From positions 913,332-977,331 of the forward strand of contig OZ007031.1 in NCBI GenBank assembly GCA_963931605.1: a stretch of DNA of 64,000 nucleotides. Reading direction: 5' to 3'. Both the position numbers and the translations under genes were made by a program. Shown here piece by piece: positions 1 to 64,000 of the stretch (positions are counted from its first letter, which is position 1; every line of letters starts with the position of its first letter). This DNA is from an uncultured Coriobacteriaceae bacterium (GTDB lineage Bacteria; Actinomycetota; Coriobacteriia; Coriobacteriales; Coriobacteriaceae). The notes under the pieces were generated by a model. That model saw only the letters and a list, made by a program, of their open reading frames with translations, was not told the DNA's origin and searched no databases.

Positions 1-1
1 A

Positions 2-940
2 CGCTTCCTCATCGGCGGGCAGCTCACGGTGGGCACCCTGCAGGCGTTCTTCCAGTACGTGAACACCGCGGCCGAGCCGCTCACGCAGTTCTCGCTCACG
101 GTGAACACCATGCAAAGCGCGCTGGCCGCTGTGGAGCGCGTCTACGACATCTTGGACGAGCCCGAGATCGAGCCCGACCCTGCCGTGCCGGCGCTGCCCG
201 CGAATCCTGTGCGCGGGCGCGTGGCCTTCGAGCACGTGCGCTTCGGCTACGACCCGGCGCGCCCGCTCATGCGCGACGTGAGCTTCGTGGCCGAGCCCGG
301 GCAGAAGGTGGCCATCGTGGGCGCCACGGGTGCGGGCAAGACCACCCTCATCAACCTGCTGATGCGCTTCTACGAGATCGACGGCGGCCGCATCACGCTC
401 GACGGGGTCGACACCCACGCCATGCGCCGCGCCGACCTGCGCCGCAACTTCGGCATGGTGCTGCAGGACGCGTGGCTGCGCGAGGGCACCATCGCCGAGA
501 ACATCGCCTACGGGCGGCCGGACGCCACGCGCGAAGAGGTTATCCAAGCCGCGAAGACCGCGCAGGTTGACTTCTTCGTGCGCACGATGCCCCACGGCTA
601 CGACACGCTGCTCGAGAACGACGCGGAGAACATCTCCCAGGGCCAGCGGCAGCTGCTCACCATTGCGCGCGTGCTTCTGGCGAACCCGGCGATCCTCATC
701 TTGGACGAGGCCACCTCGAGCGTGGACACGCGCACCGAGAAGGCCATCGTGCGCGCCATGGAGCACCTCACCTACGGGCGCACGAGCTTCGTGATCGCGC
801 ACCGGCTCTCCACCATCGTGGACTCAGACCTCATCTTGGTGATGGACCACGGCACCATCATCGAGCAGGGCATCCACGAGGAGCTCCTGGCGGCCGGCGG
901 CGCCTACGCCGAGCTGTATCTGAGCCAGTTTGCGTCGTAG
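2..940 (+). CDS. ABC transporter ATP-binding protein/permease, C-terminal nucleotide-binding part (5' end outside window)
   Basis: Frame is open from the window edge. NBD motifs are present: Walker A GATGAGKTT, signature ISQGQRQLL, Walker B ILILDEATS, H-loop AHRLST. Confidence 0.9.
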   Translation, partial: RFLIGGQLTVGTLQAFFQYVNTAAEPLTQFSLTVNTMQSALAAVERVYDILDEPEIEPDPAVPALPANPVRGRVAFEHVRFGYDPARPLMRDVSFVAEPGQKVAIVGATGAGKTTLINLLMRFYEIDGGRITLDGVDTHAMRRADLRRNFGMVLQDAWLREGTIAENIAYGRPDATREEVIQAAKTAQVDFFVRTMPHGYDTLLENDAENISQGQRQLLTIARVLLANPAILILDEATSSVDTRTEKAIVRAMEHLTYGRTSFVIAHRLSTIVDSDLILVMDHGTIIEQGIHEELLAAGGAYAELYLSQFAS

Positions 941-1038
941 CGCAGGCGGTTTGGCGCGTCGGCAGGCGGTTTCGGCCCCTGCTGGCGCGGCGACCGGCGG
1001 TTTTGCCCCCCCGTCGGCGCGTCCGCAGCGCCTCGTTG

Positions 1039-1165
1039 CGTTAAACCTGTTGTTTTGGCCGCACCCGCGCAGTAGCCTGCGTCGTAATACGAAAATAGCC
1101 GCAGGTAGAACACCTGCGGCTATTTCGTGTGCTGAGCAGAACCCCGCAAAACAACAGGTTTAACG
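1039..1165. repeat. 19-bp perfect inverted repeat pair (CGTTAAACCTGTTGTTTTG at 1039-1057 / CAAAACAACAGGTTTAACG at 1147-1165) enclosing a terminator hairpin
   Basis: Read directly from the sequence. The arms are AT-rich in a GC-rich spacer between convergent genes. Confidence 0.8.
1091..1127. terminator. hairpin terminator between convergent ABC-transporter and ArsC-family genes (possibly bidirectional)
   Basis: Stem AAATAGCCGCAGGT (1093-1106) pairs with ACCTGCGGCTATTT (1112-1125), with A/T-rich flanks on both sides. Confidence 0.6.
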
Positions 1166-1228
1166 AAAGCGGGAGGCTCTTCGCGCCTTACGATGGCGCT
1201 TGCAAGCCTCCCATCATGCAAAACACGG

Positions 1229-1570
1229 TTACTCCCACGTCTTCCACACCTCGGGCGCATAGCCCACGGTAGCCTTCTGGCCGTTGCGGACGATGGGCTC
1301 GCGCAGCACCTGCTGGTTCTCGAGCAGCTTGTCGAACTTCTGGCTGTCGGCCAGGTAGGTGATGAGCGCCACCGCGTCCTGGTCCTTGGCCTTGGGGTCG
1401 ACCACGGCCTCGATGCCGCCCGCCGCGCGGATCACGCTCGCAAGCTCGCCTTTGCTCATCTCCTTCTCTTTGAGGTCGATAAACTGAAAGCGGATGCGGC
1501 GCTCCTTGAAGTAGCGCTGCGCCTTTTTAGTGTCGAAGCTCTTCTTGGTGCCGAAAATCTGGATGTTCAC
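1229..1570 (-). CDS. ArsC/Spx-family (arsenate reductase-like, YffB-type) protein, 113 aa
   Basis: N-terminus MNIQIFGTKKSFDTKKAQRYF is typical of the ArsC/Spx thioredoxin-fold family. GTG start lies 9 nt after the glf stop, with AAGGGGA upstream. Confidence 0.75.
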   Translation of the reverse strand: MNIQIFGTKKSFDTKKAQRYFKERRIRFQFIDLKEKEMSKGELASVIRAAGGIEAVVDPKAKDQDAVALITYLADSQKFDKLLENQQVLREPIVRNGQKATVGYAPEVWKTWE

Positions 1571-1579
1571 GCCGTCCCC

Positions 1580-2737
1580 TTACGCGCAGGGCTCCACGCC
1601 CAGCTCGGCGCGCACCACGTCGAACGCCGCCGCGATGGCCTTGTCCATGTCGTAGTACTTGTAACCGCCCAGGCGGCCGGCGAAGACCACGTCGCCCTCC
1701 TGGTCTGCCAGCTCGCGGTAGGCCCGGTAGAGCTTCTCGTTGCGCTCGTCGTTCACCGGGTAGTAGGGCTCGTCGCCGGGCTTCCAGTCGGCCGGGTACT
1801 CGCGCGTGATGACGGTCTTGGGCAGCGGCTCGCCGTTCTCGTCCAGGCCGAACTCGAAGTGCTTGTGCTCGATGATGCGCGTGTAGGGCACCTCGCGCTC
1901 GTTGTAGTTGACCACGGCCACGCCCTGGTGGTTCTCCTCGTCCAAAAGCTCGCTCTCGAAGCGCAGCGAGCGGTACTCGAGCTGCCCGAGCTTGTAGTTG
2001 AAGTAGGCGTCGATGGGGCCGCAGTAGACGGTGCGCGCGGCGATGTTTGGCTGCTCGGCTGCGAGGTCGGCGTACTCCACGCCCAGGCGCACCTCGGTGC
2101 CCTCGAGCATGCGCTCCACCATCTTGGTGTAGCCGCCCATGGGGATGCCCTGGTAGCGGTCGTTGAAGTAGTTGTTGTCGTAGGTCAGGCGCACGGGAAG
2201 GCGCTTGATGATGGAGGCCGGAAGATCCTTGCAGTCGCGGCCCCACTGCTTCTCGGTGTAGCCCTTCACGAGCTTCTCGAAGATGTCGCGGCCCACGAGG
2301 GACAGCGCCTGCTCCTCGAGGTTCTTGGGCTCGGTGATGCCCTCGGCGGCGATCTGCTCGTCGATCTTGGCGCGCGCCTGCGCCGGCGTCACCACGCCCG
2401 GCCACATCTTGGAGAAGGTGTTCATGTTGAAGGGCATGTTGTAGACCTCGCCCTTGTAGTAGGCCACCGGCGAGTTCACGTAGTTGTTGAACTCGGCGAA
2501 GCGGTTGACATAGTCCCATACGTCCTTCAGCGAGGTGTGGAAGATGTGCGCGCCGTACTTGTGCACGTTGATGCCCTCGACGCGCTCGGTGTACACGTTG
2601 CCGGCGATGTGCGGGCGGCGGTCGATGACCAGGCAGCGCTTGCCGGCGCGCTTGGCCTCATGGGCGAACACCGCGCCGGTGAGGCCGGCGCCAACGATAA
2701 GGTAGTCGTAAGCGGGAGTGGTCTGTGACTGGGCCAT
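1580..2737 (-). CDS. glf: UDP-galactopyranose mutase, 385 aa
   Basis: FAD fingerprint YDYLIVGAGLTGAVFA plus HKYGAHIFHT and the YNMPFNMNTF block. Start chosen at ATG 2737 with AGGAG RBS; the upstream 92 codons of the track ORF run into the repeat block. Confidence 0.92.
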   Translation of the reverse strand: MAQSQTTPAYDYLIVGAGLTGAVFAHEAKRAGKRCLVIDRRPHIAGNVYTERVEGINVHKYGAHIFHTSLKDVWDYVNRFAEFNNYVNSPVAYYKGEVYNMPFNMNTFSKMWPGVVTPAQARAKIDEQIAAEGITEPKNLEEQALSLVGRDIFEKLVKGYTEKQWGRDCKDLPASIIKRLPVRLTYDNNYFNDRYQGIPMGGYTKMVERMLEGTEVRLGVEYADLAAEQPNIAARTVYCGPIDAYFNYKLGQLEYRSLRFESELLDEENHQGVAVVNYNEREVPYTRIIEHKHFEFGLDENGEPLPKTVITREYPADWKPGDEPYYPVNDERNEKLYRAYRELADQEGDVVFAGRLGGYKYYDMDKAIAAAFDVVRAELGVEPCA

Positions 2738-2828
2738 GGGGGGGCTCCTTCGCAGCTCGGGTGCAATGTCGGGCCTATTGTACGGCAAGCGTGTGGAGGT
2801 CTGAAGGCGAGCGGAGGGAGGCGCGCGG

Positions 2829-3440
2829 CGGTTGGTCGCGCTTTCGACAGCCGTCGCAGGGGCCGCGCGCTTTTCTCGGCAGGTGCGGCCGCGGTTAGCC
2901 GCGTTTCCGACGTCGCCGCAGGGGCTGCATGTTCTTCTCGGCAGGTGCGAGGGGCTCGTCAGGCCGCGCCGCCGACGCCGCCACAAAACGCCTGCTTTTC
3001 TCAGCAGACGCAAGGCGCAGTACCCATTTTCGCAACGACCCCTGATGCGGCGCGTTTTTCTCGACAGGTGCGGATCGCGCTAACCGCGTTTCCGACGTCG
3101 CCGCAGGGGCCGCGCGTTTTTCCCGGCAGGTGCGAGGGGCTCGCGGCGTTTCCCCAGGAAACGCGTTAGGGCCTGCGCGCTTTTCTCGGCAGGCGCAAAA
3201 CGGGCGCGCCTTGCGTGGGCGCGCCACCTCCCCCGCTCCCGCATCTGTCGAGAAGAACCTGCCGAGAAGGCCCCGGGACGGCTCCGCGCCCTGCGACTGC
3301 CGAGAAGAACGCGCGGGCCGGCAGCCGCCGCCCCAACCCGCTCTGCACCTGCCGAGAGGAACCCGCAGAAACCGGCTCAAAACCCTCATCCTCGCTGCAT
3401 CTGTCGAGAAAAACGTACGGTGTCGCAACCGCGGCCAAAA
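2829..3440. repeat. mirror repeat block A: six ~62-bp units carrying TTTTCTCGGCAGGTGC, then four to five ~52-bp units carrying the reverse complement
   Basis: Forward motif starts at 2871, 2932, 2996, 3055, 3117, 3181. Reverse motif starts at 3241, (3259), 3293, 3345, 3397. Confidence 0.85.
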
Positions 3441-3615
3441 CGCGCGGGACGGCTCGTAGCTCACCGGGATCCAAGAGCGCAAGTGACGGTCGTTGACAAG
3501 CGTTATGATCCTTGCAATATCAAACGCATGTTCTTTTTATGGGGTGAATCGTGGTATGATGAGCTTGCGAGCGGGCGGTGCCCTCCGAGTCTAGCAGGTA
3601 GTGAGGAGGGATCCC

Positions 3616-3699
3616 GTGATCGTGAAGCTCACCGAGCTCGTTCGGGCGCTTGTTGCCCTTGTAGCTCTCATTATTATCCTGATGCTCTTGGTCAGGTAA
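3616..3699 (+). CDS. candidate small hydrophobic peptide, 27 aa (MIVKLTELVRALVALVALIIILMLLVR, GTG start)
   Basis: GAGGAGGG RBS lies 5 nt upstream of the GTG. An extended -10-like TGGTATGAT sits at 3552-3560. The patch is lower in G+C by eye. No homology evidence is available. Confidence 0.3.
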   Translation: MIVKLTELVRALVALVALIIILMLLVR

Positions 3700-3703
3700 A
3701 ATC

Positions 3704-5039
3704 GGGGTTATAGGACAAAAAGTGTGTATGGGCTAGTCCCAGTCCATACGGTATGGCTCGGAGCGATGCAGCTCTGACCACACTATGGCATCTCCCCACT
3801 GAGGAATGGTTCCTTGTAGCTTGTCCTGCTGATTGAGTCTCTCGTATATAGCTCTGATAGAGCCGTCCGTCGGCATGGCACGCAGGATCTCCGCTGCAGG
3901 CAAGGGGCTCGGGCTGTGCATACAGCACCACCAGAAGATCGCCTTGAGCCTGCGTTCGATAGAAAGTCCCCTATGGTCCCTGAGCATGGCTCTGAGCTGC
4001 GCGTTGGTGCCGCCTTCGATACGGTTGTTGGTGGCCGGGAGAGGGGCGAGGTGCTCTAGGCGGGGATCAAGGTAGGTGAACAGCGTCCCGGTGTTGATGA
4101 GCCGGGCGAGAGACCTCCGCGCCTTGACGAGGCGTTCATGCGCGAGGACGCACCTTCCCTCTTCCGTCTTCGTCCTCTCCGATAGGAAGTCGTCCCACCT
4201 CTCGGACCACGCAAGGAATGCCTCCGCCCACCCCTGCGCCTCTTTAAGGGTGGTGATGCCGAGCAGCGCTTTGGCAAGGCCGTACAGCTCTGCGCCCGCC
4301 TGCGTGCGGGGCTTCGAGGTGGTGTAGCGCTTGACCTGGGAGAATGCGTGGAAGATGCAGCGCTGGTGGTGCGCACGGGGCCATGTCTTCCCGAGCGCCT
4401 TCGGAAAGCCGTCGCCCCCGTCCGAGACGACCACCTCGGGGGCGGCTATGCGCTGCATCAAGGCCGACCAGCCGCGGCTGTTCTCCGCACGGCATAGGTG
4501 CCATCCCAGTACATGGCGCTCATCCGAGGCGATGAGCACGACGGCCTTTCTTCCGAGGTGTATGCCGTCAACGTAGATGACGCTTCGCGGCTCCTCTATC
4601 TTGGGCGGCATGGGCCATATATCCCAGAAGGGCGCGCACTTCCTTCTGAAGGTCCTGCCGGCCCCCGGCATATCTGATTGACGTTTGCGGGACAAAAGCC
4701 ACGCCAGGAAGGTTCTAAGGTCCTTGGCAGAGGTGTCGATCCTCCTCACCGAGCTCGAGCCGCAGCACCTACATCTGAAGCGAGTCCTGCCAGCTTTCGT
4801 TTTCCCGTTCTTAACCATATTGGAGCCGCAAACAGGGCAGCGGGGATTTCCCACGGCAACCTCGCAGATAGGCCAACTTCACTGTTAGAAACAACATGGT
4901 CTACCTGCGAGGATATGAAATTCTATACACACCTTTTGTCCAGGCAAAAGTTGGGACGATGCAACTCGAAGAGGCAATTTATAGGTATCTACCTGCAGTG
5001 ATACAGGAATCCCATACACACTTTTTGTCCTATAAGCCC
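3704..5039 (-). mobile_element. IS1249-like (IS256 superfamily) insertion sequence, ~1.34 kb
   Basis: Terminal inverted repeats GGGGTTATAGGACAAAAAGTGTGTATGGG (3704-3732) and CCCATACACACTTTTTGTCCTATAAGCCC (5011-5039) match at 28/29. They enclose a single transposase ORF. Confidence 0.85.
3733..4854 (-). CDS. IS1249-family transposase, 373 aa
   Basis: N-terminal zinc-finger CPVCGS...RFRCRCCG. The mutator/IS256-like core includes VIYVDGIHLGRK, VVSDGGDGF and HHQRCIFH. Confidence 0.88.
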   Translation of the reverse strand: MGNPRCPVCGSNMVKNGKTKAGRTRFRCRCCGSSSVRRIDTSAKDLRTFLAWLLSRKRQSDMPGAGRTFRRKCAPFWDIWPMPPKIEEPRSVIYVDGIHLGRKAVVLIASDERHVLGWHLCRAENSRGWSALMQRIAAPEVVVSDGGDGFPKALGKTWPRAHHQRCIFHAFSQVKRYTTSKPRTQAGAELYGLAKALLGITTLKEAQGWAEAFLAWSERWDDFLSERTKTEEGRCVLAHERLVKARRSLARLINTGTLFTYLDPRLEHLAPLPATNNRIEGGTNAQLRAMLRDHRGLSIERRLKAIFWWCCMHSPSPLPAAEILRAMPTDGSIRAIYERLNQQDKLQGTIPQWGDAIVWSELHRSEPYRMDWD

Positions 5040-5101
5040 AAACCGCTCCAAAACCACATACAAGCTTCATGGAGCCATGACGAGGCTGATGCCCTGAAAC
5101 G

Positions 5102-5134
5102 AAAAACAGCCCAGACGAGCCATATCGTCTGGGC
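5102..5134 (-). terminator. rho-independent terminator downstream of tRNA-Thr
   Basis: On the minus strand: GCCCAGACGA-tatggc-TCGTCTGGGC followed by tgTTTTT. Confidence 0.75.
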
Positions 5135-5147
5135 CGTTGCTCTGCCA

Positions 5148-5223
5148 TGGAGCCAGCAACGAGACTCGAACTCGTGACCCCCGCTTTACGAGAGCGGTGC
5201 TCTACCAACTGAGCTATGCTGGC
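5148..5223 (-). tRNA. tRNA-Thr (anticodon CGU), 76 nt with encoded CCA
   Basis: Cloverleaf folded by hand. Acceptor GCCAGCA/TGCTGGC, D arm GCTC/GAGC, anticodon stem CCGCT/AGCGG with loop CTCGTAA, T arm ACGAG/CTCGT with TTCGAGT loop. Confidence 0.9.
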
Positions 5224-5378
5224 TTGCGGGACGGTGTAACCGTGCCGGCAAGTAGATATAGTACGGCTTCAGCGGCCGAGGCGCAAGATGCAATTCGCGG
5301 GATTCTCGCCTTCACAGAGTGTCCCGAAACTGCGGACACCCTTTGGCGGCGCCTGCCATACGCGGCGTCCGCCTTAAG

Positions 5379-5843
5379 CTACGCGCGAACCTTGAAGCAG
5401 ACTTTCTTCACCTGCTGCGGGCCGTCGCCCGGGAACTCCAGCGTGGGCATGTGCGGCTCCCCCACCACAAAGATCGCGAAATGCCCTTCGTCCAGGTTGC
5501 CGTCAAGCGAGCGCTCGGCATCTACCAGCTCGAAGTCGCCCGCCTCGTCGTATGTCTGCACCAGCGTAGTGGCACCCGCCGCAGTCTTGAACGCCTCGCG
5601 GCCGATAAGGTCGATCTGCACGTCCATGTAGTCGCGGTGCGTCTCGTGGTGCGCGTCCTCGGGCTTGCGCGTGGTAGCCTCCATCACGTTGGCGTACACG
5701 TCGTCGCCGGCAATCTCGTTGCGGCCGAGCGGCAGGGCCGCCAGCTCTTCCGCGCTCTTGTTGGCTAGCCAGTCGATAAGCACGTCGAGATTGGGGTACA
5801 GGCCGCGGTACCTGCCGATATGGGAGAGCTCGTCGTAGATCAT
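5379..5843 (-). CDS. YhcH/YjgK/YiaL-family (DUF386) protein, 154 aa
   Basis: Family-typical layout: MIYDELSHIGRYRGL..., HRDYMDVQIDLIGRE, GHFAIFVVGEPHMP. Start is ATG 5843; the upstream part of the track ORF lies in repeat block B. Confidence 0.75.
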   Translation of the reverse strand: MIYDELSHIGRYRGLYPNLDVLIDWLANKSAEELAALPLGRNEIAGDDVYANVMEATTRKPEDAHHETHRDYMDVQIDLIGREAFKTAAGATTLVQTYDEAGDFELVDAERSLDGNLDEGHFAIFVVGEPHMPTLEFPGDGPQQVKKVCFKVRA

Positions 5844-6009
5844 GGCAACGCCTTTCGTGAAGCGGATGCGCGCGATGCGCCTTGTCGGTTCCATCATACC
5901 CGGATGCGCCGTGCGAACCAACCCGGCGCGGAGTTTGGGCGGTTCGGGTGGTGAGGGGCGGCTGTCCTGCGCTTGGATGCCAGCAGTGCGGGTAACCGCC
6001 GGGACCGGC

Positions 6010-6700
6010 GGCGCATCTGCCGAGAAAAATGCGCAGACTTTTTCAGCCGGCAATGCTTTCGCGACCAAAGGACTTTGCATCTAACGAGAAAAACGCGCGG
6101 GCTTCGTGAGTGGTGACGTTTTCGCAACCAAGCAGGGCATTCGATGTCGGAAGTGCGACCAACCGTCAGCGCCGGTAACGTACCTGCCGAGAAGAATGCG
6201 CGGGCCTCTCGGACGATGACGCTTTCGCGACCAAGCGGGACGATAGGTGTCGGAACCGCGGACAACCGAGTGAGACGAGTTCGGTTGGTCGCTGTTCCGA
6301 CATGGCCGATGTAGTTAGTCGCCCGAACCGCATCTAAATCCCGGAAATCCGGGAGTTGCGTGCGGCCCGGGCGACCAAGCGGAAGTTAGCGGTCGGATAT
6401 GCGACCAACCGGGAGCCTAGATGTCGCACTAACGGGCAAGTAGGAGCTTCGATGTCGCAACCGCGGGCAACTTATGCTTAGACGCCGGAAAGGTGACCAA
6501 CCGCCGGGGGCCACCGGTGCACCTGCCGAGAGAAATGCGCGAACTTCTCGGCCGATGACGCTTTCGCGACCAAGCGGGGCGATAGACGCCGCAAACGAGA
6601 GCAACTGCCAACGCCGGCGGCGTACCTGGCGAGAGTAATGTGCCCGCAGAGGGCGCGAGGCAGGAAGCTACCCCTCAGCCGCTGGCGCACCCGGCGAGAG
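6010..6700. repeat. repeat block B: GCAYCTGCCGAGAARAAYGCGC and GCGACCAAC/GGTTGGTCGC units around a palindromic core
   Basis: First motif starts at 6013, 6077, 6180, 6519, 6622, 6687. GCTTTCGCGACCAAGCGGG-type units lie at about 6054, 6117, 6219 and 6559. Dyad TCCCGGAAATCCGGGA is at 6339-6354. Confidence 0.8.
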
Positions 6701-7918
6701 TTACTCCTCCGCTCCACCGCCCAGCAGGCGCAGGGTGCCCATGAGGACCTGGGCCACGCGGTCGCTGGCGTCGGCGGCGCGGCGCAGAACCTCGTCGCGC
6801 GTGAGATCGGCGTCGCAGGCCCCGTGGGTCACCAGCGTGAGCCCCATGACCTCCATCCCTAACGCCCGAGCCATGATGACCTCGCACACGGCGCTCATGC
6901 CCACATACCGCGCGCCCAATGCGCGAAGCATTCCCGCCTCGGCCGGCGTCGGATAGCTCGGGCCTAGAAGCGCCGCGTACACGCCCTCGTCAAGCGCAAC
7001 GCCTGCCTCCTCGGCCGCCGCGCGCGCAAAGGCACGCAGGTACGGGGAGTACGTCTCGCCCATCGGCACAAACGGCGTGTCGACCATCGAGCCGACGGTA
7101 CGGCATGCCAGCGGGTTTCTCCCCGTGAGGTTGAGGTGGTCGGCGATAAGCCCGACGGTGCCGGGCGCAACATCCTCGTCGAGCCCGCAGGTGCCGCACG
7201 AGAAGATCACGTCGCGGCAGCCGATCCGGTGCGCGTGGCGCACGAGCGCCGTGACCTCGAGCTCGGAGAATCCCTGGTACAGATGGATGCGCCCAGGGTA
7301 CACCACCACCGGCACGCCCTCGATGGTACCAACCAGCGCCTCGAACACGTGGCCCTCAACCGGGCGCGCGTCATCGGGGAAGCCCTCGATGTCGGTATAC
7401 GGGATGCGCCGCACCACGCGCACGCACTGGGCGAGGTCGCCCATCTCGCTGCCCAGCATGATGGCAACCGGATGCTCCACGCTCGGCTCGCAATACGCTA
7501 CCTTTTCCTCGTTCACCACGGGTATCCCCTCTTTCCTGATAAGCTCGGCGGCAACGCCCCAGCCCGGCACGAGCCGGCCGGAGAACGTGCCGTCGTAGAT
7601 GCGGCCGGAGCCGCACGACGGACTCTTGGCCTTCAATATAGCAAGCCGCACGTGCGCCGCCTGGGCGCGCGCCAGGGTTTTGCGGGCACCGGTGGCAAAC
7701 GCCGCGCTAACGTCGTGCCCGGCGGCGTCCAGCACCCGCACACCTGCGCGCTCGGCCGGCGGTCGCGGGCGAGAAAGGCCGCCTGCCGTCTCGGGGCACA
7801 CGCCCACCACGCCCGCACCCAGGCGCGCAGCCAGCCTCTGCACCGCCGCGTTGGGCCGCGCCTCCCCGTCGAACCGGCAGGGCTTTCCCAGCAGGCATGC
7901 GCTTATCGCCACGTTCAT
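6701..7918 (-). CDS. fusion protein: DUF523 (TudS-like Fe-S) domain + trimeric-type purine nucleoside phosphorylase domain, 405 aa
   Basis: N-terminal half has ACLLGKPCRFDGE, GVCPE and KAKSPSCGSG (DUF523 cysteines). C-terminal half has GRIHLYQGFS, ADHLNLTG, GPSYPTPAE and MSAVCE (PunA/MTAP-like). AGGAG RBS precedes ATG 7918. Confidence 0.8.
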   Translation of the reverse strand: MNVAISACLLGKPCRFDGEARPNAAVQRLAARLGAGVVGVCPETAGGLSRPRPPAERAGVRVLDAAGHDVSAAFATGARKTLARAQAAHVRLAILKAKSPSCGSGRIYDGTFSGRLVPGWGVAAELIRKEGIPVVNEEKVAYCEPSVEHPVAIMLGSEMGDLAQCVRVVRRIPYTDIEGFPDDARPVEGHVFEALVGTIEGVPVVVYPGRIHLYQGFSELEVTALVRHAHRIGCRDVIFSCGTCGLDEDVAPGTVGLIADHLNLTGRNPLACRTVGSMVDTPFVPMGETYSPYLRAFARAAAEEAGVALDEGVYAALLGPSYPTPAEAGMLRALGARYVGMSAVCEVIMARALGMEVMGLTLVTHGACDADLTRDEVLRRAADASDRVAQVLMGTLRLLGGGAEE

Positions 7919-8074
7919 ACGCGCTCCTTCACTCGCGCGCCGCGCCGCACGTTCCCGCGCCGCGGCAGAACAAAGCGGGCGACCGCCGCAACAGCCGCCC
8001 GCCCTTCTCGCCCAAACCGTGTAAACCCAGGCAACCTGCGCACGCATGCACGCGGCGCCCCGGCCCGTGCCGCC

Positions 8075-9292
8075 TTAGATGTACACGCCGTAGATGTCGA
8101 CGTTGGCGTTGGCGTACAGGCTGTTGATGTAGTTGGCCCAGGTCTCCTGGCCCTCGCTCGCCTGGCTGGCGTACTGCTGGTAGGCCACGTAGTAGGCGGT
8201 CTGCGCCTGCGTGTACGTGGCGCCGTCGGCGTTCCACTCCTCGCCGGAGAGCGCCTGGTAGTACGGGCCGTCCTCGCTCGCCCACGTGCCGGTCTCGCTG
8301 TCCCACTCATCGCCGGCCAGGTTGATGATGTAGTCGGCGTACTTCTTGTCCACCGTCTCGTTGTTGCCGTCGGCCGGCTCCTCGGGGGCCTCGGGCGCCG
8401 TTGCGGAGGCGCCGTCGGGCACAACCTGCTCGTAGAGCTTCTGCTGGGTGCAGTTGTCGCGCACGATCTGCTTGGCCTGGTCGGTGGTCACGCCGTACTG
8501 CTCGGCCAGCGCGTCGTAATCAGAGCTGCCCAGCGCCTGCTCGGCGTAGGAGGCCATGTCGTCGTCGGAGACCTCGATGCCGCGGCTCGCCGCGTCGTCA
8601 AGCAGGATCTGCGTGCGCACGTAGCCCAGCACCGTGTCTGCCGAGGGGGCGGCGTAGGTGCCGTCGTCGTTCTTCACGTTGTCGACGCTGTACTGCGTCT
8701 CGATGGCCTGGCGCGCCGTCACGTCGTGGCGCGCGCCGTTGTAGGTGTAGGTGGCCACCACGTCGTCCAGCTGACTTTCGGAAAGCGCGGCGGTGCCGGT
8801 GCCCTTGCCGCCAAAGCCGCCGGAACCCAGCAGGTAACCGCCCACGGCAAACACCACCGCAGCGATGATCACCGCAGCAATGGCGATCGGCAGCTTCACG
8901 TTGCTCCCGCCGTTGCCCGAACCGCCCGCGCGGGCGGGGCCCTTCTCTTCGCTCATGGCCATCCCTTCGTCTGCGCTGCCTTGAACGTCCCGGTCGTCTG
9001 CGCCCGTCGAGAAGTGCGCACCCGTGTGCGCATCCTTCTCGGCCGCCGCGTCCTCGCCTTCCGCTGCCGCCCGCTCGCGCGCCAGCCGCTCGGAGGTGGC
9101 TCGGTTGAGCTGCGCCTCCTGCTCGAGCATGGCCTGGTGCGCAGCCTCGGCGTCGGCCGCAGGGTCCTTCGCGCGGCCGATAAGCTCCACCGGGTTGTCT
9201 GCCTCCGGGTCGGGGCCGGCGCCGCGCTCGATGATCTCGATGTCGCGGTCCTCCTCGTCGCGGAAGTCGTCCTTCTTAACCACAAGGCCCAT
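8075..9292 (-). CDS. membrane-anchored hypothetical protein (acidic N-terminus, one TM helix, SurA-N-like extracytoplasmic region), 405 aa
   Basis: TM segment LPIAIAAVIIAAVVFAVGGYLLG. AGGAGG RBS precedes ATG 9292. Codon bias looks coding. Function not recognised. Confidence 0.65.
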   Translation of the reverse strand: MGLVVKKDDFRDEEDRDIEIIERGAGPDPEADNPVELIGRAKDPAADAEAAHQAMLEQEAQLNRATSERLARERAAAEGEDAAAEKDAHTGAHFSTGADDRDVQGSADEGMAMSEEKGPARAGGSGNGGSNVKLPIAIAAVIIAAVVFAVGGYLLGSGGFGGKGTGTAALSESQLDDVVATYTYNGARHDVTARQAIETQYSVDNVKNDDGTYAAPSADTVLGYVRTQILLDDAASRGIEVSDDDMASYAEQALGSSDYDALAEQYGVTTDQAKQIVRDNCTQQKLYEQVVPDGASATAPEAPEEPADGNNETVDKKYADYIINLAGDEWDSETGTWASEDGPYYQALSGEEWNADGATYTQAQTAYYVAYQQYASQASEGQETWANYINSLYANANVDIYGVYI

Positions 9293-9518
9293 CGCGGCCC
9301 TCCTTCTTCTCAAACCTGTGCAAGCCGCGCCGCCGACAAAAGCCGCGCGCGGCGCCTCGCACCTATTGTGACGCATGCGCCCGCGCCGCGCGCGCAAACC
9401 CACGGCCTGCCCGCATACGTGAAACAGGCCTGAACAGGCGCGTCCCACGCAAGGGCCCAGCCGCTCCGCCTGCGGCGTGCGCAACCCGCGTCTGACAACG
9501 CCCGGCTGCGCCCCGAAC

Positions 9519-10601
9519 CTACAGCGCGGCGATCACCGCGTCGGCGTAGGCCTGCGTGCCGGCTGCGCCCTCGGCAGAGCCCGTCAGCGCGCGCTTCACG
9601 TCGCCGGTGACGACCTCGCCGGCGGCAAGCGTGGCGCGCACCGCGCACCGGATGCGGTCGGCCGCCTCGCGCTCGCCCAGGTGGTCCAGCAGCATCGCCG
9701 CCGAGAGGAACTCGGCCGTGGGGTTGGCCAGGTCCTTGCCGGCGATATCGGGCGCCGAGCCGTGCGTGGGCTCGAAGATGGCGCAGTCCGCGCCGATGTT
9801 GGCGCCCGGCGCCATGCCGAGCCCGCCCACCAGGCCGGCCGTGAGGTCGCTCACGATGTCGCCGTAGAGGTTCGGCAGCACCAGCACGTCGAAGTCCTCG
9901 GGGTGCATCACCAGCCCCATGCAGGTGGCGTCCACGATCTTGTCCTCGAAGGCGATGTCGGGGTAGCCGGCGGCAACCTCGCGCGCCACGCGCAGAAACA
10001 GCCCGTCGGTGGCCTTCATGATGTTGGCCTTGTGCACCGCCGTGACCTTCTTGCGGCCCTGGCGCCGCGCGTACTCGAAGGCGTAGCGCACGATGCGCTC
10101 CGACCCTGCGCGCGAGATCGGCTTGACCGAGATCGCCGCGTCCTCGCGGATGGCGCCCGCGCCCTCGGCGGCCACCAGCTCGCGCAGCGCGTCGGCGCCG
10201 GGTGTGCCGACGTCGAACTCGATGCCGGCGTAGAGGTCCTCGGTGTTCTCGCGGATCACCGTGAGGTCCACGCCCTCGTAGCGCGAGCCGTCGCCGGGCA
10301 TCGACACGCAGGGGCGCACGCAGGCGTACAGGTCGAAGGCGCGGCGCAGCGCCACGTTCACGCTGCGGAAACCCGTCCCCACCGGCGTGGTGACCGGGCC
10401 CTTGATGGCCACGCCCACCTCGCGCACCGCCTCGAGCACGTGCTCGGGCAGCGGCGTGCCGTACTGCTCGATCACGCCGGCGCCGGCCTCGACCACGCGC
10501 CAGGAAACGCTGACGCCCGCCGCCTCGACCACGCGGCGCATCGCGCCGGTGATCTCGGGACCGATGCCGTCGCCGGGAATGAGCACCACCTCGTGCGTCA
10601 T
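9519..10601 (-). CDS. isocitrate/isopropylmalate dehydrogenase-family enzyme, probably NAD-dependent isocitrate dehydrogenase, 360 aa
   Basis: Motifs LIPGDGIGPE, IKGPVTTP, VIRENTEDLYAG, NLYGDIVSDL and HGSAPDIAG. The ATGA overlap with the upstream gene suggests translational coupling. Confidence 0.85.
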   Translation of the reverse strand: MTHEVVLIPGDGIGPEITGAMRRVVEAAGVSVSWRVVEAGAGVIEQYGTPLPEHVLEAVREVGVAIKGPVTTPVGTGFRSVNVALRRAFDLYACVRPCVSMPGDGSRYEGVDLTVIRENTEDLYAGIEFDVGTPGADALRELVAAEGAGAIREDAAISVKPISRAGSERIVRYAFEYARRQGRKKVTAVHKANIMKATDGLFLRVAREVAAGYPDIAFEDKIVDATCMGLVMHPEDFDVLVLPNLYGDIVSDLTAGLVGGLGMAPGANIGADCAIFEPTHGSAPDIAGKDLANPTAEFLSAAMLLDHLGEREAADRIRCAVRATLAAGEVVTGDVKRALTGSAEGAAGTQAYADAVIAAL

Positions 10602-11287
10602 TGTTCGTCGTCCTCCTCCCCGCCCGCCTTGCGCGAGCGCTTAGCCTCGGGGTTCTCGAGCGCGAACCGCTCTACCAATAGATGGTAAATCTCGGCGGAG
10701 CGCGCCTTCAAGTAGTTGCCCTTACCGTTTTCAGCATCGAAACGAAGCCGCGCGGCAAGCTGCTCGGCCACGCTCGCGTCGATGGCGCCGCCGGCGAAGG
10801 CGAGCAGGCAGCCCAGCATGTCGCGGTACTCCAAGTCGCCGTGGTAGCACTGGACGGCCTCGTCCACGACCGGCCACACCTGAAGCGACGCGTCCTTGTC
10901 GCACGCGCCCCACGCCGTCAGGAAGCGGAAGGCCGACAGGCGCAGCGTGGCCGAGTCCTCGTCGAACAGCGCCGCCTCGGCGCCGTCGAGCGCCCCGTCG
11001 AGCCCCTCGCGGCTCACGGGCACCAGAAGCGTCAGCGCGTCGAGCACCTCCCAGCGCGTCTGGGCCTCGGGGCGGTACAGCGCGTCCACCAGCTCGTCCA
11101 CGAACCCCGTCAGAAGCGAGGGCTCGCGCTCGGCCAGCAGGTACACCACGTGCGCCGCGAACTGGCGCTTCCGCCGGGTCTGCCCCTCGAGCTCCTCCAC
11201 CAAGCGCGCCAACGCCTCGCGGTCGTGCTCGACGCGCTCCAGCTCCTGCTCGTCGCGCTCGTCCATCTGCTCCTCCGTACGTGCCAT
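10598..11287 (-). CDS. hypothetical protein (helical-repeat-like), 229 aa
   Basis: GGAGG RBS before ATG 11287. The 4-nt overlap with the downstream dehydrogenase gene is consistent with coding. No recognisable catalytic motif. Confidence 0.6.
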   Translation of the reverse strand: MARTEEQMDERDEQELERVEHDREALARLVEELEGQTRRKRQFAAHVVYLLAEREPSLLTGFVDELVDALYRPEAQTRWEVLDALTLLVPVSREGLDGALDGAEAALFDEDSATLRLSAFRFLTAWGACDKDASLQVWPVVDEAVQCYHGDLEYRDMLGCLLAFAGGAIDASVAEQLAARLRFDAENGKGNYLKARSAEIYHLLVERFALENPEAKRSRKAGGEEDDEQ

Positions 11288-11422
11288 GTATACCTCCGTA
11301 ACCCTGATGCGTTTCCCTCTGTATGCGAGAAGGGCGGCTCGGACAGGTTCCGGGCCGCCTGAAGACGCCTGCCGGCGGGGAGGCCGCAGCCGCAGCCCCG
11401 CGCCCCGCCCGCAGGCGCGCCG

Positions 11423-11887
11423 TTATCCCTTGCGCGAGCGACGGCCCGCAGCGCGCTTGCCGCCCGCGGGGTCCGCCGTCTTAGGCGCGTCGCCGCCCAC
11501 CGAGATGAGGTCGGGCTCGTCTGCGCCCTCGGCGCGGCGGCGCCGGCGCGCAGCCCCCGCCCCGCTCGCCGCGGCGCGCTGGTGCGCCTTGTTGATGTTG
11601 AAGAACCGGTCCACGAACTTCCACGGGCCCACGGACTCGCCGAAGGCCATCTTGAGCCCCGTGAGCCCGCCGGCGATGATGCCCACCGGCACCGCCTCGA
11701 GCAGCACCAGGCCGGCCGCGCCGATCAGCGCCCCCAGCACGATGCCGCCTGCGAGAAGCGCCGCGTTCATCCCCCAGAACTCGCCTGCGGTGACGGCGCG
11801 CTCGCCCAGCTCGGTGCCCAGGCGGAACCCGATGAGGATGCCCAGCACGCCGAGCACCGCGAAGCTCACGACAAACGCTATCTCCAC
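11423..11887 (-). CDS. small membrane protein with basic C-terminal tail, 154 aa
   Basis: Three to four hydrophobic helices (FVVSFAVLGVLGILIGF, ALLAGGIVLGALIGAAGLVLL, VGIIAGGL). GTG start lies 3 nt after the upstream stop, with GAGGAG RBS. Confidence 0.6.
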   Translation of the reverse strand: MEIAFVVSFAVLGVLGILIGFRLGTELGERAVTAGEFWGMNAALLAGGIVLGALIGAAGLVLLEAVPVGIIAGGLTGLKMAFGESVGPWKFVDRFFNINKAHQRAAASGAGAARRRRRAEGADEPDLISVGGDAPKTADPAGGKRAAGRRSRKG

Positions 11888-11890
11888 GCG

Positions 11891-12973
11891 CTACTCCTCG
11901 CTGGCGTCGTGATGGTGGCAGCACGAGCCGTCCTCGTGGGCGTGGTCGTGTCCGCAGGTGCACTCGTGGTCGTCCTCGTGATGGTGGCCGCAGCCGCACT
12001 CCTCGCCATGGCCGTGGTCATGGCCGCAGCCGCACTCGTCGTCCTCGTGGGCGGCCGTGTACAGCGACCAGTCAAGCCCGGCCGCCACCGCGTCGGCCTC
12101 CTCCTGGTACAGCAGCGTGATGCCCTGGGTGCCCATCTCGGAGCCGCCGATGGCGTCGAGCATGTCGTAGAGGGTGAAGGCGGTCTCGGCGCCGGGCAGC
12201 GCGATCTCCTTGTCCTCGGCGGTCTGCAGCGCCAGGCCCAGGTCCTTCAGGAAGTGCTTGACCATGAAGCCGGGCTTGTAGTCGCCGTCGAGCGCCAGCG
12301 GGGCGAGCGAGCGCATGGCCCCGGAGTCGCCGGTGCCCGAGCAGATGAGGTCGCGCACCTGAGCCTGGTCAAGGCCGCACTGCTCGGCAAAGGCCAGCGC
12401 GTCGGCCATGCCCACCATGGCGCTGGCGAGCGCCACCTGGTTGGCGAGCTTGGCCTCCTGGCCCTTGCCCGCGCCGCCGAAGCAGCAGATCTTGGACGAG
12501 AAGGTCTCGAGGATGGGGCGCACGGGCTCGATGTCGCGCTCGGTGGCGCCCACGATGAGGGTGAGCGTGCCGGCCTCGGCGCCGGACTGGCCGCCGGTCA
12601 CCGGGCAGTCGAAGGCCACCTTGCCCATGACCTGCGCGGACTCGGCGATGTCGCGCGCAAGCTGCGGCGAGGAGGTCGTGAGGTCGATGAGGTAGGCGCC
12701 CTTCTTGGCGCAGCGCAGAAGCCCCTCGGTGGTGAGGTAGGTCTCCTCCACGTCCTCGGGGTAGCCCAGCATGGTGAAGACCACGTCGGCGCCGGCGGCC
12801 GCCTCGGCGGCGGAGTCGGCCCAACGCGCGCCGCGCTCGACGAGCGGCTCGGCCTTGGCCTTGGTGCGGTTATAGACGGTCAGCTCGTAGCCGGCGTCCA
12901 TGATGTGGCCGGCAATGGGCGCGCCCATGATGCCGGTGCCGATGAAAGCGACCTGCTGCTTGGTGTGTGCCAT
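11891..12973 (-). CDS. NAD(P)-dependent beta-hydroxyacid dehydrogenase family (HIBADH/6PGDH-NAD-binding) with His/Cys-rich C-terminal tail, 360 aa
   Basis: Rossmann motif VAFIGTGIMGAPIA and the SSPQLAR and VTGGQSGAEAGTL blocks. About 50-aa tail EDDECGCGHDHGHGEECGCGHHHEDDHECTCGHDHAHEDGSCCHHHD. AAGGAG RBS. Confidence 0.85.
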   Translation of the reverse strand: MAHTKQQVAFIGTGIMGAPIAGHIMDAGYELTVYNRTKAKAEPLVERGARWADSAAEAAAGADVVFTMLGYPEDVEETYLTTEGLLRCAKKGAYLIDLTTSSPQLARDIAESAQVMGKVAFDCPVTGGQSGAEAGTLTLIVGATERDIEPVRPILETFSSKICCFGGAGKGQEAKLANQVALASAMVGMADALAFAEQCGLDQAQVRDLICSGTGDSGAMRSLAPLALDGDYKPGFMVKHFLKDLGLALQTAEDKEIALPGAETAFTLYDMLDAIGGSEMGTQGITLLYQEEADAVAAGLDWSLYTAAHEDDECGCGHDHGHGEECGCGHHHEDDHECTCGHDHAHEDGSCCHHHDASEE

Positions 12974-13027
12974 GAACTAGCTCCTTACGCGGGGCCTTCC
13001 CCGCCTTGGGTACCGAAAGAGTGACGT

Positions 13028-13076
13028 GCGGGCGAGAAGCGCGCGGCGCTTGCGGGGCGAGGTTCTTCTCGCCCGC
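13028..13076. repeat. hairpin with 12-bp stem GCGGGCGAGAAG / CTTCTCGCCCGC
   Basis: Arms at 13028-13039 and 13065-13076. It carries the GGGCGAGAAG word also used in block C and in the palindromic elements. Confidence 0.7.
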
Positions 13077-13133
13077 GGGCTGCAGCCTGTCGGGGCCGCA
13101 ACTCCGCGCGCTTGGGCCGCGATCCCGTTCGCT

Positions 13134-13202
13134 GGGCCGGGGGCGATAAGGTTCCGAAATCCGATATCGGACGGATTTCGGGTTCTTATCGCCCCCGGCC
13201 CC
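13134..13202. repeat. ~70-bp palindromic intergenic element (copy 1 of 3)
   Basis: GGGCCGGGGGCGATAAGGTTCCGAAATCCG - atatcgga - CGGATTTCGGGTTCTTATCGCCCCCGGCCCC. It belongs to the same family as 41344-41415 and 44281-44348. Confidence 0.8.
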
Positions 13203-13239
13203 TTGGGGCAGCTGCCCCGCCGGAGTCGAGATGTTCCCC

Positions 13240-14202
13240 TTACGCCTCGCCGCGGACGCGCCGGGCGATGCGGTCGGACATGGAGACTTTCTCGGCGCGG
13301 TTCTTGCCCCAGAACAGCACCGCCACCATGCCCGGGCCCACGTGGGCGCCGATGGTGGGGCCCACCGAGCCGCGGATGATGTTGACGTCGGCGCAGCCCG
13401 GCTCCTTGCGGATGGCCGCCTCGAGCCAGTCGGCGTCCTTCTCGGCGTCGGCCGACACGATGGTCATGGGCAGGCCGGCCTCGTGGTCGTAGTTCTCGCG
13501 GAAGCTCTTGACCAGGTTCTTCAGCGCCTTCTTGCGACCGCGGGCAACGCCGGTGAGGGTGAGCGACCCGGTAAGGTCGAACGACAGCAGCGCCTTGATG
13601 TCGAGCTTGCTGGAAAGCTGGGCCGCCGCCGGCGGGATGCGGCCGCCCGCGGCAAGGGAGTGCAGGTTGTCCAGGGTGAAGTAGCCGTGCACGTAGCTTT
13701 TGGACTCTGCGGCCCACGCGGCGATCTCCTTGGCCGTAAGGCCCGCCGTGCGCTGGTGCACGGCCTCCAAGGCGATAAGCTCGCCGCCGGCGCAGGGCAG
13801 CGAGTTGTCGACCACGTACAGCTCGAAGCCGGGGTGGCTTGCGCGCACCTGCTCGGCCGCCTGGCACGCGGCGTCGTAGCTCGAGGAGAGCGCCGCCGGG
13901 AAGCACAGGTACACCGTGGGCGTGCCCTCCTCGGCGCAGCTCTCGAAGAACTCCAGGTAGCGGCCGATCGGCACGGCCGAGGTTGAGGCGCGCACGCCCG
14001 AGCGCAGGCGCTCGTAGAAGTCCTCGGGGGTGATGGAGGCCCACATGTCGTCGTCGTGCACCTCCCCGTCCAAGATGTAGGGGAAGCTCAGCACGTCCAC
14101 ATCGAGCGTTGCGGCAACGTCGGGGTTCAGGTCCGCGCAGGTGTCGATCACGATGCGGCAATGGTCATGGCGTGGCTCGGCGGTGTGGGAAAGGGTGGCC
14201 AT
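13240..14202 (-). CDS. DegV-family (fatty-acid-binding) protein, 320 aa
   Basis: Layout is typical of DegV: IVIDTCADL..., TSAVPIGRY, SSSYDAA, YFTLDNLHSLAAGGRI, GPTIGAHVGPG. GAGGAG RBS before ATG 14202. Confidence 0.85.
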   Translation of the reverse strand: MATLSHTAEPRHDHCRIVIDTCADLNPDVAATLDVDVLSFPYILDGEVHDDDMWASITPEDFYERLRSGVRASTSAVPIGRYLEFFESCAEEGTPTVYLCFPAALSSSYDAACQAAEQVRASHPGFELYVVDNSLPCAGGELIALEAVHQRTAGLTAKEIAAWAAESKSYVHGYFTLDNLHSLAAGGRIPPAAAQLSSKLDIKALLSFDLTGSLTLTGVARGRKKALKNLVKSFRENYDHEAGLPMTIVSADAEKDADWLEAAIRKEPGCADVNIIRGSVGPTIGAHVGPGMVAVLFWGKNRAEKVSMSDRIARRVRGEA

Positions 14203-14322
14203 TCTCGCTCCTCTCGCGTTGGGCGGCGGGAAAGCCCGCGGCGCCCGTACAAACGTGCAAAGCGGCCGCCCCGTACCAGGGCGGCCGCCCAACATGCACA
14301 GCTGTGTCGTATTGTACGCGCT

Positions 14323-14904
14323 CTACGCGGTCAGCTTGGGCTTGATGATGCCATATCCACCATTCTTACGGCGATAGATCACGTTGATGACACCGGTGAG
14401 CGAGTTCTCGAAGACGTAGAAGTCGTGCCCGATGAGGTCGGTCTCAACCAGGGCCTGCTCCTCGGTCATCGGGGTGATCTCGATGACCTTCTCGCGCACG
14501 AGCAGGTCGTCGGGCTCCTCTTCCTCCGGCTCGATAAGCTCGGCCAGGTCGTCGACGTGCTCGGCGGGGGCCACCTCGGCGGCAGACTCGCCGCGCTGGC
14601 GCCGGTCGACCACCTTGGTCTTGAACTTGCGCAGCTGGCGGGCGATCTTGTCAGCCGCAGCATCGATGGCCAGGTACATGTCGGAGCCGTGCTCGGCAAC
14701 GCGCACCACGTAGCCGCGGCAGCGCACCGTGACTTCCACGATGGCCGGCTGCGCGATGGAGGGGTTCTTCTCGTAGCGAAGCACGACGTCAACCGTCATG
14801 GGCTCGATATCAAAGACCTTGACGGCCGTCCCGATCTTCTCGTCAACATGAGCGCGCAGTGCGTCGGTGACCGTAGTTTTACGCCCAGAGACCGTGATTT
14901 CCAT
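14323..14904 (-). CDS. hpf: ribosome hibernation-promoting factor, long form, 193 aa
   Basis: MEITVSGRKTTVTDALRAHVDEKI at the N-terminus, AIDAAADKIARQLRKFK, and the C-terminal dimerisation domain IGHDFYVFEN...NVIYRRKNGGYGII. Confidence 0.9.
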   Translation of the reverse strand: MEITVSGRKTTVTDALRAHVDEKIGTAVKVFDIEPMTVDVVLRYEKNPSIAQPAIVEVTVRCRGYVVRVAEHGSDMYLAIDAAADKIARQLRKFKTKVVDRRQRGESAAEVAPAEHVDDLAELIEPEEEEPDDLLVREKVIEITPMTEEQALVETDLIGHDFYVFENSLTGVINVIYRRKNGGYGIIKPKLTA

Positions 14905-15089
14905 GCTCACTCCAATCTGTTGGGGACAGTACAACGTGCGTCTGCTGTGCTTGTACCCAAATTAGCGCGGGCATACGGCGTGCGTCCGGTAAGCGAAAAG
15001 GTCGGGCCGAGGTGTATACGGAGGCCGCACGTTGGATAAGGGCGCGGCACGCCCGTGCGGGCGAGAAGCGCCGGCGGCGGGCGCCGTCG

Positions 15090-16106
15090 TTAGAAGAACG
15101 TGTCCGTGGAGTTGAGCGCGGAGTGGTCGAGACCGTCGGCGCCGGTTGAGGAGGTGCCCGCAGCGTCCGTGTCCGCGGAAGAGCCGCCCGCGGCGCCGGT
15201 GCCCTCATCGCTCTCGGCGTCTGAGCTCAGCGCTGCGTCCTCGTCGTCGCTCTCCTCGGAGATCACCACGCCGGCAACCTCCATGCCCGAAAGGTCGGTC
15301 GGCAGGTCGCCGAACCACGCGGTGCGCACCGCGTCGAGCACGCCGTTGGACGCGAGGGTGGAAAGCGCGCCGGAAACCGCCTCGGCAAGCTCCGCGTTGC
15401 CCGCGGCGACCGCCGCCACAACCTCGGACGGCGCGCCAAGCGTGCCGACAAGCGCCACGTCGTCGTAGGCGCGGGTGAGGTAGCCGCCCGCGCTGGCGTT
15501 GCACACGGCGTAGTCAACCTGGCCGGACTCCAGCGCCGACAGGCACTCGTTCACGTTGGAGCAGCTCATCTCGGTGTAGGTGACGTTTGAGCGCTCGAGC
15601 TGCTGCTGGGAGGCCGAGCCGTCCTGCACGGCGATGCGCGCGCCCGAGAGGCTCTCGGCCGAGACCTCGGCGCCAGCCTCGCCGGTCGTCCGCGCGAACA
15701 CGCCCATGGCCTCGGTGAAGACGGAGCCGGTGGAGACGGTGTCGTCGGGAAGGGCGTCGGCCTCGGCGCCGAGGTACACGTCGGCCGTGCCTTCGGCAAC
15801 GTCAGAGGGCGAGGCGTTCATCACCGAAGCGGAGAGTCCCAGCTCGGAGGCAAGGGCACGGGCAACGTCGGCCGTGTAGCCCGACGGGTTGCCCTCGGCG
15901 TCGAGCATGCCCATGGGAGCGGACGCCGTGTTCACCGCGACGGTGAGCGTGTCGGGCTCGACCAGCGCCGCAGAAGAGACCTGCGCGGTGCGCGGCTGGG
16001 AGGTTTTCTCGGAAAGGGGCGGCGTGGAAAGCGCGCAGGCGCTGAGCCCAACCAGCGCGAGCACCGCGCAGCACCCGGCGACAAAGCACGCGACCCAACG
16101 TTTCAT
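15090..16106 (-). CDS. lipoprotein, family-3 (amino-acid type) ABC substrate-binding protein with acidic low-complexity C-terminus, 338 aa
   Basis: Signal peptide plus lipobox LVGLSAC. An SBP_bac_3-like core is present (DTLTVAVNTASAPMGM, NPSGYTADVARAL, IAVQDGSASQ). GGAGG RBS before ATG 16106. Confidence 0.75.
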   Translation of the reverse strand: MKRWVACFVAGCCAVLALVGLSACALSTPPLSEKTSQPRTAQVSSAALVEPDTLTVAVNTASAPMGMLDAEGNPSGYTADVARALASELGLSASVMNASPSDVAEGTADVYLGAEADALPDDTVSTGSVFTEAMGVFARTTGEAGAEVSAESLSGARIAVQDGSASQQQLERSNVTYTEMSCSNVNECLSALESGQVDYAVCNASAGGYLTRAYDDVALVGTLGAPSEVVAAVAAGNAELAEAVSGALSTLASNGVLDAVRTAWFGDLPTDLSGMEVAGVVISEESDDEDAALSSDAESDEGTGAAGGSSADTDAAGTSSTGADGLDHSALNSTDTFF

Positions 16107-16544
16107 GGAGCCTCCCCCTCGTTGCAAGCTATATGGTTCCCCCCAGCTGACCTGGTCTTTGCCCCCACACTTGCGCACCGGGGCGTTTGCTCGGGCCGCC
16201 GCGGCGGCCTTCACGACTAACCCGCTCGCCCGCGGGGCAACGTGCCCCAGAGGTGGTATACGGACGGTGCGACTTACTCCTAGGACGCGCCATGATCGCG
16301 CGGCGCGCACGCCGTCGCTTACGTGGACCCTTTCGGCCGCGTCTGCCTTGGGATTGAACAGGCCTCGCGCAAGGGAGCGCGCCAACGGGCACCGTACCCG
16401 CGTGCGTGCGTCTTGCACCTATTCGCAACCACAGACCTGGGAGGAACGTGCGGCAGTATAACAAGAAGAAGCCTAACCGTAAACCTGAACTTGAATGTTT
16501 TGGACAAACGAACAGAGAGGCCGCGTCAGCCGACATGCCGACGC

Positions 16545-17165
16545 GGTGCAAGCGGGCGAAAAGGGGTGTTCACGCAGGGGCGCGCGGGCGAGAAGGGTGT
16601 TCATGCAGGGGGCGCGCGGGCGAGAAGGGTGCTCGTATGAGAGCGCGCGGGCGAAAAGAGCGTTCATACGAAAAGCGTGGGCGAGAAGAACGAGGCGCAT
16701 GGGCGAAAGGAGCGTTCATACGAGCGCTGTGGGCGACAATTGCGTTCATACGACAAGCGTGGGCGAAAAGGACGTTCGTACGGACGCGGTTTTGTCGGCT
16801 AAGCCTTCGCACGGTATTTTTATACCGCAATGCGACCAGCTAGCGGGGAGGCGCATGCCGTAGTGCCGCCCCTACGGGCAACTCCAGTCGTATGATTGCT
16901 TTTCTCGCCCATGCCTGTCGTATGAGTGTTGTTTTCGCCCATACCCGTCGTATGAATGCCTTTTTCGCCCACGCGGTTCGTATGGACGTTGTTTTCGCCC
17001 GGCAGGTCCGTACGAATGGTGATTTCGCCCACGAAGCTCGTATAAGTGCTGTTTTCGCCTGCTTGGTTCGTATGAGCCGTTATTGTCGCCCGCGTGGTTC
17101 GCATGGATGATGATATCGCCCACGGAACTTGCCACGAGGCTCGCACGCACGCTCTTTTCGCCTGG
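16545..17165. repeat. mirror repeat block C: 8 + 8 units of ~30 bp (GGGCGAAAA-N6-TCATACG-N8 and its reverse complement)
   Basis: Left units start at 16554, 16586, 16618, 16649, 16679, 16701, 16731, 16761. Right units start at 16889, 16919, 16949, 16979, 17009, 17039, 17069, 17100. Confidence 0.9.
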
Positions 17166-17398
17166 AAGCGTCCGCTCCCCCGCCCCGCGCGCGCAGCAAA
17201 TGCTGCCGCACGCTCTCTACCTGGAGCTGTCGTATAAACGCAACAGGTGCCCCCGCGGAGAAACGCTCGGTCGCCTCCAGCCTGCCCGTACGGGTGAGAA
17301 CGACGGCACCCCATAGGCGTTTTGCGCATATCGGCAGCGCGCGCACCGGGCCGAACGCACCGCAGCTATACTGAACGCATCCTCCTCCCGCGTCCCGC

Positions 17399-18304
17399 AT
17401 GTCGGGAGGGATCTGCATGTACGCCGCATCCAGCTGCAACCGAATACCCGCTGCCGAACAGACACCTACCGTCGCCGGGATATCCGCCGATGTCGGGATA
17501 CCCACCGGCGCCGGTATACCCACCGCCAACTGGACATCCACCGCATGCGACCCAAGCGTTTCGGCCACCGCAGGCACCCATGGCGATACCCGCGGCCTGG
17601 GCGCACGCCTGAGAAACGCCGCGCTCGAGCTGTTGAGCCCCACGCGCTGCATCGGCTGCGAGAAGCCCGGGGAGCTCATCTGCGCGGAGTGCCTGGAGCG
17701 CATCGAATGGATCGACGCGGCAACGGCCTGCCTTGCGTGCGGCGCGCCCTTTGGGTCGGTCACCTGCACCGAATGCCGCGGCGCCCCCAGCGCCCTTGCC
17801 TGGTGCCTCGCCTGCGCCTCGTACGAAGAGCCGCTCCCCAGCCTCATCCGTGGCTACAAAGACGGCGGCGAGCGGCGCTTGGCCGAGGTAATCGCCGAGA
17901 TGATGGCGGCGCGCTACCTCAGCGCGTGGCGCGACGCAGGCACGCGCCTTGCCGGCTGCGTGCCAGAGGCGATCGTGTTTGTGCCGGCAACGCGCGCGGC
18001 CTTTCGCCGCCGCGGGTTCGACCACATGGAGGCGGTGGCGCGCGGACTTGCCGCCTATGTGGGCCTGCCGCTTGCCGACGCGCTTGCCAAGCGCGGGCGC
18101 GCAGACCAGCGCGAGGCCGGCCGCGCGGGGCGCCTCGCGCAGGCGCAGGGCGTCTACCAGGTGGTGCGAGACGTGCGCGGCGCGCGCCTCCTGCTTATCG
18201 ACGACGTGATAACCACCGGCGCCACCATGAACGCCGCCGCGGGCGCGCTTGTTGCCGCGGGAGCCGCGCAGGTGGCGGGCTTGGCGCTCGCCCGCGTGTG
18301 GTAA
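17399..18304 (+). CDS. comF: ComF-family protein (phosphoribosyltransferase domain); start codon uncertain
   Basis: Zinc-finger-like CIGCEKPGELICAECL...CLACGAPFGSVTCTEC and PRTase motif LLLIDDVITTGATM. The first ~60 codons contain 3 x 18-bp tandem repeats and may not be translated. Confidence 0.8.
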   Translation: MSGGICMYAASSCNRIPAAEQTPTVAGISADVGIPTGAGIPTANWTSTACDPSVSATAGTHGDTRGLGARLRNAALELLSPTRCIGCEKPGELICAECLERIEWIDAATACLACGAPFGSVTCTECRGAPSALAWCLACASYEEPLPSLIRGYKDGGERRLAEVIAEMMAARYLSAWRDAGTRLAGCVPEAIVFVPATRAAFRRRGFDHMEAVARGLAAYVGLPLADALAKRGRADQREAGRAGRLAQAQGVYQVVRDVRGARLLLIDDVITTGATMNAAAGALVAAGAAQVAGLALARVW

Positions 18305-18343
18305 CGCAAGGTGCAGGCCGTGCGCCGCCGCGGGCGCCCTCCC

Positions 18344-19909
18344 CTACTCGGGTAGCACGATCGTGAACACCGTGTGCTCGGCGTCGGACGCGCACGAGAT
18401 GGTGCCGCCGTGCGCAGTGACGATCTCCTTGGCGATGGCCAGGCCCAGCCCCGCGCCGCCGCGGTTGGTGGCGCGCGCCGCGTCCAGACGGTAGAACTTC
18501 TCGAAGATCACGTCCAGCTTGGCCTTAGGGATGGGATCGCCTTGGTTCTCGAAGCGGATCACGCAGCTGTGGTCCTCGGCGCGCTTCTCGGCCTCAACGC
18601 GGATGGCGGTGCCCTCGTAGCTGTAGGCGATGGCGTTTTTCATCACGTTGTTGAACACGCGGGCCATCTTGTCGCCGTCGACCAGCACGGTGAGCCCCAG
18701 CGGCACGGACAGCTCCACGGTCTTGCGCTGCTCGGCGAGGGTGGGATAGAACTCTTCGGCCACCTGGGCGAGCATGAGGTTCAGGTCGACGTAACCGCGC
18801 GTGAGCACGATGTCGTGGAAGTCGAAGCGCGTGATGTCGAAGAACTCCTCGATAAGCGCGTCCAAGCGGTGCGCTTTGTCCAGCGCGATGCCCGTGAAGC
18901 GCACGCGCTGCTCGGCCGGCAGGTCGGGCGCCTCGTTGAGCAGCGAGAGGTAGCCCACCACGCTTGCCAGCGGCGTCTTGAGGTCGTGCGCGAGGTAGGT
19001 CACCAAGTCGTCCTTGCGGCGCGACTCGTCGCGCAGCGCCTGCTCGCTCATGCGCTCGCGCGCGCGGACGCGGTTGAGGGCGGCCTCGACCTCCAAGAAG
19101 TCGCTGTCCAGGTCGCCCCAGTCGTTCGGGTTCTCGATGAGGCGACTCACCAGGTGCTCGGCAATGGCGGAGTCGGCCTCGGCCTGGCCGGCGGCAACGC
19201 CGCGGCGGTACATGTCGCGCGCGAGGAAGAACAACCCGCACACCGCCAGGCACACCACGAAGCCCAAGAACACGAACACCCAGCGAATGTCAAGGTAGAC
19301 GAGGGGAAACGCCGAGTAGATCATGCCGCCGGCGAGCATGGTGAGCCCCCAGGCGGTCCCGCCGATGATGACGGCGTGGCGCACGTCGATGAAGCGGTCG
19401 ATCAGCACGTAACCGCCGAACAGCACCGCCACCAGCAACAGGAAGCTCTCGCTCAGAAGCGTGAACGTCAAAACGAGCAGCACGACAAAGGCGGCCAGGC
19501 GGCTGTTGAACAGCGTGCGCAGCCAGTCCGGAGCGGCGGCACGGCCAGGGCCGGCAGCGCGGTGAAGTGGCGCGGCGGCGGCATCGGGCGCATAGCCGTC
19601 GGACGACGCAGGCGAGAAGGGTGCGCCCGCGGCTCCGGCGCCCGCCGCATGTGAGGACGCGCCTGTGGCAGCGTTTGCCGAGCGAGCTGACGGGGCGGCG
19701 GAAGATGCCGGGGAGCCGGCCGTCGCGCGGCCGCCGTAGCTGGTGCTCTTATCCCCCGCCGCATACGCCCGCACCTCGATGGTGCGCGCAGGATCGGCAG
19801 GGTCGGGCGAGCCGGGCGCGTTCGGCCGACCGGTCAGCGGGTTCACCGGCGTGCGCAGCGGATCCGTCTGCTGCACGGCATCCCATACATGCGGCTTTCT
19901 GATCTTCAC
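18344..19909 (-). CDS. sensor histidine kinase, VanS-like, with ~130-aa Ala/Pro/Gly-rich N-terminal extension, 521 aa
   Basis: H-box YLAHDLKTPLASVVGYLSLL, N-box ARVFNNVMKNAIAYS, G-boxes RATNRGGAGLGLAIAKEI. As I recall it, the block order closely resembles enterococcal VanS. GTG start with AAGGAG 6 nt upstream. Confidence 0.88.
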   Translation of the reverse strand: MKIRKPHVWDAVQQTDPLRTPVNPLTGRPNAPGSPDPADPARTIEVRAYAAGDKSTSYGGRATAGSPASSAAPSARSANAATGASSHAAGAGAAGAPFSPASSDGYAPDAAAAPLHRAAGPGRAAAPDWLRTLFNSRLAAFVVLLVLTFTLLSESFLLLVAVLFGGYVLIDRFIDVRHAVIIGGTAWGLTMLAGGMIYSAFPLVYLDIRWVFVFLGFVVCLAVCGLFFLARDMYRRGVAAGQAEADSAIAEHLVSRLIENPNDWGDLDSDFLEVEAALNRVRARERMSEQALRDESRRKDDLVTYLAHDLKTPLASVVGYLSLLNEAPDLPAEQRVRFTGIALDKAHRLDALIEEFFDITRFDFHDIVLTRGYVDLNLMLAQVAEEFYPTLAEQRKTVELSVPLGLTVLVDGDKMARVFNNVMKNAIAYSYEGTAIRVEAEKRAEDHSCVIRFENQGDPIPKAKLDVIFEKFYRLDAARATNRGGAGLGLAIAKEIVTAHGGTISCASDAEHTVFTIVLPE

Positions 19910-20009
19910 GGGCTGCTCCTTCGTCCTTGATTGCGTACCAGTATACGAAGGCGTGCGGACACGATTCCCGAAAGAGTTACTTAAGTTGGCACGGCGGCTT
20001 GACGGCGCC

Positions 20010-20430
20010 GGCGCGCGCCTGCCGGTTGCCCGCGGAAACTACGACCAGGGCAGGCGGCTCCTTCGGTTGCCCGCGGAAAAGTCGCGCAAGCTTTTGGTCG
20101 GTTGCGAGAACATCGATCAGGCCCTCGGCTGGTCGCGAAAATGACGGCTAGAGCCGGTGGTCCCCCTTCGGCTGGTCGCGGAAGCGTCGTGCAGAACTTT
20201 GGTTGGTCGCCGTTTCGACATTGCCGGAACAGTTAGTCGCTCCCACGACAGCTAACTCCCAGAAATCCGGGAGTTGCATGCAGCCCGAACGACCAAACGG
20301 GATTTACCTGCGATTATCGCGATCAACCGGAGGCCTCGATGCCGTTAGCGCAACCAACTGGAGCTTGCGCGCCACCATCGCGGCCAACCGCAGCGCGAAC
20401 ACCGTTAGCGCGGCAAGCGCGAGCTGAATC
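20010..20430. repeat. mirror repeat block D between response-regulator and kinase genes: GGTTGGTCGC-type units, dyad core, then GCGACCAAC-type units
   Basis: Left units lie at about 20022, 20063, 20094, 20127, 20169, 20200, 20230. The dyad CTCCCAGAAATCCGGGAG is at 20255-20272. Right units lie at about 20285, 20315, 20344, 20367. Confidence 0.8.
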
Positions 20431-20436
20431 TCCGCC

Positions 20437-21135
20437 CTACCCCTCGATGGTGTAGCCGACGCCCCAGATGTTCTTGATGAAGCGCGGGTTCTGAGCGTCG
20501 TCACCCAGCTTCTCGCGCAGGTGGCGGATGTGCACCATCACCGTGTTGTTGGAGCTCGGCAGAAACTCCTCTTTCCACACCGCGCGGAACAGGTCCTCCA
20601 CCGCCACCACCTTGCCGCGGTTGTCGGCCAGGTACAGCAGGATCGCGTACTCCAGCGGCGTGAGGCGCACGGGCTTCTCGTCCACGGTGACCTGGCGCGA
20701 GTCGCGGTTGATGGTCAGCCCGTCGATGGAGATGACCGCCGCGTCCTCGCCGTTGGCCCGGTTGCCGTAGCTGGTGTAGCGCCTGAGCTGCGCTTTTACG
20801 CGCGCCACAAGCTCGAGCGGGCGGAAGGGCTTCACCACGTAGTCGTCTGCGCCAAGTGACAGTCCCTCGATCTTGTCGGTCTGGGAGTCGCGCGCGGTGA
20901 GCATGATGACAGGATAGGTGTGGTCGGCGCGGATGGAGCGCAGGAGCTCGAAGCCATCAATGTCGGGCAGCATCACGTCGAGAACCGCCAGGTCGAACTC
21001 TTGGGCGAGAATCTCGCGCAGAGCGTCGGCGCCGGTGTAGGCAAGCGTCACGGCATAGCCCTCGTTTTTGAGGTAGATGCCCACCAGGTCGGTAATGGCC
21101 TTCTCGTCGTCGACCACCAGGATACGCGTTTCCAT
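20437..21135 (-). CDS. OmpR/PhoB-type response regulator, VanR-like, 232 aa
   Basis: Receiver motifs LVVDDE, LAVLDVMLPDIDG and VVKPF. Winged-helix C-terminus LTPLEYAILLYL, VMVHIRHLREKL, GVGYTIE. Confidence 0.92.
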   Translation of the reverse strand: METRILVVDDEKAITDLVGIYLKNEGYAVTLAYTGADALREILAQEFDLAVLDVMLPDIDGFELLRSIRADHTYPVIMLTARDSQTDKIEGLSLGADDYVVKPFRPLELVARVKAQLRRYTSYGNRANGEDAAVISIDGLTINRDSRQVTVDEKPVRLTPLEYAILLYLADNRGKVVAVEDLFRAVWKEEFLPSSNNTVMVHIRHLREKLGDDAQNPRFIKNIWGVGYTIEG

Positions 21136-21312
21136 GCCGTTCCCTTCCAGACTTCCCGCACCTCACGCGCCATGCTCGGCGCCCCGGGCCGGCGTGCGCG
21201 CCTGCGGCAGGCGCGGCCGATCCACGCGCCGCGCATGGCGCGCAGCGACGTTGAGCACACCGCCCCTCATTATGACCGAACGGCGCGCAGCGTGCGCGCG
21301 AGGGGCGCAGCC

Positions 21313-22809
21313 TTAAGAACTTTTAAGTGACGGGCGCCACGGCAAGTCGGCGGCGCGCCAGCCTGCCCAGGCGAGAAGCACCCCGACCGCAAGCAACCCC
21401 GCAAGCGACAGCGGAACGACCCCCACGAGGTACCCCGAGAGGTTGAGCGCGAGGTGCAGTCCGATGCACGGGCCCAGGCGCCGGTAGCGGCGGTACACCA
21501 CGCCCAGCACCAACCCGGAGGCGAACGCATAGGCGCCCTGCACGAAGTTGCCGTGAAGCACGCCGAACATCAGCGCCTGCAGCACGTTGGCAGCCCAGAA
21601 CCTGCCGGTGGCCTTCTCGGCAAACGTGAGGCCGAGCCCGCGGCAGAACAGCTCCTCGGAGATCGGCGCGCCGATAACCGAGGTCAGAATGGGGATCAGG
21701 GCAACGTCGGAGAGGTCGCCGGCGTTTACCGAGGTGGAATAGCTTTTCATGAGGTCGGGCACGAGCGGCAGCAGGGCCGTGAGCGCCACTGCGAGCACGA
21801 ACTGGAAACCGACGCCCAAGGCGAGGATGCCCGCTGCGTTGCGGCAGCTCACCTGCGCGCGCCGCGCAGGGTCGCGGTGGCGGCGCTCGATGTAGCGCCA
21901 CCAGGGCAGGGCGATCAGGATCGAGATGATCTGACCGGCGGCCAGCGCGCAGGACATGCTGCCGGCCAGGTACGACGCGAGCTCGCGCGCACCGGCGGCC
22001 AGCGCCAAACCAGCGCCCGCAGCGGCGGCAAACGCGCCGGCGAGCTGCGCGCCCACGAGGATGAACGGCAGCGCGAGGAAAAGCAGGAACCAGCCGATGC
22101 GCTTGCCCCAGGTGAGACGCGCCATAAACCGAGCGGCGCGCGGCGCTGCCGAGGATGCCCGCGGAGGCTGGGGAGCAGAGGCGGACCCCGGAGCGTCGCT
22201 TGCGAGGCGGGAGTCCGGCTCTGCCGACGCGCGGTCGACCGGCTCGTTCGGCGCTTCGGAAGCTGGCTCCTCAGTCAGAGAGGCGGCGACCGTGACGGGG
22301 CTTTGAGCATCCGGTGCGGGAGCATCGGCAAGCGCAAGCACGCCCGGGGCGTCAGCACCGACGCCGGAGCCGAGACTCACGATGCGGGAAGCGTCGCCTA
22401 AGCCAACGGCGCTTTCAAAACCGGCCTGCTCTACGCCGGCCCCGGCGGCGATGCTTGCGAGCGAGGGCCCCAGCACCGCTACGGAAGCAGGAGCCGCAGC
22501 TTCTTCTGAGGCGGTCGGCAGCGCTTCGGCATCATCGCAGACAGATGCCTCGGCTTCGTCACAGGCGGGCGCATCAACGGCCGCACCAGTCTCACCGGAA
22601 CCACATGGGTCGGCTTCACCGCGATCAGCCTCGTCGGCCTCACAACGGCCGTGCGCGTCAACGCGGTCGCGCTCATCCGCGCAGCCGCGCTGCTCGGCCC
22701 CGTCGGCAGCCAACTCGGGCTCCGCCTCGTGAGCGGCGGCGTCTCTCGCGTTGCGAGGTTCATCTTGGGAAGCCTCAAGGGCGTCCTTCTTGCTTACGTC
22801 GTCGCCCAT
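21313..22809 (-). CDS. CPBP-family intramembrane glutamic endopeptidase (CAAX protease/Abi-like) with ~230-aa acidic low-complexity N-terminus, 498 aa
   Basis: Motifs EELFCRG, FGVLH and HLALN occur in a polytopic membrane C-terminal half. GGAGG RBS before ATG 22809. Confidence 0.8.
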   Translation of the reverse strand: MGDDVSKKDALEASQDEPRNARDAAAHEAEPELAADGAEQRGCADERDRVDAHGRCEADEADRGEADPCGSGETGAAVDAPACDEAEASVCDDAEALPTASEEAAAPASVAVLGPSLASIAAGAGVEQAGFESAVGLGDASRIVSLGSGVGADAPGVLALADAPAPDAQSPVTVAASLTEEPASEAPNEPVDRASAEPDSRLASDAPGSASAPQPPRASSAAPRAARFMARLTWGKRIGWFLLFLALPFILVGAQLAGAFAAAAGAGLALAAGARELASYLAGSMSCALAAGQIISILIALPWWRYIERRHRDPARRAQVSCRNAAGILALGVGFQFVLAVALTALLPLVPDLMKSYSTSVNAGDLSDVALIPILTSVIGAPISEELFCRGLGLTFAEKATGRFWAANVLQALMFGVLHGNFVQGAYAFASGLVLGVVYRRYRRLGPCIGLHLALNLSGYLVGVVPLSLAGLLAVGVLLAWAGWRAADLPWRPSLKSS

Positions 22810-22975
22810 AGCGCCTCCCCAACGTTTTCAGCCACCGCTGCCACGATCTTCTCGCCCTATAGTACTCCGGATGCCCGCGCGCGGAAAACGTCTGCGCGCA
22901 CCATCTCTATCAGGTTCCTTTTAAAACCTTGCCTGATCTTGCCACCACGCCTTGCCAAGCCGGGCTACGTCGGCG

Positions 22976-25615
22976 TCATCGCAGGCCGTAGGCGCGCTTG
23001 ACGCGGGCGAGCTTGCGGCACCACGGCGCGTACAGCACCAAAAGGAACGCCACCGTTGCCACGCCGTGCGCGATGTCGAACGGCAGCGCCGCGGCGTACA
23101 CGGCGGCCAGCTGGGACGCCGTCTGGGGATGGTAGAACCCGATGATGCTCCACAGGTTGAGCACCACCCCGTACAGCGGTCCCGAAAGGAACCCGTACAA
23201 GCAGAGCGGCCAGGCGCGCAGCAACGAGCGGATCGCGGATCGCACGCGGCGCATGCTGCTGCGCACGCTGCGGCCAGCGTTCGGCGCCGAGGCCCCCGCG
23301 CCGGCACGCGCAGCCTGCGGGCCACATTCCTGCGCGGGACGGGCAGCGGACGCTGCGGCTCCAAGCTCGGACGCGCCGGCAACCGTGCCAAGCACGCCGG
23401 GCACACCGGATGCGGCGCCCTTCTCAGACGCGCCCCGAAACGCGCCGACCTGCGCCAGCACACCGGCCAGGTAGCCCACGAGCCCCCATGCGTACATCTG
23501 CCAGGGCGTCCACGGCCCCTGGCCCAGAAAGAAGTTGGAGACGAGCGCCGCCAGTGCCCCCACCATAAAGCCGCTCTGCCGCCCAAAGACCGCGCCGGCC
23601 ATGATGGCGATAGCGCTCACCGGCTTGAAGTTGGGCAGCGGCGCGAACAGCACGCGCCCGGCCGCCGCGCACGCTGCGAGCACCACGGCGGGCATCACGT
23701 CGCGCAGACGCGGGGCGCGCCGCTCGTAGTGCGAGAAGAACAGCGCGATGGCCGCAAGCACCACCACCAGCGAGAGCAGGGCCGCCTGCTGAACGCGCGT
23801 CACCGCGCAGAACGCGAGCACAGCGGGAACCGCGCCGACGGCCAGCACCTCGAGCACCGCGCCGAACACGCGGCTCAGCGTGCGCGGCCTCCCTCCCGGG
23901 CTGTCGACGCGCGCACGGGACGCTCCGCCGTCGGTACGCGGCGCCCCCGCACTCGCTGCGCCAGCCGTGCTGGCCGCACCGGACGCGCCGTCCGCTGCGC
24001 CAGCGCCCCCGTCCTCGGAGCAGCCGCCCTCAGCCTCGTCCTTTTCGTTCTCGTCGTCCTCCCCCGCCAGCAGCGCGCCGTACAGGCGCGCCGAGTCGCT
24101 CGGGCGGTACAGCAGGCTCCCCGCAAAGAAGCGCGGCGCCGGCTCGGTGCAGGCAACCTCCCCGTCAAAGACCAGCGAGACCTCTTCGGCGCAGGCCAGC
24201 GCAAAATCCAGGTCGTGCGTCACCAGAACCACGGTGCGCCCCTCGTCCGCAAGGCCCGTAAGCTCGCGCGCCACGTCGGCGGCGGCGCAAGGGTCGAGCC
24301 CCTTGGTGGGCTCGTCCAAAAACAGCAGCCGCGGCGCGGCGAGCAGCACCTTGGCAAGCGCCAGCTTCTGCTGCTGCCCGCCGGAAAGGTCGTACGGGTG
24401 GTGGTCGGCCAGCCCCGCCAACCCGAAGCGCTCGAGCATGGCGCGCTCGTCGGCCGGCGCATACCCGCAGCGGCCCCGCCACTCGGCCAGCTCGTCGGCA
24501 ACCGTATCGCACACGAGCAGGGCCTTGGGGTCTTGCGGCAGCAGCGCCTGCGAGCTGGCGAGCGGGCTGTCAACCCGCCCGCGCTGCGGCTTGTCCGCGC
24601 CGGCGAGCACGCGCAGCAGCGTGGACTTGCCGCAGCCGTTGCCGCCCACAAACGCGTGCACGCCGCCTGCGCGCACCTCGGCCGAAAGCCCGCGCAGCAC
24701 CCAGGCACCCGCGCGGTCGTAGCGGAAGAAGACGTCGCGCGCGGCCAAGACCACTTCGCCCGCCCGCGCAGGCGCCTCCAACCCACCGCGCGCCGCCATA
24801 GCGCCCGCGTGCCCGCGCCCGGCCGGCGCGCCAGCCGCCGCGCACGCCCGCTCCCAGCGCGCCCAGCGCGGGGCGAGCAGGCGCTTCTCCACCGCCGCAC
24901 GCGGGGCCCGGGGCACTTCTCGCCCCAGGTTGACGCGCTGCGTGGCCAGGCCCTCAACCTCCTCGGGGGCGTGCGTGGCCATGACCACCGTGATCCCCAG
25001 CTCCCGGTTCACCCGTCCCAGCATCGCGGTGAACTGCTCGCGCGCCACCGGGTCGAGCTGCGCGGTCGGCTCGTCGAGCAGCAGCAGCCCCGGGCGCAGC
25101 GCCAGCACCGCCGCCAAGTTCACCAGCTGCTTCTGCCCGCCAGAGAGCGTCTCGGTCCCCGCGCCCACCCACGGCTCGATGCCGAAGAAGTGCGCAACCT
25201 CGGCCACGCGCCGGCGCATGTCGCCAACGCCCGCGCCCAGGCTCTCCAGCCCAAACGCCAACTCGTGCCACACCGTGTCGCACACGATCTGCGCCGCTGG
25301 GTCCTGCATCACATAGCCGATCTCGGCTGCCGACCAGCGCGCATCCGTGCCCTCTGCCGCGCGTCCGCCCTCAACCAGCGCGCGCCCGAGCACGCGCACG
25401 CTGCCGCGCCGCTCGCCCGCCGGCGCGAGCTCGGGCTTGAGCGAGCGCAAAAGCGTGGTCTTGCCGCACCCCGTGGGCCCGGCGAGCACGCAGAAAGCGC
25501 CCTTCTCAACCGCAAGGTTCACGCCCTCGAGCACCGCCTGAGCCGGCGCGCCCGCCGCAGCGGACGGGTAGGCAAAGCCGTACCCCGCCACCCGCACTAC
25601 CTGCTCGCGCGCCAC
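22976..25615 (-). CDS. ECF transporter fusion protein: two ABC ATPase domains (EcfA-EcfA') + C-terminal S-component-like membrane domain, ~879 aa
   Basis: Walker A GPTGCGKTT and GGNGCGKST, signatures LSGGQKQ and LSGGQQQ, Walker B LLLLDEPT and LLFLDEPT. Five to six TM helices follow (PNFKPVSAIAIMAG, ...FDIAHGV). GTG 25615 was chosen because GGGAG lies 8 nt upstream. It overlaps the ecfT end; start is +/- 9 nt. Confidence 0.8.
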   Translation of the reverse strand: MAREQVVRVAGYGFAYPSAAAGAPAQAVLEGVNLAVEKGAFCVLAGPTGCGKTTLLRSLKPELAPAGERRGSVRVLGRALVEGGRAAEGTDARWSAAEIGYVMQDPAAQIVCDTVWHELAFGLESLGAGVGDMRRRVAEVAHFFGIEPWVGAGTETLSGGQKQLVNLAAVLALRPGLLLLDEPTAQLDPVAREQFTAMLGRVNRELGITVVMATHAPEEVEGLATQRVNLGREVPRAPRAAVEKRLLAPRWARWERACAAAGAPAGRGHAGAMAARGGLEAPARAGEVVLAARDVFFRYDRAGAWVLRGLSAEVRAGGVHAFVGGNGCGKSTLLRVLAGADKPQRGRVDSPLASSQALLPQDPKALLVCDTVADELAEWRGRCGYAPADERAMLERFGLAGLADHHPYDLSGGQQQKLALAKVLLAAPRLLFLDEPTKGLDPCAAADVARELTGLADEGRTVVLVTHDLDFALACAEEVSLVFDGEVACTEPAPRFFAGSLLYRPSDSARLYGALLAGEDDENEKDEAEGGCSEDGGAGAADGASGAASTAGAASAGAPRTDGGASRARVDSPGGRPRTLSRVFGAVLEVLAVGAVPAVLAFCAVTRVQQAALLSLVVVLAAIALFFSHYERRAPRLRDVMPAVVLAACAAAGRVLFAPLPNFKPVSAIAIMAGAVFGRQSGFMVGALAALVSNFFLGQGPWTPWQMYAWGLVGYLAGVLAQVGAFRGASEKGAASGVPGVLGTVAGASELGAAASAARPAQECGPQAARAGAGASAPNAGRSVRSSMRRVRSAIRSLLRAWPLCLYGFLSGPLYGVVLNLWSIIGFYHPQTASQLAAVYAAALPFDIAHGVATVAFLLVLYAPWCRKLARVKRAYGLR

Positions 25616-26502
25616 AGCCACCACTCCCTTGCCGCCAAAACCTCCGGTACCAGCATGAGCGCCGCGTACGGGGCGTAGGCCCACCACGGCGCAAGCGCGT
25701 CGAGCGCCAGGCGCGGGTAAAACGAGAACCGCGCGGCGAGCTGCCACAGCGCCAGCGCGCTCACAATCGCCAGCATCGCGATCACCACCAGGACACCGAC
25801 GTCTGCGCGCGTCAGGCGGTAGCGCCGATAGCTCGTGCGCCGCGCGCCGCACCCGTAGCCGCGGGCGCGCATGGCGTCGCCGCGCACCAGCCCGTCCTCC
25901 ATGCCCCAGCCCATGAGAACCGAGACGGTGCGCAGCCGGTCGGAAGCGGCCGCGCGCGCGTCCCTGGGCGCCGCGGCGCTTATCGAGCGCTGGACGGCGC
26001 GGATGGCCCGGCCGCGCGTCACAAACTGCGGCACCAGCCTGAGCACCTGCGAGACCATGAGCGAAACCGTGGGCAGGGCGCGTCCGAACAGCGCCAGCGT
26101 GGCCTCGCTCGTCATGCAGGCCGCGTAGCTTGCAAACCACAGCAGCACCGCCGCCATCATGGCGCCCGAGCACGCCCCGTACGCCAGCGACTCGACGTAG
26201 ATGGCGCGCGAGCCTATGCGCGCAAGCTCGGTAGACCCCGAAGCCGAGAAGAACGGGTTCAGCACCAGGGCGAGAACCACCATGGGCAGCGCCCAGAGAA
26301 GCGAGCGCGCCGTGGCCCGCGGCCCGCGCGTGACGCATGAGCAGCCCAAGGCGCCTGCCAGCGCAAGCGCCACGCACACCGGCTGCATCGCAGCCATGGC
26401 GAGCACGATGACGCAGGCGAGGTAGCAAAACGCCACCGCCGGGTGGTAGGTTGCGAACACGTTGGACAAACCGTTGGGCACGCGCGGCCCCTTCTCTTTC
26501 AT
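25597..26502 (-). CDS. ecfT: ECF transporter transmembrane (T) component, CbiQ/EcfT family, 301 aa
   Basis: Polytopic membrane protein with the Arg-containing coupling-helix region (AIRAVQRS..., GDAMRARGY). It sits immediately upstream of the ATPase genes. Confidence 0.82.
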   Translation of the reverse strand: MKEKGPRVPNGLSNVFATYHPAVAFCYLACVIVLAMAAMQPVCVALALAGALGCSCVTRGPRATARSLLWALPMVVLALVLNPFFSASGSTELARIGSRAIYVESLAYGACSGAMMAAVLLWFASYAACMTSEATLALFGRALPTVSLMVSQVLRLVPQFVTRGRAIRAVQRSISAAAPRDARAAASDRLRTVSVLMGWGMEDGLVRGDAMRARGYGCGARRTSYRRYRLTRADVGVLVVIAMLAIVSALALWQLAARFSFYPRLALDALAPWWAYAPYAALMLVPEVLAAREWWLWRASR

Positions 26503-26605
26503 ACCGTGCCAAAAAGGGACGGGTGCGCTTTAGCCGCGGCAAAGCGCACCCGTCCCTTTTTTGGCGCGCCCCGCAGCCGCACGGCCGCGGGGCGCGCCCT
26601 TCTCG

Positions 26606-27082
26606 TTACTCGAAGCTGGTGACGTAGGTGAAGGTCACCGCGTCGCCGTCCTTGAGCGTGAGCTGGTCGCACGAGACCTGCGCGTCCTCGCCGTTCACGC
26701 TGAACATCCAGCCGCTCGTGTCGCCGAAGTCATAGGCGGCCAGGCCCCCGATGCCCTCGACGTACTTGCCGTACTGGCTGTCGCTCGCGTTGATCGAAAG
26801 GCCCGTGGCCACCAGCGCGTCGTAGGCCGTAGCGCCCTCGTCGAGCTCGACGGTCTCGTCGTAGGCCACGCTGCCGTCGGCCGCGCTGGAGTCGACCTTC
26901 ACGGCCACCGCCATCTTGGCATCCTCGGCAGACGCCGCGGCGGCGCTGCCGGCGGGCGCGGTGCCGGCGTCGGTGGCAGCGGTGGTGCCCGAGCAGCCGC
27001 TCACCGCGAAGGCGAGCACCAGGCAAACGAAAAGGGAGAGCAGAGCGGTGCGCTTCTTAGGCGCAGATGCGGTTCCGAACAT
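26606..27082 (-). CDS. DUF4430-domain lipoprotein, 158 aa
   Basis: Signal peptide plus lipobox FAVSGC. C-terminal GWMFSVNGE...LKDGDAVTFTY is typical of DUF4430. ATG 27082 has GAAAGG upstream. Confidence 0.75.
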   Translation of the reverse strand: MFGTASAPKKRTALLSLFVCLVLAFAVSGCSGTTAATDAGTAPAGSAAAASAEDAKMAVAVKVDSSAADGSVAYDETVELDEGATAYDALVATGLSINASDSQYGKYVEGIGGLAAYDFGDTSGWMFSVNGEDAQVSCDQLTLKDGDAVTFTYVTSFE

Positions 27083-27139
27083 GCGGACACCTTTCTTCCA
27101 GGACCCCGGCCGCCATGCGCGCCGCGCCGGGCCCGCCCG

Positions 27140-27265
27140 CGCGAGCCCGCAGATGGAGAGGCGATCCGACTTGTTCCGCAGCGCACCGCGGAAGTTACGG
27201 TTACTGGTATAGCCGGGGACTTGCACCCCGATTCCCCTGAGCAGCCGCCGGCTCCCCGGCCGCGC
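27140..27265 (-). promoter_or_regulatory. probable cobalamin (B12) riboswitch aptamer in the leader of the DUF4430-ecfT-ecfAA'S operon
   Basis: The minus strand reads AGGGGAATCGGGGTGCAAGTCCCCGGCTATACCAGTAACCGTAA...CCGCGGTGCGCTGCGG..AAGTCGGATCGCCTCTCC. This parallels the GGGAA-GGTG-AA-TCC / CCNGNAACNGTAA core and B12-box of RF00174 as I remember them. No covariance model was run. Confidence 0.6.
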
Positions 27266-27362
27266 CGCCCGCGCCTGCGCGCCATCCATCAGGTCAGTGA
27301 TCTATGCGCCCACCAGTGTAGCAGCAACCACCCCTCCCGCACCAGAAAACCCGAGCGACAAA

Positions 27363-27438
27363 GCCTGCCATTGGGGACGGGTACGGATGGCAGACGCCGT
27401 GCCGGGTCTGCCGTCCGTACCCGTCCCCAATGGCAGGC
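27363..27438 (-). terminator. long perfect hairpin (25-bp stem with nested 7-bp hairpin) after the activase operon
   Basis: GCCTGCCATTGGGGACGGGTACGGA ... TCCGTACCCGTCCCCAATGGCAGGC, about 40 nt after the stop at 27479. There is no clear U-tract, so terminator function is inferred. Confidence 0.5.
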
Positions 27439-27478
27439 CCCAATAGCGCACGTATGGCCACGCAAATGCCAGCGAGCC

Positions 27479-28447
27479 TTAGCGGGCAGCGGCGTCGACC
27501 TTAATGGCCCCGCGGTCGCAACGGTTCCCCCACGAGTCGATGAGGTCCTGGTCGCGGTACACGCACACGATCTCGCAGTGGTTGGCGCAGTGGCCGCAGA
27601 CCACTTCGCGCGTGCGGAACTCGAAGTGGTCGATGTCGAACATGAACGGCTCTGCGCGCAGCGCCGGCGCGTCGGCCGCCAGCAGCGCCGCGCCGAACGC
27701 GCCCATGAGGTGCCCGTCGGGATCCACCAGCACCGGCACGCCGAGCGCGTCCTCAAAGGCGCGCACCACGCCCACGTTCTTCGAGACGCCGCCCTGGAAC
27801 ACCACCGGGCTCTCGATCTTCTTGCCGCGCCCCACGTTGTTCAGGTAGTTGGTGGCCACCGCGCGGCACAGCCCCGCGATCACGTCCCTCTTCTCGTAAC
27901 CCACCTGCAGCTTGTGCACCAGGTCGCTCTCGGCGAACACGGTGCAGCGCGCGGCGATGTTGGCGGGCTTGTCGCTCGTCAGCGCGATCTCGCCGAACTC
28001 CTCGACCTCGACGCCCAGGCGGTGGGCCTGGCTCGAGAGGAACGAGCCCGTTCCCGCGGCGCACAGCGTGTTCATGGCGTAGTCGACGGCGATGCCGTTC
28101 TCGATGCAGATGATCTTGGAGTCCTGGCCGCCGATCTCGAGGATCGTGCGCACGTCCGGATGCAGGAAGGTGGTACCCACGGCGTGGGCGGTGATCTCGT
28201 TTTTCACCACCTGCGCCTCGAGCATCGCGCCTACCAGCCGGCGCGCCGAGCCGGTGGTTCCGATGGCCATGACCTCGACCTCGGCGAGGTCGATTTGGCT
28301 GCGCAGGTCGTCCACCACGCGGCGCACCGCTCCCGCCGGGTCGCCCTCGGTCCACAGGTAGGAGCGGGCGATGATCTTCTTGCTCTCGTCGATCACCACG
28401 CCCTTGGTTGAGATGGAGCCGGTGTCTATGCCGAGATATGCCCTCAT
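27479..28447 (-). CDS. acyl-CoA dehydratase activase-type ATPase (BcrAD/BadFG/HgdC family) with Cys-rich C-terminus, 322 aa
   Basis: Motifs LGIDTGSISTKGVV, EIGGQDSKII, CAAGTGSFL and FQGGVSKN. C-terminal CGHCANHCEIVC...RCDRG. Confidence 0.88.
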   Translation of the reverse strand: MRAYLGIDTGSISTKGVVIDESKKIIARSYLWTEGDPAGAVRRVVDDLRSQIDLAEVEVMAIGTTGSARRLVGAMLEAQVVKNEITAHAVGTTFLHPDVRTILEIGGQDSKIICIENGIAVDYAMNTLCAAGTGSFLSSQAHRLGVEVEEFGEIALTSDKPANIAARCTVFAESDLVHKLQVGYEKRDVIAGLCRAVATNYLNNVGRGKKIESPVVFQGGVSKNVGVVRAFEDALGVPVLVDPDGHLMGAFGAALLAADAPALRAEPFMFDIDHFEFRTREVVCGHCANHCEIVCVYRDQDLIDSWGNRCDRGAIKVDAAAR

Positions 28448-29658
28448 GAGCGAACCTTTCTCATCGCGATCATGTCGTAGAACGCCTCCAGGCGGGTGTC
28501 GAGGCCCGCGTCGGAGGTCTGGGTGTCGAAGGTCAGGAACAGCACCGGCACGCGGTAGTCGCGGGAGAGGCGCTGCAGCACCGGCATCACGTCGATCTCG
28601 GGCGTGCAGCCGGCACTCTTGATGTGCACGATGCCGTCGTAGCCCGCCTCGGCGAAGCGCTTGGCCGCGGCGATGTTGAACGTGGAGGTGGGGCCCATGT
28701 CGTAGCTCGCGTACTCGGAGATGTAGGCCTGCGACGCCTCGGCGTTGTAGTGCAGGTTGAAAGTCGAGATGGACATGGCGTTGGAAAGCTCCACGCCCAT
28801 GCCCATGAGCTTCTCCTCCAGGTTGAGGCAGCTCACCGGGTCCTGCGCGGTGTAGTACTCGCCCACGATGCCCACGCGCACCGGGTCGGCGGGCTTGCGC
28901 AGCTCGAGGGCGTCAAGCGCGTCGACGGCGCGGCGGTAGCCCTCCTCGATCTCGGCAACCGAGGTGGCGGCGCTCATGTCGGAGAGGAAGGAGCGCCGCA
29001 CGCGGGCGAATGAGCCCTTCTCGGCTTCGAAACCGGCGTTGGCCAGGTAGCGATCGCGGAACGCGTCGATGTGCTCGACCATGCGCCACGCCCCCAGCGC
29101 GCCCTTGACGCCGTGGGGAACCGACAGGTTGGGGTTCACCACCTTCTTGCAAAACGACACGTAGTCGCGCAGCTTGCCGGTGGCCACGTACGAGAAGTTC
29201 AGCATCTGGAAGTTGTCGTAGCCGGCGCTGCGCAGGATCATCTCCTGCAGCTCGCCGTAGTAGTTGAGGCGGCAAAAGCCCGTGACCTGCACGAGCACGT
29301 CGGCGCCGCGGTCGAGCGCGGCGGCGTAGTCGCCGATGATGTGCTTGAACGGCGTGCAGACGTAGTCGGCGCTCATCTCCTCGCCACGCTTGAGCGTGGC
29401 GCGCGTGGGTGCGGGCGTGGGCACGAAGTCGGCGTCGAGCACCTGCTCGGTGAAGTACTTGAAAGCCGGCTCGTAGTAGCGGAAGTGGAAAAACGCCACG
29501 CGCCGGCGAGAGTGGCGGTCGCGCTTGGGGCGCTTGCCGGTGAAGAACAGCGGCCGCGGGGCGCCGTCGCTCACCAGGATGCGCCCGCGCTCCTCGGCCG
29601 GGCTCTTGGCGCGGGGCTCGCCGGCGCTCTGCTCGGGTTCGGCGGTGGTGTCACGCAT
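28444..29658 (-). CDS. 2-hydroxyacyl-CoA dehydratase-like (HGD-D family) subunit of activase-associated cluster, 404 aa
   Basis: Family-like blocks VCTPFKHIIGDY, RVGIVGEYYT and HIKSAGCTPEID. It has a 4-nt overlap with the downstream activase gene and an 8-nt overlap with the upstream gene. Confidence 0.72.
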   Translation of the reverse strand: MRDTTAEPEQSAGEPRAKSPAEERGRILVSDGAPRPLFFTGKRPKRDRHSRRRVAFFHFRYYEPAFKYFTEQVLDADFVPTPAPTRATLKRGEEMSADYVCTPFKHIIGDYAAALDRGADVLVQVTGFCRLNYYGELQEMILRSAGYDNFQMLNFSYVATGKLRDYVSFCKKVVNPNLSVPHGVKGALGAWRMVEHIDAFRDRYLANAGFEAEKGSFARVRRSFLSDMSAATSVAEIEEGYRRAVDALDALELRKPADPVRVGIVGEYYTAQDPVSCLNLEEKLMGMGVELSNAMSISTFNLHYNAEASQAYISEYASYDMGPTSTFNIAAAKRFAEAGYDGIVHIKSAGCTPEIDVMPVLQRLSRDYRVPVLFLTFDTQTSDAGLDTRLEAFYDMIAMRKVRS

Positions 29659-30652
29659 TGAGGTACCCGCCCTTCTTTTGGTACGAGAGGATGTCTACGA
29701 AGCTCTCCACGCGCGTCTCCACGCCGGCGGTTCCCGCTTGGGCGTCCACCGTGAGCGTGAGGATCGGCTTGCCGTGGATGCAGCGCTCTATGGCGTCGTC
29801 GCACATGGAGTCGGGACCGCAGGGGTAGGCGCTCATGAGCACGATGCCGTCGATGCGGTCGTGGAGCGTCAGGATCGAGCCGATGAGCTCGCGGTTCACG
29901 ATCCAGGGGATGGAGTGGCTGAACTCGTAGCTTTTCTTGAGCGTCCGGGCGCGATCGGTCTCGTCGGCGAAAAGCACGCAGGCGCCCTGGGCGCGCAGCG
30001 CGTCCTCCACCACCCCGCCCACGAAGGGGTCGTGGCTCACGTAGGGGTGCGCGGCAACCAGGATGGTGAGCGGGCGCTTCTCGGCCGGCAGCTTGGAAAG
30101 CACGCGCACGAGGCTCTCCTGCTCGCGCGCCATCTCGGCGTCGTAGGCGCGTTGGGCCGCGGCGGCAGCGCGATAGGCATGGCGAGCCTCCTTGCGCGTC
30201 ACGCCGAACCGCACGCCCAGCTCGTAGAAAGCGTCCTCCTCTGACGTGCCGCGCGGCTCGTCTATGCGCAGCGCGATCACGCGCACGCTCTTGCCGGCAA
30301 CCGCGAAGGCGTTTTTTGCGAGGTCGGGCAGCGCCTGGAACTTGGTGCAGAACGTCTCGAAGCGCCCGTAGCCCATGAGGCTCGGCACGAACACGGCGTC
30401 CACGCCCTCGTCCATGAGCGCGGACACGTGGCCCAAGAACAGCTTCGAGGCCAGACAGCACTCGTCAACCGAGAGCTTGTCGCCGATCTCGAGCGTGGCG
30501 CGGTCAGACGGGCGATCGATAACCACCTCGCGCCCCAGCTCGGAGAAGAACGTCTGCCACATCCTGCCGTAGCGGTAATACATCAGCGCGCGCGGAATGC
30601 CGACGCGCCTCACGTCGGCAAGGTCGGCGCGCTGCCTTGCAAGTTTCGCCAT
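29651..30652 (-). CDS. acyl-CoA dehydratase activase-related protein (DUF2229), 333 aa
   Basis: VGIPRALMYYRYGRMWQTFFSELGREVV is the typical DUF2229 N-terminus. Also ECCLASKLFLGH and SAYPCGPDS. GGAGGG RBS before ATG 30652. Confidence 0.75.
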   Translation of the reverse strand: MAKLARQRADLADVRRVGIPRALMYYRYGRMWQTFFSELGREVVIDRPSDRATLEIGDKLSVDECCLASKLFLGHVSALMDEGVDAVFVPSLMGYGRFETFCTKFQALPDLAKNAFAVAGKSVRVIALRIDEPRGTSEEDAFYELGVRFGVTRKEARHAYRAAAAAQRAYDAEMAREQESLVRVLSKLPAEKRPLTILVAAHPYVSHDPFVGGVVEDALRAQGACVLFADETDRARTLKKSYEFSHSIPWIVNRELIGSILTLHDRIDGIVLMSAYPCGPDSMCDDAIERCIHGKPILTLTVDAQAGTAGVETRVESFVDILSYQKKGGYLNA

Positions 30653-30805
30653 ACAGCCCTCCAGCACTCTCACATATAAGTTTGTATTGTAGCTTTGGAG
30701 CGTGGTGACACAAGGAGCAACGCAGCGCGTCAGAGCTTTTACGGCATCTCGGCGCGGGCGCAGACCCGCGTGCGTGGGGCCGGGCGCCTTTTGGCTGCGC
30801 TTTCT

Positions 30806-30984
30806 GTGCAAATATTCGAGCTATGGACGATTTGTCGTTGGCGAAGATCGTGACTGCCCGTCTGGCTTGTGGTTTTATGCATATTGATCTGCAAACGTGC
30901 AGATGTCTATCAGAGATTATTCATTTACTTTTCTCCCGGGCAGAAGCGGTTCTCCAGAATCGTCCATAGCTCGTAAAATTGCAC
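30806..30984. repeat. imperfect 27-bp inverted repeats flanking a ~125-bp AT-richer core (MITE-like or operator pair)
   Basis: GTGCAAATATTCGAGCTATGGACGATT (30806-30832) faces AATCGTCCATAGCTCGTAAAATTGCAC (30958-30984), with 16 bp perfect. The inner palindrome ATCTGCAAACGTGCAGAT lies near 30887-30904. Confidence 0.65.
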
Positions 30985-31108
30985 AGCTGCATAACGAAGT
31001 GAGGCGCTTGGCCGTCAAGCTTCAGCGCACCGACGCTCCGTGATGCGCGCAAAACCGCGGACCCTCGCGTATTATGGTTGGGAAACCCTAACCCGAGCGA
31101 GGATCCGC

Positions 31109-33328
31109 ATGAAGCAGCAGAACGGCAGCACCAACCGCAAGCGGAAAGGGAGCGGGAAGCAGCACCTTCCCCGTCCGCACGCAAACAAGCATCCGAAAGG
31201 TTCAGACGGCCGCGCCGCCCGGCGCAGCGGAGCCTCAAGCAAAACCGAAGGCAAACCGCGCGGCGCCGAACGGCAGCGCACGACAAAGCCCCTGGCAGAC
31301 CCCTGCGGCCCTACCGCCCTCGGCATCGCGCGCGAGGCCTTCCTGCCCGTCTCGCGCGCCGACATGGAGGCGCGCGGCTGGGATCAGTGCGACTTCGTGT
31401 ACGTGTGCGGCGACGCGTACGTTGACCACCCCTCCTTCGGCATGGCCATCATCACGCGCGTGCTCGAGGCGCACGGCTACCGCGTGGGCGTGATCTGCCA
31501 GCCCGACTGGACCGACCCCGCGAGCGTTACCGCCCTAGGCGAGCCGCGTCTGGCGTTTCTCGTCTCGGCGGGCAACATGGACTCCATGGTGAACCACTAC
31601 AGCGTGAGCAAGCACCGCCGCCGCACCGACGCCTACACCCCCGGCGGAGCCGCGCGCGCCCGCCCCGACCACGCCGCCGTGGTGTACGGCAACCTCATCC
31701 GCCGCACCTACAAGGACGTGCCGGTGATTCTCGGCGGCATCGAGGCGAGCCTCAGGCGCTTGGCGCACTACGACTACTGGTCGGACAAGCTCAAGCGCTC
31801 GATCCTTCTGGACGCAGGCGCCGACCTGGTGATCTACGGCATGGGCGAGAAGCCCGTGGTGGAGGTGGCCGACGCGCTGGCAGCCGGGCTCCCGGTTGAC
31901 CAGATCACCTACGTGGCCGGCACCTGCTACCGCACGCGCTCGCTCGAGCATGTCTACGACGCCACCGAGCTGCCCTCGTGGGACGAGCTCGAGGCCGACA
32001 AGCTCGCCTACGCGCGCAGCTTCAACGTGCAACATCAGAACATGGACCCCATCCGCGGCGGCCGGCTGGTAGAGGCCTACCCGCACAGCGTGTATGTGGT
32101 GCAGAACCCGCCCGCCGCCCCGCTCACCACCCCCGAGATGGACGCCGTCTACGCCCTGCCGTACACGCGCACCTACCACCCCGACTACGAGGCGGCCGGC
32201 GGCGTGCCCGCGCTCAAGGAGGTCAAGATGAGCCTGATCTCCAACCGCGGGTGCTTCGGCGAGTGCAGCTTCTGCGCGCTGACCTTCCACCAGGGACGCA
32301 TCCTGCAGGTGCGCAGCCACGAGAGCATCGTGGCCGAGGCGAGGCAGATCATCGCCGAGCCCGACTTCAAGGGCTACATCCACGACGTGGGCGGCCCCAC
32401 CGCCAACTTCCGCCAACCCGCCTGCAAGGCGCAGCTCAAACGCGGCGCGTGCGCCAACAAGCGCTGCCTGTGGCCCGGCGTGTGCAGCCAGATGGAGGTG
32501 AGCCACGCCGACTACGTGGAGCTGCTGCGCGAGCTGAGCGCGCTGCCCGGCGTGAAGAAGGTCTTCGTGCGCAGCGGCATCCGGTTCGACTACGTCATGG
32601 CCGACCCCGACGACACCTTCCTCACCGAGCTGTGCGCCAACCATGTGTCGGGCCAGCTCAAGGTGGCGCCCGAGCACGTGAGCGACGCCGTCCTCTCGGT
32701 TATGGGCAAGCCCAGCCGCGCGGTGTACGACCGCTTCTGCGACGCCTACCGCCGCACCAACAAGCGTCTGGGCAAAGACCAGTACCTGGTGCCCTACCTC
32801 ATGAGCAGCCATCCCGGGTCCACCATGAAGGAGGCCGTCGAGCTGGCCGAGTACTGCCGCGACCTTGGTTACATGCCCGAGCAGGTGCAGGACTTCTACC
32901 CCACCCCGAGCACCATGAGCACCTGCATGTACTACACCGGCGTGGACCCGCGCACCATGAAGCCGGTCTACGTGCCCAAAAGCCCTCACGAGAAGGCCAT
33001 GCAGCGCGCGCTTATCCAGTACCGCAAGCCCGAGAACTACGAGCTGGTGGCTGAAGCGCTCAGACGCGCGCATCGCACCGACCTCATCGGCTACGGGCCG
33101 AAGTGCCTGATCCGTCCGCGCAAAGGCGCGGGCCGGGACGGCAAGGGAGCAGGCGGGCAAGAAGCGCGCCCGTCCGGCGGGAAGGCGGAGCGCGGGAGCG
33201 CCGCGCGCAGCAGTCGCCCCAAGGCGGGCAAAGGCAAGGGCGGGGCGTTCCCGCGCGGCTCGTGGGCGCAGGGCCGCAACCGCGCCGGCCAGGGCCGCGA
33301 GGCCAACCGAGGCGGCCACCGCGGCTGA
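31109..33328 (+). CDS. ygiQ: YgiQ-family (UPF0313) radical SAM protein with basic N- and C-terminal tails, 739 aa
   Basis: Radical SAM CxxxCxxC (CFGECSFC). YgiQ N-domain CGDAYVDHPSFGMAII. GAGGA RBS 6 nt before ATG 31109, which I prefer over the track start at 31040. Confidence 0.88.
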   Translation: MKQQNGSTNRKRKGSGKQHLPRPHANKHPKGSDGRAARRSGASSKTEGKPRGAERQRTTKPLADPCGPTALGIAREAFLPVSRADMEARGWDQCDFVYVCGDAYVDHPSFGMAIITRVLEAHGYRVGVICQPDWTDPASVTALGEPRLAFLVSAGNMDSMVNHYSVSKHRRRTDAYTPGGAARARPDHAAVVYGNLIRRTYKDVPVILGGIEASLRRLAHYDYWSDKLKRSILLDAGADLVIYGMGEKPVVEVADALAAGLPVDQITYVAGTCYRTRSLEHVYDATELPSWDELEADKLAYARSFNVQHQNMDPIRGGRLVEAYPHSVYVVQNPPAAPLTTPEMDAVYALPYTRTYHPDYEAAGGVPALKEVKMSLISNRGCFGECSFCALTFHQGRILQVRSHESIVAEARQIIAEPDFKGYIHDVGGPTANFRQPACKAQLKRGACANKRCLWPGVCSQMEVSHADYVELLRELSALPGVKKVFVRSGIRFDYVMADPDDTFLTELCANHVSGQLKVAPEHVSDAVLSVMGKPSRAVYDRFCDAYRRTNKRLGKDQYLVPYLMSSHPGSTMKEAVELAEYCRDLGYMPEQVQDFYPTPSTMSTCMYYTGVDPRTMKPVYVPKSPHEKAMQRALIQYRKPENYELVAEALRRAHRTDLIGYGPKCLIRPRKGAGRDGKGAGGQEARPSGGKAERGSAARSSRPKAGKGKGGAFPRGSWAQGRNRAGQGREANRGGHRG

Positions 33329-33435
33329 GGCGCAGCGTGCGCCGCACGGCAGGCGGGGCCGGTCTTTGCCCGGAGCAGCTGAGCCCCAAGCAAAGATCGA
33401 CCCAGCACCGAAGAGCACCGAACGGGAACCTGCGC

Positions 33436-34182
33436 CTATGCCAACGGCCCGCAGTAGGCAGCCCCGGAACGCAGCACAGACTCGCGCACCAGCACGTCGA
33501 GCGCGTCCAAGCAACACGGCGGTACCGCGTGGTCGCGCTTGTACACCGAAAGCTCTGTGCACGCCAAGACAACCGTGCTGCAGCCCTTCTCGCCCACCAG
33601 CTCGTCCAGCACGCGGCCGAAGCGCTCCTCGCTCGCCGGCTTGCCGGCCTTGATCTCGTCGTAGATCAGCGCCATCACGTCGCGCTGCCGGTCAGGCGAA
33701 GGCGCCACCGCCTCAACGCCGAGCGCTTGGCACTCGCGCGCGTACACTCCGGCGGAAATGGTTCCGTCGGTAGCCATGATGCCGATGCGACGCGTGCCGC
33801 CCGCCGTGGCGGTGTCGCCCAAACCGTGCGCCACCGCGTAGCGTACGGTTTCGCGCGGCATGTGGATTACGGGTACCGCCGTCTCGGCCTGGATCTTGTC
33901 GTAGAAGAAATGAGAGGTGTTGCAGGGGATGGCGATGTGCGCCGCCCCCCAGCCCTCGAGCAGGCGCACGTCAGCAGCCATAGCGGCGATAAGCTCGCGA
34001 TCCTCGCCTGTCACGATGGCGCGGGTGCGGTCGGGCATGGAGGCGTGGCTGACGATGAGGGTGTCGATATGGTCTTGGTCGCCCGCCGCCTGCGTTGCGG
34101 CAATGAGCTGGTCGTAGAAGTAGCACGAGGCCTCCGGCCCCATTCCGCCGATGACGCCGAGCTTTTTGCGCGCTTGTTCCAT
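33436..34182 (-). CDS. aspartate/glutamate racemase-family protein (aspartate racemase-like), 248 aa
   Basis: GVIGGMGPEAS plus two catalytic-Cys motifs, IPCNTSH and LACTELS. GGGAGG RBS before ATG 34182. Confidence 0.85.
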   Translation of the reverse strand: MEQARKKLGVIGGMGPEASCYFYDQLIAATQAAGDQDHIDTLIVSHASMPDRTRAIVTGEDRELIAAMAADVRLLEGWGAAHIAIPCNTSHFFYDKIQAETAVPVIHMPRETVRYAVAHGLGDTATAGGTRRIGIMATDGTISAGVYARECQALGVEAVAPSPDRQRDVMALIYDEIKAGKPASEERFGRVLDELVGEKGCSTVVLACTELSVYKRDHAVPPCCLDALDVLVRESVLRSGAAYCGPLA

Positions 34183-34275
34183 GCCGCCTCCCTGTACGTT
34201 GCGTCGTCCCATACCGCCTGCCGCATGCGGGACGCAAGTGCCGCATCCGCCCCACGCGAAAGGTCGCGCATGCCT

Positions 34276-35490
34276 CTACGGGCGGTAGTTCTCCTTGTAA
34301 TCCTTGAAATAGCCGAGGTAGGTGTGCCACATGCGCAGCGTGCGGTTGAAACCGTTGTCGCCGCGCATGAACACGGGGTTCACCACCTCGCCCGCGCGCC
34401 ACAGCGCAAGTGCGTCCGCGCGGTTCTTGGGATCGGTCACGTAGCGTTTGATGACGCCCTTGGGCACCACGCTCCACAAGTGCGGCTTGCGCGGCGTCTC
34501 AAACGGCAGCTCGCAGCCGCGCACCCAATCCTCTACCAGGTACTTGGCAACGTTTAAGCCCGAACCCGTAACGTAGTAGTTGCTGCGGCCCTGGCGCGTG
34601 TTGAAGTCGAAGAACTTGAAGCGGCCGTCGCGCTGGTCGAACTTGACGTCGAAGTTGGCAAAGCCCACGTAACCCAGGTCCTCAAGCAGCTCCTTGATGC
34701 GCACCAGCTCGCCCAGCTCGGGCTCGGTGATGATGGCTGCGTGGTTGCCGCCGGCGTGCGGGGAGTGCTCCTCCAAAAGCACGTGGCCCAGGCACATCAT
34801 CTTGACCTTGCCGTTGCGGTCGGAGTACGTGGTGAGCACGCGCATGTACTCGTCGTTGCCCGGGATCATGTCTTGGATGATGAGGTCGCCGGAGTAGCCC
34901 GAGGCGTACACCTCGCCGATGACCCGCTCAAGCCGCGGACGGTCCTCGATGACGTACACCTTGAACTGGGTGTCAAACGGATGCGCCCAGTAGTCGATGC
35001 CGTCGGAGGGCTTGAGGATAACCGGGAAGGGGAAGTCAAGCGAGAAGTCCATCGGGGCGCCCTTCTTATACACGAAGGTGCCAGGACGTTCGATGGCGTG
35101 CTTGTCGCAGAAACGGTAGAACTCGTCCTTGCGCTGGAACGTGTCCATCATCTCGAAATCGATGTAGGGCGCGATCACGTTGGAGGGGTACGCGCCCTTG
35201 TGCTTGCTGGCCAGCGCCACGTAGTTGTCGCCGCAGCCAATGAGCAAGACTTTCTTGTCGGCGTGCGCCGCGGCGAAGGCGCTCACCGCAGCCACGAACT
35301 CGTCATCTTGGTCGATGTTCTCGTTGGGCGTGTACTCAACGATCTTGCTGCGGAAGCTCGGGCCGGTGTGGTACTTGCCGTACACGTAGGTCTTCACTTG
35401 GTACTGCTCGTAAAACGCGCGGGCCACGCTGTAAGAGTTGATGTCGCCGCCAAACACCAGCGGCACGAACTCGCGCTCGGTAAACTGCAT
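34276..35490 (-). CDS. ATP-grasp carboxylate-amine ligase (D-aspartate ligase-like, COG3919 type), 404 aa
   Basis: N-terminus FVPLVFGGDINSYSVARAFYEQY plus the ATP-grasp core (FPVILKPSDG, LIIQDMIPG, GFANFDVKFD). GGGGAG RBS before ATG 35490. Confidence 0.8.
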   Translation of the reverse strand: MQFTEREFVPLVFGGDINSYSVARAFYEQYQVKTYVYGKYHTGPSFRSKIVEYTPNENIDQDDEFVAAVSAFAAAHADKKVLLIGCGDNYVALASKHKGAYPSNVIAPYIDFEMMDTFQRKDEFYRFCDKHAIERPGTFVYKKGAPMDFSLDFPFPVILKPSDGIDYWAHPFDTQFKVYVIEDRPRLERVIGEVYASGYSGDLIIQDMIPGNDEYMRVLTTYSDRNGKVKMMCLGHVLLEEHSPHAGGNHAAIITEPELGELVRIKELLEDLGYVGFANFDVKFDQRDGRFKFFDFNTRQGRSNYYVTGSGLNVAKYLVEDWVRGCELPFETPRKPHLWSVVPKGVIKRYVTDPKNRADALALWRAGEVVNPVFMRGDNGFNRTLRMWHTYLGYFKDYKENYRP

Positions 35491-35693
35491 AGAGGCTCCC
35501 CCTGCATCGCGCAATGGCAATCGTCAGGCACCGAGAAGCGGCGCAGCCATCCGCAGCCGCCCGTCGGCGCATACGTGCCTTATGATAGCCCCTTGCGTGC
35601 GGGGGCCTGCGGTTTCCAACAGTTTTTCCGCATAGCCGCCTGCCGGCTGCGGGACGCAGGCGCAGCAGGGCGGCACGGCATGGGCGGCTGCGC

Positions 35694-36854
35694 CTAGATC
35701 CCCGCGGCTCGGATCGCCTCCACGGCGGCGCGCAGCCCCTCGGGCGGCAGCACGAGCGCCATGCGCACGTACCCCTCGCCGCTCGGGCCGAAGCTCGCGC
35801 CCGGGGTCACCACCACGCCGGCACGCTCCATGAGCTCCTCGCAAAACGCCAGGCTGTCGGTGCGGCCGCCGGGCAGCTTGGCCCACACGAACATGGTGCC
35901 GTGCGCGTTGGGCCGCTCCCAGCCGATGGCCTCCAGGCCGTCGCACAGCGCGTCGCGACGCTCCTGGTACAGCATCCGCTGGCGCTCCACGCCCTCGAGC
36001 GAACCGGTGAGCGCGGCGATGGCGGCCATCTGGATGGGATAGAACATTCCGAAGCTCATCTGCCCGCGCAGCTTGGCGAAAGCGGCCACCACGTCGGCGC
36101 GGCCCACCAGAAAGCCCACGCGCGCGCCGGTCACGTCAAACGACTTGGAGAGCGAGAAGAACTCCACGCCCTGCTCGAGCGCGCCCTCGTGCGCCAGGAA
36201 GCTGCCGCCGCGCTCGCCGTCGTAGATGATGTCGGAATAGGCGTTGTCGTGCACGATGAGAATGTCGTGTGCGCGCGCGAAGGCGATGATCTCCTCGTAC
36301 AGCCCAGGGGTGGCCACGCTGCCCACGGGGTTGGCCGGCAGCGACACGATCATGTACTTGGCGCGGTCGGCCACCTCGTCGGGGATGTCGGCCACGTGCG
36401 GCAGAAAGCCGTGCTCGGCGGTGAGCTTGTAGTAGTACGGCTTGGCCTTGGCGATAAAGGCGCCGCCCTGGAAGATGGGGTAGCACGGGTCGGGCACGAG
36501 CACCGTGTCGTCCTCGTCGAGCATCGCCAGCGCGAAGAGCCCCACGCCCTCCTGCGTGCCGTTCACGCTCGTCACCATGTCGGGCGTGATGCCCTCGACG
36601 CCGAAGCGGCGCGCGTAGTAGTCGCACACGGCCTGCTTGAGCTCGGGCAGGTCGCGCAGGGAGTACTTCCACATCTCGGGCTTGCGCGCCGCGTTGACGA
36701 GCGCGTCAACGATGTGCGGCGCCGGCGGGAAGTCGGGCGTGCCGACCGACAGGTTGTAGATCGTGCGCCCCTCGGCCTCCAGGGCCAGGCGCTTGTCGTT
36801 CAACGAAGCGAAGATCTCCTCGCCAAAGGCGTCCAAGCGTTTCGAGAACTGCAT
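35694..36854 (-). CDS. class I/II PLP-dependent aminotransferase, 386 aa
   Basis: Motifs PANPVGSV, VHDNAYSD and the PLP-lysine motif SLSKSFDVTGARVG. GGGGAG RBS before ATG 36854. Confidence 0.88.
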   Translation of the reverse strand: MQFSKRLDAFGEEIFASLNDKRLALEAEGRTIYNLSVGTPDFPPAPHIVDALVNAARKPEMWKYSLRDLPELKQAVCDYYARRFGVEGITPDMVTSVNGTQEGVGLFALAMLDEDDTVLVPDPCYPIFQGGAFIAKAKPYYYKLTAEHGFLPHVADIPDEVADRAKYMIVSLPANPVGSVATPGLYEEIIAFARAHDILIVHDNAYSDIIYDGERGGSFLAHEGALEQGVEFFSLSKSFDVTGARVGFLVGRADVVAAFAKLRGQMSFGMFYPIQMAAIAALTGSLEGVERQRMLYQERRDALCDGLEAIGWERPNAHGTMFVWAKLPGGRTDSLAFCEELMERAGVVVTPGASFGPSGEGYVRMALVLPPEGLRAAVEAIRAAGI

Positions 36855-36978
36855 GCGCTCCCCTCTCTTGTTGCGACGTTGCCGGCTGGCGAACCTGCCG
36901 GCCACGGGCCGCAACTGAAAAGGGCCCGTCGCGATGCGGCGAACCCTGCTGAACTCTCGCTTGGAAAGAGTATATACC

Positions 36979-37716
36979 TTAGGCCTCCGGGCAAAGGGAG
37001 AGCGCAGCCTCGTCGGCCACGATCGTAACATCCTGGTGGAACTGGAGGATGGAGGCGGGCAGCTGCGGGGTGACCGGGCCGTACACGGCGGCCTTGAGCG
37101 CCTCGGCCTTGTCAGCGCCGGAGACGACCACGAGGATCTTCTTGGCGCACATGATGGTGCCGATGCCCATGGTGTAGGCCTGGCGCGGCACGTCGTCGGC
37201 AGAGGCGAAGAAGCGCTTGTTGGCCTCGATAGTGCTCTCGGTCAGGTCGACGCAGTGGGTGGTGGCGGCGAAGTCGTCGGCCGGCTCGTTGAAGCCGATG
37301 TGGCCGTTGCGGCCGAGGCCCAGAAGCTGCAGGTCCATCCCGCCGAGCGCACGGACAGCGGCCTCGTAGGTGGCGCACTCGTCGTCAGCGTCGGGGTTCT
37401 CGCCGTTCGGCACGTGGGTGTTGGCCTTGTCGATGTTCACGTGGTCGAACAGGTTCTCGTTCATGAAGTAGTAGTAGCTCTGGTCGTTGGTGCGGGGCAG
37501 GCCGCGGTACTCGTCCAGGTTGTAGGTCACCACGTGTGAGAAGTCCACGTCGCCGGCCTCGTTGGCGGCGATCAGGTTCTTGTAGGTGCCCACCGGCGAG
37601 GAGCCGGTAGCCAGGCCGAGCTTGCTCTCGGGGTTGAGAACGACCTGAGCAGCGATGATGTTGGCTGCCTTGCGGCTCATGTCGTCATAGTCGCGCACGC
37701 GGATGATCTTGATCAT
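36979..37716 (-). CDS. nagB: glucosamine-6-phosphate deaminase, 245 aa
   Basis: Motifs GLATGSSPVGTY, YNLDEY and LGLGRNGHIGFNEP. Confidence 0.92.
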   Translation of the reverse strand: MIKIIRVRDYDDMSRKAANIIAAQVVLNPESKLGLATGSSPVGTYKNLIAANEAGDVDFSHVVTYNLDEYRGLPRTNDQSYYYFMNENLFDHVNIDKANTHVPNGENPDADDECATYEAAVRALGGMDLQLLGLGRNGHIGFNEPADDFAATTHCVDLTESTIEANKRFFASADDVPRQAYTMGIGTIMCAKKILVVVSGADKAEALKAAVYGPVTPQLPASILQFHQDVTIVADEAALSLCPEA

Positions 37717-37964
37717 GATCCCTCTTTCTGCCTGGGAGCGTCTGCTCCGCCCTTAGCACCTGCAGTGTTAAGTATACGTGAATTGATGAAAACCAACTGG
37801 TTACTACCAGTTGAATTCGCAAACGGTCGAAATCTCCATGTGAGGGGTCTAAACGGCAACATGTTGGCGGAAAATGTACAGAAATACGCGGCGAACGGCT
37901 GAGGCACGGCGTGTCGCCGGTGGCAAGGGTGCCTGCGGTAACGGTGCGCGATTTCCACGGGTAG

Positions 37965-38415
37965 CGGCGCGCGTTTTTCTCGGCAGGTGCTACGGTGCGC
38001 ATATTTCTCTCGACAGGTACGGCAGTGCGCACGCTTCTCTCGACAGATGCAGTCTACCTGAGCCTTTTGGGCCCAACCCTGCGCACTCTTCTCGGCAGAT
38101 GCAAAACCGACATGCGGCGCACTCCCCCAACGCTTGCATCTGTCGAGAAAAACCGGGCGAAATCGTGCAGCAATCCCTGCCGACGTCGCACCTGCCGAGA
38201 AGAACATGCCAACGCACCGTCAGTGGCCCCAGCCCCCTCACACCTGTCGAGAAAAACCAGCGAAACAGCGCGGCATACGTTGTCGACGTTGCGTCTGCCG
38301 AGACAAACTAACCGACATATCGCCAGCGGCTTTAACCTTCCTGCACCTGCCGAGAAGAACGCTCAAGGGGCCCCGCACTCGCACAAGCGGACGCATCTGC
38401 CGGGAAGATCGCGCA
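37965..38415. repeat. mirror repeat block E: four TTYTCTCGRCAGRTGC units, then six reverse-complement units at a 52-bp phase
   Basis: Forward motif starts at 37974, 38004, 38035, 38087. Reverse motif starts at 38136, 38188, 38240, 38291, 38343, 38393. Confidence 0.85.
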
Positions 38416-38452
38416 GAGCCCCCCGCGCGCAGAAAACGCCTGCGCCAGCCAA

Positions 38453-38488
38453 GAAAAAAGCGCTCCGGAGCATGAAGCCCCGGAGCGC
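38453..38488 (-). terminator. rho-independent terminator downstream of glmM
   Basis: On the minus strand: GCGCTCCGG-ggcttcatgct-CCGGAGCGC followed by TTTTTT. Confidence 0.7.
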
Positions 38489-38629
38489 TCGAAGCGCAAT
38501 CAGCACGATGCGGTGCAACGCCATCGGCGCAACATGATCAAGGCAACGTGACGCCCTCGGCGGACGCGTCGCCCGCAGCCGGGCACGCCCGCGCAGCACG
38601 CCCCGTCCTAGCGCCGTCGCCCCGCGCGC

Positions 38630-39970
38630 TTACTCGGCGCGGTACGGCTCGAGCGCCTTCAGCACGACGGCGTTGGCCTGCTGGCACAGCTCGTCGGTCG
38701 GCGCCTCGGCCAGCGTGCGCACAAGCGGCTCGGTGCCGGAAGCGCGCACGAGCACGCGACCGCGGTCGCCCAAAAACTCGTCGGCCTCCTTGGCGGCAGC
38801 CAGCACCGCCGGGTCGTTCATCGCCGCGTCCTTGTCGGTCACGCGCACGTTCACCAGCTCCTGCGGGTACAGCTTCACCGGCGCCGCCAGCTGCGAGAGC
38901 GTCTCGCGCTCGGCACGGATAACCTCCATCACGCGCAGCGAGGTCATGATGCCGTCGCCGGTGCACTCGATGTCGCCGAAGATGATGTGGCCCGACTGCT
39001 CGCCGCCCAGGCTGTAGCCGTTCTCGCGCATGCAGGCGTAGACGTACTTGTCGCCCACCTGCGTGGTCTCGTAGGAGAGGTGCGCCTGATCGAACGCCTT
39101 GAACAGGCCGTAGTTGCTCATGACGGTGGGCACCACGGTGCCGGCGGTGAGGCGGCCGTGCTTGTTTAGATACACGCCGCACACGTACAGGATGAGGTCG
39201 CCGTCGACCACGTTGCCGCGCTCGTCCACCGCCAGGCAGCGGTCGGCGTCGCCGTCGTAGGCAAAGCCCACGTCCAGGCCCTGCTCAACCACGTGGCGGC
39301 GCAGACGGTCGATGTGGGTGGAGCCGCAGTCCACGTTGATGTTGAGGCCGTTGGGCGCGTTGTTGATCACGCGGACGTCGGCGCCCAGCGCGTCGAACAC
39401 CGGCTTGGCCACCGAGGAGGCGGCGCCGTTTGCGCAGTCCAGGCCGATCTTGACGCCCTGGAGGGAGAAGTTGGCGCTGGCGATGAGGTGGGCGATGTAG
39501 CGGTTGCGGCCCTGCATGTAGTCGATCGTGGAGCCGATGGCGTCGCCGGTGGCCAGCGGCACCTCGCTCTCGCCGTCGATGTAGGCCTCGATAAGCTCAA
39601 GCACGTCCTCGTCCATCTTGTAGCCGTCGCCGTTGACGAGCTTGATGCCGTTGTCGGTGTAGGGGTTGTGGGAGGCCGAGATCATGATGCCGCAGTCGAA
39701 GCGGCCGTCGAGCGTCTCATAGGCCAGGCCCGGCGTGGGAATGACGTGCAGCATGTACACGTCGGCGCCGGAGGCCACGAGACCGGCGGTGAGCGCCGAC
39801 TCGAACATGTAGCTGGAGCGGCGGGTGTCCTTGCCCAGGACCACGCGCGCCTTCTTGCCCTGCCGCGCGCCGTAGTACCAGCCCACGTAGCGGCCGATCT
39901 TGAAGGCGTGGTCAACCGTGAGCCCCACGTTGGCCTCTCCACGGAAGCCGTCGGTGCCGAAGTACTTCAT
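38630..39970 (-). CDS. glmM: phosphoglucosamine mutase, 446 aa
   Basis: MKYFGTDGFRG, phosphoserine loop ISASHNPYTDNGIK, metal site FAYDGDADR, GEQSGH. AAGGAG RBS before ATG 39970. Confidence 0.93.
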   Translation of the reverse strand: MKYFGTDGFRGEANVGLTVDHAFKIGRYVGWYYGARQGKKARVVLGKDTRRSSYMFESALTAGLVASGADVYMLHVIPTPGLAYETLDGRFDCGIMISASHNPYTDNGIKLVNGDGYKMDEDVLELIEAYIDGESEVPLATGDAIGSTIDYMQGRNRYIAHLIASANFSLQGVKIGLDCANGAASSVAKPVFDALGADVRVINNAPNGLNINVDCGSTHIDRLRRHVVEQGLDVGFAYDGDADRCLAVDERGNVVDGDLILYVCGVYLNKHGRLTAGTVVPTVMSNYGLFKAFDQAHLSYETTQVGDKYVYACMRENGYSLGGEQSGHIIFGDIECTGDGIMTSLRVMEVIRAERETLSQLAAPVKLYPQELVNVRVTDKDAAMNDPAVLAAAKEADEFLGDRGRVLVRASGTEPLVRTLAEAPTDELCQQANAVVLKALEPYRAE

Positions 39971-40262
39971 AGGTAAAACTCCTTTGCGCGTCATGCGATA
40001 AAACGGCGGTGCCGCTTTCCCGACCCACGTAACAACTGGTCTGCTCAAAAGCAGACCACGCAGTATTGTAGCGCCCGCCGCGCGCAAGCATAGCGCCAGC
40101 GGGCAACTTGCTCAGAACGTCCACCGGCGGCGCGCACCGGCAGGCATCCGGCCGGGAATGCCGCGCGAGCGGCAAACGGGCAGAGGCATGGAAACGAACG
40201 GAAGCATAGCCCGTCCCCTGCCGCTGCGCACCCCGCGCGCCCGCCTGCAAACTGCGCCGTCA

Positions 40263-40296
40263 CAAAAAAAGAACCCGCCACGGGGACGGGTTCTTT
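40263..40296 (-). terminator. rho-independent terminator downstream of rpsI
   Basis: On the minus strand: GAACCCG-tccccgtgg-CGGGTTC followed by TTTTTTT. Confidence 0.75.
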
Positions 40297-40328
40297 GACA
40301 AGCAAATATACGCGACTCGCAGCGGCGC

Positions 40329-40724
<396 letters not shown>

Positions 40725-40727
40725 GGG

Positions 40728-41171
40728 TTACGCCTCCAGCTCGATCTTCACGGGGTTCTGGGCAGCATGCGGATGCTCGGTGCCTGCGTAGACCTTGAGC
40801 TTGCGGAGCTGCTGACGGCCGAGCGTGGTCTTGGGGAGCATGCCGCGCACGGCGCGCTCGATAACGCGCTCGGGGTGCTTCTCCATCGCCTGACGGAACG
40901 TCTCAGCCTTGAGGCCGCCGTTGTAGCCGGTGTGATGGTAGTAGGTCTTCGTGTTCGCCTTGTTGCCGGTAAGCTGGACCTTATCGGCGTTGATGACGAT
41001 CACGAAATCGCCGGTGTCAACGTGGGGGGTGTACTGGGGCTTGTTCTTGCCGCGCAGGATCATGGCGATCTGGGTGGCAAGGCGGCCGAGGATAGCACCC
41101 TCAGCGTCGATGAGGTACCAGTTGCGCTGAACCTCACCCGGCTTTGCGTAGCGAGTCGACTTGTTGATCAC
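40728..41171 (-). CDS. rplM: 50S ribosomal protein L13, 147 aa
   Basis: [38 protein letters not shown] and [13 protein letters not shown] start with AGGAGG RBS. Confidence 0.97.
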
Positions 41172-41234
41172 GAGACTCCTCCTGGTGAATGTTTTTTACA
41201 GAGATTACACGGGGCTCTGTAAAGCAACCTGATC

Positions 41235-41263
41235 AGTATATTCACGCCGACAACCTGCGTCAA
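41235..41263 (-). promoter_or_regulatory. sigma70-type promoter for rplM-rpsI (TTGACG - 17 nt - TATACT)
   Basis: The minus strand reads TTGACGcaggttgtcggcgtgaaTATACT, about 65 nt upstream of the rplM start. A 9-bp leader hairpin TTTACAGAG/CTCTGTAAA follows. Confidence 0.55.
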
Positions 41264-41343
41264 CGGGTTTTGCCGGCACCCTCCACGAAAGATGCATTTG
41301 CACAAGGTATCCACACGCAGGTGTCGGCGGGCAGCGCTGACCA

Positions 41344-41481
41344 GGGAGCCCGGGGCGAGAAGAACCCGGAATCTGCCCGAAATCAGATTCCGGAACCTTC
41401 TCGCCCCGGGCTCCCTCACGCGTTGTTGCTCCCCTGCTAGGCTGCACATGCGCCAAATTAAGCACGGCCTCATTTGGCGCA
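41344..41481. repeat. composite intergenic element, copy 2: ~72-bp palindrome (41344-41415) + conserved hairpin TGCGCCAAAT..ATTTGGCGCA (41449-41481)
   Basis: GGGAGCCCGGGGCGAGAAGAACCCGGAATCTG-cccgaaat-CAGATTCCGGAACCTTCTCGCCCCGGGCTCCC. The same two-part element recurs at 44281-44392. Confidence 0.85.
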
Positions 41482-41558
41482 CGGGCGGCGCGGCGAAACT
41501 ATGTCCGCGCGCACTTATATACTATGGGCGAGAAAAACGCCAACGCAAAGGAGCCCAT

Positions 41559-44243
41559 ATGGCCGATGCATCCCTCACCGACACCGCGCCCGCCGCGCGC
41601 GCCAGCTCGTTTGCCGCCGGCAGCGCCGAGCCCGCGCCGCCCGGATCGCTTGGCGCGCTTGCCCCCTCGTGGTGGGAGCCCGAGGACGGCTCCGCGCCCG
41701 AGCCGTGGCTTACGCCCGACGAGGCCTTCGAGCGCTTCCTCGGCTGGTGCGAGGAGCGCGGCATCGAGCTGTGGCCGCACCAGGAAGAAGCGCTGATGGA
41801 CCTTGCCGCAGGCGACCACGTGATCCTGGGCACCCCCACCGGCTCAGGCAAGTCGCTCGTGGCGCTCGGGATGATCTACATGGCCATGGCCCAGGGCAAG
41901 CGCGCTTACTACACCGCCCCCATCAAGGCGCTGGTGTCCGAGAAGTTCTTCGACCTGGTCGAGGTGCTCGGCCGCGACAACGTCGGGATGGTCACTGGCG
42001 ACACCCACATAAACACCGCCGCCCCCGTCATCTGCTGCACCGCCGAGATCCTGGCCAACCAGGCCCTGCGCGAAGGCAGCGAGGCCGACGTGGGCGCCGT
42101 TGCCATGGACGAGTTCCACTACTTCGCCGACCCCGACCGCGGCTGGGCCTGGCAGGTGCCGCTGCTGACGCTGCCGCACGCGCAGTTCATGCTCATGAGC
42201 GCCACGCTGGGCGACGTGACCGCCATCGCCGCCGCCCTCGAGGAGCAGACCGGCACCCCGGTCGACCAGGTAACCGACGCGCCGCGCCCGGTGCCGCTCT
42301 CCTTCGAGTACGTCACCACCGCCATCGAGGGCACGGTCGAGCTCGCGCTGCGTCAAGGCGCCTCGCCGCTGTATATCGTGCACTTCTCGCAGGACGCAGC
42401 GCTTTCGTGCGCGCAGTCGCTCGCCAACTTCGGCATCGCCAGCAAGGAGCAGCGCGAGCGCATCAAGGAGGCCGCGCGCGGCACGCGCTTCACCACCGCC
42501 TTCGGCAAGATCCTGAAGCGCCTCATCGGCTGCGGCGTGGGCGTGCACCACGCCGGCATGCTGCCGCGCTACCGCCTGCTGGTGGAGAAGCTCGCTCAGC
42601 AGGGGCTCCTGCCCGTGATCTGCGGCACCGACACCCTGGGCGTGGGCATCAACGTGCCCATCCACACCGTGGTGCTCACGGCGCTCACCAAGTACGACGG
42701 CTACAAGATGCGCCGCCTGCGGGCGCGCGAGTTCCATCAGATCGCCGGGCGCGCCGGGCGCGCCGGCTTCGACACCGAGGGCCTGGTGATAGCCGAGGCG
42801 CCCGAGCACGACATCGAGAACGCCAAGCTCGTGGCCAAGGCCGGCGGCGACCCCAAGAAGCTCCGCAAGATCAAGCGCAAGAAGCCGCCGGAGGGCTTTG
42901 TCACCTGGAACGAGGCGACCTTCACGCGCCTCATCGAAGCCGCGCCCGAGACGCTCAAGCCCCGCCTGCGCATCACCCACTCCATGGTGCTCTCGCTGGT
43001 CGAGCAAGGCGGCGACGCGCGCGAGCGCGTCCGGGCGCTTATCGCCCGCAGCCTGCAGACGCCCGAAGAGAAGCTGCGCCTGAACGACCGCGCCGACGAG
43101 ATCTTCGCCACGCTCATCGACTCGGGCGTAGTCGTGGTGACCGCGGTGCCGCCGGCGCCGGACGCGCCCGCGGGAACCGCACCCGAGAAGGATTACGCCC
43201 TCACGGTGGACCTGCCGGAGGACTTCGCACTGGACCAACCGCTCTCCCCCTTCCTGCTCGCCGCCCTCGAGCTGCTGGACCCCGAGAGCGAGACCTACAC
43301 CTTCGACCTCATCTCCATGGTGGAGGCCACGCTGGAGGACCCCAAGCAGGTGCTGCGCGCCCAGGAGCGCGCCGCGCGCGACCGCGCCATGGCCGAGATG
43401 AAGGCCGACGGCGTGGAGTACGAGGAGCGGCTGGAGCGCATCCAGGACGTCACCTACGAAAAGCCGCTCGAGGAGCTGCTCGACGCCGCGTTCGAGCGGT
43501 ACTGCGCCGAGGTGCCCTGGGCCAACGACTACGAGCTCTCCCCCAAGAGCGTGCTGCGCGACATGCTGGAGAGCGCTTCTGACTTCAAGGGATACGTGCA
43601 GCGGCTGGGCATCGCGCGGTCCGAGGGCATCCTGCTGCGCTACCTGGCCGAGGCGTACCGCGCGCTGATGCGCACCGTGCCGCTGGAGAAGCGCAACGAG
43701 CAGCTCGAGGACATCATCAGCTGGCTGGGCTTCGTGGTGAGAAGCGTCGACTCCAGCCTGGTAGACGAGTGGGAGGCTGCCGGCGAGACGGGTGCTTTGG
43801 ACGCAGCGCCGCCGAGCGCCGCCGACGCCGTGGTGGCCGACCGCCGCGGCGTGACGCTCTTGGTCCGCAACGCCCTGATGCGCCGCGTGACGCTCGCCGC
43901 CGCTGGGCGCACCGACGAGCTCGGCAGCCTCGACGCCGACTGGGGCATGCCCGAAATCCGTTGGAAGCGCGCGCTGGAGGCCTACCACGCCGAGCACGAG
44001 GAGATCCTCACCGACGCCGACGCGCGCTCGACGGCGTTCTTCTCGGTTGACGAGACAGACGAGAAGCGCCCGGCCGAGGACGGCGGGCACGTGTGGCACG
44101 CGCACCAGATCTTCTCCGACGAGGCCGGCGACCACGACTTCGGCATCATGGCCGACCTCGACCTCGACGCCACGCAGGAGCAGAGCGAAGCCATCTTCAA
44201 GAACTACCGCGTCGGCTTTTTCGAGGAGATCAGCGAGGGCTGA
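41559..44243 (+). CDS. DEAD/DEAH-box (Ski2/HelY-like) helicase with long C-terminal DUF3516-type region, 894 aa
   Basis: Motif I GTPTGSGKS, motif II AMDEFH, motif III MSATLG, motif VI QIAGRAGRAGFD. AAGGAG RBS 5 nt before ATG 41559. Confidence 0.9.
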   Translation: MADASLTDTAPAARASSFAAGSAEPAPPGSLGALAPSWWEPEDGSAPEPWLTPDEAFERFLGWCEERGIELWPHQEEALMDLAAGDHVILGTPTGSGKSLVALGMIYMAMAQGKRAYYTAPIKALVSEKFFDLVEVLGRDNVGMVTGDTHINTAAPVICCTAEILANQALREGSEADVGAVAMDEFHYFADPDRGWAWQVPLLTLPHAQFMLMSATLGDVTAIAAALEEQTGTPVDQVTDAPRPVPLSFEYVTTAIEGTVELALRQGASPLYIVHFSQDAALSCAQSLANFGIASKEQRERIKEAARGTRFTTAFGKILKRLIGCGVGVHHAGMLPRYRLLVEKLAQQGLLPVICGTDTLGVGINVPIHTVVLTALTKYDGYKMRRLRAREFHQIAGRAGRAGFDTEGLVIAEAPEHDIENAKLVAKAGGDPKKLRKIKRKKPPEGFVTWNEATFTRLIEAAPETLKPRLRITHSMVLSLVEQGGDARERVRALIARSLQTPEEKLRLNDRADEIFATLIDSGVVVVTAVPPAPDAPAGTAPEKDYALTVDLPEDFALDQPLSPFLLAALELLDPESETYTFDLISMVEATLEDPKQVLRAQERAARDRAMAEMKADGVEYEERLERIQDVTYEKPLEELLDAAFERYCAEVPWANDYELSPKSVLRDMLESASDFKGYVQRLGIARSEGILLRYLAEAYRALMRTVPLEKRNEQLEDIISWLGFVVRSVDSSLVDEWEAAGETGALDAAPPSAADAVVADRRGVTLLVRNALMRRVTLAAAGRTDELGSLDADWGMPEIRWKRALEAYHAEHEEILTDADARSTAFFSVDETDEKRPAEDGGHVWHAHQIFSDEAGDHDFGIMADLDLDATQEQSEAIFKNYRVGFFEEISEG

Positions 44244-44280
44244 GCACGTCGGTCGCGCGAGAAATGCGACCCTAACGAGA

Positions 44281-44392
44281 GGGGCCCGGTGCCGAGGAAC
44301 CCGAAATCTGCCCGACATCAGATTTCGGAACCCTTGGCCCCGGGCCCCTTTCTCGCCTGTGCGCCAAATTAAGCACGGCCTAATCTGGCGCA
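44281..44392. repeat. composite intergenic element, copy 3: ~68-bp palindrome (44281-44348) + hairpin TGCGCCAAAT..ATCTGGCGCA (44360-44392)
   Basis: It has the same orientation and order as the copy at 41344-41481. It lies between the convergent helicase and aminotransferase genes. Confidence 0.85.
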
Positions 44393-44399
44393 TTTCGTC

Positions 44400-46043
44400 T
44401 TACTGGCGATAGTGCGCGAAGAAGTCGGCCAGATCCTCCATGGCCTCGTGCAGCACCTCCATGCGCGGCAGGTACACGATGCGGAAGTGGTCGGGCTTCG
44501 CCCAGTTGAAACCGCCGCCGCGCGTGATGAGGATGCGCTTCTCGTGCAGCAGGTCGAGCGCGAACTGCTCGTCGTCGGTGATGTTGAACTTCTCCACGTC
44601 CATCTTGGGGAAGATGTAAAACGCCGCCTTGGGCTTGACCGCCGTGATGCCGGGGATGGCGTTCAGCGCCTTATACACGTACTCGCGCTGCTCGTAGATG
44701 CGGCCGCCGGGCTCAACGTAGCGCTCCACGCTCTGATAACCGCCCAGCGCCGTCTGCACGACGGACTGCGCCGGCACGTTGGAGCACAGGCGCATGTTGG
44801 AGAGCATGTTGATGCCGTAGATGAAGTCCTTCATGCAGCGCTTGTTGCCCGAAAGAATCATCCAGCCGATGCGGTAGCCCGCGATCATGTGGCTCTTGGA
44901 AAGGCCTGAGAACGTGACGCACGGCAGGTCGGGAGCCAGGCTCGCGATAGAGATGTGCTCAACGCCGTCCATGCACAGGCGGTCGTAGATCTCGTCCGAG
45001 AAGATCATGAGCTGGTTCTCGCGCGCGATCTCCACGATCTCCTCGAGCACCTCGCGCGGGTACACGGCGCCTGTGGGGTTGTTGGGATTGATGATGACGA
45101 TGGCCTTGGTGTTGGGCGTGATTTTGGCGCGCACGTCGTCCAGGTCGGGGTTCCAGTCGGCCTCCTCGTCGCACACGTAATGCACGGCGGTGCCGCCGGC
45201 GAGCGTGGCGCACGCGGTCCACAGCGGGTAGTCGGGGCTCGGGATGAGGATCTCGTCGCCGGTGTCCAACAGCGCGTTCATGCACAGCTGGATGAGCTCG
45301 GAGACGCCGTTGCCCGTGTAGATGCCGTCCATGGAGACATTGGGCAGGTGCTTGAGCTGCGCGTACTGCATGATGGCCTTGCGTGCCGAGAAGAGCCCGC
45401 GCGAGTCGGAGTAGCCCTCGCAGTCGGGCAGCTGCTGGCGCATGTCGGTGATGACCTCGTCGGGGGTGCGGAAGCCGAAGGGCGCCGGGTTGCCGATGTT
45501 GAGCTTCAAGATCCGCAGACCCTCGTCCTCCATGCGAGCGGCCTCGTCGGCCACCGGGCCGCGGACGTCGTAGAGCACGTTGTCGAGCTTGGTTGACTTG
45601 GTGAACTGGCGCATGGGTGCGCTCCTTTGCGTGTCGGTGGTTGGGCGAGAAGCGCCCGCGGCATGTGCGGCGCGGGCGGACGTGGAGGCGGCCGCAGGCC
45701 GCGCGGAAGCTCGCCCTGGCGGCGCGGCGGGAGCCGGCGGGGTTGATGCGGCCGCAGATGCAGCGCGCGCGACTGGATCTGACTGAGGCTGAACCGTAGC
45801 CGAAGCGGCCGACTGAGGCGCGTCCGCATTGCCCGCGAGCCATGCAACGTCAACGTCAAGCAGGCTGGCAAGCAGCCGCATCACGTCGCGCCGGGGAACG
45901 GTCTTGCCGCTCACGTACTGGCTCACCTGGCTTTTTCCCAGCTTCTTGCCCTGTGCGGCGGCACGGCGGATAAGGTCGGCCTGCTTCACGTGCGCCGTGT
46001 CCATCGCGCTTCTCAGCCGCTCTGCAAACGCCGTCTCCCCCAT
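44400..46043 (-). CDS. XRE-family HTH domain fused through an Ala/Pro-rich linker to an AlaA-type class I aminotransferase, 547 aa
   Basis: N-terminus FAERLRSAMDTAHVKQADLIRRAA...SQVSQYVSGKTVP (HTH_3-like). Aminotransferase core NIGNPAPFGF, INPNNPTGAVY and the PLP-lysine motif SGLSKSHMIAGYRIGW. GGGAGG RBS 6 nt before ATG 46043. Confidence 0.85.
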   Translation of the reverse strand: MGETAFAERLRSAMDTAHVKQADLIRRAAAQGKKLGKSQVSQYVSGKTVPRRDVMRLLASLLDVDVAWLAGNADAPQSAASATVQPQSDPVARAASAAASTPPAPAAPPGRASARPAAASTSARAAHAAGASRPTTDTQRSAPMRQFTKSTKLDNVLYDVRGPVADEAARMEDEGLRILKLNIGNPAPFGFRTPDEVITDMRQQLPDCEGYSDSRGLFSARKAIMQYAQLKHLPNVSMDGIYTGNGVSELIQLCMNALLDTGDEILIPSPDYPLWTACATLAGGTAVHYVCDEEADWNPDLDDVRAKITPNTKAIVIINPNNPTGAVYPREVLEEIVEIARENQLMIFSDEIYDRLCMDGVEHISIASLAPDLPCVTFSGLSKSHMIAGYRIGWMILSGNKRCMKDFIYGINMLSNMRLCSNVPAQSVVQTALGGYQSVERYVEPGGRIYEQREYVYKALNAIPGITAVKPKAAFYIFPKMDVEKFNITDDEQFALDLLHEKRILITRGGGFNWAKPDHFRIVYLPRMEVLHEAMEDLADFFAHYRQ

Positions 46044-46063
46044 GTCGCACCTCCCGCACTGAA

Positions 46064-46173
46064 AGTTCAATTTCAGAAGCCTTGCAAATTGAACTTCACC
46101 GAGTTTCTCTCGGCAGTATGTTCAATTTAGGCGCCAGTATAACACGGCAGAGTTCAAAGGATGGTTCAATTTT
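46064..46173. promoter_or_regulatory. cluster of five GTTCAATTT-type sites (putative operators) upstream of the HTH-aminotransferase gene
   Basis: Sites are GTTCAATTTC 46065-46074, inverted AAATTGAAC 46086-46094, GTTCAATTTA 46120-46129, GTTCAAAG 46152-46159 and GTTCAATTTT 46164-46173. The first two form an 11-bp inverted repeat with a 12-bp spacer. Confidence 0.45.
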
Positions 46174-46243
46174 ATAAAACCAGTGGGATCTTGCGCATAG
46201 ATGTGCCTGGCTTGCTGCCTGCACCAAGCCGGGCGCCCGATCC

Positions 46244-47026
46244 TTACAGGCAGGTCCAAGGCTCTTGGCGGACGGCGCACTTCTGCGCAAAGGCCTCACG
46301 GGCGGCTGTCAGCGCTTCGCCGCCGCCAATCGTGCGCGCACCGGCTGGGCACACTGCCACGCAACGGAAACACGAGATGCAGCGGTCGACATCCGTTGCG
46401 GTTGTGTCGTCAAAGGTGATGGCGCCCGTGGGGCAAAAGCGTACGCACAGGCCGCAGGTCGTGCACTCGTCGGCGTCCGCCTCGGGCTTGAAGACCACGC
46501 CGCCAAAGGTGCGGTAGGGCCGGTTGCCGGGGATCGACGCCACGCGCGCGGCCTCGGCGCTGTCCGCACGAGCGAGCTTCTCGACCACCTGCGCGGCAAA
46601 CGCCCGCACCGCCGCAAGGTCGTCGGCATCCGGACGGCCTTCGGCCACGTTGGTCATAAGCGAGTGGTGCGCCACGAACGAACCGAGCGCCACGGGGACA
46701 AAGCCACCCTCCCCCAGCACGTCGGTCATCTCCAAGAACGTGTCGTCCACCGCGCGGTTTCCGTAGCTCACGACAAGCACGGCGGGCACGCCCTCGCCCA
46801 CGCATCGCCTGAGCTTCTCTGCCGCCGGCACCGGAACGCGGCCACCATACGACGGCACCGCGAACACGGCAAGGTCTCCTGGGGCAAAGGCGGGCACCGC
46901 GCGTTTCTGCGGCGTGATGTCGGTGACCTCATAGGGAATCCCCGTGGCTCGGCAAAACTCCTCCGCGATCTGCATGGTCGTGCCGGCACCCGTGAACACG
47001 CACGCGCGAACGCTCTCGATCTTCAT
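46244..47026 (-). CDS. flavodoxin-like domain + 2x[4Fe-4S] ferredoxin domain protein (EFR1-type), 260 aa
   Basis: Two CxxCxxCxxxCP motifs (CTTCGLCVRFCP, CISCFRCVAVCP) follow a flavodoxin-like N-terminal half. Confidence 0.78.
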   Translation of the reverse strand: MKIESVRACVFTGAGTTMQIAEEFCRATGIPYEVTDITPQKRAVPAFAPGDLAVFAVPSYGGRVPVPAAEKLRRCVGEGVPAVLVVSYGNRAVDDTFLEMTDVLGEGGFVPVALGSFVAHHSLMTNVAEGRPDADDLAAVRAFAAQVVEKLARADSAEAARVASIPGNRPYRTFGGVVFKPEADADECTTCGLCVRFCPTGAITFDDTTATDVDRCISCFRCVAVCPAGARTIGGGEALTAAREAFAQKCAVRQEPWTCL

Positions 47027-47057
47027 ACCATCCATCCTTCCCCTCAAACGCAACGCT

Positions 47058-47780
47058 CTAGGTATGCCACGCCGCCAGCACCTCCGCAGGTACTGCGCTG
47101 GCGTCAAAGCGGTAGTGGCCTGTTACCTCTTGGCGAAACGGATATGCCAGATAGTCGTTCTCACGCCAGAGCTGACCCATGTTGTGGATCACAAACGCCT
47201 TGCCGCGCCGGTCGCGGCGGTCGCTCACGATCCCGATATGGGAACCGTTGCCAAACACCACCACGTCCCCGCCCTGCCATGCGTCAAGGGCGTCAGCGTC
47301 GCAGCTCAGCTCCTGCGCATACCGCCTGAAAAACACGTCCAGCACGCCCGCTCGGCGAAAGTCTATGTTGGGGTCGGGCTCGTTAACCACCCCGGCATAC
47401 GCCTGTGGATCTGCCGCGACGTCCCTGTCGACCATGGCCTTGAGATCGTACCCCGCACGCGCGAAAGCGCGCCACACCGTGTCGGTGCACGCACCGCGCC
47501 CCTCGGGCGGGTAGCCGCCCTCGTAGTACCCGCTGTCGTAAACCGGCCACGCCTCGGCGTCGGCGCGGGCCCCTTGCACGATGTCGCGGTAGTCGTCCAC
47601 GCCGTCGGCGTCAAAATCAACCGCGCTTGCCGCCATGGGATAGCGCGTGCCCATCCGACCGCTGGGCATCGTCCACCAAACAAACCCCGCCAGCACGGCG
47701 AGCAAGGCGAGAAGAACACCCGCGGCCACGCGCGCAGCCCATCCGAGACCGCCCCGCAGCAAGCAGCGCATACGCTTCAT
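47058..47780 (-). CDS. DUF1287-domain protein with N-terminal membrane anchor, 240 aa
   Basis: GACTDTVWRAFARAGYDL, PDPNIDFRR and GDVVVF..SHIGIV...FVIHNMG match my recollection of DUF1287. GGGAGGA RBS before ATG 47780. Confidence 0.72.
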   Translation of the reverse strand: MKRMRCLLRGGLGWAARVAAGVLLALLAVLAGFVWWTMPSGRMGTRYPMAASAVDFDADGVDDYRDIVQGARADAEAWPVYDSGYYEGGYPPEGRGACTDTVWRAFARAGYDLKAMVDRDVAADPQAYAGVVNEPDPNIDFRRAGVLDVFFRRYAQELSCDADALDAWQGGDVVVFGNGSHIGIVSDRRDRRGKAFVIHNMGQLWRENDYLAYPFRQEVTGHYRFDASAVPAEVLAAWHT

Positions 47781-47920
47781 GGCATCCTCCCTCTCTCGTC
47801 GTTTAACTATGCCACATCGCAGAGCCGCTTGCATCCATGAAACGTACACATGTTCGAATTTCGTGTCCGCACGGAGATGTACGCTCGTCGCAGCGAGCCA
47901 CTGCAGAGGGAAGGGGCAAG

Positions 47921-48280
47921 ATGGTCAGACACAGCTTGGCGGGCACCAACGGCATCCCCGCTCCGTCATCCCGCACGTACCTGCACGTGGTGGCCGAGGT
48001 TACCGAGGCTGGGAAAGAGCGTCCGCTCGAAATCATTTGGCCAGACGGACGGCGCTTCCGCGTAACGTCCTCGCGCGAGCTGCGCAGCTTCGGGCGGTGG
48101 GAGTTCGGCACGCTCGTCGTGGCCTATGAGGTGACGCTCAAGCGGCGGTGCGGCAGCGATGCGCGACGCACGGTGTGGTGGGAGCGGGGACGGTGGTTCA
48201 CGCAGGCACGCCCCCGGTCCGCAGGTGCGCCAAACCGCCAAGCGGCAGGCTCCGTCGCCTGGAAGGAGGGGCGGCCATGA
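47921..48280 (+). CDS. small hypothetical protein, 119 aa
   Basis: ATG 47921 follows a GGGAAGGGG purine tract. The block LEIIWPDGRRFRV...VWWERGRWF looks like a folded domain rather than GC noise. There is no functional call. Confidence 0.45.
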   Translation: MVRHSLAGTNGIPAPSSRTYLHVVAEVTEAGKERPLEIIWPDGRRFRVTSSRELRSFGRWEFGTLVVAYEVTLKRRCGSDARRTVWWERGRWFTQARPRSAGAPNRQAAGSVAWKEGRP

Positions 48281-48378
48281 GGCAGGCAGCGCACCCGAGC
48301 GGGGTCCGCGCAAAAGCGGTGCGCCCCGGCCGTGCAGGCAACCAGGGCGCACCGTATGTCACGCATGCGGTCGAGGCG

Positions 48379-49740
48379 TTACGCCAAATCCTCTCCGTTG
48401 CTCTCAAACGCCTTCTTGAACCAGGCGAAGCTCTTCTTGGGATAGCGCGCCAGGTGCTTCTCGCCCTCGGCGTCGTAGTCAACGTACACGGCGCCGTAGC
48501 GCTTGACAATGGTGCCGCTGGACGCCGGAATGTCGATAAGCCCCCAGCCCAGGTAGCCCAGCACCTGGACGCCGTCCTTCTCGACCGCGTCTTTCATGGC
48601 CTGGATGTGGGCGCGGTGGTAGCTGATGCGGTAGTCGTCCTCGACCATGGTGCCGTCCGCAGGAAGGTTCTCGCGCCAGCCGATGCCGTTCTCGATCGGG
48701 AACACCGGCAACCCGCAGCGCTCGTAGATCTCGGAGAGCGAGCAGCGGAAGCCCGCCGGGTCGATCTGCCAGCCCCACTCGTTGGCCTCGCAGTGCTCGT
48801 TTTTGACCATGCCGGCCTCGCCCAGGTGAACGGCAGGCGTGCCCTCGGGGATCTTGGCAGCCGACACGCAGTCCGAACGGTAATAGCTGAACGCGGCGAA
48901 GTCGTTTCTCATGCGGGCGATGTCGGCCATCTCGGCGGCCGTCATCTCAAGCTCGATGCCCTGGCGGCGCAGATAGGCGGTGTAGTAGGCCGGGTACGCT
49001 CCGCGCGCGGCGGTGTCGAGCACCACCCAGTCGCTGAACCGCTCGGCCTCGGTAGCAGCCAAGACGTCGGCCGGATCGCTCGTAGCCGGGTACACGGGCG
49101 TGAAAGCGCACATGACGCCGATCTTGCAGTCGGGGTAGTTCTCGTGCAGGTAGTTCACCACGCGCGCGTGCGCGACCATCACGTTGTGGGCAATCTGCAG
49201 GATCTTGGGCTCGTCGTTGCCCACAGGGTCGGCGGCGCCGGCGATGCGGCATGCGCCAGGGATGCCGTAAAGGTTCTGCTCGTTGAAGGTGATCCACCAC
49301 TTGACCTTGGGCGCAAGCGCGTCGATCGCGACCTTGGCAAACTCCACGAACGCGTCCACCACATGCTTGGAGGCAAAGCCGTCGTACTCCTCAGCCAACG
49401 CCAACGGCATGTCGAAGTGATACAGGCGCGCCATGGGCTCGATGCCTTGGGCGATAAGATCGTCGCCGAGCGCCTCGTAGTAAACGAGGCCCTCCTGGTT
49501 CACCCGCCCCTCGCCCTCGGGCATGATGCGCGACCACGAGGTCTGGAAGCGGTAGCAGTTCATGCCCATCTCGGCCATGAGCTCGTTGTCCTCATGAAAG
49601 CGATGGCAGCCGTCCACTGCCTCCTCCCACGCGCCCTCATAGTTCTCATACACGCTCGAGCCCTTGCCGCCCTCGTGCTAAGCCCCGTCGTACTGCATGC
49701 TGGAGACAGAGTTACCCCACAGGAACCCCTTCGGCAACAC
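48379..49740 (-). pseudogene. glycoside hydrolase family 1 (beta-glucosidase/6-phospho-beta-glucosidase) interrupted by in-frame TAG at codon 21
   Basis: The GH1 N-terminus VLPKGFLWGNSVSSMQYDGA-TAG-HEGGKGSSVYENY is continuous in one frame (TAG at 49678-49680). Acid/base motif TFNEQ and nucleophile motif IENGIG lie downstream. AAAGGAG precedes GTG 49740. Confidence 0.75.
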
Positions 49741-49953
49741 GGACGCGACATGCTCCTTTCTCGTTGGCGCCCCGCAACCAGAGCGCGTTATATTCCGTTG
49801 AAAAGATTGTAGCGCTTTAATTTTACTTTCGTCACGCTCCGCCAATCTTCACCTCCCCGTTACGGGGAGTTAGCGCCCCTCGGCCGGCGGTGGCGGGCGC
49901 TACGCCGGCGGTGCGTGCTACGATGGGCTCAACCGAACCAAAGGGGTCTTGAC

Positions 49954-50511
49954 ATGAGAACCGTGCGCGTGGCGGCAGCCATCATCGTACAAGAGGAACG
50001 CGTGCTGGCCGCACAGCGCGGCTACGGCGAGTTCGCGGGCGGCTGGGAGTTCCCCGGCGGCAAGATCGAGCCCGGTGAGACGCCCGAAGGCGCCTGCGTG
50101 CGCGAGGCGCGCGAAGAGCTTGGCGTCGAGGTGTGCGACCTCGTACCGTTCCACACGGTAGAGCATGACTACCCGGATGCCGAGCACCCCTTCCACCTTA
50201 CTATGCACTGCTTCCTGTGCCGCAAGGCCCCCGGGCCCCTTCGCGACTCCGAGCATGCAAGCCTGCGCTGGCTTGCCCCGCACGAGCTGACGTCCGTGGC
50301 ATGGCTTCCCGCCGATATAGAGCTGGTAGAGAAGCTCAAGATGCACTTGGAAACAGGAGACGCCGCGAAGCTGGCGAGCGAAACGGACAACGCGGCCGAG
50401 CAGGGCAGGGCCAAAGCAAGTGCCGCCCACGGATCCGGCTACCCAACTGGGGCCGACAGCCCCGCCGAGCCTGAATGTGCCGCCGAGCCTGAAAGCGAGG
50501 AGCGCCCATGA
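49954..50511 (+). CDS. NUDIX hydrolase (MutT/8-oxo-dGTP diphosphatase-like), 185 aa
   Basis: Nudix box GGWEFPGGKIEPGETPEGACVREAREELG. AAGGGG lies 8 nt before ATG 49954. Confidence 0.88.
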   Translation: MRTVRVAAAIIVQEERVLAAQRGYGEFAGGWEFPGGKIEPGETPEGACVREAREELGVEVCDLVPFHTVEHDYPDAEHPFHLTMHCFLCRKAPGPLRDSEHASLRWLAPHELTSVAWLPADIELVEKLKMHLETGDAAKLASETDNAAEQGRAKASAAHGSGYPTGADSPAEPECAAEPESEERP

Positions 50512-53255
50512 CCTCGACCCAACCCCGGCGCCTCGACACCAGCGCAAACAACACGCACCCCATCACGAATCCCGGCCGCATACCGCAACCGCACAGCACG
50601 GCCGACGACGGCGCAGAGACACACGTCAGCACAGAAGCGCACGCAAGAAGGGCGCGCCCCGCGCTCGAGCAGACCATGCCCCTGCCGAAGATGAAAGACC
50701 TGCCCGCGCAAGAGGGCCCGCGCCGCAGCGAGCGCGCCGCGCGCCCCGCAGGCGGACAGCCGCACCCGCGCGCAACGGCGCGGCGCGGGCAAGCCGCAGC
50801 GCGCAGGACGGCAGAGCATCCGACGCCGCGCCGGCAAGGTCCGGCGGGCGCCGGGCGCGCCGAGGCCGCCCAGCCGCAAGCGCCTTTGCGCGGCCGCAGG
50901 CAGCATGCCGTGCGCGGCGGCGCGGCGGCACACCCGCGCGACGCTGGAGCAGCGCCCCGCAGCGGCGCCGAAGCCAGCAGCCGCGCTGCCGGCCGCCCGC
51001 GCGCGACTCCAAGCAGCGCGGAGCGGCAGGCGTCCGTGCCGAGCCGCCCCGCGCCGGTCGAGCTGCGCCGGCGCCCGCATGCCAGCGCCGGCACCATGGT
51101 CAAGCGCCGCAGCCCCATCGCCCTTCTCCGCCGCCAGTGGCTTCAGCACGCCGTGGGGCGCACGGGCACGCCGGCCGCCCCGGGACGCATCCCTGCGCTC
51201 GACGGCCTGCGCGCGCTGGCCGTCATCAGCGTGGTTCTCTACCACGCGCGGCCGCAGATCCTTCCCGGCGGCTTTCTGGGCGTGACGCTCTTCTTCGTGA
51301 TCACCGGCTTCCTCACCACCCGCAGCATCGAGCGCGAGCTCAGCCGCACGGGATCGTTCTCGTACCTCGGGTTCATCGGCAGGCGCCTGGCGCGTCTCGT
51401 GCCGCCCGTCCTGGTGCTTATCGCCCTTACGGCGCTGGGGACCTACCTGGTGGGCCCGAGCCTTTTGCCCAAGGTGCAGGCGGACGCGCTCCCCTCTGCG
51501 CTGTTTTACAGCAATTGGGCGAACATCCTGCGCGACGAGCCCTACTTCGCCGCCGCGGGCCTTCCCTCCCCCCTCACGCACCTGTGGTTTCTGGGCGTGA
51601 CCATGCAGCTCTACCTTATATGGCCGCTTATGCTCATCGCCATTGCCCGCGGGCTCAGCACTCGCGAGCGCGCCGTCGGCTGCGTCGGTGGGCTCGCGCT
51701 TCTCTCCACCGCCGCGATGGCCGTGCTCTTCGATCCTGCGGGCAACACCGCGCGCGTCTATTACGGCACCGACACGCGCGCGGCCGAGCTGCTCGTGGGC
51801 GCCGGGCTCGCGCTGGCGCTGCCGCTCGTGCGCTCGTGGCGCCCCGACACTGCGCGCACCGCGCACCCGCGCCTTGCCAGGGCTGCCGCAGCTGCGCAGC
51901 GCATCGCGCTCGGCAGCGACTCGAGCACCTCTGTGGGCTGCGTGTGCCTGGTGATTCTCGGCGCGGCCTACATGCTCGCAAACGGCGAGAGCGCCCTGCT
52001 CTACCGGGGAGGCTTTCTGCTTGCCGCCCTGCTGTGCGCGCTGCTTGCGCTGTGCGTCCTGCAGCCCGAAAGCGGCCTGGCCGCCGTGCTTAGCTGGGCG
52101 CCCTTCACCTACCTGGGAACGCGCTCGCTGTCCATCTACCTGGTGCATTACCCGCTGCTCACCCTCATGAACCCCGCCGCGAACACCACCGAGCTGCCCT
52201 GGTGGGGCACGGTTTTGCAGCTTGCCTGCGTGCTTGCGGCTGCCGAGGCGTTTTACCGTCTCGTCGAGAAGCCGAGCGTTTCGTGGGTTCGGCAGCTGGT
52301 GGGCAAAGAGGAACGCACGGAGACCCCGCGCAAGGAGCGCACCTCAAACGCAAGGGCGACCGCGTGTCTGCGTGCCCTCGCCAAGATGCGCACGCGCGGC
52401 GCGGGGCGCTACGTGGCCGCAGACCAGGCTGCCGGCGCCGAGGCTCCGGACGCGCAGGCAACCCAAGACGGCGAACCGGCGCGCAGCCCCTCTCCGCTTC
52501 TCGACCGCCTGCGCGCGTTTAGCTCGCTGCTGCCGCGCCCGCACTACCTGACGCTTGCCGCGGCTTTGAGCGCGTCGGCCGTGGTCACGCTCGCCTTCGT
52601 GCCGGTCAACTGGGAGGGCATCGCGCGCGAGCGCGCCGAGGCCCTCCGCCCCGAGCTCACCGCCGAGGCCGCGCCCACCTCCGACGCAAGCGGCCACGGC
52701 ACCTCGGAAACCGCAGGCCCCGTGGCCGAGAAGATCCCCGCCAACCTCCCGTGGGAGGCCTGGTCCTTTGACGAGGACGCAGGCACCTGCGACGCCAACG
52801 TGCTCATCGTCGGCGACTCCGTCACCGAAACCGCCCAAGACGCCCTGCAGGAAGCGCTGCCCTACGCCCGCGTCGACGCGGTGATCGGCCGGCAGTTCTA
52901 CGGCAGCGAGGACACCATCACCGCCGACGAGGCCGACTTCGACGCCGCGGCGGTTGTCGTGGCGCTGGGCGGCAACGGCACGATCAACTACGACGAGCAG
53001 GTGCAGGCCGTCATCGACGCCGCCGCAGGGCGGCCGCTCTACTTCGTCACCATCCGCTGCCCGCTTCCCCTGCAGGATCAGAACAACGCCAAGCTGCGCG
53101 CCTTCGCCGCCAGCAACGACAACGTGGGCATCATCGACTGGTACGGCGCGAGCGAGGGCCACAGCGAGTACCTGGAAGACGACGGGCAGCACCTCACCCC
53201 CACCGGCGTTGCGGCGTACACCGCGTTGATCCGGCAAGCGCTCTGCGGCCGGTAG
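50508..53255 (+). CDS. acyltransferase-3 family membrane protein with C-terminal SGNH domain (OatA-like O-acetyltransferase) and ~200-aa basic N-terminal extension, 915 aa
   Basis: LDGLRALAVISVVLYH, FFVITGFL and about 10 TM helices. C-terminal SGNH-like LIVGDSV...GGNG...DGQHLT. ATGA overlap with the NUDIX stop, with GAGGAG 6 nt upstream. Confidence 0.85.
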   Translation: MTSTQPRRLDTSANNTHPITNPGRIPQPHSTADDGAETHVSTEAHARRARPALEQTMPLPKMKDLPAQEGPRRSERAARPAGGQPHPRATARRGQAAARRTAEHPTPRRQGPAGAGRAEAAQPQAPLRGRRQHAVRGGAAAHPRDAGAAPRSGAEASSRAAGRPRATPSSAERQASVPSRPAPVELRRRPHASAGTMVKRRSPIALLRRQWLQHAVGRTGTPAAPGRIPALDGLRALAVISVVLYHARPQILPGGFLGVTLFFVITGFLTTRSIERELSRTGSFSYLGFIGRRLARLVPPVLVLIALTALGTYLVGPSLLPKVQADALPSALFYSNWANILRDEPYFAAAGLPSPLTHLWFLGVTMQLYLIWPLMLIAIARGLSTRERAVGCVGGLALLSTAAMAVLFDPAGNTARVYYGTDTRAAELLVGAGLALALPLVRSWRPDTARTAHPRLARAAAAAQRIALGSDSSTSVGCVCLVILGAAYMLANGESALLYRGGFLLAALLCALLALCVLQPESGLAAVLSWAPFTYLGTRSLSIYLVHYPLLTLMNPAANTTELPWWGTVLQLACVLAAAEAFYRLVEKPSVSWVRQLVGKEERTETPRKERTSNARATACLRALAKMRTRGAGRYVAADQAAGAEAPDAQATQDGEPARSPSPLLDRLRAFSSLLPRPHYLTLAAALSASAVVTLAFVPVNWEGIARERAEALRPELTAEAAPTSDASGHGTSETAGPVAEKIPANLPWEAWSFDEDAGTCDANVLIVGDSVTETAQDALQEALPYARVDAVIGRQFYGSEDTITADEADFDAAAVVVALGGNGTINYDEQVQAVIDAAAGRPLYFVTIRCPLPLQDQNNAKLRAFAASNDNVGIIDWYGASEGHSEYLEDDGQHLTPTGVAAYTALIRQALCGR

Positions 53256-53367
53256 GCCTGCCGACGGCACAGCGCTAGCAAGATCCGCGTGCAAAAACGC
53301 CGCCGCCGGCCTCCGCGCCACCCGCAGGGCCCGACGGCGCCCGCTGTTCTCGCCCGGCCGGCCGGGC

Positions 53368-55212
53368 CTACCGCCCGCGCTCGGTGCGCCAGCGGTTAAG
53401 GCAGGCGGCGAGCTCCTGCTTGCGCGGAAGCGCAAGGCCGCAGGCGGCGTACCCATGCGCGGAAAGCGCCTGCCACCCACGCTCGGCGAGCTCGGCATAC
53501 AACGCATCGACTGCCTCCGAAACCGTGCGCGAGCCGTCCAGCGCCCCGTCTTGGGCGAGCTTGCGCACCATCTGCGCCAGCGCCGCCACCTGCTCGGGAT
53601 CCACCAGCTGCTCTACCAGCCGCACATCAGCAGAGCCCGTGCCCACGCTGAGCTCGTCAAGCCCCTGCGCGCGCACCTTCAACCGGGTGCCGCGCGCATC
53701 GTCGCGGCCGCGGCGCTTATCGTACGCACGGCGGCCGGAGGCACCGGCCGCCCCGCCGACGCTGAGGACGAGGCGCTTGCCGCCCGCCGGCACGGCAAAG
53801 CCCGCCGCCCGCACCGGCAACGCAGCTCCGTGCGCGGCGCACACCTCCCGCACGCGGTCGGTAACGTCCAAGGCCTCGTAGCGGTCCATCTGAACCACCG
53901 TGTCGGCCGCCGGGAAAAACGCCCCGGAGCTTCCCACCACGATGACGCTGCTCACGCCGGCGCGCTCCCACAGGTCGCGCACGCGCTCGACAAAGGGCGT
54001 GATGGGCTCGTGGTCGGCAGCCACGACCTCTTCCATCAGCGCGTCGCGCACCATGAAGTTGGTGGCCGAAGTGTCCTCGTCGATGAGCAGCGTGCGGCAA
54101 CCAGCCTCCAGGGCCTCCACAGCACCGGCCGCCTGCGAGGTCGAGCCGCTGGCGTCGGCGGTTGAGAAGCGCCGCGTGTCGCGCCCGTCGGGCAGGTTGT
54201 TGATGAACAGCGAGATGTCGGTGCCGCGCACCGGCCGCCCGTCCTCGGCGCGCAGCTTCACGGCTGCCGCGTCGGTCACCACGAGCTCGCGGCCGTCGCC
54301 CGCCACGTGGTTGTACACGCCCTCCTGCAGCGCCTTGAGCAGCGTGGACTTGCCGTGGTATCCCCCGCCCACGATGAGCGTGACGCCGCAGGGCACGCCC
54401 ATGCCCGGGGTGGGTCCGCGATGCGGCAGGTCAAGCACAACGCGCAAGCGCTCGGGCGCGCGGAAGGGCTTGGCACCGGCGAGCGGGCGCGCCGAGACGC
54501 CGCTTTGGCGCGGGAGCACCGCGCCGTCCGCCACGAAGGCCACCAACCCGCGGCGCGCCAGCTCCGCGCGAGCCGCCGCCTGGTCGTCCGCAAGGTCGGC
54601 CGCTTGGCGCGCAGCGGCCAGCGCTCCAGCGTCGGCCGCGAGCGCGCGGCAGACGCAGCGCGGCACGAGCTCGCACAGCATGCGCTCAAGCGCCGCGGCG
54701 TCAACCGTGCGGCCGTGCGCGGGAAACCCCGCCTCGAAGCGCAGCGTCACTCCACGCGGCCCCACCGTGCAAGCGCTGCGCGGCAGCACCTCCGGGCCAG
54801 GGCGGCTCGTGGCGACAAGGCCGCTTTTGCCCGAGCCACCCACCTTGAAGCTCACCTGCGCGGCCTCGCGGCAAAAACGGCGTATGAGCAGGTCTTCGAG
54901 CGCGCAGCGGCGCTCCGGCGTGGAAAAAAGCTCGGGCGGAAAGCTGGGGATCGAGTCGGCGCGAGCCCTGAGGTTCGCGCCGGGGCTCGCGCCCTGCCCG
55001 CCCTCCTCGCCAGGCAGCGCATCGGACGCGCCGCCCCGCGCCGGCACGAACACGCTCAGCTTGGAAGGCGCCGCAAACGGATCGCCCTGCACGTGGTCAA
55101 CGGTGAGCGTAAAACCGTCAAGCCGGTAGCTGCCCCGCAGGCTCTTGAGCGCCGGATACCCGCGCCGGTCCATGCCCGCCAGCATCCGCCTCAGGTCTTT
55201 CTCCGTCTTCAT
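53368..55212 (-). CDS. ABC-ATPase domain-containing protein (predicted ATPase of the ABC class, PF09818-like), 614 aa
   Basis: N-terminus LRRMLAGMDRRGYPALKSLRGSY, Walker A GGGYHGKSTLL, LLIDEDTSATNFM. ATG 55212 has AAAGGGG upstream. Confidence 0.8.
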   Translation of the reverse strand: MKTEKDLRRMLAGMDRRGYPALKSLRGSYRLDGFTLTVDHVQGDPFAAPSKLSVFVPARGGASDALPGEEGGQGASPGANLRARADSIPSFPPELFSTPERRCALEDLLIRRFCREAAQVSFKVGGSGKSGLVATSRPGPEVLPRSACTVGPRGVTLRFEAGFPAHGRTVDAAALERMLCELVPRCVCRALAADAGALAAARQAADLADDQAAARAELARRGLVAFVADGAVLPRQSGVSARPLAGAKPFRAPERLRVVLDLPHRGPTPGMGVPCGVTLIVGGGYHGKSTLLKALQEGVYNHVAGDGRELVVTDAAAVKLRAEDGRPVRGTDISLFINNLPDGRDTRRFSTADASGSTSQAAGAVEALEAGCRTLLIDEDTSATNFMVRDALMEEVVAADHEPITPFVERVRDLWERAGVSSVIVVGSSGAFFPAADTVVQMDRYEALDVTDRVREVCAAHGAALPVRAAGFAVPAGGKRLVLSVGGAAGASGRRAYDKRRGRDDARGTRLKVRAQGLDELSVGTGSADVRLVEQLVDPEQVAALAQMVRKLAQDGALDGSRTVSEAVDALYAELAERGWQALSAHGYAACGLALPRKQELAACLNRWRTERGR

Positions 55213-55469
55213 GCGCGCCCCTTTCAGTTGCCTCAGCTCCCATTCTGCACAAAACGAGCCGCTTCCCGCCTCCCCGCAACGCGCGTGCACAAAAATGAGA
55301 TTTTTTCCACCTCCGCGTGCTTCTCCACCAGCCCCGAAGCGCCGCGCAGGCACCCAAGCGCTCCCAAGAAGGCGGTCGGTACCCGCGCGTCCTGCTATCA
55401 TGGTGCACGTTCAATTTCGCTCAAAAGATGGGCGGGGCGCGCCGTGCCCGCCTGTGAAAGGACGCTTAG

Positions 55470-56873
<1,404 letters not shown>

Positions 56874-56900
56874 CCGCCGCGCCAAGCGCTGCCGCACCGC

Positions 56901-56936
56901 AAGCCCCGCGGGCCCCACGGCTCGCGGGGCTTTCTG
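56901..56936 (+). terminator. hairpin terminator after asnS
   Basis: AAGCCCCGCG-ggccccacggct-CGCGGGGCTT followed by TCT, 28 nt after the stop. Confidence 0.65.
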
Positions 56937-57190
56937 CATCGCAGCCAAACCGCGGCGCCCGCCCGGTCCGCGCGGCGCGGGCGCTGCGCAGGCCCCCGCG
57001 CCGCTCCCCAACACCCGACCGGCGCACGCCGCCACACACGCAAACGCACGCCGCCGCACACGCAAAACATCTTGCAAATTGTCAGGTTAACCACCCTTGT
57101 TGCGACCACGCCCCGCCAGCCAACGTGGTACAAAGAAACCATGTGCAAACAAGTTGTCCGCAACGCATCGCCGTTGGAAACGGAGGCACC

Positions 57191-59344
57191 GTGATCACGC
57201 GTTACCGCTTTGGCACCCCCATCGAAACCGACACCGTCCCGCGCAAGCCGGACCCCGCCACGGGCCCCGTGCGCCACCTCGCCGTCCATCTGCCCGGCGA
57301 GCCCGTAACAGCGTCGGAACAAGAAAAACCCGGCGGCGAGGCCGTCAACCCCAGCCGCGGCGAGGCCGGCCCCGCCGCAAACAAGCAGGCCGACAAGCTC
57401 TTCTTCACCTGTCCCCTGCGCGAGGCCGACATCGTCTACGGCCTCGGCGAGCAGATGGGCGGCATCAACAAGCGCAACGCCGTCTACACCTCCCGCTGCA
57501 TGGACAACGACCTGCACACCGAGGATCGGCGCAGCCTGTACTCGGCGCACAACTTCCTCGTGGTGCACGACACGGCGCGCGGCGGGCGCACCTTCGGCGC
57601 CTTCGTCGACTGCGCCGGCATCGTCACCTTCGACGTGGGCGAGACCCGCCGCGACGAGCTCGTCATAACCCTCGACGACCCTGACGCCGACCTCTACCTC
57701 ATCGAGGGCGCCGACCCTGCCGACGTGGTGCGCCAGTTCCGCCAGCTCATCGGCCAAAGCTACATCCCGCCCAAGTGGGCCTTCGGCTACCAGCAGAGCC
57801 GCTGGGGCTACCGCACCGAGGAGGACTTCCGAGACGTTGCCGAGCGCTACCGCACCGCGCGCATCCCGCTCGACGCCCTGTACATGGACATCGACTACAT
57901 GGACGACTACGAGAGCTTCACCGTAAGCCCCGAGCGCTTCCCCCACTTCGACCAGCTCGTAAGCGAGATGCGCGCGCAGGGCGTCCACCTCGTGCCCATC
58001 ATCGACGCCGGCATCAAGGTCAAGCCCGGCTACCGCGTCTACGACGAGGGCGTCGCCCAAAACCGCTTCTGCAAAGACGAGAAAGGCGAGGACTTCGTCT
58101 GCGGCGTGTGGCCGGGGCACTGCCACTTCGTCGACGTGCTCGACCCCGACAACCGCCGGTGGTTCGGCAAGCAGTACCGGGCGCTTCTCGACCGCGGCAT
58201 CGACGGCTTCTGGAACGACATGAACGAGCCGTCCATCTTCTACACGGAGGAGCGCCTCGCCGAGGCGTATGCCCTGGTTGACGAGCTGCGGAACGGCGAG
58301 CTCGACCTCACCACCTACTTCGCCATGAAGGACGCCTTCGGCGCGCTCTCCAACAACCCCGCCGACTACCGCCTCTTCTACCACACCGTGAACGGGCGGC
58401 GGGTGCGGCACGACAAGGTGCACAACCTCTACGGCTACAACCTCTCGCGCGCCGCCGGCGAGGCCTTCGAGCGCCTCTCGCCCGACAAGCGCATCCTGCT
58501 GTTCTCGCGCTCCTCGATGATCGGCATGCACCGCGTAAGCGGCATCTGGACCGGCGACAACATGGCGTGGTGGTCGCACCTTCGGCTCGCGGTGTGCCAG
58601 ATGCCCAACATCCAGATGTGCGGGTTCCTCTACACCGGCTCCGACCTGGGCGGCTTCGGCTCCGACACCGACGAGGAGCTCATGGTACGTTGGCTCGAGT
58701 TCGCCGCGTTCGTGCCGCTCATGCGCAACCACTCCGCCAGCCCGCGCGCCCAGGAGCTCGACTGCTTCACGTGCACCGACACCATGCGCCGCATCGTCGA
58801 GCTGCGCTACGCGCTCATCCCCTACCTGTACAGCGAGTTCGTGAAAGCTGCGCTGGCTGGCGACCTGTACTTCAAGCCGCTCTCCTTCGTCTACGGCGAC
58901 AACGGCCGCACAGAACGCGTGGAAGACCAGCTCATGGTGGGCGAGTCGGTCATGATCGCCCCGGTGGTCGAGAAGAACGCGCGCGGACGTTACGTATACC
59001 TGCCCGAGCCCATGCGCATGGTGCGCTTCCGGGCGCTTGACGACTACGACGTAGCCGATCTCGCCGCCGGCGACCACTGGGTTGACCTGGCGCTTAACGA
59101 GCTCGCGATCTTCATCCGTCCCGGCCACCTGGTGCCGCTGGCCCAGCCGGCGCAGACCACGCGCGACATGGACTTCACCCACCTGCGCGTGCTTGCCAAC
59201 GTGGGCGCAGGCGAGACGGCCGCCTACACCCTTTACGACGACGACGGCTATACCCGCGCGATCGACGTGCGCGAGCATTTCCACACCGTCACGGTGGAAA
59301 ACGGCGCCGCAAGCTGCCCCACCAAGCACATGGAGCTCTTCTAA
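57191..59344 (+). CDS. glycoside hydrolase family 31 (alpha-glucosidase/alpha-xylosidase-like), 717 aa
   Basis: Motifs GYQQSRWGY, LYMDIDYM and GFWNDMNEP (nucleophile region). GTG 57191 with GGAGG 4 nt upstream is preferred over the track start at 57125. Confidence 0.88.
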   Translation: MITRYRFGTPIETDTVPRKPDPATGPVRHLAVHLPGEPVTASEQEKPGGEAVNPSRGEAGPAANKQADKLFFTCPLREADIVYGLGEQMGGINKRNAVYTSRCMDNDLHTEDRRSLYSAHNFLVVHDTARGGRTFGAFVDCAGIVTFDVGETRRDELVITLDDPDADLYLIEGADPADVVRQFRQLIGQSYIPPKWAFGYQQSRWGYRTEEDFRDVAERYRTARIPLDALYMDIDYMDDYESFTVSPERFPHFDQLVSEMRAQGVHLVPIIDAGIKVKPGYRVYDEGVAQNRFCKDEKGEDFVCGVWPGHCHFVDVLDPDNRRWFGKQYRALLDRGIDGFWNDMNEPSIFYTEERLAEAYALVDELRNGELDLTTYFAMKDAFGALSNNPADYRLFYHTVNGRRVRHDKVHNLYGYNLSRAAGEAFERLSPDKRILLFSRSSMIGMHRVSGIWTGDNMAWWSHLRLAVCQMPNIQMCGFLYTGSDLGGFGSDTDEELMVRWLEFAAFVPLMRNHSASPRAQELDCFTCTDTMRRIVELRYALIPYLYSEFVKAALAGDLYFKPLSFVYGDNGRTERVEDQLMVGESVMIAPVVEKNARGRYVYLPEPMRMVRFRALDDYDVADLAAGDHWVDLALNELAIFIRPGHLVPLAQPAQTTRDMDFTHLRVLANVGAGETAAYTLYDDDGYTRAIDVREHFHTVTVENGAASCPTKHMELF

Positions 59345-59492
59345 CCCATCGGGCGGGGCCGCTTCCCGCGCCAAGCCCCGCCCCGCCTGCTCCGCTTCGC
59401 CTGACCAACCGTTCCATCGCACAGCCGACAAAACGCGCTGAATCCAGGCGGCTTTTGTCAGCCGTGCGACGCTTTTAGATGGGCGGGCGCGA

Positions 59493-60746
59493 CTAGCCTT
59501 CCAGCCGGGTGGTGAGCTCTTGGGCAAAGGCCACGCAGTCGGCCTGCACGGCGTAGGTGGCGGCGGCCATGATGGGCGCCTCCGGGTCCTCGTTCACCGC
59601 GATGACGGTCTGCGCGCCGCCAATGCCGGCCAGGTGCTGGATCGCGCCTGACACGCCGAGCGCAACAAGGAGCTTGGGCGCCACCGACACGCCGGTCTGC
59701 CCCACCTGGTGGCGGTATGCAAGCCAGCCCATCTCAACGAGCGGGCGCGTGCACCCCACCTCGCCGCCTAAGAGCTCGGCCAGCCGCCGCACGAGCGCCA
59801 GGTTCTTCTTGGATCCAATGCCGCGACCGGCAACCACCAGCACGGGTGCCTCGGCAATGGAGGCGCCCTCGGCAAGCAAGCGCCGCTCGAGCACCCGCAC
59901 GTGCGAGGTCGCCCGGGGATCAAGCGCAACCTCGCTCACCCGGGCGAGAAGATCCTCTGCCACGGGCGCCGCAAGGCCGTCCGCATCCCCCGCGCCACCT
60001 GCGCCAACCAGCCCCGCAAACACCCCAGGGCGCACGGTGGCCATCTGGGGGCGGTGCGCCGGGCACGCGATCGTGGCCATGAGGTTGCCGCCAAAGGCCG
60101 GGCGCGTCTGCTGCAGCAAGCCCGTGGCGGGGTCGATCTCGAGCACGGTGCAGTCGGCCGTGAGCCCCGTCTGCAGGCGCACGGCCACGCCCGGCGCGAG
60201 CTCGCGCCCGAAGGGCGTGGCGCCGCACAGGATGATCTCGGGCTTGCGCTCGCGCGCCAGCTCGGCAAGCCACGCCGCGTACGGCTCGGCGTCGCGCTGG
60301 GCCAAGCGCTCGTCACGGCAGAGCAGCACCGCGTCCGCACCGCCGGCAAGCAGGCGCGCGCACGCAGCGTCCGCCGGGCCGCCCGCACCGAGGGCGACAT
60401 CGTCTGCGCCCGTGCCCAGCACCGCCGTCACCGCGCAGCCGCGCGCCGCCGCCAGCTCGCGCGCCTTGGCCACCAGCTCAAAGACCACGGGCAGCACCGC
60501 GCCCGCGTCCTGCTCGCAGAAGACCCACACGCCCTGCCAGGCGGCCAGGCCGGCGGCATCCGCCGCCGCGCCTTTCTCGATATGTAGCGCGCCCACCGGG
60601 CACGCCTCCACGCAGGCCCCGCACAGCACGCACCCTTCCGTCACGCGCGCCAGGCGCCCCTCCACCACGATGCCCGCCGTGGCGCAGGCCTTCTCGCAGC
60701 GGCGGCAACCAACGCAGCGCGCCGCGTCGACAACCAGCCCGCTCAT
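59493..60746 (-). CDS. etfA: electron transfer flavoprotein alpha subunit with N-terminal 2x[4Fe-4S] ferredoxin domain, 417 aa
   Basis: CVGCRRCEKAC and CVLCGACVEACP are followed by the EtfA core (RPAFGGNLMATI, VVAGRGIGS, QVGQTG, LVALGVSGAIQHLAG). ATGA overlap with etfB. Confidence 0.9.
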   Translation of the reverse strand: MSGLVVDAARCVGCRRCEKACATAGIVVEGRLARVTEGCVLCGACVEACPVGALHIEKGAAADAAGLAAWQGVWVFCEQDAGAVLPVVFELVAKARELAAARGCAVTAVLGTGADDVALGAGGPADAACARLLAGGADAVLLCRDERLAQRDAEPYAAWLAELARERKPEIILCGATPFGRELAPGVAVRLQTGLTADCTVLEIDPATGLLQQTRPAFGGNLMATIACPAHRPQMATVRPGVFAGLVGAGGAGDADGLAAPVAEDLLARVSEVALDPRATSHVRVLERRLLAEGASIAEAPVLVVAGRGIGSKKNLALVRRLAELLGGEVGCTRPLVEMGWLAYRHQVGQTGVSVAPKLLVALGVSGAIQHLAGIGGAQTVIAVNEDPEAPIMAAATYAVQADCVAFAQELTTRLEG

Positions 60747-61549
60747 AGCGTCATCCCCTCGATAAGATCCGCCACCTGCGCGGCCTGCTCGGCCACCGTC
60801 CCCTCAACCCGCACCGCCGCGCTCGTGCGCTGCGGCACGAAGGAGCGCACCACCTGCGTGGGCGAGCCTGCCAGGCCGCAGCGCGCGGGGTCGGCCCCGG
60901 CTGCGGGGGCGTCCAATACGCGCACGCGCGCCCGCTCGCCGAAGCGCACGCCCGCGATAGAGGGCATGCGCAGGTCGGCCGCCTCCTTGGCAACCGTCAG
61001 CACCGCCGGCAGCGGCGCCTCGGCAAGCTCGGTTCCGCCCTCGCAGCCGCGCCACACCCGCACGCGCCCCGCGCCCACCTCCGCGAGCTCGCGCACGTCC
61101 GTCACGCAGGGCACGCCCAGGGCGCCCGCGATCTCCGGGCCGATCTGCGCCGTGTCGCCGTCCACGGCCATCTTGCCGCACAGCACCAGGTCGGCCGGCG
61201 GCATCTGCGCAAGCCCGCAGGCAAGCGCGTAGGAGGTCGCCAGGGTGTCCGCCCCGGCAAAGGCCCGATCCGAAAGCAGCACCGCCGCGTCCGCCCCGCG
61301 GGAGAGGGCGTCGCGCAGCAGCCGCTCCGTGTCCGGGATCCCCATGGAGAGCACGCTCACCGAAACCGGCTCGGCCGGCGCGCCCTTCTCGCCCGCGGCA
61401 TCCTTGATGCGCAGGGCAAGCTCCAGCGCCGCGGTGTCAAAGGGGTTGATCACCGCTTGGCGCCCGTCGCGCACGATGGTGTGGGTCACCGGGTCCATGC
61501 GCACCTCCGTGGTAGAGGGCACCGCTTTCACGCAAACCACCACGTGCAT
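60743..61549 (-). CDS. etfB: electron transfer flavoprotein beta subunit, 268 aa
   Basis: MHVVVCVKAVP, INPFD, VDGDTAQIGPEIA. GGGGAGG RBS before ATG 61549. The upstream part of the track ORF is out-of-gene read-through. Confidence 0.9.
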   Translation of the reverse strand: MHVVVCVKAVPSTTEVRMDPVTHTIVRDGRQAVINPFDTAALELALRIKDAAGEKGAPAEPVSVSVLSMGIPDTERLLRDALSRGADAAVLLSDRAFAGADTLATSYALACGLAQMPPADLVLCGKMAVDGDTAQIGPEIAGALGVPCVTDVRELAEVGAGRVRVWRGCEGGTELAEAPLPAVLTVAKEAADLRMPSIAGVRFGERARVRVLDAPAAGADPARCGLAGSPTQVVRSFVPQRTSAAVRVEGTVAEQAAQVADLIEGMTL

Positions 61550-61550
61550 C

Positions 61551-63260
61551 TCACGCCACCTCCCCTGCGGCGTGCGGGCTGGCGCCTGCGGGGCTGCCCG
61601 CGGCTGCCGCGTCGAACGCGCAGCCCTTCTCGCCCGCCGCGGCCGCACAAGCCGCGCGCTCCTCGTCCAAAAGCTCGGCCGAGAAGAGGTTCCCCCGCCC
61701 GAGCAGCCCCTGCGGGTCCAGCTGGCACTTGAGCCGCGCCATCTCGCGCAGGTGCCCCTCGCCGTACATAACGGCCAAGAAGTCGCGCTTGATCTTGCCC
61801 ACGCCATGCTCCGCCGACACCGCGCCGCCCATGTCTGTGACCGCGCACGCCCAGCGGCAGAACAGCTCCTTGCCGCGGGCGTGGTCGGCAGCGTTGCGCG
61901 GCAGCACGTTCACGTGCAGGTGGTTGTTGCCGATGTGGCCCCAGGTGGCGCTTTCGAGCCCCGCCTCGGCGAGCGTTTCGCGGTAGAGCGCCATCACGTC
62001 GTGCAGGCGGTCGTCGGGCACCGCCATGTCCGAGCCCAGCTTGGTGATGGCGGGGTCGGTGCGGCGCCGCTCGTCTATGAGCATGTTCACGCTCTCGGGC
62101 ACCGCGTGGCGGAAAAACCGCAGCCGCTCGCGGTCCACGTCGGTGCGGGCAACCCACGTGGCGTCCTCGCTGCCGCCCACCCGGGCGATAAGCGCCGCCA
62201 CGCGCTCAAGAGCGGCAAGCGCCTCGGGCTCGTCCGCGCAGCCCAGCTCGACGAACACGCACGCCGCGGCGGCCGGGTCCACGTCGGGCAGGGACGCAAA
62301 GCCCGCGCCCGCCGCCTTCTGGTGCCGCAGGATCCCCAGCGCCGCCCCGTCGAAGTACTCGAACGCCAGCGCGCACCCAAGCTCCGGGCGGGCGGCAACC
62401 ACGAAGTCGAGCGCCTGGGACTCCGCGGTAAAAAAGCAGCTCACCGCCCACACCACGGCGGGCGCCGACACAAGCTCGACCTCTATCTCGGTCACCACGC
62501 CCAGCGTGCCGTCCGAGCCCACGAACAGATCCACGGCGTCCATGCCGTCCTCTATGTAGTAACCCGAGGCGTTCTTGGTGCGCGGCATCTCGTAGGACGG
62601 GAGTGCCAGGTCCATGCGGCGGCCCTGCTCGGTCTCAAGCGCAAGCGTCCGCTCCGCCCCGCGCCCGCGCGCCACCCGCGCGCCGCGCTCAAGCGCCAGC
62701 GTCTCGCCGGAGGCGAGCACCACGCGCAACGCCCGGATGTGCGGGCGCGCCGGCCCGTAGCGGTAGCTGCGCGCGCCGGAGGCGTTGCACGCCACGATGC
62801 CGCCGAGCGTGGCAGAGGCCTCGGTGGGGTCCGTGGGGAAGATCTGCTCGGGCCCCTCGCAAAGCTCGCCCCACGCCCGCAGGCTCTCGGCGTCCCACCC
62901 GGCGGTGGGCATGCTCTTGTCGGCCAGGTACTTGCGCAGGTTGGCCAGCACCACGCCCGGCTGCAGGCGCACGCAGAAGACCGCGGCGCCGTCCGGGCCG
63001 GGAGCCACCCGCATCCCCAGCACGCGGTCCATGCGCGCAAGGTTCATCACATGCCCGCCCGCGGGCACCGCGCCGGCCGCCAAGCCGGTGCGGGCGCCTT
63101 GCACCGTCACCGGCGTGCCCGCGGCGCTCATCTGCCGCATAAGCGCGCGCACCTCGTCCTCGCTCACGGGAAACGAGATGCTCGCCGCGCTGCCCTGCGT
63201 GCGTGACTCGTCGCGGCAAAAGCCGGCGTAGCCCTCGTCCATCGGGTGCACGTTGACCAT
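61551..63260 (-). CDS. FAD-binding oxidoreductase (GlcD/D-lactate dehydrogenase family) with Ala-rich C-terminal tail, 569 aa
   Basis: FAD_binding_4-type VTVQGARTGLAAGAVP and GHIGNNHLHVN, plus C-terminal SAEHGVGKIK. AAGGAGG RBS. The stop is 1 nt from the etfB start. Confidence 0.88.
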   Translation of the reverse strand: MVNVHPMDEGYAGFCRDESRTQGSAASISFPVSEDEVRALMRQMSAAGTPVTVQGARTGLAAGAVPAGGHVMNLARMDRVLGMRVAPGPDGAAVFCVRLQPGVVLANLRKYLADKSMPTAGWDAESLRAWGELCEGPEQIFPTDPTEASATLGGIVACNASGARSYRYGPARPHIRALRVVLASGETLALERGARVARGRGAERTLALETEQGRRMDLALPSYEMPRTKNASGYYIEDGMDAVDLFVGSDGTLGVVTEIEVELVSAPAVVWAVSCFFTAESQALDFVVAARPELGCALAFEYFDGAALGILRHQKAAGAGFASLPDVDPAAAACVFVELGCADEPEALAALERVAALIARVGGSEDATWVARTDVDRERLRFFRHAVPESVNMLIDERRRTDPAITKLGSDMAVPDDRLHDVMALYRETLAEAGLESATWGHIGNNHLHVNVLPRNAADHARGKELFCRWACAVTDMGGAVSAEHGVGKIKRDFLAVMYGEGHLREMARLKCQLDPQGLLGRGNLFSAELLDEERAACAAAAGEKGCAFDAAAAGSPAGASPHAAGEVA

Positions 63261-63608
63261 GGCCCCTCCTTACCTGCAGCCTTGGCACACCGCCCCGGCC
63301 GCGCCGATACGGCGGCCGGGGCGCAGGGGTATAGGTGCCTCATTATGCCGCCGCGCACGGACGCGACCCGATTTCGTTAACAACTCGTAACGAGCGCACC
63401 GTTGGCAAACTTGCCGCGCGCCTATGGAGAAACCGTGATTATTATGTATCGCATGTCGCCTTGGGCGCGGGCCCCGTGCAAGCCCGCCGCCCGAGCGACG
63501 CCCCGGCCCCGCACCAGGCGAGAAGCACCCGGGCACGGCCGTGCCGGGTTTCCCGTTTACCGACATGCGCCCGACTGGCCCGCACGTCACGACTCATCGG
63601 AGGTAACC

Positions 63609-64000
63609 ATGAGCACACCTGTCATTACCCGCCGCAGCCTCATCGCCTCCCTCGCGTTTACGGGCTCCGTGGCGCTCGCGGGCTGCAGCAACGAGGGCGC
63701 AGACAGCGCCGAGGACGCCGGCAGCGGCTCCGGATCGGCCGCTGCGAGCGGCACCTACAGGATCGGCGTGCTGCAGCTCACCGAGCACGGCGCGCTCGAC
63801 CAGGCCAACGAGGGCTTCGTCGCCGCGCTCAAAGACGCCGGCATCCCCAAGGACTGCATCGACCAGCAGAACGCCCAGAACGACCAGTCCACCTGCCAGA
63901 CCATCGCCGCCAAGCTCGTGAACGATGGCGACGACCTGATCTTCGCCATCGGCACGCCGGCGGCGCAGGCCGTGGCCGCCGCCACCTCCGACATCCCCAT
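63609..64000 (+). CDS. lipoprotein, ABC transporter substrate-binding protein (ABC_sub_bind/PF04392-like), 5' part (3' end outside window)
   Basis: Not in the ORF track because there is no stop in the window. GGAGG lies 5 nt before ATG 63609. Tat-like TRRSLIASLAFTGSVALAGCS with a lipobox, then YRIGVLQLTEHGALDQANEGF. Confidence 0.8.
   Translation, partial: MSTPVITRRSLIASLAFTGSVALAGCSNEGADSAEDAGSGSGSAAASGTYRIGVLQLTEHGALDQANEGFVAALKDAGIPKDCIDQQNAQNDQSTCQTIAAKLVNDGDDLIFAIGTPAAQAVAAATSDIP

Follow-up and report, generated by a model that had tools for sequence, protein, structure and literature searches.

The intergenic region between glmM and nagB in the genome analysed here carries block E, a real, species-specific copy of a previously undescribed family of intergenic repeat arrays. 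About 450 bases of this region consist of 10-12 copies of one motif, arranged in two opposed arms with 4-5 forward and 6 reverse copies. The host, whose GC content is 67.7%, is an Olsenella-related member of the Atopobiaceae and a gut bacterium. We read block E as a solo, non-autonomous copy of a lineage-specific family of mosaic foldback repeats, with a probability of roughly 0.45 for this reading as a whole, in which protein binding, mobility and a link to a nuclease gene are the conditional parts. We found no earlier description of the motif string or of such Atopobiaceae repeats in the open-access literature searched.

Location and anatomy of block E

All positions refer to the window, i.e. 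the whole stretch of 64,000 nucleotides that was analysed. The features of block E and its surroundings are the following:

36979-37716, minus strand: nagB (glucosamine-6-phosphate deaminase; TIGR00502, 296.9 bits), downstream of the array
37771-37776, minus strand: TATACT, the -10-like hexamer of the nagB promoter, kept in relatives
37795-37812, no strand: palindrome AACTGGTTACTACCAGTT, likely nagB operator (dre/NagR-like), kept in relatives without the array
37945-37968, plus strand: degenerate outermost forward copy (TGCGCGATTTCCACGGGTAGCGGC), read from the sequence, about 30 bp ahead of the first good copy and pairing with the outermost reverse copy as an inverted repeat
37967-38102, plus strand: forward arm, 4 copies of gcGCgcGT-TYTTCTCGRCAGRTGC, 16-mers at 37975, 38005, 38035 and 38087, spacing 30, 30 and 52 bp
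38103-38135, no strand: centre between the arms (AAAACCGACATGCGGCGCACTCCCCCAACGCTT), with weak similarity to the centre of block A (3197-3240) in alignment
38136-38410, minus strand: reverse arm, 6 copies, 16-mers at 38136, 38188, 38240, 38291, 38343 and 38393, spacing 52, 52, 51, 52 and 50 bp
38458-38490, minus strand: intrinsic terminator of glmM, a 14-bp stem with a T run behind it; the array starts just downstream
38630-39970, minus strand: glmM (phosphoglucosamine mutase; TIGR01455, 529.8 bits; called as 446 aa), upstream of the array

The palindrome presumably corresponds to a site of the DasR/NagR dre type, which it resembles. The initial annotation had located the block between the glmM terminator and the nagB start, which is right, and its six reverse starts, spaced by 50-52 bp, are exact. 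For the forward arm it gave starts at 37974, 38004, 38035 and 38087 with spacings of 30, 31 and 52 bp; the last two starts and the outer two spacings hold, while the first two starts are one base too low and the middle spacing is 30 bp.

Both strands of block E fold into a nested hairpin of motif-motif stems (z-scores of -3.4 and -4.7). The symmetry about the centre is confined to the two innermost motif pairs; further out the arms are out of register (30 vs. 52 bp), and the spacers of the two arms are not complementary outside the motifs. Tandem Repeats Finder (TRF) detected only three 30-bp units in block E. Rfam gave no match in the block at either gathering or permissive thresholds, and a promoter scan of the array found no sigma-70-like site.

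A conserved core in a divergent context

The motif is far too frequent in the window to be there by chance. With up to 2 mismatches, TTYTCTCGRCAGRTGC has 23 matches against 0.25 expected (100 shuffles, the largest count being 2), and the 10-mer TTCTCGRCAG has 16 exact matches against 0.30 expected. In the window and its 15 kb flanks, all matches to TTYTCTCGRCAGRTGC lie within three intergenic blocks and none in a gene. The isolated copy reported earlier at 46104-46116 does exist, but it is just a 13-nt partial match within a different repeat system, GTTCAAnTT.

The full core, gcGCgcGT-TYTTCTCGRCAGRTGC, spans about 22-24 bp and is asymmetric, without internal dyad. Information content is limited to about 22 positions, flanks and spacers carrying none, and the repeat copies of block E are 16-24 bp long with 78-100% identity. 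The possibility of a coding repeat was rejected: the periods of 52 and 62 bp cannot be divided by three, and the conserved positions form contiguous blocks with no codon pattern.

Three other arrays of interest are found in the window:

2828-3420, no strand: block A, a paralogous array upstream of glf, with 6 forward copies (period 60-63 bp), a centre and 4 reverse copies (period 52 bp), plus one additional copy out of phase at 3255
5990-6700, minus strand: block B, 4 good and 2 weak copies, all oriented alike (spacing 64/103) and interspersed with the modules GCGACCAA and GTCGGAA
16552-17124, no strand: block C, of a sister family with the unit TGGGCGAAAAG-N3-CGTTCATACGA, period 30-32 bp, two opposed arms

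The reverse copies of block A start at 3241, 3293, 3345 and 3397. Its forward arm is a recent duplication of a three-unit super-repeat of 185 bp, whose 62-bp units are detected by TRF, and only its innermost pair is symmetric (62 vs. 52 bp). The two additional modules of block B are found in reverse complement in the spacers of block A.

The comparison of blocks A and E is informative about what is conserved. The cores of the two blocks are 81% identical whereas the spacers, in an optimised alignment, are 45% identical, which is the random level. A unit-by-unit homology of the spacers seemed plausible in the alignment and was rejected, as spacer pairs in register (28-40% identity) are no better than pairs out of register (10-53%); the earlier statement that the sequence between motifs is not conserved between the two blocks is thus confirmed. 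Outside the cores, the likeness of blocks A and E is confined to the short centre between the arms, where it is suggestive. Despite this divergence in sequence, the length of the spacers is held at 50-52 bp over eight intervals. Because cores are conserved, spacers random and spacer lengths fixed, these data argue that motif and spacing are under constraint and disfavour a recent segmental duplication, in agreement with the initial annotation. Its 52-bp phase common to both blocks is valid for the reverse arms; the forward arm of block A follows its own period of 60-63 bp.

Several observations concern the surroundings of the blocks. Between blocks A and B lies a low-GC segment of 2.6 kb with an insertion sequence (IS), a tRNA-Thr, a toxin-like small open reading frame and yhcH. 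In addition, blocks A, B and E all adjoin sugar or envelope genes (glf, yhcH-like, glmM, nagB). The adjacent IS1249-type element was considered as the source of the motif and rejected, its 29-bp terminal repeats (3704-3732 and 5011-5039) being unrelated; the only genomic location found for its transposase is that of the window itself. A replication fork trap or terminus was also rejected: the GC skew keeps its sign throughout the window, and rplM-rpsI-glmM is not the kind of neighbourhood expected at a terminus.

Helical phasing of the copies

We then considered the spacing of the motifs in 10 arrays from 5 genomes. The spacings fall near multiples of 10.3 bp (R of 0.86-0.91), which is the best-fitting period within the range of 5-16 bp. 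The test of phase is post hoc and based on few independent periods, with P = 0.005 for 7 distinct values and P = 0.0002 with one value per genome and period. Two observations run counter to phasing: the 30-bp period drifts by about 30 degrees per unit, and the extra copy of block A lies 14 bp from its neighbour. The clustering at 10.3 bp points to a protein that would be bound along one face of the DNA.

Distribution among strains and related genomes

Within the species, block E was found in all six strains read, with 98% identity. Between strains, one whole unit of block E was replaced by a unit of the same length, and glmM and nagB do not vary among the six strains. The differences within the species amount to 2/159 in cores, 8/256 in spacers and 3/309 in flanks, the cores being not measurably more conserved.

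In sister species, whose nagB is 84-96% identical, the glmM-nagB spacer measures 281-707 bp and is free of the motif; L193, L199 and L201 do not have the array. Beside nagB, these species retain the palindrome AACTGGT-N4-ACCAGTT together with the -10 box TATACT. The gene thus has its own conserved control module, and because the species without the array keep this promoter and operator, the array is best seen as a species-specific insertion or expansion upstream and not as the nagB control region. A cis-regulatory role for nagB, which the initial annotation implied, is therefore not upheld. In terms of annotation, the 900-bp glmM-nagB spacer is not a large regulatory region, the control of nagB being located in the last ~100 bp. 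In relatives without the array, the spacers are too diverged to place boundaries, target-site duplications or sharp element ends.

The same core was found in Olsenella, in Atopobium and in metagenome-assembled genomes (MAGs) of Atopobiaceae with GC contents of 50-66%, the range over all genera with the core being 50-70%; these copies include the GCGCGCG box, which was not part of the search (up to 7 of 8 positions). The neighbours of the arrays differ, that of L054 being located between thrB and an ABC transporter. The repeat grammar is not confined to this genome: the array belongs to a broader family of mosaic arrays in the Atopobiaceae, a part of which travel along with a nuclease gene. A strict two-copy pattern searched against 185,579 species genomes gave 58 matches, mostly due to chance and not including the genome of the window, which is masked or absent there, and only three loci in Atopobiaceae MAGs were informative. 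Scans of metagenomes and viral sequences returned almost solely chance matches or coding repeats. In one GC-rich contig from these scans (L182), the core is part of a 42-bp tandem array. BLAST of the array against 50,697 phage and 72,556 plasmid records gave no match.

Sister arrays and a nuclease gene

At all four loci concerned (L196, L197, L204 and L205), sister arrays with a 30-bp period flank a gene of 355-382 aa on both sides. Block C belongs to the family that flanks this gene in L204 and L205. The gene was found in Coriobacteriales only, and its product has a Vsr/I-Bth0305I-like PD-(D/E)xK domain: PF18741 matches 18 of the 36 family members, the sequence match to PDB entry 3r3p has E = 0.0097, and Foldseek, run on an AF2 model with a pLDDT of 86, gives a probability of 0.92. 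Inverted repeats of about 50 bp lie on both sides of a remote homologue of the gene, at L208.

L196 and L197 have flanks with 98-98.8% identity, between which the whole 2.5-kb array-gene-array segment is replaced. Judging from these two sequences, the segment was swapped between the two strains as one cassette. The slot is also that of block E: the end of the cassette is about 285 bp upstream of nagB, block E being 230 bp upstream of it.

A tblastn search of the window with each of the 36 members of the family found no homologue of the nuclease below E = 0.05, and none was found in the 15 kb flanks. No member of the family is located on a contig of more than 113 kb, so there is probably none on the contig of 2.39 Mb to which the window belongs. 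A scan of viral contigs with one member (P0260) did not find the gene either. The motif of block E itself was not seen beside a nuclease gene at the loci found. The link between block E and the nuclease would lie in the common T-rich box (TTTTCTCG) and the common architecture.

Proposed origin of block E and alternative explanations

In the reading that we prefer, the core would be the site recognised by a sequence-specific DNA-binding protein that occurs across the Atopobiaceae. Because the copies are whole helical turns apart, proteins bound to them would all be on the same side of the DNA, where cooperative assembly would be possible. In this species, the array would have been inserted or expanded in the interval that separates the glmM terminator from a nagB promoter-operator which is older and self-sufficient. 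The arrays of the superfamily would form part of a selfish or cassette-like genetic element: the Vsr/EDxHD-type nuclease gene is flanked by sister arrays that share the T-rich box and seem to be exchanged together with it, and the arrays without a nuclease gene (blocks A, C and E) may be non-autonomous or relic copies.

A more specific form of this proposal, which we regard as tentative and rather doubtful, takes the arrays jointly as the cis-acting ends, or the targets, of a selfish element of Coriobacteriales that belongs to a class not described before. The only gene of this element would be that of the Vsr/EDxHD-type (I-Bth0305I-like) nuclease, with a novel N-terminal domain. The nuclease would read a bipartite site, composed of the constant T-rich box and an allele-specific box, whose copies follow each other in helical phase in both of the opposed arms. 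At fixed chromosomal slots, among them that upstream of nagB, one whole array-gene-array cassette would take the place of another, and the arrays without gene would be either non-autonomous derivatives that bind the protein in trans or landing sites for homing.

The exchange between strains can also be explained without a selfish element. As with the NIME arrays of Neisseria, an array may be a recombination substrate, providing many short sites, homologous or recognised by a recombinase, that promote the exchange of adjoining or enclosed segments between strains; it would then be a host-level device for diversity. The difference between L196 and L197, which is exactly the array-flanked segment between nearly identical flanks (98-98.8%), the 2.6-kb segment (IS, tRNA-Thr, toxin-like small ORF, yhcH) between blocks A and B, and the exchange of one whole unit of block E between strains are in line with this idea, which has been put forward for the neisserial arrays of 20-bp dRS3 and variable RS (PMC1797815). 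Block E, however, is flanked by conserved housekeeping genes alone, both invariable among six strains, and the model itself needs neither helical phasing nor fixed spacer length. Neither natural competence nor a dedicated recombinase is known from the lineage, which also counts against this explanation, and we hold it to be fairly unlikely. Helical phasing and a conserved core are what would be expected from a cis-regulatory or architectural element of the host, closest to the idea of the initial annotation: a phased landing pad for a regulator or a nucleoid protein, which would tune nagB or glmM, insulate the two transcription units or organise the chromosome. The location of the array between a terminator and a promoter, and of blocks A, B and E beside glf, a yhcH-like gene, glmM and nagB, would fit such a role. 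Yet sister species have the same genes, operator and promoter without the array, the neighbours elsewhere are unrelated (e.g. thrB and an ABC transporter in L054), 10-12 sites are far above ordinary regulator usage and the array contains no sigma-70-like promoter, which makes this explanation unlikely.

The nested hairpins raise the question of a role at the RNA level. A transcript of the array, started at a promoter of its own or produced by read-through of glmM, could form a long imperfect hairpin that stabilises or terminates the mRNA, as REP/BIME sequences do, or a sponge that offers its repeated motifs to an RNA-binding protein. The z-scores of -3.4 and -4.7 for motif-motif stems on both strands and the symmetry of the two innermost pairs would suit this role, which is nevertheless very improbable: a strong intrinsic terminator precedes the array, Rfam has no match, the arms are out of register beyond the inner pairs (30 vs. 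52 bp in block E, 62 vs. 52 bp in block A), the spacers lack complementarity, block B is single-armed and multiples of 10.3 bp are meaningless for RNA. We give hardly any more credit to a neutral minisatellite (VNTR/MIRU-like), produced by slippage and one strand switch and decaying without constraint or function, although the recent duplication in the forward arm of block A (three units, 185 bp), the turnover of units between strains and the within-species conservation of cores, no better than that of flanks, are compatible with it. Neutral decay would affect core and spacer equally, whereas cores are 81% identical and spacers random; spacer lengths are fixed in spite of a spacer sequence saturated with changes, and the core is retained across genera of 50-70% GC. 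Finally, the repeat-spacer anatomy with constant units of 52 or 62 bp recalls a degenerate or orphan CRISPR array with spacers derived from invaders. This possibility is effectively refuted by repeats of only 16-24 bp and 78-100% identity, arms in opposite orientation, some units of 30 bp that leave a "spacer" of about 8-14 bp, the lack of cas among called genes and profile matches in the window and its flanks (the window ORFs having been searched in part) and the lack of any match of the array in 50,697 phage and 72,556 plasmid records.

Block E is of interest beyond this locus. STAR, NIME and BIME arrays are common, and the mechanism of most of them is not known. Three handles are available here: a defined 22-bp core retained in genera that differ widely in base composition; spacer lengths equal to whole helical turns, which predict the assembly of proteins on one face; and the co-travel of sister arrays with a single nuclease gene, which provides a concrete candidate for the trans-acting factor. 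If the link with the nuclease were true, it would reveal a new kind of mobile cassette in abundant, little-studied gut Actinomycetota, and would account for the assembly breaks at such loci.

Comparison with known repeat systems

Foldback elements and MITEs, with Drosophila FB, the subterminal repeats of En/Spm, Tn7 and Mu as comparison set, share with block E the opposed arms of a repeated short motif, which amount to terminal inverted repeats. As in foldback elements, empty copies coexist with copies that enclose a nuclease gene, and presence is patchy between close relatives. The arms are however unequal in period and copy number, and the gene encodes a Vsr/EDxHD-like PD-(D/E)xK nuclease and no known transposase.

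REP units are palindromic hairpins of alternating orientation, tied to RAYT transposases, and BIMEs are bound by host proteins. Block E resembles them as an extragenic mosaic cluster, located between genes or after a terminator, with both orientations and other small modules; unlike them, it has a core without dyad and copies that keep one orientation per arm, and no RAYT gene was seen. The iteron and centromere arrays of plasmids (P1 incC/incA, the 43-bp repeats of F sopC) usually have a spacing of 11-22 or 43 bp and homogeneous units, beside rep or par genes. The likeness concerns the asymmetric motif of 16-22 bp, the many repeats, the spacing by whole turns (multiples of 10.3 bp) and the two orientations; the arrays described here are chromosomal and present at several loci, they adjoin glmM, nagB, glf, yhcH and an IS and no rep or par gene, and they have no plasmid match. 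Compared with MIRU/VNTR loci, which are made of full-length head-to-tail units, block E has a conserved core alone and spacers at the random level. CRISPR arrays consist of near-identical direct repeats of 23-47 bp in one orientation, which is not the organisation of block E. A nagB control region of the NagR/DasR type would be conserved with the gene, as is the palindrome AACTGGT-N4-ACCAGTT and not the array.

NIME are long intergenic arrays in which a 20-bp dRS3 repeat alternates with diverse segments of 50-150 bp; they are mosaic and dynamic, flank exchanged segments and have been proposed as recombinase binding sites (PMC1797815). They are unobserved outside Neisseria according to the same source (PMC1797815). 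The dRS3 repeat, which bounds the RS elements, is an inverted repeat, ATTCCC-N8-GGGAAT (PMC1797815), whereas the core described here is asymmetric and unrelated in sequence. Moreover, the spacers of NIME vary in length, while here they are fixed, helically phased and distributed over two arms.

The STAR elements of Staphylococcus aureus are intergenic, with a direct repeat of 14 bp, at least 40 bp between copies and units of about 50 nt (PMC3532100). Their locations are stable within a species and differ between species, their spacers are locus-specific and whole units are gained or lost; their function and means of spread are unknown (PMC3532100). The same organisation is seen here, with a core of 16-24 bp at intervals of 50-63 bp in blocks A and E (some units being of 30 bp). 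The STAR consensus, T(G/A/T)TGTTG(G/T)GGCCC(C/A), belongs to Staphylococcus and differs from TTYTCTCGRCAGRTGC in the Atopobiaceae, so that block E is an analogue and not a member of this family. STAR elements have a GC-rich core in an AT-rich genome, and block E has a T-rich core in a genome with 68% GC. STAR elements are described in terms of direct repeats, with no word of opposed arms or helical phasing (PMC3532100), both of which are seen in block E. Within a locus, STAR spacers are often near-identical whereas those of block E are unrelated, and no gene is known to be associated with STAR, while sister arrays here flank a nuclease gene. On our best reading, STAR and NIME arrays would nonetheless be the known systems whose anatomy is closest to that of block E.

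Motif and array anatomy

The motif TTYTCTCGRCAGRTGC was found 23 times in the 64-kb window with at most two mismatches, against 0.25 copies expected from dinucleotide-preserving shuffles, which bears out the initial annotation. The exact 10-mer TTCTCGRCAG occurs 16 times, for 0.30 expected. Every TTYTCTCGRCAGRTGC copy in the window falls within three intergenic blocks (A, B and E). The spans of motif copies, with the details of block E and its two flanks, are as follows:

2871-3412, block A, intergenic
6013-6534, block B, intergenic
37975-38408, block E, intergenic
about 37945, + strand, additional decayed forward copy of block E
37975, 38005, 38035 and 38087, + strand, starts of the block E forward copies (spacing 30, 30 and 52 bp)
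38136, 38188, 38240, 38291, 38343 and 38393, - strand, starts of the block E reverse copies (spacing 52, 52, 51, 52 and 50 bp)
36979-37716, - strand, nagB, one flank of block E
38458-38490, - strand, glmM intrinsic terminator, the other flank of block E

The location between the glmM terminator and nagB had been correctly recognized, as had the reverse starts with their 50-52 bp spacings. For the forward arm, the starts 38035 and 38087 hold, but the first two had been placed one base low. Alignment of 24 copies showed that conservation reaches 6-8 bases upstream of the 16-mer, giving a full motif (the core) of about 22-24 bp, gcGCgcGT-TYTTCTCGRCAGRTGC, outside which the flanks carry no information. 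A 52-bp period is indeed common to the reverse arms of blocks A and E, while in block A the forward arm repeats every 60-63 bp and is a duplicated three-unit super-repeat. The isolated copy proposed at 46104-46116 does exist, but it is merely a 13-nt partial match within a GTTCAAnTT repeat system, present five times (46070-46175) in the promoter region of the HTH-aminotransferase (MocR-like) gene.

Other features were noted in the window. A small open reading frame at 3618-3701 (+ strand) lies in a low-GC patch, behind a GGAGG ribosome-binding site; its highly hydrophobic product of 27 aa (VIVKLTELVRALVALVALIIILMLLVR) resembles a type I toxin. An IS1249-type insertion sequence (IS256 family; 3704-5039, 29-bp terminal inverted repeats) adjoins tRNA-Thr (5148-5223, - strand); exact matches to its transposase were confined to one genomic location, the window's own, and the ends of the element are unrelated to the array motif. 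Two hairpins lie at 13028-13076 and 13140-13196 (GCGGGCGAGAAG/CTTCTCGCCCGC and GGGGCGATAAGG/CTTATCGCCCC), and an AdoCbl-II (cobalamin) riboswitch aptamer at 27159-27238 (- strand; 37.3 bits, barely past the Rfam gathering score of 36.5). The 11-mer GCGGGCGAGAA has 8 copies, some inside genes, which by hand estimate seems far above the prediction from base composition.

Helical phase of the cores

In 10 arrays from 5 genomes, we measured the distances between the starts of neighbouring block E-type cores. The distinct values (30, 32, 42, 52, 62, 64 and 103 bp) cluster around whole multiples of 10.3 bp, the best period across 5-16 bp. In this post hoc test with few independent periods, the resultant length was 0.86 for the seven distinct spacings (P = 0.005, with random spacings of 28-105 bp as the null and periods of 10.0-10.6 allowed) and 0.89 when each genome and period contributed a single value (P = 0.0002). 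The 30-bp period drifts by about 30 degrees per unit, and one additional block A copy is 14 bp out of step. Such clustering is what protein binding on one face of the DNA predicts, and it is meaningless for RNA.

Constraint versus simple duplication

An alignment of blocks A and E matches all the cores and, weakly, the centre that separates the arms, with 81% identity in core columns vs. 45% in spacer columns. Spacers in register between the two blocks are no more similar than out-of-register pairs, and all eight 52-bp intervals are kept at 50-52 bp. If both blocks descend from one element, divergence of their spacers has reached saturation. Neutral decay of a tandem duplication does not fit such a pattern; core and spacing are either constrained or set by some mechanism. 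The initial proposal of a constraint on motif and spacing, rather than simple duplication, was sound. A neutral minisatellite is thus very improbable. Divergence within the species (2/159 differences in cores, 8/256 in spacers, 3/309 in flanks) is too small to reveal any constraint.

Host and control of nagB

The GC content of the window is 67.7%, and a compared stretch of 6.7 kb is 100% identical to a circular metagenome contig of 2.39 Mb. Because its GlmM is 83-85% identical to that of named Olsenella species, we place the host, on this comparison of sequences, among the Olsenella-related Atopobiaceae (Coriobacteriia). Block E is present in all six strains of the species that were read, with about 98% identity, and one 33-nt spacer with its unit has been swapped wholesale for a same-length unit between strains. 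The homologous glmM-nagB spacers of sister species (298, 707 and 281 bp; nagB 96%, 95% and 84% identical) do not contain the motif, even with three mismatches allowed. Just upstream of nagB, two features are conserved in all relatives examined:

37771-37776, TATACT -10 box
37795-37812, palindrome AACTGGT-N4-ACCAGTT (AACTGGTTACTACCAGTT)

The palindrome resembles a DasR/NagR-type dre operator. Block E was rejected as the nagB control region, since sister species without the array keep both elements. As these species share the last ~100 bp before nagB but not the motif, the control module of nagB is older and complete in itself, and block E is an upstream addition particular to this species.

A wider family of arrays

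A strict two-copy pattern, which has 7 matches in the window, was searched in one genome per species. It returned 58 matches, mostly by chance, and not the genome of the window's own species (masked, absent or assembled without these repeats). Three of the 58 are Atopobiaceae MAGs (Olsenella sp., Atopobium sp. and Atopobiaceae; 50-66% GC) with the same core, down to a GCGCGCG box on which the pattern placed no condition. On a metagenome contig of 70% GC, the core also occurs as a 42-bp tandem array. In block B, the core is mixed with two further small modules, GCGACCAA and GTCGGAA; because these recur reverse-complemented in the spacers of block A, the arrays are mosaics. A sister family is represented by block C, which a raiA RNA (16138-16445, - strand) directly adjoins:

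16552-17124, block C, two opposed arms of the unit TGGGCGAAAAG-N3-CGTTCATACGA, period 30-32 bp

All these array families have in common a T-rich box, TTTTCTCG(G/C)C or TTTTCGCCC. The array grammar therefore belongs to a family and is not private to this genome.

Arrays flanking a nuclease gene

In two strains of one sister species (L196 and L197), the slot upstream of nagB holds a 2.5-kb segment in which a gene of 355-382 aa lies between two opposed-arm arrays. Two further loci with homologues of at least 43% identity (L204 and L205) have the same layout, with arrays of the block C family. Opposed-arm 30-bp arrays flank the gene on both sides in:

L196, 2155-4717
L197, 2230-4717
L204, 1920-4600
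L205, 1580-4780

Both sides of the segment are 98-98.8% identical between L196 and L197, whereas the whole segment does not align at the DNA level and has been replaced between strains. The genes of the two strains share 52% identity, and their arrays come from different families (GGCGAGAA-N-GTCGATCCTA and TGCGCAAAAA-N-CCCGATACGG). Elsewhere in L196 (7518-10738), the aminotransferase gene is followed by genes with E2-CBASS (weak match), Prok-JAB and ThiF domains, which may form a defence module of the CBASS type; the equivalent position in the window is taken by a 404-aa gene and a racemase gene.

The gene family comprises 36 clusters, mostly on short contigs, and appears specific to Coriobacteriales, its sole source-named member coming from a Coriobacteriales MAG. 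PF18741 matches 18 of the 36 members and DUF559 matches 7. The catalytic domain of the homing endonuclease I-Bth0305I (PDB 3r3p) was matched by profile (E = 0.0097), and Foldseek on an AF2 model (pLDDT 86) gave probabilities of 0.92 for 3r3p and 0.77 for Vsr. The C-terminal domain is thus predicted to be a Vsr-type PD-(D/E)xK nuclease; the N-terminal 200 residues gave no match. Of two remote homologues, one (29%; L208) has ~50-bp inverted repeats (2763-2815 and 4187-4240) instead of arrays, and the other (~30%; L206/L207) has no array detected by TRF. L208 also has a second, outer inverted pair (2647-2668 and 4345-4366), a layout resembling an IS element. No homologue was found in the window or in 15 kb of its flanks, and all family members lie on contigs of 113 kb or less; the arrays of the window's genome therefore appear to be solo.

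Origin of block E

The anatomy, the statistics, the phyletic distribution and the occurrence of sister arrays beside the gene are direct observations. Our preferred reading of them, tentative at a probability of about 45%, is that block E represents a solo copy, either non-autonomous or relic, of a mosaic foldback repeat carrying phased protein-recognition cores, from a superfamily that spreads in a selfish or cassette-like element. The core would be the recognition site of a protein, and phased copies would line up the bound protein, perhaps cooperatively assembled, on one face of the DNA. The superfamily would move and turn over as part of this element, some versions of which would bear the Vsr-like nuclease gene; for the block E motif, we infer this by extension from the 30-bp families.

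Promotion of recombination, as proposed for NIME arrays, would account for the cassette swap but not for the phasing, and we hold it to be unlikely. A host regulatory or architectural site is less likely still, given the absence of the array in sister species and the unrelated neighbours of the arrays in other genomes. An RNA hairpin or sponge would fit the fold z-scores (-3.4 and -4.7); it is nevertheless improbable, as the array comes after a terminator, its arms lose register past the inner pairs and Rfam gives no match. Opposed arms, degenerate repeats, units of just 30 bp in some cases, no cas genes seen among gene calls and profile matches of the window and its flanks, and no phage or plasmid matches to the array make a decayed CRISPR scarcely credible.

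Comparison with known repeat systems

Block E is real and non-random, and the open-access papers searched gave no earlier account of the motif or of repeat arrays in Atopobiaceae. Such arrays are known in many bacteria, usually with unknown function; the interest of this one lies in its helical phasing, its conservation across genera and a testable link with a nuclease gene. In anatomy, the closest system is that of STAR elements, which have a 14-bp core, spacers of at least 40 bp, species-specific loci and unknown function (PMC3532100). Next come the neisserial NIME arrays, in which 20-bp dRS3 repeats between variable RS elements flank exchanged genes and are proposed to be recombinase sites (PMC1797815). 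REP/BIME, plasmid iterons and sopC, and foldback or MITE elements each have some features in common with block E. Block E lacks the feature, whether of sequence or of context, that defines each of these families. It is analogous to them without belonging to any, and represents an undescribed form of intergenic mosaic repeat array.
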